Part shown: in pieces, positions 1 through 64,000 of the stretch
How positions within the stretch are numbered: position 1 is the stretch's first letter
Layout: the number at the start of each line of letters is the position of its first letter
Assembly: GCF_003334815.1 (NCBI RefSeq)
Contig: NZ_QOWO01000006.1
Source: Escherichia coli
GTDB taxonomy: Bacteria > Pseudomonadota > Gammaproteobacteria > Enterobacterales > Enterobacteriaceae
Direction: 5' to 3' (one strand)
DNA length: 64,000 nt
Notes under the pieces: model-generated
What the model was told of the DNA's origin: nothing
What the model saw: only the letters and a program-made list of their open reading frames with translations
The model's database searches: none
Position numbers and translations under genes: made by a program

Positions 1-72
1 CAGAAGTGAAACGCCGTAGCGCCGATGGTAGTGTGGGGTCTCCCCATGCGAGAGTAGGGAACTGCCAGGCAT
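1..72 (+). rRNA. rrf: 5S ribosomal RNA, 3' 72 nt (5' part lies outside the window)
   Basis: Sequence ...GCCGATGGTAGTGTGGGGTCTCCCCATGCGAGAGTAGGGAACTGCCAGGCAT matches the 3' end of E. coli 5S rRNA as recalled; a terminator hairpin follows. Confidence 0.93.
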
Positions 73-84
73 CAAATTATGCGA

Positions 85-111
85 AAGGCCATCCTGACGG
101 ATGGCCTTTTT
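85..111 (+). terminator. rrn operon intrinsic terminator
   Basis: Inverted repeat GGCCATCC/GGATGGCC with 4-nt loop followed by TTTTT immediately after the 5S 3' end. Confidence 0.75.
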
Positions 112-395
112 GCATTGGCGCAGAAAAAAATGCCTGATGCGACGCTGCGCGTCTTATACTCCCACATATGCCAGATTCAGCAACGGATACGGCTTCCCCA
201 ACTTGCCCACTTCCATACGTGTCCTCCTTACCAGAAATTTATCCTTAAGCTCCTCAATAACCATTTTCCTGCTAACTAAATTCATGGTTAAGGTTGCATA
301 ATGATATGCAACAAATGTATAACATTTCCTTTACCAAAAAAAATAAACAAAAGCGACCGACAAAAGCATCGGATTACGGCAGGAGACATAATGGC

Positions 396-1694
396 ATGGC
401 TGAAAGTACTGTAACGGCAGACAGCAAACTGACAAGTAGTGATACTCGTCGCCGCATTTGGGCGATTGTGGGGGCCTCTTCAGGTAATCTGGTCGAGTGG
501 TTCGATTTCTATGTCTACTCGTTCTGTTCACTCTACTTTGCCCACATCTTCTTCCCTTCCGGGAACACGACGACTCAACTACTACAAACAGCAGGTGTTT
601 TTGCTGCGGGATTCCTGATGCGCCCAATAGGCGGTTGGCTATTTGGCCGCATAGCCGATAAACATGGTCGCAAAAAATCGATGCTGTTATCGGTGTGTAT
701 GATGTGTTTCGGATCGCTGGTTATCGCCTGCCTCCCAGGTTATGAAACTATAGGTACGTGGGCTCCGGCATTATTGCTTCTCGCTCGTTTATTTCAGGGA
801 TTATCTGTTGGCGGAGAATATGGCACCAGCGCCACCTATATGAGTGAAGTTGCCGTTGAAGGGCGCAAAGGTTTTTACGCATCATTTCAGTATGTGACGT
901 TGATCGGCGGACAACTGCTAGCCCTACTGGTTGTCGTGGTTTTACAACACACCATGGAAGACGCTGCACTCAGAGAGTGGGGATGGCGTATTCCTTTCGC
1001 GTTAGGAGCTGTGTTAGCTGTTGTGGCGTTGTGGTTACGTCGTCAGTTAGATGAAACTTCGCAACAAGAAACGCGCGCTTTAAAAGAAGCTGGATCTCTG
1101 AAAGGATTATGGCGCAATCGCCGTGCATTCATCATGGTTCTCGGTTTTACCGCTGCGGGCTCCCTTTGTTTCTATACCTTCACTACTTATATGCAGAAGT
1201 ATCTGGTAAATACTGCGGGAATGCATGCCAACGTGGCGAGTGGCATTATGACTGCCGCATTGTTTGTATTCATGCTTATTCAACCACTCATTGGCGCGCT
1301 GTCGGATAAGATTGGTCGCCGTACCTCAATGTTATGTTTCGGTTCGCTGGCAGCCATTTTTACCGTTCCTATTCTCTCAGCATTGCAAAACGTTTCCTCG
1401 CCTTATGCCGCTTTTGGTCTGGTGATGTGTGCCCTGCTGATAGTGAGTTTTTATACATCAATCAGTGGAATACTGAAGGCTGAGATGTTCCCGGCACAGG
1501 TTCGCGCATTAGGCGTTGGTCTGTCATATGCGGTCGCTAATGCTATATTTGGTGGTTCGGCGGAGTACGTAGCGTTGTCGCTGAAATCAATAGGAATGGA
1601 AACAGCCTTCTTCTGGTATGTGACCTTGATGGCCGTGGTGGCGTTTCTGGTTTCTTTGATGCTACATCGCAAAGGGAAGGGGATGCGTCTTTAG
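396..1694 (+). CDS. kgtP: alpha-ketoglutarate:H+ symporter (MFS)
   Basis: Track ORF 294..1694 trimmed to ATG 396 preceded by AGGAGA; 432-aa product [15 protein letters not shown]... matches KgtP as recalled; multi-TM MFS composition. Confidence 0.93.
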
Positions 1695-2014
1695 TGACGG
1701 GTCAGTTGCCAGACGGTATAGCCGGTGCTTGCACCGGCGACATCCCAGGCCAAATCCTTCCAGCTCCAGCCGCTCCCTTCGGGGCGGCTATCCCAAAGCT
1801 CTTTTGACGCCCCCAAACTGACAGAGAACATCAATCCAAACATGGCACTGCGATCCCGGCTCATCCCCTGATGCTGTGAATATTCATTTCCGGCGGCGGA
1901 AAGCATCGCCGAGGCGATAAAGTGTTGAGCTTTATCCTGCCCGCTCCAGCTATCGTTAGCCATATGGCTGCATCCAGAAAGTAACAATAGCGAACAGACA
2001 AAAAGAATACGCAA
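1691..2014 (-). CDS. yfiM: small lipoprotein YfiM (lipobox LLSGC)
   Basis: Track ORF 1691..2035; likely TTG start at 2014 with GGAGG 7 nt upstream giving 107 aa [17 protein letters not shown]...; the stop overlaps the kgtP stop (convergent). Confidence 0.75.
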
Positions 2015-2029
2015 AACGTGGCCTCCAAA

Positions 2030-2056
2030 AAACAAACCCCGTACAGGACGGGGTTG
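2030..2056 (-). terminator. hairpin terminator downstream of pssA
   Basis: AACCCCGTACAGGACGGGGTT palindrome followed by a T-run on the minus strand; overlaps the yfiM ribosome-binding region. Confidence 0.5.
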
Positions 2057-2059
2057 TGA

Positions 2060-3415
2060 TTACAGGATGCGGCTAATTAATCGGTCGATGCGGATACGGC
2101 GCAAACGGCGGATGAGTTTACGAACCTTCACCGGATAATCGGCAATACTTTGCAGATCGCGATAGTGCTTAACGATGGTGGTATGCTCGCGGATCAGCTC
2201 CAGTTCTTTCTCTCGCTGTGGCGCCAGCTCAAGTTGCGGATCGTGGATCAAAATGGCGTTTTCCAGATCCAGACGCCAGGCGCGCGGGTTCAGGTTATTA
2301 CCGGTGATCAACATCCACTTATCATCAACCCACATCCCTTTCAGGTGATAGGTGTTGTCGTCATCTTTCCATAACCGAACCACTAGCTGGTCAGTATTGA
2401 CGTAATACTGCAAACGGCTCAGGAAACGACGCAGATTGATCTCATAGAGATAAGGCAATGCGCCAATTATCTTGAAAGGTTCATCTTCCGGAATGTAGAA
2501 GTCATTCGCGGTTTTATCACCAACAATAATTTCGACCTTTTTCCCTTCGCGCAGCAACTGGATAATATTGCGCACAAGGATTGCTGGCAGGTTGAAGTAT
2601 GGCGTACAGATGGTTAGTTTCTGCTCGGCACAAGGCATAAGATGGAAAATGGTCTTGTTCAACAGACTCGATTTCCCCAGCCCCACTAGCGGCGTTACAG
2701 AAAGCTGATCGTTGTCGGCATCGCCCTGGAAATGATAAGCGGCATCACGCAGCTCCTGGCGGAACAGACGAATATCGTTCTTGATTTCCGGGCTTTTTGG
2801 CCGATTAACATCATCCAGACGATTAACGCCGCGGCCATTCATAATATTCTGTGTAACCCATTCAAACATAATGTCTGACATCTTACGGTTACGGATCAGA
2901 TGATAACGGTCGTAGCGATATTTATCGTGCTGATGCAGGTAAACATCGTTCAGGCTGGCACCGCTATAAAGTACGCTATCGTCGATGATAAAGCCTTTAA
3001 AGTGCAGAACACCAAGGGCTTCACGAGTATTGATTGGAACGCCATAAACCGGAACATCTACGCCCGGATTTTCCTGCGCCATGCGGCAGTACCAGTCAGC
3101 GTTAGTGTTAGATGCCGCAGCGCCAATGCGTCCACGTTGTGCACGATGCCAGTCGACCAGCACCCGCACATCCAGTTCCGGACGCTGCCTTTTAGCCTCA
3201 TACAACGCGTTCAGAATGCCTTTGCCACCGTCATCCTGTTCGAGATACAGGGCGACAATGCAAATGCGCTGCTTCGCGCTGGCTATTTTTTCCAGCAGCG
3301 TCTCCCGGAAGTCGGCGGGAGCGTAAAAGAAATCGACATCATCAACTGATTGAGAAATCTTGGGTAGTTGGGCAAGGTGTTGTTGATGTTTATTACGCTT
3401 AAATTTTGACAACAT
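2060..3415 (-). CDS. pssA: CDP-diacylglycerol--serine O-phosphatidyltransferase (phosphatidylserine synthase)
   Basis: Track ORF 2060..3418 (452 aa with tandem Met); MLSKFKRNKHQQHLAQLPKISQSV... matches PssA as recalled (451 aa from second Met). Confidence 0.93.
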   Translation of the reverse strand: MLSKFKRNKHQQHLAQLPKISQSVDDVDFFYAPADFRETLLEKIASAKQRICIVALYLEQDDGGKGILNALYEAKRQRPELDVRVLVDWHRAQRGRIGAAASNTNADWYCRMAQENPGVDVPVYGVPINTREALGVLHFKGFIIDDSVLYSGASLNDVYLHQHDKYRYDRYHLIRNRKMSDIMFEWVTQNIMNGRGVNRLDDVNRPKSPEIKNDIRLFRQELRDAAYHFQGDADNDQLSVTPLVGLGKSSLLNKTIFHLMPCAEQKLTICTPYFNLPAILVRNIIQLLREGKKVEIIVGDKTANDFYIPEDEPFKIIGALPYLYEINLRRFLSRLQYYVNTDQLVVRLWKDDDNTYHLKGMWVDDKWMLITGNNLNPRAWRLDLENAILIHDPQLELAPQREKELELIREHTTIVKHYRDLQSIADYPVKVRKLIRRLRRIRIDRLISRIL

Positions 3416-3528
3416 CACAGTGCATTTCTTCTCTGTTCATTGAAGGGTCCTCTGTGCAATGCAGACGACATAAGCGGGCAATAATAACACCAGTCCCGAT
3501 TAAGTGGTCAACATTTCCAGTACCTTAC

Positions 3529-6189
3529 TCATGATTCCTCGCGCTGGGCAAGATTTAGCGTAAGCCCAACGATCCCCTCTTCGAGCTGGATATCAACGTT
3601 AAACCCGAGCTTGCGGGCTAGCGCCACCATGCCACGATTGTTTGGCATCGTAATACCATTCAGACGTTGTAGTCCGTGATCTCGCGTATAGGTAATCAAC
3701 TTTTCCATTAAGCGTCGACCTAAGCCTAACCCTTTGAGATCCGAGCGAACCAGTACAGCAAATTCGGCATCGATGTTATCAGGATCGGAAATCGCACGCG
3801 TGACGCCGAGGATCTCTTCCGTTTGATCAATACGTCGTACCGCTACAAACGCCATTTCCCGATCGTAGTCGATCTGTGTCATGTTGGCTAAATCTTCATG
3901 GGTAAATTCGTTGATCTCGCTAAAGTAGCGGTAATAAAGATCTTCTTTGGTGACTCGCGAAATGAATTGCTGAAGTTGTGGCTCATCTTCTGGCAAAATC
4001 GGGCGGAACAAGCAGCGTTCACCGTTTTTCAATTCTACCCATTCTTCCAGCTGATGCGGATAAGGGCGCACTGCCAGCCGACTCTCGTTATCGCCTTCAA
4101 ACGGCGAGATATCCAGCGTGACATCCAGCGCGGTAAATTCACTGCCAGAAGCCAGCAAAGGATGAATATCCAGACGCTGAATTTCCGGGCAATCGACAAT
4201 CAAGTTGGAAACCTGCACCAGAAGCTGGCTCAAGCCTGCAACATCCAATGGGCGTAGCGCACTGCGCGCACGAATCTTTTTACTTTTGATCCCCTGAATA
4301 ACCAGATAGCGGGCCAGGTTCATGTTCAGCGGCGGCAGTGCGACGACGGCTTGATCTTCAGGACGCCACTCCACACCGCCTTCACCCAGCATGATCAACG
4401 GCCCGAAAACCGGATCGTGCTCAACCACAACCCGCAACTCCTGAGCGCCAGCACGGTTAGCCATACTTTGCACCAACAGGCCGTGGACCCGCGCCTGTGG
4501 CCAGGCCATTTTTACGCGATCGAAAATAGCGTTCGCCGCTTGCTGGACTTCATTGGCTGTACGCAGGTAAAGCATGACGCCCTGAACTTCCGATTTATGT
4601 GGAATATCCGGCGAACGCAATTTCAGCGCCACCGGATAACCAATCTGTTCGGCAATATGCACCGCTTCGGTGCTATCGCTGGCAATCCAGGTAGGGAGCG
4701 TGTTCATGCCATACGCTTGCAGGATGGGCTGAACTTCATGGGTATCGAGCGACGTAGCCCCTTCGGCAATCGCCTGTTGCAACAGAAGATGCGCTTCTGC
4801 GGTATTGGAAGTCAGATTGCTGGGCAACGCCGGCGTTTCGCGTAGTTGCTTCTGATTACGCCGGTACTCCACCATATGCATAAAAGCAGTGATGGTTCCT
4901 TCCGGGGTACGGTAGGTCGGCAGCCCGGCTTCGCTGAATAAACGTCGTGCCTCTTGCGAGGAGTGCTCGCCGCACCAGTTCGTCAGCAAAGAGACATATT
5001 TGCTGCGGGGATGATGCTTTACCGCTTCAATTAATACTTGCGCGCTTTCTGTTGCGGGAGCAGCGGCGCTGGGCGAATGAATAACCATCAGCGCGTCAAA
5101 ATCCTGGCTGTGGAGCAGAATATCCAGCGTTTTAATATAGTGCTCACTGCTGGCGTCATCGCGTAGATCGAGCGGGTTAGATATTGCCACATGTTCTGGC
5201 AGTGCATCGCGCAGTTTCTGGCAGGTTTCTTCGCTTAGCGTTGCCAGCTTGCCATTGCGTGACCATAAGGCATCCAGCGCCAGCGCGGCAGGCGCAGCAC
5301 CGTTGCTGATAATCATCAGCCGGTCGCCACGTAGCGGGCGCATATGGCTAAGGGTTTCCACCGCCGAAAACAGCTCGTGGGTGTCCTGTACCCGCAACAA
5401 ACCGGCACGCTGAATAGCCGCATCCCATGCCGGGTCCATTCCTGCCGTCGTGTTGAGCAGTCGCTGTGCCGCCGGGCTACGTCCGCTTTTAATCACCAGA
5501 ATCGGTTTATTACGCGAGGCACTACGGGCCGCCGAAACAAAGCGTCGCGCGTCGCTTAACTGTTCGAGATAGAGCAGGATGGCGCTGGTTTTACTGTCGC
5601 GTGCCAGATAGTCAAGCAATTCATCAACGTCGATATCCAGGCTGTCGCCGAGCGCAATAAAGTAGGAAAAGCCCATCTTACGCTGTTGCGCCCAGTCGAG
5701 GATGGTGTTGGAGACGGCAGCCGATTGCGAAATAAACGCCAGCTTGCCGCGTTTAATCGGCACAGGCGAAAAGCTGGCATTCAGACCTTGCCAGGGAGCC
5801 AGTAAACCCAGACTGTTTGGTCCAAGCAGGCGCATGTTATGGCGCAGGGCGCAGGCGCGGAGATCTTCGTGTTGCGATGCCGGGGCGGAAAGAATAATGC
5901 AGGTTTTACAGCCTTTCTCGCCGAGCTCTTCCAGAAGAGCAAGATTACGGCTGGCATTGGTACATAAAACCGCAAGGTCGGGTGTAAAGGGCAAGCTGGC
6001 AATATCCGGCCAGGCCAACACACCCAACACCGCTTTCCAGGCTGGCGTCACCGGGAGTACCGGTCCGTTAAAGCCTCCCGCCAGCAGGTTACGCATCATC
6101 AGGTAACCTGCGCGATTGGGTTTCATCGACGCGCCAATTACCGCTATCGATTTTGGTCGCAGTAGTGCTTCCAGTCCTCGCTGACTCAT
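3529..6189 (-). CDS. patZ: protein lysine acetyltransferase (acyl-CoA synthetase-like NDP-forming domain + GNAT)
   Basis: 886-aa ORF MSQRGLEALLRPKSIAVIGAS... matches PatZ/YfiQ/Pka as recalled; CoA-binding N-terminus and C-terminal GNAT motif. Confidence 0.93.
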   Translation of the reverse strand: MSQRGLEALLRPKSIAVIGASMKPNRAGYLMMRNLLAGGFNGPVLPVTPAWKAVLGVLAWPDIASLPFTPDLAVLCTNASRNLALLEELGEKGCKTCIILSAPASQHEDLRACALRHNMRLLGPNSLGLLAPWQGLNASFSPVPIKRGKLAFISQSAAVSNTILDWAQQRKMGFSYFIALGDSLDIDVDELLDYLARDSKTSAILLYLEQLSDARRFVSAARSASRNKPILVIKSGRSPAAQRLLNTTAGMDPAWDAAIQRAGLLRVQDTHELFSAVETLSHMRPLRGDRLMIISNGAAPAALALDALWSRNGKLATLSEETCQKLRDALPEHVAISNPLDLRDDASSEHYIKTLDILLHSQDFDALMVIHSPSAAAPATESAQVLIEAVKHHPRSKYVSLLTNWCGEHSSQEARRLFSEAGLPTYRTPEGTITAFMHMVEYRRNQKQLRETPALPSNLTSNTAEAHLLLQQAIAEGATSLDTHEVQPILQAYGMNTLPTWIASDSTEAVHIAEQIGYPVALKLRSPDIPHKSEVQGVMLYLRTANEVQQAANAIFDRVKMAWPQARVHGLLVQSMANRAGAQELRVVVEHDPVFGPLIMLGEGGVEWRPEDQAVVALPPLNMNLARYLVIQGIKSKKIRARSALRPLDVAGLSQLLVQVSNLIVDCPEIQRLDIHPLLASGSEFTALDVTLDISPFEGDNESRLAVRPYPHQLEEWVELKNGERCLFRPILPEDEPQLQQFISRVTKEDLYYRYFSEINEFTHEDLANMTQIDYDREMAFVAVRRIDQTEEILGVTRAISDPDNIDAEFAVLVRSDLKGLGLGRRLMEKLITYTRDHGLQRLNGITMPNNRGMVALARKLGFNVDIQLEEGIVGLTLNLAQREES

Positions 6190-6220
6190 ACCGGTCTCCC
6201 GCAGAAGTGACCGAATGATT

Positions 6221-6919
6221 TTAAACGCTTTCTAACTGTTCTGCTGTGATGCTACCCAGATGTTGCGTTTTTCCTGCCAGATAGCGTGTTTTAAAGCGGG
6301 TAAAATGCTCGCCTAACCCTGCCGCCGCCCCGGTATCGCCGGCCATATCTAACAGTGCGATGGCTACCTCGGCAGTACAATATTGGCCTTCAGCCTGGGC
6401 TTCACGCAGGCGATAGGCAGAAAGCCGGGAAAGATCGACGGAAATGACGGGAAGATTATCCAGATACGGACTTTTACGAAACATCTTGCGAGCTTCCGGC
6501 CAGGTACCATCGAGCATGATAAACAGCGGTGGCTTACCGGCAGGTGGTGTGAAGATCACTTCCCGTTGCTCATCAGCATACGAAGCGGGAAAGACCACCA
6601 TTGGCTGATAGTCCGGGTTTTGCACCAACTCCAGCAAATCCTGCGAGGGTTCGGTACGCGACCATTGAAACGCAACGGTATCAGGCAAAATATCAGCAAT
6701 GAGACGCCCGGTATTACTGGGCTTCATTGGCTCGGTGTCGAACATCAGCAAACAGAAGCGACTTTTTGCTTGTGCTGGGGTAATTGTCGAACAGAGACAT
6801 AATTTCTCTGGCAAAAGACAGCGTTGGCAGCGACGAACGCGATTACCGCGGGCAAGAAAAGGACGTGTTGCGCGCGCAATACGCTCGGCGCGTAACTGGA
6901 GAACAGCGTTTTCGGTCAT
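6221..6919 (-). CDS. tapT: tRNA-uridine aminocarboxypropyltransferase (DTW domain)
   Basis: Track ORF 6221..6970 trimmed to ATG 6919 (MTENAVLQLRAERIARATRP..., 232 aa) = YfiP/TapT as recalled; start choice is less certain (no strong SD). Confidence 0.8.
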   Translation of the reverse strand: MTENAVLQLRAERIARATRPFLARGNRVRRCQRCLLPEKLCLCSTITPAQAKSRFCLLMFDTEPMKPSNTGRLIADILPDTVAFQWSRTEPSQDLLELVQNPDYQPMVVFPASYADEQREVIFTPPAGKPPLFIMLDGTWPEARKMFRKSPYLDNLPVISVDLSRLSAYRLREAQAEGQYCTAEVAIALLDMAGDTGAAAGLGEHFTRFKTRYLAGKTQHLGSITAEQLESV

Positions 6920-6987
6920 AAGAGAGCGTCGAAAAAACGCCATTGTCGCAGAGGAGAAAACGGGGCACAAGATGCGCCCCGGTAAGA

Positions 6988-7407
6988 TTAAAGAGATTCG
7001 TTCAGCCAGCTATCGAACGGCGCTTTCGGTACTGCGCCATTAAGCATGTCGACAACCTGACCGTTTTTGAAAATCATGATCGTCGGTATACTACGAATTC
7101 CAAAGCGACTGCTCAATTCACGTTCAGCTTCGGTATTCACTTTCACAAAGCGCACTTTACCGCTACGCTCTTGCGCGACATCTTCAAAAATTGGTGCGAA
7201 ATTACGGCAGGGGCCGCACCACGGTGCCCAGAAGTCGATCACCACAGGTAGATCATCCTTCAGCAATTTGTCGAGTGTTTCACCGGTCGCATTAATCACC
7301 TCTCCGTCAAACAAGTCGTGACCGCAGCGTCCGCATTTTGCCGCATCTTCGATCCGATCGTCGGGAATGCGATTGATGGCCTGACAATGGGTACAAACGG
7401 TATTCAT
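6988..7407 (-). CDS. trxC: thioredoxin 2 (N-terminal zinc-finger CxxC pairs + WCGPC active site)
   Basis: 139-aa [20 protein letters not shown]...[11 protein letters not shown] matches TrxC. Confidence 0.95.
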
Positions 7408-7613
7408 AACTAACCTCGGGATGAGTAAGGAGACTTATCGGCAACGACGCCGGTATGTTTCTAATATGTTACATATTATCGGGGACATTGTTCCAGACAA
7501 CAATCTGTTTTATTCAATAGGTATGATAGTCGCAGGCTTTGGTACGAAATCATGGCGAACCGCGCGGACTTCGGGTAATCTGCGCGCTTCGCGCAGCGCT
7601 GGTGGAGAAAAGC

Positions 7614-8651
7614 ATGAACGATGAAATGAAAGGTAAAAGCGGCAAGGTCAAAGTGATGTATGTCCGCAGTGATGATGATTCTGATAAACGTACCCACAAC
7701 CCGCGTACCGGGAAAGGGGGCGGGCGTCCAGGAAAATCTCGTGCTGACGGTGGCCGTCGCCCCGCCCGCGATGACAAACAGAGTCAGCCCCGTGACCGCA
7801 AGTGGGAAGATTCGCCGTGGCGCACGGTTTCCCGCGCGCCGGGTGATGAGACGCCGGAAAAGGCCGATCACGGTGGCATCAGTGGTAAAAGTTTTATTGA
7901 TCCGGAAGTGTTGCGTCGTCAGCGTGCGGAAGAAACCCGCGTCTACGGCGAAAATGCATGTCAGGCACTTTTCCAGAGCCGTCCGGAAGCGATTGTTCGC
8001 GCCTGGTTTATCCAGAGTGTAACGCCGCGTTTTAAAGAAGCTTTGCGCTGGATGGCAGCAAACCGCAAAGCGTACCATGTGGTGGATGAAGCGGAATTGA
8101 CAAAAGCGTCAGGCACGGAACATCACGGCGGCGTTTGCTTCTTGATCAAAAAGCGTAACGGTACAACCGTGCAGCAGTGGGTAAGCCAGGCAGGCGCGCA
8201 GGATTGCGTTCTGGCACTGGAAAACGAATCTAACCCGCATAACCTGGGTGGCATGATGCGCAGCTGCGCGCACTTCGGCGTGAAAGGTGTCGTGGTGCAG
8301 GATGCGGCACTGCTGGAGTCGGGGGCGGCTATCCGTACCGCAGAAGGCGGCGCAGAGCACGTTCAGCCGATTACTGGCGACAACATTGTTAACGTGCTGG
8401 ATGATTTCCGTCAGGCAGGTTACACCGTAGTGACCACTTCCAGCGAGCAGGGTAAACCGCTGTTCAAAACTAGTCTGCCAGCGAAAATGGTACTGGTGCT
8501 GGGTCAGGAATATGAAGGGTTACCGGATGCCGCACGCGATCCGAACGATCTGCGCGTGAAGATTGACGGTACGGGCAACGTTGCCGGGCTGAATATCTCT
8601 GTCGCAACCGGCGTTTTGCTTGGTGAATGGTGGCGTCAGAATAAAGCCTGA
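7614..8651 (+). CDS. yfiF: SpoU/TrmH-family RNA 2'-O-methyltransferase with basic low-complexity N-terminal extension
   Basis: Track ORF 7539..8651 trimmed to ATG 7614 ([14 protein letters not shown]..., 345 aa) matching YfiF as recalled; SPOUT-like C-terminal domain. Confidence 0.88.
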
Positions 8652-8698
8652 TAAATCAGCCGGGTGGCAACTCTGCCATCCGGCATTTCCCCGCAAAT

Positions 8699-9388
8699 TT
8701 ACTCACTCTCTGCCGGTAATACTGGCATCCAGTCAATCGGCGTCTCGCCACGTTGTTCCAGCCACTGATTTGCCAGCACAAAATGGTTGCAGCCAAAGAA
8801 TCCACGATGCGCCGAAAGCGGCGACGGATGCGGTGCTTTCAGTACATGATGGCGTTGCTTATCTATAATCGCCCCTTTCTTTTGCGCATGCGATCCCCAC
8901 AACAAAAACACCACGCCTTCGCGATGCTGGTTAATCAGGCTGATCACTTTATCGGTGAAGGTTTCCCAGCCGAGGCTGGCGTGGGAATGCGCCTGACCTG
9001 CGCGTACCGTCAACACAGTATTGAGTAGCAGAACGCCCTGACGCGCCCAGCTTTCAAGATAACCATGATTAGGGCGGGTGAAGCCCGGAATAGTATTTTC
9101 CAGCTCTTTATACATATTCAATAATGACGGAGGAATGGCAATGCCGGGACGAACGGAAAATGCCAGACCATGCGCCTGTCCCGGTCCGTGATAAGGATCC
9201 TGGCCGAGAATCACCACTTTAACGTCACCCAACTCTGTAAAGCGGAACGCGTTAAAGACATCTTTTTGTGGTGGGTAGATAGTGACGCCGGACTGCCGCT
9301 CGCTGGCGACGGTCTGAAGGGTATTAAGAAAATAGGGTTGCTGCTTCTCTTCAGCCAGCACGTCATGCCAGGTTAATTCGTTAGCCAT
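8699..9388 (-). CDS. ung: uracil-DNA glycosylase
   Basis: 229-aa [23 protein letters not shown]...[14 protein letters not shown] matches Ung. Confidence 0.97.
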
Positions 9389-9518
9389 CTCGCTCTCCTG
9401 CGAATCTTCAATCCGCCTAGCTTAACTGCTTCTTTCTACAGAACAAAATCATGCTCATTTTTTAGACTTAAACGAGTGCAAAAAAATGTAAATTGGTAAA
9501 ATTTCACACCCGCATAAG

Positions 9519-9532
9519 TTGATGTAAAACAA
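9519..9532 (+). promoter_or_regulatory. FNR box II of grcA promoter (TTGATGTAAAACAA)
   Basis: TTGAT-N4-AACAA, one mismatch to TTGAT-N4-ATCAA; centre 53 bp upstream of box I, as described for yfiD/grcA. Confidence 0.6.
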
Positions 9533-9571
9533 TAAAATCCATTTGCGACCATACTTGATGTGTGGTTTTTA

Positions 9572-9585
9572 TTGATTTAAATCAA
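9572..9585 (+). promoter_or_regulatory. FNR box I of grcA promoter (TTGATTTAAATCAA)
   Basis: Perfect TTGAT-N4-ATCAA palindrome about 40 bp upstream of a TATATA -10-like element near 9608-9615. Confidence 0.7.
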
Positions 9586-9692
9586 AGATTCAAGGGTGTT
9601 TGAGGAGTATATATACACTCAAGCAACAATGGTTTTACCAATTGGCCGCGACAGGCTGAACAAATCAAATAATTTTGCCGGGGAGGCATCAC

Positions 9693-10076
9693 ATGATTAC
9701 AGGTATCCAGATTACTAAAGCCGCTAACGACGATCTGCTGAACTCTTTCTGGCTGCTGGACAGCGAAAAAGGCGAAGCGCGTTGCATCGTTGCAAAAGCA
9801 GGTTATGCAGAAGATGAAGTGGTTGCAGTAAGCAAACTGGGTGACATTGAATACCGTGAAGTTCCAGTAGAAGTGAAACCAGAAGTTCGCGTTGAAGGTG
9901 GTCAACACCTGAACGTTAACGTTCTGCGTCGCGAAACTCTGGAAGATGCAGTTAAGCATCCGGAAAAATATCCGCAGCTGACCATCCGTGTATCCGGTTA
10001 TGCAGTTCGCTTTAACTCTCTGACTCCGGAACAGCAGCGCGACGTTATCGCTCGTACCTTTACTGAAAGCCTGTAA
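9693..10076 (+). CDS. grcA: stress-induced alternate pyruvate formate-lyase subunit (glycyl-radical cofactor)
   Basis: Track ORF 9675..10076 trimmed to ATG 9693 after GGGAGG; 127 aa [14 protein letters not shown]...[12 protein letters not shown] matches GrcA/YfiD. Confidence 0.96.
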
Positions 10077-10096
10077 GGCTTAAGTAGCAAGTTACT

Positions 10097-10130
10097 AAGC
10101 GGAAGAGGGCGACCTCTTCCGCTTTTTTTC
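10097..10130 (+). terminator. grcA intrinsic terminator
   Basis: GCGGAAGAGG/CCTCTTCCGC 10-bp stem, 4-nt loop, followed by TTTTTTT. Confidence 0.8.
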
Positions 10131-10131
10131 G

Positions 10132-10719
10132 TTAATAGAAAATGCGTACCGCGCAATAGACCAGCAACAGGGCAAGCACGATATTTAACTGGCGACCATA
10201 CTGGCGAAACAATCGCTGAAACAGATGCCCCGCCAGCGCCCAGCACACATTGCCAAACGTCCCAATCATCGCCAGCAAAACGCTGACGCCAACTACCCAG
10301 CTTAACGCCTGTGTTTGCGGCAGAACAAACGTCGACAGTGCCGTAACACCGTACAAAATGATTTTGACGTTCACAAACTGCAAAGCAAAGCTGGCCCAAA
10401 AGCTGATTGGTTTTGCCTGAAGTCCGTCTTCCTTTGTTGGGCTGGTGGCGATTTTCCACGCCAGCCAGACAATATATGCCGCCCCCGCCCAACTCAAAAG
10501 GTGTACCGCTGCCGGGTCAATCACTGCCAGTGAAAATGAAATGCCCGCACACAGTAACATCACAATCAAAAATCCCAGACTCATCCCTGCCAGCACGCGG
10601 GTACTTTGACGAAATCCATGCGACGTAGCAGAGCTAAGGGCGAGAATATTGTTCGGTCCTGGCGTCATAGCGGTAATCAGGGTGTAAGTCCAAAAAGCAC
10701 TTAAAAGGGTCGGTGTCAC
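10132..10719 (-). CDS. eamB: cysteine/O-acetylserine exporter (LysE/RhtB family)
   Basis: 195-aa ORF MTPTLLSAFWTYTLITAMTPGPNN... matches EamB/YfiK. Confidence 0.94.
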   Translation of the reverse strand: MTPTLLSAFWTYTLITAMTPGPNNILALSSATSHGFRQSTRVLAGMSLGFLIVMLLCAGISFSLAVIDPAAVHLLSWAGAAYIVWLAWKIATSPTKEDGLQAKPISFWASFALQFVNVKIILYGVTALSTFVLPQTQALSWVVGVSVLLAMIGTFGNVCWALAGHLFQRLFRQYGRQLNIVLALLLVYCAVRIFY

Positions 10720-10821
10720 TTGTTATCTCCTCTGTTTTGGTAGACAGTACCCGACACGGAACATTTAAAAAAATGAATGTTTTTATATTCTAGATTCGAT
10801 ATTTTCGATAGGTTTGGGGTT

Positions 10822-41926: not shown

Positions 41927-42027
41927 TGCCGGATGCGGCGTGAACGCCTTATCCGGCCTACAAAACTTTGCAAATTCAATATATTGCAATCTCCGTGTAG
42001 GCCTGATAAGCGTAGCGCATCAGGCAA
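41927..42027. repeat. REP/BIME palindromic element cluster
   Basis: Near-identical to the 11761-11870 element, including the conserved internal CAAATTCAATATATTGCA motif. Confidence 0.85.
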
Positions 42028-42085
42028 TTTTTCGTTTATGATCATCAAGGCTTCCTTCGGGAAGCCTTTCTACGTTATCGCGCCA

Positions 42086-43280
42086 TCAAATCTGTCGTAA
42101 CTGCGCCTCAACATACAAATAGCCAATTCCCAGCACCTGTTGTGCGCGGCTTAATTGCCCAAAGCCAATTTGCGTCGCTTTCACGCTCGGTCCTTCGTCG
42201 CGGTCGAACGGGTTAAATCCTGTCTGGCGAATAATAGTATTAAGCCAGTTCTCACCAAAGGCACAACTGCGACCGTACAACCAAATCTGATTAATATTGA
42301 GGATGTTGAGGAAGTTATACAGACTCAAACCAATGGCATTGGCAGAGCGATCAACCCAGCTGGTGATCCACGGTTCTCCACTTTGCCAGGCAGCGATTAA
42401 CTGCGCTGTAGTCAGTTTTTCAGGATCAAGTTGAGTACTAACCGGTTGTGATTTTAGCCATACCCGCGCCTGTTTTTTTAATGCGCTTAACGAGGCGACG
42501 GTTTCCAGGCAGCCATAACGTCCACAGTCGCAGACGACGCCATCCGGATTAACGATGGTGTGACCAATCTGTCCGCTACCATACAAACTGCCGCGATAAA
42601 TTTGCTCGTTAATCACGAACGACGAGCCAATGCCGTAATCAACGTTGATCACGCAGAAATCCCGTTCCTGCGAATTATTTTGCCATTTCTCCGCCAGCGC
42701 CAGCATCACGCAGTCATTATCGACCATCACCCGAATGCCGAGCTTCTCTTCCAGCAGATATTTCACCTCCACCGGCGTTGTCCACGGCGCTTGCGGCATG
42801 GTTTGCGACACGCCGGTCACAGGATCAACCTGACCGTGGATTGCCAACGCCAGGTTGATGGTATGGTCCGGCCACAATTTACGGTGGCGATGCCAGCATT
42901 TTTTCGATTTCGGACAGCAGCGCCTGCGGCGTCGGTGCATCAATCTGTAAATACTCAAATTCACCTTTCGGACTTAAACAAGCATTAGCAACCTGACACT
43001 CAATACTGGTGGGCGTCACGTTCAGGCACAGCGTCCAGTCACCTTCCGGCGCAATCAGCCATGTACCGCTACTATGCCCGCGCGTCTGGCTTTCATCGTC
43101 AATATTCACCACCCGTTTTTCGCTTTCCAGTTCCTGCAAAATATTACTGACTGCCGGAATCGAAATTTGCGCCAGCCGGGCCAGCGTTGATTTATTGGCG
43201 CGCTTTTGCCGGTACAGCAGTTCCAGAATCACGCATTTGTTATGGTGGCGAATCTGTTGATTATTAATGCAGGCTCTCAT
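42086..43280 (-). pseudogene. yphH: ROK-family (NagC-like) regulator YphH, disrupted by +1 frameshift in a T6/A6 run
   Basis: Two overlapping minus-strand ORFs in different frames (42879..43286 N-terminal HTH part; 42086..42964 C-terminal part with CDCGRYGC zinc motif); they join in-frame if one T of the run at 42899-42904 is removed. Confidence 0.7.
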
Positions 43281-43397
43281 CTTCACTAAACCTTGTTTAG
43301 TTAATTGCGTGATTATTCCGCGAAAACATTGCCAGATTGTTCAATACACTGCCACAAATCTTTTAATTCAGTATGTCTTGTTAATATTGAGGGCACC

Positions 43398-46300
43398 ATG
43401 ACTCCAGTAAAAGTGTGGCAAGAGCGCGTTGAGATCCCGACCTATGAAACCGGGCCGCAGGATATACATCCCATGTTCCTGGAAAATCGCGTTTATCAGG
43501 GATCGTCCGGCGCGGTTTATCCCTACGGCGTGACCGATACGCTGAGCGAGCAGAAAACCCTGAAATCCTGGCAGGCGGTGTGGCTGGAAAACGACTACAT
43601 CAAAGTGATGATCCTGCCGGAACTGGGCGGTCGGGTGCATCGCGCGTGGGATAAAGTGAAACAGCGCGATTTTGTTTATCACAATGAAGTCATTAAACCT
43701 GCGCTGGTGGGGCTGCTGGGGCCGTGGATTTCCGGTGGGATTGAGTTTAACTGGCCGCAACATCATCGCCCGACCACCTTTATGCCCGTTGATTTCACCC
43801 TCGAAGCCCATGAAGACGGTGCACAGACGGTGTGGGTAGGCGAAACGGAGCCGATGCATGGTTTACAGGTGATGACAGGTTTCACCCTGCGCCCTGACCG
43901 GGCGGCGCTGGAAATCGCCAGCCGCGTCTATAACGGGAACGCCACGCCGCGTCATTTCTTGTGGTGGGCCAACCCGGCAGTGAAAGGGGGGGAAGGGCAT
44001 CAGAGCGTCTTCCCGCCGGATGTAACGGCGGTGTTTGATCACGGCAAACGGGCCGTCTCCGCTTTCCCCATCGCTACCGGCACTTACTACAAAGTGGACT
44101 ACTCCGCTGGAGTGGACATTTCTCGCTATAAAAATGTGCCTGTTCCAACCTCATATATGGCCGAAAAATCGCAGTACGATTTTGTCGGCGCGTGGTGTCA
44201 CGATGAAGATGGCGGTTTGCTGCACGTTGCCAACCACCATATTGCGCCAGGTAAAAAACAGTGGAGTTGGGGACACAGTGAATTTGGCCAGGCGTGGGAT
44301 AAGAGTCTGACCGACAATAACGGCCCGTATATCGAACTGATGACCGGTATTTTTGCCGATAACCAGCCCGATTTTACCTGGCTTGATGCTTACGAAGAGA
44401 AGCGTTTTGAGCAGTATTTCCTGCCTTATCATTCTTTGGGCATGGTGCAAAATGCCTCCCGCGATGCGGTGATAAAACTCCAGCGTAGTAAGCGGGGGAT
44501 TGAGTGGGGGCTGTATGCCATCTCTCCGTTGAACGGATACCGCCTGGCGATCCGCGAAATCGGTAAATGCAACGCGTTACTTGATGATGCCGTGGCACTG
44601 ATGCCTGCGACCGCCATCCAGGGCGTGTTGCACGGTATCAATCCTGAAAGGCTGACCATTGAGCTCTCCGATGCCGACGGCAATATTGTACTGAGTTATC
44701 AGGAACATCAGCCGCAAGCGTTGCCGTTACCGGACGTCGCCAAAGCGCCACTGGCAGCACAAGACATTACCAGTACAGATGAAGCCTGGTTTATCGGTCA
44801 GCATCTGGAGCAATATCATCACGCCAGCCGTTCACCGTTCGATTACTACCTGCGCGGCGTGGCGCTGGACCCGCTGGATTATCGCTGTAACCTGGCGCTG
44901 GCGATGCTGGAATATAACCGCGCAGATTTCCCGCAAGCGGTGGCGTATGCCACTCAGGCTCTGAAACGCGCACATTCGCTGAACAAAAATCCGCAGTGCG
45001 GACAGGCGAGTTTGATTCGCGCCAGTGCTTACGAACGTCAGGGACAATATCAACAAGCCGAAGAGGATTTCTGGCGTGCGGTCTGGAGCGGCAACAGCAA
45101 AGCCGGTGGCTATTATGGCCTGGCACGACTGGCGGCGCGTAATGGTAACTTCGACGCTGGTCTGGATTTTTGCCAACAAAGTCTTCGCGCCTGCCCAACC
45201 AATCAGGAAGTGCTTTGCCTGCATAATCTGCTGCTGGTGTTAAGTGGTCGTCAGGACAACGCGCGTGTGCAGCGCGAGAAACTGCTGCGCGATTATCCGC
45301 TGAACGCCACTCTGTGGTGGCTGAACTGGTTCGATGGTCGTAGCGAATCAGCTCTCGCGCAGTGGCGCGGTCTGTGTCAGGGACGCGACGTTAACGCCCT
45401 GATGACCGCCGGGCAACTGATTAACTGGGGAATGCCCACCCTGGCGGCAGAGATGCTGAACGCACTGGACTGCCAGCGCACGCTGCCGCTTTACCTGCAA
45501 GCCAGCTTGCTGCCGAAAGCCGAACGTGGCGAACTGGTCGCAAAAGCCATTGATGTCTTCCCGCAGTTTGTCCGTTTCCCGAATACGCTGGAAGAAGTGG
45601 CGGCGCTGGAGAGTATTGAAGAGTGCTGGTTTGCTCGCCATTTACTAGCTTGCTTCTACTACAACAAACGTAGCTACAACAAAGCCATTGCCTTTTGGCA
45701 ACGTTGCGTAGAGATGTCGCCGGAGTTTGCCGACGGCTGGCGCGGGTTAGCGATCCATGCGTGGAATAAGCAACACGATTATGAGCTGGCCGCGCGTTAT
45801 CTTGATAATGCTTATCAGCTTGCGCCGCAGGATGCACGTCTGCTTTTCGAACGGGATTTGCTGGATAAGTTAAGTGGAGCCACACCGGAGAAACGACTGG
45901 CGCGTCTGGAAAATAATCTGGAAATTGCGCTGAAACGCGACGACATGACCGCAGAACTGCTCAATTTGTGGCATCTCACGGGTCAGGCAGACAAAGCGGC
46001 GGACATTCTCGCCACGCGCAAATTCCACCCGTGGGAAGGCGGGGAAGGGAAGGTCACCAGTCAGTTTATCCTCAACCAGTTATTACGCGCCTGGCAGCAT
46101 CTTGATGCCAGACAGCCGCAGCAGGCCTGCGAACTGCTTCATGCCGCGCTGCATTATCCGGAGAATTTAAGCGAAGGCCGTTTACCGGGGCAAACTGATA
46201 ACGACATCTGGTTCTGGCAGGCGATATGCGCCAACGCGCAGGGCGATGAAACTGAAGCGACGCGTTGTTTACGTCTGGCGGCGACCGGCGATCGCACTAT

Positions 46301-46679
46301 TAACATTCACAGTTATTACAACGATCAGCCGGTTGATTATCTCTTCTGGCAAGGGATGGCGCTGCGACTGCTGGGCGAACAACAAACCGCACAGCAACTG
46401 TTTAGTGAAATGAAACAGTGGGCGCAAGAGATGGCGAAAACCAGTATCGAAGCGGATTTCTTTGCCGTCTCGCAACCTGACTTGTTGTCGCTGTATGGCG
46501 ATTTACAACAGCAGCATAAAGAAAAATGCCTGATGGTGGCGATGCTGGCGTCCGCGGGACTCGGGGAGGTTGCGCAATATGAGTCTGCTCGCGCTGAATT
46601 GACGGCGATTAATCCGGCTTGGCCGAAAGCGGCATTATTCACCACCGTGATGCCTTTTATTTTTAACCGCGTTCACTAA
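43398..46679 (+). CDS. yphG: large uncharacterised protein with C-terminal TPR-like repeats
   Basis: Track ORF 43305..46679; ATG 43398 after GAGGG gives about 1093 aa MTPVKVWQERVEIPTYETGPQDIH...; no signal peptide; helical repeat composition in the C-terminal half. Confidence 0.85.
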   Translation: MTPVKVWQERVEIPTYETGPQDIHPMFLENRVYQGSSGAVYPYGVTDTLSEQKTLKSWQAVWLENDYIKVMILPELGGRVHRAWDKVKQRDFVYHNEVIKPALVGLLGPWISGGIEFNWPQHHRPTTFMPVDFTLEAHEDGAQTVWVGETEPMHGLQVMTGFTLRPDRAALEIASRVYNGNATPRHFLWWANPAVKGGEGHQSVFPPDVTAVFDHGKRAVSAFPIATGTYYKVDYSAGVDISRYKNVPVPTSYMAEKSQYDFVGAWCHDEDGGLLHVANHHIAPGKKQWSWGHSEFGQAWDKSLTDNNGPYIELMTGIFADNQPDFTWLDAYEEKRFEQYFLPYHSLGMVQNASRDAVIKLQRSKRGIEWGLYAISPLNGYRLAIREIGKCNALLDDAVALMPATAIQGVLHGINPERLTIELSDADGNIVLSYQEHQPQALPLPDVAKAPLAAQDITSTDEAWFIGQHLEQYHHASRSPFDYYLRGVALDPLDYRCNLALAMLEYNRADFPQAVAYATQALKRAHSLNKNPQCGQASLIRASAYERQGQYQQAEEDFWRAVWSGNSKAGGYYGLARLAARNGNFDAGLDFCQQSLRACPTNQEVLCLHNLLLVLSGRQDNARVQREKLLRDYPLNATLWWLNWFDGRSESALAQWRGLCQGRDVNALMTAGQLINWGMPTLAAEMLNALDCQRTLPLYLQASLLPKAERGELVAKAIDVFPQFVRFPNTLEEVAALESIEECWFARHLLACFYYNKRSYNKAIAFWQRCVEMSPEFADGWRGLAIHAWNKQHDYELAARYLDNAYQLAPQDARLLFERDLLDKLSGATPEKRLARLENNLEIALKRDDMTAELLNLWHLTGQADKAADILATRKFHPWEGGEGKVTSQFILNQLLRAWQHLDARQPQQACELLHAALHYPENLSEGRLPGQTDNDIWFWQAICANAQGDETEATRCLRLAATGDRTINIHSYYNDQPVDYLFWQGMALRLLGEQQTAQQLFSEMKQWAQEMAKTSIEADFFAVSQPDLLSLYGDLQQQHKEKCLMVAMLASAGLGEVAQYESARAELTAINPAWPKAALFTTVMPFIFNRVH

Positions 46680-46775
46680 ACCCTATTAACTGTAATATTT
46701 GAGCGGCACGCGCTGCCGCTCATCACAAAATAATTAGAATAAGCCGTTGTTAATAAAAACCCTACAGGAGGCTCT

Positions 46776-47759
46776 ATGCCTACAAAAATGAGAACAACCC
46801 GTAATCTATTATTAATGGCTACGCTATTAGGTAGCGCACTATTTGCCAGGGCTGCGGAAAAAGAAATGACCATTGGCGCAATATACCTTGATACTCAGGG
46901 ATACTACGCTGGAGTGCGTCAGGGCGTTCAGGATGCGGCAAAAGATTCCTCAGTACAAGTTCAGTTAATAGAAACTAACGCCCAGGGTGATATTTCGAAA
47001 GAAAGTACCTTTGTTGATACCCTCGTGGCGCGTAATGTCGATGCCATTATTTTATCGGCAGTGTCTGAAAATGGCAGTAGCCGTACCGTTCGTCGCGCCA
47101 GTGAAGCGGGCATTCCGGTGATTTGCTACAACACCTGTATTAATCAAAAGGGGGTCGATAAATATGTCTCGGCGTATCTGGTCGGCGATCCGCTGGAATT
47201 TGGTAAAAAACTGGGTAACGCTGCCGCTGATTATTTTATTGCCAATAAAATTGACCAGCCGAAAATTGCCGTCATCAATTGCGAAGCCTTTGAAGTTTGT
47301 GTGCAGCGACGTAAAGGATTTGAAGAAGTTTTAAAATCCCGCGTTCCCGGCGCGCAAATTGTCGCTAATCAGGAAGGGACTGTTTTAGATAAAGCGATTT
47401 CCGTTGGTGAAAAACTAATTATCTCCACGCCGGATCTCAACGCCATTATGGGGGAATCGGGCGGTGCGACACTCGGCGCGGTAAAAGCGGTACGTAATCA
47501 AAATCAGGCCGGAAAAATTGCTGTTTTCGGTTCGGATATGACAACCGAAATTGCTCAGGAGCTGGAAAACAATCAGGTGCTGAAAGCGGTAGTGGATATT
47601 TCCGGTAAGAAAATGGGCAATGCTGTTTTCGCGCAAACATTGAAGGTTATCAATAAACAAGCCGACGGTGAAAAAGTGATTCAGGTGCCTATCGATCTCT
47701 ATACCAAAACGGAAGACGGTAAACAGTGGCTGGCAACGCACGTTGATGGTCTGCCCTAA
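46776..47759 (+). CDS. yphF: periplasmic sugar-binding protein of ABC transporter
   Basis: 327-aa ORF with signal peptide MPTKMRTTRNLLLMATLLGSALFARA; type-I periplasmic binding fold composition. Confidence 0.9.
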   Translation: MPTKMRTTRNLLLMATLLGSALFARAAEKEMTIGAIYLDTQGYYAGVRQGVQDAAKDSSVQVQLIETNAQGDISKESTFVDTLVARNVDAIILSAVSENGSSRTVRRASEAGIPVICYNTCINQKGVDKYVSAYLVGDPLEFGKKLGNAAADYFIANKIDQPKIAVINCEAFEVCVQRRKGFEEVLKSRVPGAQIVANQEGTVLDKAISVGEKLIISTPDLNAIMGESGGATLGAVKAVRNQNQAGKIAVFGSDMTTEIAQELENNQVLKAVVDISGKKMGNAVFAQTLKVINKQADGEKVIQVPIDLYTKTEDGKQWLATHVDGLP

Positions 47760-47781
47760 TCGCTGATTCGCAGAGGTCCCT

Positions 47782-49293
47782 ATGTTCACGGCAACAGAGG
47801 CAGTCCCGGTAGCAAAAGTGGTGGCAGGAAATAAGCGTTATCCCGGCGTCGTTGCGCTGGATAACGTTAACTTCACGCTCAATAAAGGCGAAGTTCGTGC
47901 GCTGTTAGGTAAAAACGGCGCGGGCAAATCGACTCTCATTCGAATGCTTACCGGCAGCGAACGCCCGGATAGCGGTGATATCTGGATTGGCGAGACGCGA
48001 CTGGAAGGTGACGAAGCTACGCTGACTCGCCGTGCCGCTGAACTGGGGGTGCGCGCGGTTTATCAGGAGTTAAGTCTGGTGGAAGGGCTGACAGTGGCGG
48101 AAAACCTCTGCCTCGGTCAGTGGCCCCGCCGCAACGGCATGATTGATTACCTGCAAATGGCGCAGGATGCCCAACGTTGCTTACAGGCGCTGGGCGTTGA
48201 CGTTAGTCCTGAACAACTTGTTTCAACGCTAAGCCCGGCGCAAAAGCAGCTGGTGGAAATTGCGCGGGTGATGAAGGGCGAGCCGCGCGTGGTCATTCTT
48301 GATGAACCTACCAGTTCGCTTGCGAGTGCGGAAGTTGAACTGGTGATCAGCGCGGTGAAAAAGATGTCGGCACTGGGCGTGGCGGTGATTTATGTCAGCC
48401 ACCGGATGGAAGAAATTCGCCGCATTGCCTCCTGTGCCACCGTTATGCGCGATGGTCAGGTGGCGGGCGATGTGATGCTCGAAAACACCTCCACGCATCA
48501 TATTGTGTCGCTGATGCTCGGGCGCGATCACGTTGATATTGCGCCGGTAGCCCCTCAGGAAATTGTGGATCAGGCCGTGCTGGAAGTCCGTGCGTTACGC
48601 CATAAGCCCAAGCTGGAGGATATCAGTTTTACGCTACGTCGTGGCGAAGTGCTCGGCATTGCTGGTCTGCTGGGGGCAGGGCGCAGTGAATTGCTGAAGG
48701 CGATTGTTGGGCTGGAGGAGTATGAACAGGGCGAAATTGTTATCAACGGCGAGAAAATCACGCGCCCCGATTACGGCGACATGCTGAAACGCGGCATTGG
48801 CTATACGCCAGAAAACCGCAAAGAAGCGGGGATCATTCCCTGGTTGGGCGTTGACGAAAATACAGTGCTGACCAATCGGCAAAAAATCAGCGCCAACGGT
48901 GTGCTGCAATGGTCCACCATCCGCCGCCTGACCGAAGAGGTGATGCAGCGGATGACGGTCAAGGCCGCCAGTAGCGAAACACCCATCGGCACGCTTTCTG
49001 GTGGCAATCAGCAAAAAGTGGTGATCGGTCGTTGGGTCTATGCTGCCAGCCAGATTTTGTTGCTCGACGAGCCAACGCGCGGCGTCGATATCGAAGCCAA
49101 ACAGCAGATTTACCGTATTGTCCGTGAGCTGGCTGCCGAAGGAAAAAGCGTGGTGTTTATCTCCAGTGAAGTGGAGGAGTTGCCGCTGGTGTGTGACCGC
49201 ATCCTGTTATTACAGCACGGCACGTTCTCGCAGGAGTTTCACGCTCCGGTCAATGTGGATGAGCTGATGTCCGCCATTCTGTCTGTGCACTGA
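47782..49293 (+). CDS. yphE: sugar ABC transporter ATP-binding protein (duplicated ABC domain)
   Basis: 503-aa ORF with Walker A GKNGAGKST, ABC signature LSGGNQQK and second Walker B LLLDEPTRGVD. Confidence 0.92.
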   Translation: MFTATEAVPVAKVVAGNKRYPGVVALDNVNFTLNKGEVRALLGKNGAGKSTLIRMLTGSERPDSGDIWIGETRLEGDEATLTRRAAELGVRAVYQELSLVEGLTVAENLCLGQWPRRNGMIDYLQMAQDAQRCLQALGVDVSPEQLVSTLSPAQKQLVEIARVMKGEPRVVILDEPTSSLASAEVELVISAVKKMSALGVAVIYVSHRMEEIRRIASCATVMRDGQVAGDVMLENTSTHHIVSLMLGRDHVDIAPVAPQEIVDQAVLEVRALRHKPKLEDISFTLRRGEVLGIAGLLGAGRSELLKAIVGLEEYEQGEIVINGEKITRPDYGDMLKRGIGYTPENRKEAGIIPWLGVDENTVLTNRQKISANGVLQWSTIRRLTEEVMQRMTVKAASSETPIGTLSGGNQQKVVIGRWVYAASQILLLDEPTRGVDIEAKQQIYRIVRELAAEGKSVVFISSEVEELPLVCDRILLLQHGTFSQEFHAPVNVDELMSAILSVH

Positions 49294-49317
49294 TGAATTT
49301 TACCGAGGAACCTGAAG

Positions 49318-50316
49318 ATGTCTGCTTCGTCATTACCATTGCCGCAGGGCAAGAGCGTCTCGCTCAAACAATTTGTCAGTCGCCATATTAATGAGATCGG
49401 TTTGCTGGTGGTGATTGCCATTCTTTATCTGGTCTTCTCCCTGAACGCGCCTGGCTTTATCTCATTGAATAACCAGATGAACGTGCTGCGCGATGCCGCC
49501 ACCATTGGGATTGCCGCCTGGGCGATGACGCTGATTATTATCTCCGGTGAAATTGATGTCAGCGTTGGGCCGATGGTGGCTTTTGTCTCGGTGTGCCTGG
49601 CATTTTTGCTGCAATTTGAAGTTCCGCTGGCGGTGGCGTGCCTGCTGGTGTTGCTGTTAGGCGCGCTGATGGGAACGCTGGCCGGGGTGCTGCGCGGCGT
49701 GTTTAATGTACCAAGTTTCGTTGCCACACTGGGGCTGTGGAGCGCCCTGCGCGGAATGGGGCTGTTTATGACGAACGCACTGCCAGTGCCGATTGATGAA
49801 AACGAGGTGCTGGACTGGCTGGGCGGACAATTTCTCGGTGTGCCGGTATCCGCGCTGATCATGATTGTGTTGTTTGCGCTGTTTGTGTTCATCAGCCGCA
49901 AAACCGCCTTCGGGCGCTCGGTTTTTGCCGTTGGCGGTAATGCTACGGCGGCGCAGTTGTGCGGCATCAACGTTCGTCGGGTGCGCATTCTTATCTTTAC
50001 CCTTTCGGGATTATTAGCGGCGGTGACCGGCATTTTGTTGGCGGCGCGCCTCGGTTCTGGTAACGCAGGTGCCGCAAACGGTCTGGAGTTTGACGTCATC
50101 GCCGCGGTCGTGGTCGGCGGTACGGCACTTTCCGGCGGTCGCGGTTCCCTGTTCGGTACATTGCTTGGTGTGCTGGTGATTACGCTAATCGGTAACGGTC
50201 TGGTGCTGCTCGGTATTAACTCCTTTTTCCAGCAGGTGGTACGCGGCGTCATCATCGTGGTGGCGGTGCTGGCGAATATCTTGCTGACCCAGCGAAGCAG
50301 TAAAGCGAAACGCTAA
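49318..50316 (+). CDS. yphD: sugar ABC transporter permease
   Basis: 332-aa hydrophobic ORF; RbsC/CUT2-like permease composition. Confidence 0.9.
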   Translation: MSASSLPLPQGKSVSLKQFVSRHINEIGLLVVIAILYLVFSLNAPGFISLNNQMNVLRDAATIGIAAWAMTLIIISGEIDVSVGPMVAFVSVCLAFLLQFEVPLAVACLLVLLLGALMGTLAGVLRGVFNVPSFVATLGLWSALRGMGLFMTNALPVPIDENEVLDWLGGQFLGVPVSALIMIVLFALFVFISRKTAFGRSVFAVGGNATAAQLCGINVRRVRILIFTLSGLLAAVTGILLAARLGSGNAGAANGLEFDVIAAVVVGGTALSGGRGSLFGTLLGVLVITLIGNGLVLLGINSFFQQVVRGVIIVVAVLANILLTQRSSKAKR

Positions 50317-50381
50317 ACCTTAACGCCCCTGGCGCGGGTGCGGCAGGGATGAAAATTAATCGTATTGTTAATGAGGGATTT

Positions 50382-51443
50382 ATGAAAACGATGCTGGCAG
50401 CTTATTTACCAGGAAATTCGACCGTCGATCTGCGGGAAGTTGCGGTGCCGACGCCGGGGATTAACCAGGTACTGATCAAAATGAAATCCTCCGGGATTTG
50501 CGGAAGCGATGTCCACTATATCTATCATCAACACCGTGCCACAGCGGCGGCACCCGATAAACCGTTATACCAGGGCTTTATCAACGGTCATGAACCGTGC
50601 GGGCAGATTGTGGCGATGGGGCAAGGCTGCCGCCATTTTAAAGAGGGCGACCGCGTGCTGGTGTATCACATTTCTGGCTGTGGTTTTTGCCCGAACTGCC
50701 GTCGCGGTTTTCCTATTTCTTGTACTGGCGAAGGAAAAGCGGCTTACGGCTGGCAGCGTGACGGCGGTCATGCCGAATACTTGCTGGCGGAAGAAAAAGA
50801 TCTGATCCTCCTGCCGGATGCGCTGAGCTACGAAGATGGTGCGTTTATCAGTTGCGGCGTTGGTACAGCGTATGAAGGAATTTTGCGCGGCGAAGTTTCC
50901 GGCAGTGATAACGTGCTGGTGGTCGGTCTGGGGCCAGTCGGCATGATGGCGATGATGCTGGCGAAAGGTCGCGGTGCAAAACGGATCATCGGCGTTGATA
51001 TGCTGCCGGAACGTCTGGCGATGGCAAAACAGTTAGGGGTGATGGATCACGGCTATTTAGCAACCACCGAAGGTCTGCCGCAGATTATCGCCGAACTCAC
51101 CCACGGTGGCGCGGATGTTGCGCTCGATTGTTCCGGTAATGCCGCAGGTCGCTTGCTGGCACTGCAATCCACCGCTGACTGGGGACGGGTGGTTTACATT
51201 GGTGAAACCGGAAAAGTGGAATTCGAGGTCAGCGCCGATCTGATGCACCATCAACGGCGGATTATCGGCTCCTGGGTGACCAGTCTGTTCCATATGGAAA
51301 AATGCGCCCATGATCTGACGGACTGGAAGCTGTGGCCGCGTAACGCCATTACCCATCGCTTCTCGCTGGAACAGGCAGGTGATGCCTATGCGCTGATGGC
51401 GAGCGGCAAATGCGGGAAAGTTGTGATTAACTTCCCGGATTAA
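50382..51443 (+). CDS. yphC: zinc-dependent medium-chain alcohol/polyol dehydrogenase
   Basis: Track ORF 50349..51443 trimmed to ATG 50382 after GAGGG (353 aa); GHEPCG and GxGxxG Rossmann motifs. Confidence 0.88.
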   Translation: MKTMLAAYLPGNSTVDLREVAVPTPGINQVLIKMKSSGICGSDVHYIYHQHRATAAAPDKPLYQGFINGHEPCGQIVAMGQGCRHFKEGDRVLVYHISGCGFCPNCRRGFPISCTGEGKAAYGWQRDGGHAEYLLAEEKDLILLPDALSYEDGAFISCGVGTAYEGILRGEVSGSDNVLVVGLGPVGMMAMMLAKGRGAKRIIGVDMLPERLAMAKQLGVMDHGYLATTEGLPQIIAELTHGGADVALDCSGNAAGRLLALQSTADWGRVVYIGETGKVEFEVSADLMHHQRRIIGSWVTSLFHMEKCAHDLTDWKLWPRNAITHRFSLEQAGDAYALMASGKCGKVVINFPD

Positions 51444-51454
51444 GGAGTTAGCGG

Positions 51455-52327
51455 ATGACCATCTATACCTTATCCCACGGGTCGCTAAAGCTGGACGTTT
51501 CTGACCAGGGCGGCGTAATCGAAGGCTTCTGGCGCGATACGACGCCGCTCTTACGTCCTGGTAAAAAAAGCGGTGTGGCAACCGATGCCTCATGTTTTCC
51601 GCTGGTGCCATTTGCAAACCGGGTGAGCGGCAATCGTTTTGTCTGGCAGGGGCGTGAGTATCAACTGCAACCGAATGTTGAGTGGGATGCGCACTATCTA
51701 CACGGCGATGGCTGGCTGGGCGAGTGGCAATGTGTCTCGCACAGCGATGATAGTTTGTGTCTGGTGTATGAACATCGCAGCGGTGTCTATCACTATCGGG
51801 TAAGTCAGGCGTTTCATTTAACGGCGGATACGCTGACGGTGACGCTCTCTGTCACCAATCAAGGGGCAGAGACGCTGCCATTTGGTACCGGCTGGCATCC
51901 TTATTTTCCGTTGTCGCCGCAAACGCGGATTCAGGCACAGGCGAGCGGTTACTGGCTGGAGCGGGAGCAGTGGCTGGCGGGTGAGTTTTGCGAGCAGCTA
52001 CCGCAGGAACTGGATTTTAACCAGCCCGCGCCGTTGCCGCGCCAGTGGGTGAACAATGGTTTTGCCGGATGGAATGGTCAGGCCCGCATCGAGCAGCCGC
52101 AGGAAGGTTATGCCATCATCATGGAAACGATGCCACCTGCACCGTGTTATTTCATCTTTGTTTCCGACCCTGCGTTTGATAAAGGATATGCGTTTGATTT
52201 CTTCTGTCTGGAACCGATGAGCCATGCGCCGGATGATCATCATCGCCCGGAAGGGGGTGATCTCATTGCGCTAGCACCAGGGGAATCAACAACTTCAGAG
52301 ATGTCGTTGCGGGTAGAGTGGCTGTAA
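51455..52327 (+). CDS. yphB: aldose 1-epimerase-family protein
   Basis: 290-aa ORF MTIYTLSHGSLKLDVSDQGGVIEGFWRD...; mutarotase-like. Confidence 0.88.
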   Translation: MTIYTLSHGSLKLDVSDQGGVIEGFWRDTTPLLRPGKKSGVATDASCFPLVPFANRVSGNRFVWQGREYQLQPNVEWDAHYLHGDGWLGEWQCVSHSDDSLCLVYEHRSGVYHYRVSQAFHLTADTLTVTLSVTNQGAETLPFGTGWHPYFPLSPQTRIQAQASGYWLEREQWLAGEFCEQLPQELDFNQPAPLPRQWVNNGFAGWNGQARIEQPQEGYAIIMETMPPAPCYFIFVSDPAFDKGYAFDFFCLEPMSHAPDDHHRPEGGDLIALAPGESTTSEMSLRVEWL

Positions 52328-52337
52328 TTTATTAAAT

Positions 52338-52367
52338 GCCGGATAAGGCGTTCACGCCGCATCCGGC
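52338..52367. repeat. single REP palindromic unit
   Basis: GCCGGATAAGGCGTTCACGCCGCATCCGGC between yphB and yphA. Confidence 0.75.
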
Positions 52368-52374
52368 ATCTTTC

Positions 52375-52797
52375 CTAACGCCGATCGAGAGAAATTGCCC
52401 CCGGCCCGGTAATTGCCAATAGCAAGAACGCGCCAGCGATACTGACATTCTTCCAGAAATTAATCATATTTGGCCCAACCGCATCGCCGGTCATATCCCA
52501 GTAATGGTGACCAATCACCGCCGTACCCAGCGTGTAGAAAATAAACAGCACCGCCAGCGGACGGGTGAAAAAGCCAAGCACGATTAATATCGCGGCGGGC
52601 ACTTCCATAACTACCGCAATAATCGCTGCCAGCATCGGCATTGGCGCGCCCAACGAGGCCATATATTGGACCGTACCGTCAAAGCCCATCATTTTGGGAA
52701 AACCAAAAATAATGAAAATTAAGACCACGGCGATACGGGCAATTAATAACAAAACGGGGCGGGCAGCTCCAAAATCAAAATAACGTAGTGTGTTCAT
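52375..52797 (-). CDS. yphA: DoxX-family inner membrane protein
   Basis: Track ORF 52375..52869 trimmed to ATG 52797 ([26 protein letters not shown]..., 140 aa). Confidence 0.85.

Positions 52798-64000: not shown

Follow-up and report, generated by a model that had tools for sequence, protein, structure and literature searches.

The charged N-terminal tail of Escherichia coli YfiF is conserved in blocks, predicted to be disordered and a candidate RNA-docking arm

Introduction

RlmB (YjfH) is the 23S rRNA Gm2251 2'-O-methyltransferase (PDB 1GZ0) and shares with YfiF the L30e-like plus SPOUT architecture and the motif positions; unlike YfiF, it has no N-terminal tail, with RlmB residue 13 pairing with YfiF residue 108. 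In a 2007 classification, the COG0566B paralogue YfiF was placed as the outcome of a gammaproteobacterial RlmB duplication, and a positively charged, presumably disordered extension of YfiF was described, a feature also noted in eukaryotic proteins of COG0566B and COG0566C (Tkaczuk et al., 2007, BMC Bioinformatics 8:73; PMC1829167). The YfiF tail has been known since then and is not new; where that paper treats it, the tail is described without dissection into parts, and the paper still listed four unassigned sites of 2'-O-methylation.

YfiF binds RNA in vivo, with rRNA, tRNA, csrB/C, arrS, chiX and its own mRNA recovered by OOPS and iCLIP (PMC11066096, 2024). In that work YfiF is listed with uncharacterised RNA-binding proteins that bind RNA differently in exponential and stationary phase, yfiF deletion slows growth, and STRING-db predicts Rne, Rnr, RluC and PhoL among the interaction partners of YfiF; iCLIP used full-length tagged YfiF, and the paper mentions neither disorder nor truncation. 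Ribosomal proteins and rRNA-modification enzymes co-purify with YfiF (PMC3384335), which is also enriched with RNase E in large cross-linked particles (a 'BR body' table row; PMC13106914) and was recovered in a pull-down of the prolyl isomerase FkpB (PMC7353009). A reading of this DNA from its letters alone (hereafter the sequence-only reading) took the methylation target of YfiF to be not established, and the titles and abstracts of 28 papers mentioning yfiF agree in naming none; no substrate or methylation activity is reported in the portions of the yfiF literature that concern the protein (PMC11066096; PMC1829167).

Here, we describe the yfiF tail in a window of 64,000 nucleotides (the whole stretch of DNA analysed, from E. 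coli contig NZ_QOWO01000006.1), adding to the earlier description a block/spacer/block anatomy, selection measurements, an [ST]PW motif and the C-terminal tails found in other lineages.

Results

The ORF list and translation identify E. coli yfiF as a gene of 345 codons plus stop (Table 1). A 1,301-nt query (7400-8700) agrees at 100% identity with the region annotated as yfiF ('tRNA/rRNA methyltransferase', WP_000997403.1) and was matched in 5,426 of 5,426 complete E. coli genomes, with at least 80% of the query covered in 5,425. The translation matches the YfiF equivalog (NCBIfam NF008117 / PRK10864) at 667.6 bits against a cut-off of 267, and profile positions 1-344 pair with residues 1-345, so the tail is part of the profile itself. 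Pfam, this equivalog profile and structural matches agree with the initial assignment of YfiF as a SpoU/TrmH-type SPOUT methyltransferase. An antisense ORF (7476-8078, minus strand) and a +2-frame ORF (7660-8022) over the tail were dismissed as by-products of GC- and Arg-rich coding because selection tracks the yfiF frame.

Table 1. Features of the yfiF locus, with positions in the window
Feature	Position	Strand	Basis
Conserved leader or promoter region, outside the tail	7549..7613	+	Per-base conservation mostly 90-100%, 79 orthologues
Shine-Dalgarno GGAG, 6 nt upstream of ATG 7614	7604..7607	+	Read from sequence
yfiF coding sequence	7614..8651	+	ORF list, translation, RefSeq WP_000997403.1, NF008117
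Whole predicted disordered N-terminal tail, aa 1-96	7614..7901	+	Pfam-blank, AF2, composition
Block A1, aa 1-18, net +3; sole hydrophobic patch of the tail	7614..7667	+	Orthologue conservation, translation
Acidic patch, aa 19-25 (SDDDSDK), net -3	7668..7688	+	Charge; amino-acid conservation 0.68-0.92
Basic Gly/Arg/Pro segment, aa 26-52, net +8	7689..7769	+	Composition, conservation
Hypervariable Arg/Asp spacer, aa 53-66	7770..7811	+	Length variation, dN/dS, codon diversity
SPW motif, aa 67-76	7812..7841	+	Conservation in 79 orthologues
Acidic linker, aa 77-96, net -3, with a conserved motif inside	7842..7901	+	Orthologue alignment
First predicted helix, aa 97-106, leading into the L30e-like domain	7902..7931	+	AF2
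SpoU_sub_bind (L30e-like) RNA-binding domain, aa 110-181	7941..8156	+	Pfam PF08032, E = 1.2e-14
SPOUT (SpoU_methylase) catalytic domain, aa 199-336	8208..8621	+	Pfam PF00588, E = 1.6e-31

The SpoU_sub_bind domain lies directly N-terminal to the SPOUT domain, which is the architecture of the RlmB/YfiF group (COG0566B), and the PF00588 match spans model positions 3-141 of 142. All three SpoU motifs can be read in the translation: motif 1 (N-x-x-N-x-G-x-x-x-R) at aa 207-216, motif 2 (G-x-E-x-x-G) as GQEYEG at aa 297-302 and motif 3 (L-N-x-S-x-A) as LNISVA at aa 326-331. Across 64 sequences, positions N207, P208, R216 and N327 are invariant and G297, E299 and S329 nearly so, from which YfiF is likely to be catalytically competent. 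Motif 2 is missing from the Orbaceae-like homologues P0157, P0164, P0175 and P0229.

In an AlphaFold2 (AF2) monomer model built on a 64-sequence alignment, the core has a pLDDT of ~86-98 and, as a monomer and by superposition only, overlays the knotted SPOUT structures 1gz0, 9h1k and 1x7p. The top Foldseek match is RlmB 1gz0 (E = 3e-20; target-normalised TM 0.74-0.77), whose two domains superpose on YfiF over 243-247 columns and which is also the best PDB sequence match (E = 2.7e-19, YfiF aa 108-342 only). Two-domain structural neighbours with assigned substrates are nearly all large-subunit rRNA 2'-O-methyltransferases (RlmB, RlmR, YsgA, TsnR, NHR, AviRb, MRM3). YfiF was rejected as an RlmB equivalog, scoring 117.8 bits on TIGR00186 (cut-off 160.15) and 92 bits on NF008386 (cut-off 366); judged by these missed curated cut-offs, YfiF should not be labelled RlmB. 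At the helix that precedes the L30e-like domain the pLDDT climbs to 65 and then 86, and R101, R102, Q103, R104, E106 and E107 are invariant among 79 Enterobacterales orthologues, the sample that also underlies the residue conservation and codon-position diversity of the tail given below.

The ~95-residue extension that the sequence-only reading placed at 7614-7900 coincides with the tail, and the peptide it quoted falls exactly at aa 6-88 (nt 7629-7877) of the ORF opened by ATG 7614. A Pfam search of aa 1-109 returned no domain, and the sole profile covering this region is YfiF's own equivalog; a known domain within the tail was rejected on these grounds. Charged residues make up 42% of aa 1-96 (11 K, 12 R, 13 D, 4 E; core charged fraction 0.21) and Gly 14%, while aa 1-95 hold 23 K+R, 16 D+E and 13 G for a net charge of +7. 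The residues I, L, M, F, V, W and Y account for 13 of 95 tail residues (14%) versus 71 of 238 in the core, and the commonest residues over aa 1-107 are R (14%), D (12%), G (12%) and K (10%). The description of the extension as basic, Gly/Arg/Asp-rich and highly charged was correct in each respect (net +7, charged fraction 0.42, with R, D and G the top residues). The 23-26 basic residues are countered by 16-20 acidic ones, which holds the net charge to just +6 to +7, and by this composition the tail is a polyampholyte rather than a classical polycationic RNA-binding tail.

Disorder was also predicted, as the same reading had supposed: mean pLDDT is 41-50 in each 10-residue block of aa 1-90, and the AF2 model has no secondary structure before helix 97-106. 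The tail thus combines a lack of predicted structure with charge, Gly/Pro enrichment and hydrophobic depletion. The AF2 monomer gave no confident contact between tail and core, with the whole tail at low confidence and pLDDT below 50 at aa 10-23 and 67-76; the acidic linker is still of low confidence, and the segments below 50 include aa 87-92. The term 'low-complexity' fits in part. Mean 12-mer entropy is 2.75 bits in the tail versus 3.01 in the core, and aa 53-66 drifts as such sequence would, but ~80% of the tail consists of conserved blocks under purifying selection, and an entropy of at most 2.2 bits is confined to two 12-residue windows, which begin at aa 30 and aa 43.

A strongly conserved block lies on each side of the spacer, aa 1-52 before it and aa 67-107 after it (dN/dS 0.02-0.30). 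By region, dN/dS is 0.04-0.28 for aa 1-50, 0.02-0.30 for aa 66-107 and 0.03-0.15 for the core, and diversity at the first, second and third codon positions is 0.18/0.17/0.56 for aa 20-52, 0.15/0.12/0.48 for aa 67-107 and 0.15/0.09/0.49 for the core. Within block A1, K8, K11, V12, V14, M15, V17 and R18 are identical in 79 of 79 orthologues, KV+VMYVR is retained in Sodalis, Symbiopectobacterium and metagenomic homologues, and synonymous variation is suppressed too. The basic segment aa 26-52 supplies most of the net positive charge of the tail and contains its only strictly low-complexity windows; N29, P30, R31, T32, G33, K34, G35, R43, R49 and R52 are at least 94% conserved there, with high synonymous entropy. 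In the SPW motif, S67, P68, W69 and S73 are 100% conserved and R70, T71, R74 and P76 97-99%, and the codon entropy of S67 is 1.99 bits despite its complete residue conservation. The spacer ranges from 13 to 59 residues (sd 9.7 versus 0.5 for the core), carries (RDDRK)n and (DRPRx)n repeats in Enterobacter, Klebsiella and Lelliottia, and is near-neutral, with dN/dS of 0.36-1.35 and codon-position diversity of 0.47/0.49/0.66.

A Shine-Dalgarno-like motif is present at -16..-4 in 73 of 79 orthologues, and the start ATG is kept in 76 of 80; the other four are Klebsiella loci that match from residue 2 and have an ATG two codons upstream. No in-frame start codon occurs between codons 15 and 99 of yfiF, and no Shine-Dalgarno-like sequence precedes GTG 7908 or TTG 7911 (codons 99 and 100, just ahead of the folded domain). 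Changes in tail length among orthologues are all frame-preserving, and the 3-nt periodicity of tail variation equals that of the core. Translation is therefore placed at ATG 7614 from the conserved Shine-Dalgarno sequence and ATG, the absence of starts at codons 15-99 and the coding-type conservation of the tail. A start past the tail, which would have undone the sequence-only reading, is ruled out by codon-level conservation through aa 20-107. Some gene callers choose M15 (331-aa entries P0037, P0038 and P0113); residues 2-14 are conserved, yet synonymous change is suppressed there, and the sequence alone is compatible with an M15 start. Together these data show a tail that is translated, modular, under purifying selection and predicted to be disordered.

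The yfiF leader carries a GGTAATCTGCGCGC box. A structured RNA element in the leader was considered and rejected: its sequence conservation is real, but an Rfam search of the leader and 5' coding region (E <= 1) came back empty, shuffled sequences reach a minimum free energy at least as good as that of 7535-7680 (z = +0.45), and RNAalifold returned a 4-bp GC hairpin only, with no compensatory changes. A sigma-70 promoter scan of 7350-8750 gave nothing at the tool's threshold.

Among 125 near-full-length representatives of the wider YfiF clade, 65 are extended by at least 40 aa at the N-terminus and 20 by at least 30 aa at the C-terminus, 14 of the latter without an N-terminal tail. The C-terminal tails are almost all basic, G/P/R-rich and hydrophobic-poor, and their sequences are unrelated to the YfiF N-terminal tail apart from [ST]PW. 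Since the basic tail is N-terminal in some members and C-terminal in others, the recurring trait is the basic disordered region and not its position. Of 61 distant YfiF-clade tails, 11 contain [ST]PW where 0.56 would be expected (20-fold), a count reached in 0 of 2000 shuffles in a test that takes no account of relatedness among the tails; [ST]PW also occurs in one C-terminal tail (P0219). Homologues without the tail, for which a search had been proposed at the outset, do exist, for example Bacteriovoracaceae P0188, which is truly tail-less, with a stop codon 3 codons upstream of its start; from such sequences, the catalytic module is evidently able to work without the tail. The distant tail-bearing homologues were rejected as RlmB orthologues, as 30 of 30 tested score higher on the YfiF model and 0 of 30 reach the RlmB cut-off.

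Discussion

We consider it somewhat probable that the tail (aa 1-96) is a translated, disordered RNA- or ribosome-docking arm on an RlmB-type 2'-O-ribose methyltransferase. This reading is favoured because a basic tail recurs in the clade, [ST]PW is enriched, YfiF binds rRNA, tRNA and sRNAs and co-purifies with ribosomal proteins, and its two-domain structural neighbours with assigned substrates are nearly all rRNA methyltransferases, and from it we infer that RNA or ribosome binding is located in the tail itself. In the proposed mechanism, aa 26-52 and aa 1-18 would provide long-range, largely sequence-independent electrostatic capture of large structured RNA, such as rRNA or pre-50S particles, tRNA and sRNAs. 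The near-invariant short motifs would become ordered only upon binding a specific RNA or protein surface, with the single buried-type Trp as a stacking or anchoring residue, and the spacer would be a length-tolerant linker joining the two motif blocks. The arm would place the L30e-like and SPOUT domains, with their catalytic motifs intact, on the substrate. To our knowledge, all known constitutive 2'-O-methylations of E. coli rRNA and tRNA have assigned enzymes, which leaves a classical substrate-recruitment role without a known substrate, and YfiF belongs to the last few SPOUT methyltransferase homologues of E. coli to which no target has been assigned.

Against a docking arm for RNA, the motif conservation fits a protein partner equally well. 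The tail may instead be mainly a protein-protein docking or localisation module (for the RNase E scaffold, PhoL, RluB/C or a ribosomal protein) or serve partitioning into RNP bodies, with RNA contact secondary, which we regard as a minority possibility. Near-invariant short motifs with one Trp amid disorder are typical of protein-binding linear motifs, and the 'BR body' enrichment with RNase E, the STRING-db partners Rne, Rnr, RluC and PhoL and the FkpB pull-down point the same way. Polyampholyte disordered regions can promote condensates, and the alternating R/D blocks and repeats of the tail resemble such sequences. However, the interaction data are all high-throughput, with none mapped to the tail, co-purification with RNase E or ribosomal proteins could be RNA-bridged, and the C-terminal tails, unrelated outside [ST]PW, better match generic charge than a single conserved interface.

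Of similarly low likelihood is a tail that is no generic charged tether but a bipartite docking device built of portable motifs, a strand-like KV+VMYVR and [ST]PW-x(1-3)-[RK], which would engage a specific site on a pre-50S particle or on an RNase E-associated complex. YfiF would then be at least in part a non-catalytic ribosome-associated factor, and the leader with the first 19 codons could be the self-mRNA iCLIP site of an autoregulatory loop. Under such portability, the Trp element would sit in an N- or a C-terminal tail and the motifs would be kept where SAM-binding motif 2 has decayed.

A regulatory tail is unlikely. It could be an autoinhibitory or stability element whose acidic patches lie on basic L30e-like or SPOUT surfaces, or a growth-phase-linked, protease-sensitive degron; the discrete acidic patches (aa 19-25 and aa 77-96) do alternate with basic ones, and RNA binding by YfiF shifts with growth phase (PMC11066096). 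However, the AF2 model contains no predicted intramolecular contact, a net-basic tail is a poor RNA mimic, and the conservation of the Trp motif is left unexplained. AAA+ proteases commonly enter at disordered termini, and a terminus such as this one could be an entry point of that kind.

Still less likely is that the tail is neutral low-complexity sequence from replication slippage, tolerated on the enzyme. Its length range, tandem repeats and dN/dS suit the spacer to this origin, and tail-less relatives exist, but aa 1-52 and 67-107 (~80% of the tail) have many residues invariant across 79 species at dN/dS of 0.02-0.30, and they vary mainly at third codon positions, in a pattern that cannot be told apart from the catalytic core. 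Neutrality is refuted by dN/dS and codon-position diversity for aa 1-52 and 67-96 and stands just for aa 53-66. Finally, that no tail is produced and the upstream ORF was annotated in error, with the true start at GTG 7908, TTG 7911 or M15, is very improbable given the conserved ATG with GGAG at 7614, the lack of a Shine-Dalgarno-like sequence before the downstream codons, residues that stay fixed while codons vary across aa 20-107 (for example S67), and the periodicity and in-frame length changes described above.

As an observation, the YfiF tail is a textbook-type feature that opens no new question alone. If it steers YfiF to an RNA or ribosomal substrate, as the docking-arm reading holds, the tail is a natural starting point for the target search, and the block/spacer/block map and the SPW motif offer precise targets for mutagenesis.

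The mitochondrial enzymes MRM1/Pet56 and MRM3/RNMTL1 are RlmB-family proteins that, like YfiF, place long N-terminal extensions ahead of an L30e-like plus SPOUT core, with N-terminal regions of 209-241 residues tabulated for MRM1/MRM3 in a review (PMC9508554). The YfiF model structurally matches MRM3 dimers and trypanosome homologues on mitoribosomal large-subunit assembly intermediates (7oi6, 9hcd, 6yxx/6yxy); no sequence similarity was detected between the mitochondrial extensions and the YfiF tail, and the rRNA targets of these enzymes, unlike that of YfiF, are known. Mitochondrial RlmB-family extensions include mitochondrial targeting sequences. In bacteria, ribosomal-protein tails, the C-terminal extensions of RhlE, DeaD and SrmB and the Arg-rich segments of RNase E are charged, Gly/Arg-rich and hydrophobic-poor, and on their own such extensions are disordered; they raise RNA affinity or tether a catalytic module. 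Compared with these basic extensions, the YfiF tail is a polyampholyte of net charge +6 to +7, is unusually conserved and has a Trp-centred motif, and the likeness is drawn as an analogy.

Description

The interval 7400-8700, which holds the yfiF ORF, is 100% identical to the annotated E. coli yfiF region ('tRNA/rRNA methyltransferase', WP_000997403.1) and has a match in every one of the 5,426 complete genomes of E. coli that were searched, spanning at least 80% of the query in 5,425 of them. A Pfam search found no domain in YfiF aa 1-109, and the alignment of the E. coli paralogue RlmB, a 23S rRNA 2'-O-methyltransferase (PDB 1gz0), is confined to aa 108-342, so YfiF has an N-terminal part that its closest paralogue lacks. 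Conserved residues of the three SPOUT motif regions (N207, P208, R216; G297, E299; N327, S329) are invariant or nearly so. A sequence-only reading had described a basic, Gly/Arg/Asp-rich extension of about 95 residues at 7614-7900; composition counts and domain limits bear out both description and coordinates, and the peptide it quoted matches aa 6-88 exactly. Aa 1-95 contain 23 K+R, 16 D+E and 13 G (net charge +7) and just 13 I/L/M/F/V/W/Y in total, and the charged fraction is 0.42 in the tail (aa 1-96) versus 0.21 in the core (the L30e-like and SPOUT domains). The label 'low-complexity' holds locally, in two stretches of 12 residues that begin at aa 30 and aa 43 and have an entropy of 2.2 bits or less, and fails for the remainder. 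The probable disorder was checked with AlphaFold2 (64-sequence alignment), which gives a pLDDT of 41-50 in each 10-residue block of aa 1-90, with the core at about 86-98, and places no secondary structure before the helix at aa 97-106. As a feature, the tail has been in print since 2007, when Tkaczuk et al. (PMC1829167, in passages) classed YfiF as a paralogue of RlmB in the gammaproteobacteria and noted its positively charged, presumably disordered extension. Such a tail is ordinary for RNA-handling enzymes.

Coordinates and properties of yfiF, its surroundings and its protein segments
Feature	Window nt	Strand	YfiF aa	Net charge	Remarks
trxC	6988-7407	-			upstream neighbour
AT-rich block	7500-7532				conserved
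yfiF leader	7549-7613				trxC-yfiF intergenic, ~65 nt
GC hairpin	7580-7596				within nearly invariant leader stretch, immediately 5' of SD
yfiF ORF	7614-8651	+			345 codons
Codons 1-19	7614-7670	+	1-19		synonymous variation suppressed
Hydrophobic segment			1-18	+3	sole hydrophobic patch of tail; nearly invariant
Acidic patch			19-25	-3	SDDDSDK
Basic segment			26-52	+8	bulk of net positive charge; NPRTGKG and RRPxR conserved
Arg/Asp spacer	7770-7811	+	53-66	-1	hypervariable
SPW motif			67-76	+2	essentially invariant
Acidic linker			77-96	-3	contains a conserved 12-residue stretch
First helix			97-106	about 0	leads into L30e-like domain
SpoU_sub_bind			110-181		Pfam
SpoU_methylase			199-336		Pfam
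ung	8699-9388	-			downstream neighbour

The titles and abstracts of 28 papers that mention yfiF, and passages from eight of them, name no methylation target, in line with the earlier statement that none is established. YfiF is listed among co-purifiers of ribosomal proteins and rRNA-modification enzymes (Sergiev et al., 2012; PMC3384335, passage), and in passages of a 2024 OOPS and iCLIP study (PMC11066096) it binds rRNA, tRNA, csrB/C, arrS, chiX and its own mRNA, and its deletion slows growth; an rRNA or tRNA methyltransferase role is the authors' hypothesis, with no target demonstrated there, and the paper does not mention disorder or truncation of YfiF. The reading we favour, with moderate confidence, is that the tail is a disordered docking arm, and we infer that it is the binding element of YfiF. 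Its basic Gly/Arg segment would capture large RNAs by long-range electrostatics, its invariant short motifs, including a single anchoring Trp, would become ordered on a specific RNA or protein surface, and the Arg/Asp spacer would act as a length-tolerant linker. A mainly protein-docking or condensate-localising role, for which the enrichment of YfiF with RNase E in large particles speaks (PMC13106914, passage), is rather unlikely, and an autoinhibitory element or degron is improbable.

The tail is modular, and the detail of its anatomy is new here. Spacer length varies between 13 and 59 residues across orthologues, and dN/dS there is 0.36-1.35. Because variability sits in this segment, about four-fifths of the tail is conserved motif sequence and not drifting low complexity; neutral low complexity is valid for aa 53-66 only and very improbable as an account of the tail. 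Tandem pentapeptide-type repeats (RDDRK and DRPRx) occur in the spacers of Enterobacter, Lelliottia and Klebsiella, and GGRSxGRRSDD-like units in Pantoea (orthologous loci L013, L015, L070, L071 and L074, at ~2650-2830 in locus coordinates); the expansion looks, from these repeats, like slippage-driven length polymorphism within an otherwise conserved tail. In two E. coli database entries, P0113 and P0121 (331 and 289 aa), a portion of the tail is translated in the +2 frame with respect to yfiF (7660-8022), after which the usual frame resumes; they reflect frameshift variation or sequencing error inside the tail-coding region, and a GGGGG run at ~7716-7720 is close by. Rare in-frame deletion variants (P0040, 318 aa; P0041, 311 aa) lack parts of aa 71-123.

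Conservation was assessed in 79 orthologues from Enterobacterales, retrieved together with their DNA. A GGAG sits 6 nt ahead of the ATG at 7614, and the in-frame start codons beyond codon 1 are codons 5, 14 and 15, then only 99 and 100, neither preceded by an SD. The start ATG is kept in 76/80 orthologous loci and an SD-like motif in 73/79; the four loci outside the ATG count are from Klebsiella, in which the match starts at residue 2 and an ATG is present two codons upstream. All length differences are frame-preserving. For codon positions 1/2/3, nucleotide diversity in aa 20-52 is 0.18/0.17/0.56 and in aa 67-107 it is 0.15/0.12/0.48, the pattern also found in the catalytic core (0.15/0.09/0.49). 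Amino acids such as S67 stay 100% conserved despite free codon variation (codon entropy 1.99 bits at S67). In pairwise comparison with E. coli, dN/dS is 0.04-0.28 over aa 1-50, 0.02-0.30 over aa 66-107 and 0.03-0.15 in the core. By this comparative evidence the tail is translated, and purifying selection acts on its protein sequence. An untranslated tail is hardly credible: a downstream start, named beforehand as the refutation, is contradicted by the conserved SD and ATG, the preserved frame, the codon-position diversity and dN/dS. Identity, charge, predicted disorder and translation evidence together support the cautious sequence-only reading of the tail as a whole.

Searching 1.84 billion cluster representatives yielded 355 matches at E <= 1e-30, and tails were surveyed in 125 near-full-length representatives out of the best 150. 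N-terminal extensions of at least 40 residues occur in 65/125, no extension at either end in 46, and C-terminal extensions of at least 30 residues in 20, nearly all basic, Gly/Pro/Arg-rich and hydrophobic-poor; 14 of these 20 have no N-terminal tail. Basic tails thus recur at either terminus. At the DNA level, P0188 (Bacteriovoracaceae) proved genuinely tail-less, an in-frame stop lying 3 codons ahead of its start, and P0150 truly lacks the N-terminal tail and has a basic C-terminal tail of 72 residues. That the surveyed homologues are RlmB proper was rejected in favour of a YfiF-like clade, since all 30 representatives classified score higher with the YfiF equivalog profile NF008117 than with the models for RlmB, whose cut-off no representative reaches. 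The SPW motif (S67, P68, W69) appears as [ST]PW in 11/61 distant tails (core <60% identical to the E. coli core; expected 0.56 ± 0.72; 0/2000 shuffles reach 11), an enrichment that is indicative and not a probability because shuffling ignores shared ancestry. Carriers include Symbiopectobacterium, Zophobihabitans (Orbaceae) and Pseudoalteromonas; P0219 has it in a C-terminal tail, and in the Sodalis representative its position is taken by a degenerate TPW or APY. Four Orbaceae-like proteins, P0157 (Zophobihabitans entericus) and the metagenomic P0164, P0175 and P0229, have lost SPOUT motif 2 (VLGQEYEGL -> V(F/I)FQQ---VN) and retain a long, charged, SPW-bearing tail, which hints at catalytically inactive YfiF-like proteins keeping the docking arm.

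Upstream of yfiF, the conserved AT-rich block reads AACAATCTGTTTTATTCAATAGGTATGATAGTC and has two ATAG elements ~10 nt apart. It looks like the region to which OxyR would bind in the divergent trxC promoter, itself regulated by OxyR. The leader is mostly 90-100% conserved in DNA across 79 Enterobacterales species and consists of a ATGGCTAA-like box, ~14 nt of variable sequence and a nearly invariant ATCrGGTAATCTkCGCGCTTCGCGCAGCGCTGGTGGAGA, with no Rfam match, excess folding energy or covariation. A promoter (two boxes, variable spacer) with a 5' hairpin is one possible reading of the leader, and the place where YfiF binds its own mRNA in iCLIP (PMC11066096) is another. In a Dub-seq study (PMC6338753, passage), fragments carrying yfiF and trxC together had a synergistic fitness effect on potassium acetate, and its authors suspected a contribution from the intergenic region. 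Within codons ~1-19, third-position diversity is 0.23 versus about 0.5 in the rest of the gene, and major-codon frequency is 0.87-0.97 at S9, G10, V12, K13, V14, V17, R18 and S19; dS over codons 1-50 is 2-12 times below the core in most close comparisons (E. albertii, Salmonella, one Citrobacter, Enterobacter, Klebsiella, Pseudescherichia). This pattern suggests nucleotide-level constraint on codons 1-19, as a translation-initiation region or regulatory site, continuous with the conserved leader.

The anatomy of the tail provides concrete handles, of modest value, for experiments on an orphan enzyme. RlmB is the top structural match of the YfiF model, followed by the two-domain large-subunit rRNA 2'-O-methyltransferases RlmR, YsgA, TsnR, NHR and AviRb, and MRM3 in complex with intermediates of mitoribosome assembly is also among the matches.

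Follow-up and report, generated by a model that had tools for sequence, protein, structure and literature searches.

Is the yphH gene of this Escherichia coli isolate truly broken, and does the break act as a switch? The window, i.e., the whole 64-kb stretch of DNA analysed here, corresponds to positions 1-64000 of the draft contig QOWO01000006.1 (198,223 bp) in the assembly GCA_003334815.1. This contig was reached through an exact protein look-up of the unusual 405-aa HcaD; its numbering is that of the window, and the identity over 42894-64000 is 100%. On its minus strand, the ORF list gives an ORF at 42879..43286, which encodes 135 aa from a GTG codon or 133 aa from the ATG codon at 43280. 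A second minus-strand ORF lies in another frame at 42086..42964 and encodes 292 aa from the GTG at 42964 or 284 aa from the ATG at 42940. The two ORFs overlap at 42879-42964, and the window has no single intact frame that joins the helix-turn-helix (HTH) part to the ROK part. An earlier note, made from the sequence alone, had read the pair as one ROK/NagC-like regulator gene split by a surplus base in a T/A run. All of its positions hold when the ORFs are listed again and the minus strand is re-read.

One surplus base splits the yphH gene

The run at 42899-42904 reads TTTTTT on the plus strand (T6), and the coding strand reads GAA AAA ATG there. In the intact gene, the coding-strand run has five residues (A5, or T5 on the plus strand), and the codons are GAA AAA TGC for E126, K127, and C128. 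In the window, the yphH frame is lost after Lys127, and a stop codon comes six codons on. Thus, the N-terminal ORF ends with ...PQALLSEIEKMLASPP-stop, i.e., ...SEIEK-MLASPP followed by TAA. The window was compared with the intact alleles (1194 nt) of strain 300709 (L002) and LAU-OXA (L004). Against each of them, the one extra base is the sole difference across 1281 bp, which confirms the surplus base in the T/A run as the cause of the split. When the extra A was removed in silico, the 397-aa protein WP_001200769.1 was obtained, containing ...PQALLSEIEKCWHRHRKLWPDH... and reading ...EIEK-CWHRHRKLWPDH... at the junction. Both the repaired frame and a length of approximately 397-399 aa had been predicted correctly by the earlier note. 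What is real here is a frameshift relative to the species-wide yphH allele.

The yphH pseudogene, from the ATG to the original stop codon, occupies 42086..43280 on the minus strand (boundaries mapped from the PGAP frameshifted feature of strain 52F4). It holds the mutated homopolymer at 42899..42904 (six As on the coding strand, against five in the intact alleles compared), the truncated N-terminal ORF at 42879..43280, and the out-of-frame C-terminal ORF at 42086..42940, all on the minus strand. Products identical to the 133-aa protein of the N-terminal ORF have been deposited as CAM9110414.1 and STM37666.1, and a product identical to the 284-aa protein of the C-terminal ORF as CAM9110337.1. 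The C-terminal ORF covers nearly the whole ROK domain, and gene callers assign PF00480 to it. Since it is preceded by no obvious Shine-Dalgarno sequence, however, this ORF is probably not translated. The 64-kb window contains 40 runs of six identical bases, 12 runs of seven, and one run of eight, i.e., 53 runs of six or more bases. Therefore, the six-base tract of yphH is unremarkable.

Real mutation or sequencing error

The isolate might truly have A5, the extra base being a homopolymer miscall. On several platforms, homopolymer indels are the typical error, and four public T6 assemblies (L006-L009) are full of homopolymer errors. These are long contigs with shredded gene calls, L008 having 32 indels in 20 kb, and T6 in L006-L009 may be an error. 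Error-prone contigs of the yph locus were inspected as a control. They have 3-8 indels per 10 kb, so that a frameshift caused by error arrives here with several neighbouring indels. In contrast, the window is clean. The complete genome of LAU-OXA, which is 99.95% identical, served as the close relative for this check. Over the 64 kb, approximately 20 substitutions were found, of which a repeat element at the far end accounts for a cluster of five. Only two indels were found, one being the extra T of yphH and the other a 10-bp change in an hcaD repeat, and no further homopolymer indel exists between LAU-OXA and the whole 64-kb window.

Moreover, T6 was found in four other records with zero other indels over 4.7-20 kb and with all neighbouring genes intact: GCA_037967625.1 (L005) and the Logan contigs of SRR23081622 (L010, together with nine similar places), SRR3951465 (L011), and SRR25057213 (L012). 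With strain 52F4 included, at least five independent assemblies carry T6 and are otherwise free of indels.

What does a read error look like at this locus? A 153-aa YphH fragment (...LLSKSKNAG...) is encoded by many Logan contigs and results from a 1-nt deletion at 42913 (GTCCGA to GTCGA). This deletion always occurs with a G7 to G6 change in yphG (43992) and with other, variable homopolymer deletions, and the contigs that carry it (L024-L033) represent haplotypes differing by up to 1.3%. Because the same deletions recur together on divergent haplotypes, the 153-aa YphH is ascribed to a systematic read error, and the deletions at window positions 42913 and 43992 look like systematic basecalling errors. 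Such spurious 153-aa 'YphH' proteins are found in at least 57 contigs in protein collections. Two other origins of the 153-aa protein, an independent lineage-specific pseudogene and slippage of the run to A4, were ruled out by DNA comparison; the deletion lies at 42913, and the true A4 protein is different.

Since the T6 contigs lack this read-error signature, there is little reason, judging from the assemblies compared, to doubt that the T6 allele is real. The earlier note had kept sequencing error as a caveat. With T6 present in independent indel-free assemblies and no other homopolymer indel in the window, the caveat loses most of its force, and a miscall in a true A5 isolate is improbable.

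The A6 allele is rare in E. coli

How common is the allele? The 1281-bp locus was searched by megablast against 5426 complete E. coli genomes. The yphH gene ('ROK family protein') was matched in all of them; among the matches listed, a single record, with 100% identity, covers 1281 bases, and the others cover 1280. A 74-mer centred on the run with A6 is found exactly in 1 of the 5426 genomes (approximately 2e-4), while the A5 73-mer has a match of at least 99% in at least 5159 of them, including K-12 derivatives, O157:H7, and ATCC 25922. The earlier note would have been refuted by reference genomes in which six Ts go with an intact protein; the references carry five, so that the note stands on this point. 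A5 is also present in the yphH genes of E. albertii and E. marmotae, and the yphH homologues of E. coli and these two species are single-frame 397-aa proteins. Given its presence in these two species, A5 is by this comparison the ancestral and conserved state of the run.

The sole complete genome with A6 is that of strain 52F4, from a calf in Switzerland (NZ_CM147848.1). Its yphH gene (AC0BNW_RS23960) is the same allele as that of the window, with 100% identity over 1281 bp including A6, and is annotated by RefSeq/PGAP as a pseudogene, 'ROK family protein, frameshifted'. Thus, the A6 yphH pseudogene is already known. The two are different isolates; over 46.4 kb, 52F4 and the window are separated by 11 SNPs, one of which is the linked SNP at 51570 (see below), and by a 10-bp change in the hcaD repeat.

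Exact look-ups were also performed in a collection of approximately 15 billion proteins. For the 133-aa fragment, the cluster table lists 12 contigs, and 20 carrier contigs were read; for the 284-aa fragment, the numbers are 12 and 16. In summary, the A6 products occur in approximately 16-20 contigs, the true A4 product in approximately eight, at least one of which is clean (L034), and wild-type YphH in at least 1000. The product of an A7 yphH is absent from this collection by exact look-up. A4 and A6 at such low levels are what slippage in a short run normally produces.

Did T6 arise once? The clean T6 carriers are all on one haplotype, with at least 99.95% identity. It was attempted to place them in one clade, using a G/A SNP at 51570 in yphB, 8.7 kb from the run. 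The A allele of this SNP extends an A7 run to A8 and is found in 13 complete genomes. The attempt failed; all four gametes were found. T6 occurs with G at 51570 in the window and GCA_037967625.1 and with A in 52F4 and SRR23081622, while T5 occurs with A in Z1323PEC0012 and 11 other complete genomes and with G in LAU-OXA. Therefore, either T6 or the SNP is recurrent, or recombination has shuffled them. With T6 beside both alleles of the SNP and A4 alleles on record, the A5 run might be a mild hot spot of recurrent mutation, the loss of YphH being repeatedly selected in some niches such as the livestock gut because it would turn on the uncharacterised yphGFEDCB sugar system constitutively, but this is quite improbable. 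If it were true, T6 would be a low-rate, selection-driven on/off polymorphism rather than a case of neutral decay.

The YphH protein and the loss of its ROK domain

The identification of yphH as the gene of a ROK/NagC-like regulator stands, since an HTH, PF00480, and the zinc motif are all present in the repaired protein. In the Pfam search, the ROK domain (PF00480) was found at residues 116-337 (E=1.8e-32) and a winged HTH at residues 16-54 (MarR PF01047, E=7e-4; HTH_24, E=0.013). A regular expression for the ROK zinc motif, GHx(9-11)CxCGxxGCxE, matches residues 239-259, GHTIVNPDGVVCDCGRYGCLE, in the form GHx9CxCGxxGCxE. Residues 9-333 align with residues 12-339 of Mlc (structures 1z6r and 3bp8). 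On the other hand, the scores of the repaired YphH, 111.6 bits for NagC and 106.5 bits for Mlc, fall far short of the NCBIfam equivalog cut-offs (650 and 530 bits, respectively).

Two ROK repressors of E. coli, Mlc and NagC, have been characterised, and YphH is the third, uncharacterised one, with a long branch and without the conserved GR linker motif (PMC4288165). In 2022, YphH was still among the E. coli transcription factors of unknown function (PMC9308461), and it has no experimentally known target or regulon (PMC4288165, PMC9308461). The literature found on YphH and the yph operon goes no further than assigning the protein to its family or listing it among the unknown transcription factors, and no paper defining the function of the operon was found.

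The break at residue 127/128 is at the start of the ROK domain, and the ROK domain is split in the window. The winged HTH (43119..43235, minus strand) is kept in the truncated product, while the zinc motif (42503..42565, minus strand) is absent from it. Thus, the 133-aa product would consist of the winged HTH and the linker and would lack almost the entire ROK sensor/oligomerisation domain as well as the structural zinc site. For this reason, a loss of YphH function is very likely, in line with the earlier note's claim of inactivation. The truncated YphH should fail as a repressor, and its DNA-binding function would probably be lost as well. As for the origin of the allele, replication slippage on the A5 run (GAA AAA TGC) would have added one A. 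Seen as a whole, the sequence comparisons suggest that T6 is quite probably a genuine, rare, and heritable loss-of-function allele of yphH that arose by such slippage.

The yphG-yphB operon and the divergent control region

The yphGFEDCB genes lie divergently to yphH at 43398..52327 on the plus strand (annotation of collinear records) and are all intact in the window. They encode a DUF5107/TPR protein, an ABC sugar transporter, a Zn-dependent dehydrogenase, and an aldose epimerase. This stretch differs from that of LAU-OXA by one SNP (52131) and no indel. The yphGFEDCB genes are the presumed target of YphH. By analogy with Mlc, NagC, and XylR, the loss of YphH would derepress both the divergent yphGFEDCB genes and the promoter of yphH itself; I infer derepression of yphGFEDCB in the T6 strain from this analogy.

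The control region between yphH and yphG (43281..43397, 117 bp) is nearly invariant across Escherichia species. When representatives of three E. coli lineages were aligned with E. albertii and E. marmotae (five sequences), only 3 of 160 columns were variable, two of them intergenic. Over the same five sequences, the coding DNA is divergent while the intergenic region is not. A 23-bp palindrome, TTAACTAAAC-AAG-GTTTAGTGAA, adjoins the yphH start codon at 43282..43304; its 10-nt arms are 90% complementary and are separated by a 3-nt spacer. This palindrome is invariant in the five-way alignment and has the same size as the Mlc/NagC operators, and it may be a candidate ROK-type operator. A scan found no consensus sigma-70 promoter in the yphH-yphG region, and Rfam gave no match in or beside yphH.

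Other strains have lesions elsewhere in the locus. The yphG gene has an internal stop codon in strain 300709 and a frameshift in SMN013SH2, the yphA gene has an internal stop codon in E6474, and the yphE gene is interrupted by IS421 in Z1323PEC0012. Since yphG, yphE, or yphA is broken in these strains, the yph locus seems often to be dispensable. Selection on the locus as a whole may be weak, and the yphH lesion may have no phenotype at all.

Phase variation and recoding

Is the A-run a contingency switch that toggles yphH ON and OFF at a useful rate? The earlier note had offered a phase-variable yphH as one possible reading. It is true that both the +1 (A6) and the -1 (A4) alleles occur in nature. 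Furthermore, T6 is found on one haplotype with both alleles of the SNP 8.7 kb away, a pattern which fits either recurrence or recombination. However, the known homopolymer contingency tracts are approximately 7-8 nt or longer, while the wild-type tract of yphH has only 5 nt, and even the mutated one has 6. A tract length commonly polymorphic among related strains was not found for the yphH run in the 5426 complete genomes, where the exact A6 sequence occurs once and the A5 sequence prevails. A5 is fixed in the sister species E. albertii and E. marmotae, the intact state thus being conserved across the genus, and the yphH run is not special among the 53 runs of six or more bases in the window. 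This part of the earlier note is not supported, and a contingency switch at yphH is very improbable.

Could the two frames be joined during expression? Full-length YphH would be restored by a +1 slip of the ribosome, with tRNA-Lys on AAA-A, or by slippage of transcription on A6. If the tRNA-Lys in the P site moved by +1 from AAA to the overlapping AAA, the exact wild-type sequence, ...EIEK-CWHRH..., would indeed result. On the other side, every other Escherichia yphH examined is single-frame. As none of these homologues uses two frames, the shift in yphH is most probably not a programmed event. In addition, A6 is shorter than the tracts known to give appreciable transcriptional slippage. Thus, such recoding is extremely unlikely, and full-length YphH is expected to be made from the T6 allele in trace amounts at best.

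Other features of the window

The hcaD gene (minus strand, ORF 52894..54111) contains a pentanucleotide repeat, (CTGCG)n, at 53597-53621, whose copy number varies between near-identical strains. The window and the records L019-L021 have five copies and an intact HcaD of 405 aa; SMN013SH2, E6474, and Z1323PEC0012 have two copies and an intact HcaD of 400 aa; 52F4 and LAU-OXA have three copies, and PGAP calls their hcaD a frameshifted pseudogene. A repeat that toggles the frame in this way resembles a slippage-prone switch more closely than the A-run of yphH does.

A SNP at 25580, private to the window, changes GGGGGTTTT to GGGGGGTTT in the OhsC antitoxin sRNA; the ohsC match spans 25546-25622 in the shoB/ohsC toxin-antitoxin region. 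Over the whole window, Rfam found only the expected E. coli RNAs (AsrC, rncO, GlmY, OhsC, naRNA4, and ES036).

The short-read contigs L010-L012 and L024-L034 end at 42002/42003, in a repetitive palindromic element between glyA and yphH. The REP-like sequence at approximately 41940-42050, just downstream of yphH, is thus an assembly breakpoint. In the glyA-yphH spacer, 129 bp match window positions 11743-11871 with 88% identity.

Discussion

The yphH frameshift amounts to an ordinary pseudogene at the level of the strain; a phase-variation switch it is very probably not. As such, it has little importance beyond strain annotation. Nevertheless, YphH is among the last uncharacterised ROK regulators of E. 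coli, and natural yphH nulls in an otherwise intact yph locus could be used to find the YphH regulon, by comparing a T6 strain with the near-identical T5 strain LAU-OXA. The locus also provides a worked example of how a real homopolymer mutation can be told from an error, namely by the load of neighbouring indels and by independent assemblies.

Compared with the characterised E. coli ROK repressors Mlc and NagC, the repaired YphH has the same N-terminal winged HTH, ROK domain, and CxCGxxGCxE motif, but YphH is a distant paralogue of them and is truncated in the window. The homopolymer contingency loci of Campylobacter, Haemophilus, and Neisseria have long tracts that are highly polymorphic within strains. 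Like these loci, yphH has its frame shifted by a single-base change in the length of a homopolymer inside the coding region. Unlike them, its tract is only 5 nt long in the wild type and is essentially monomorphic.
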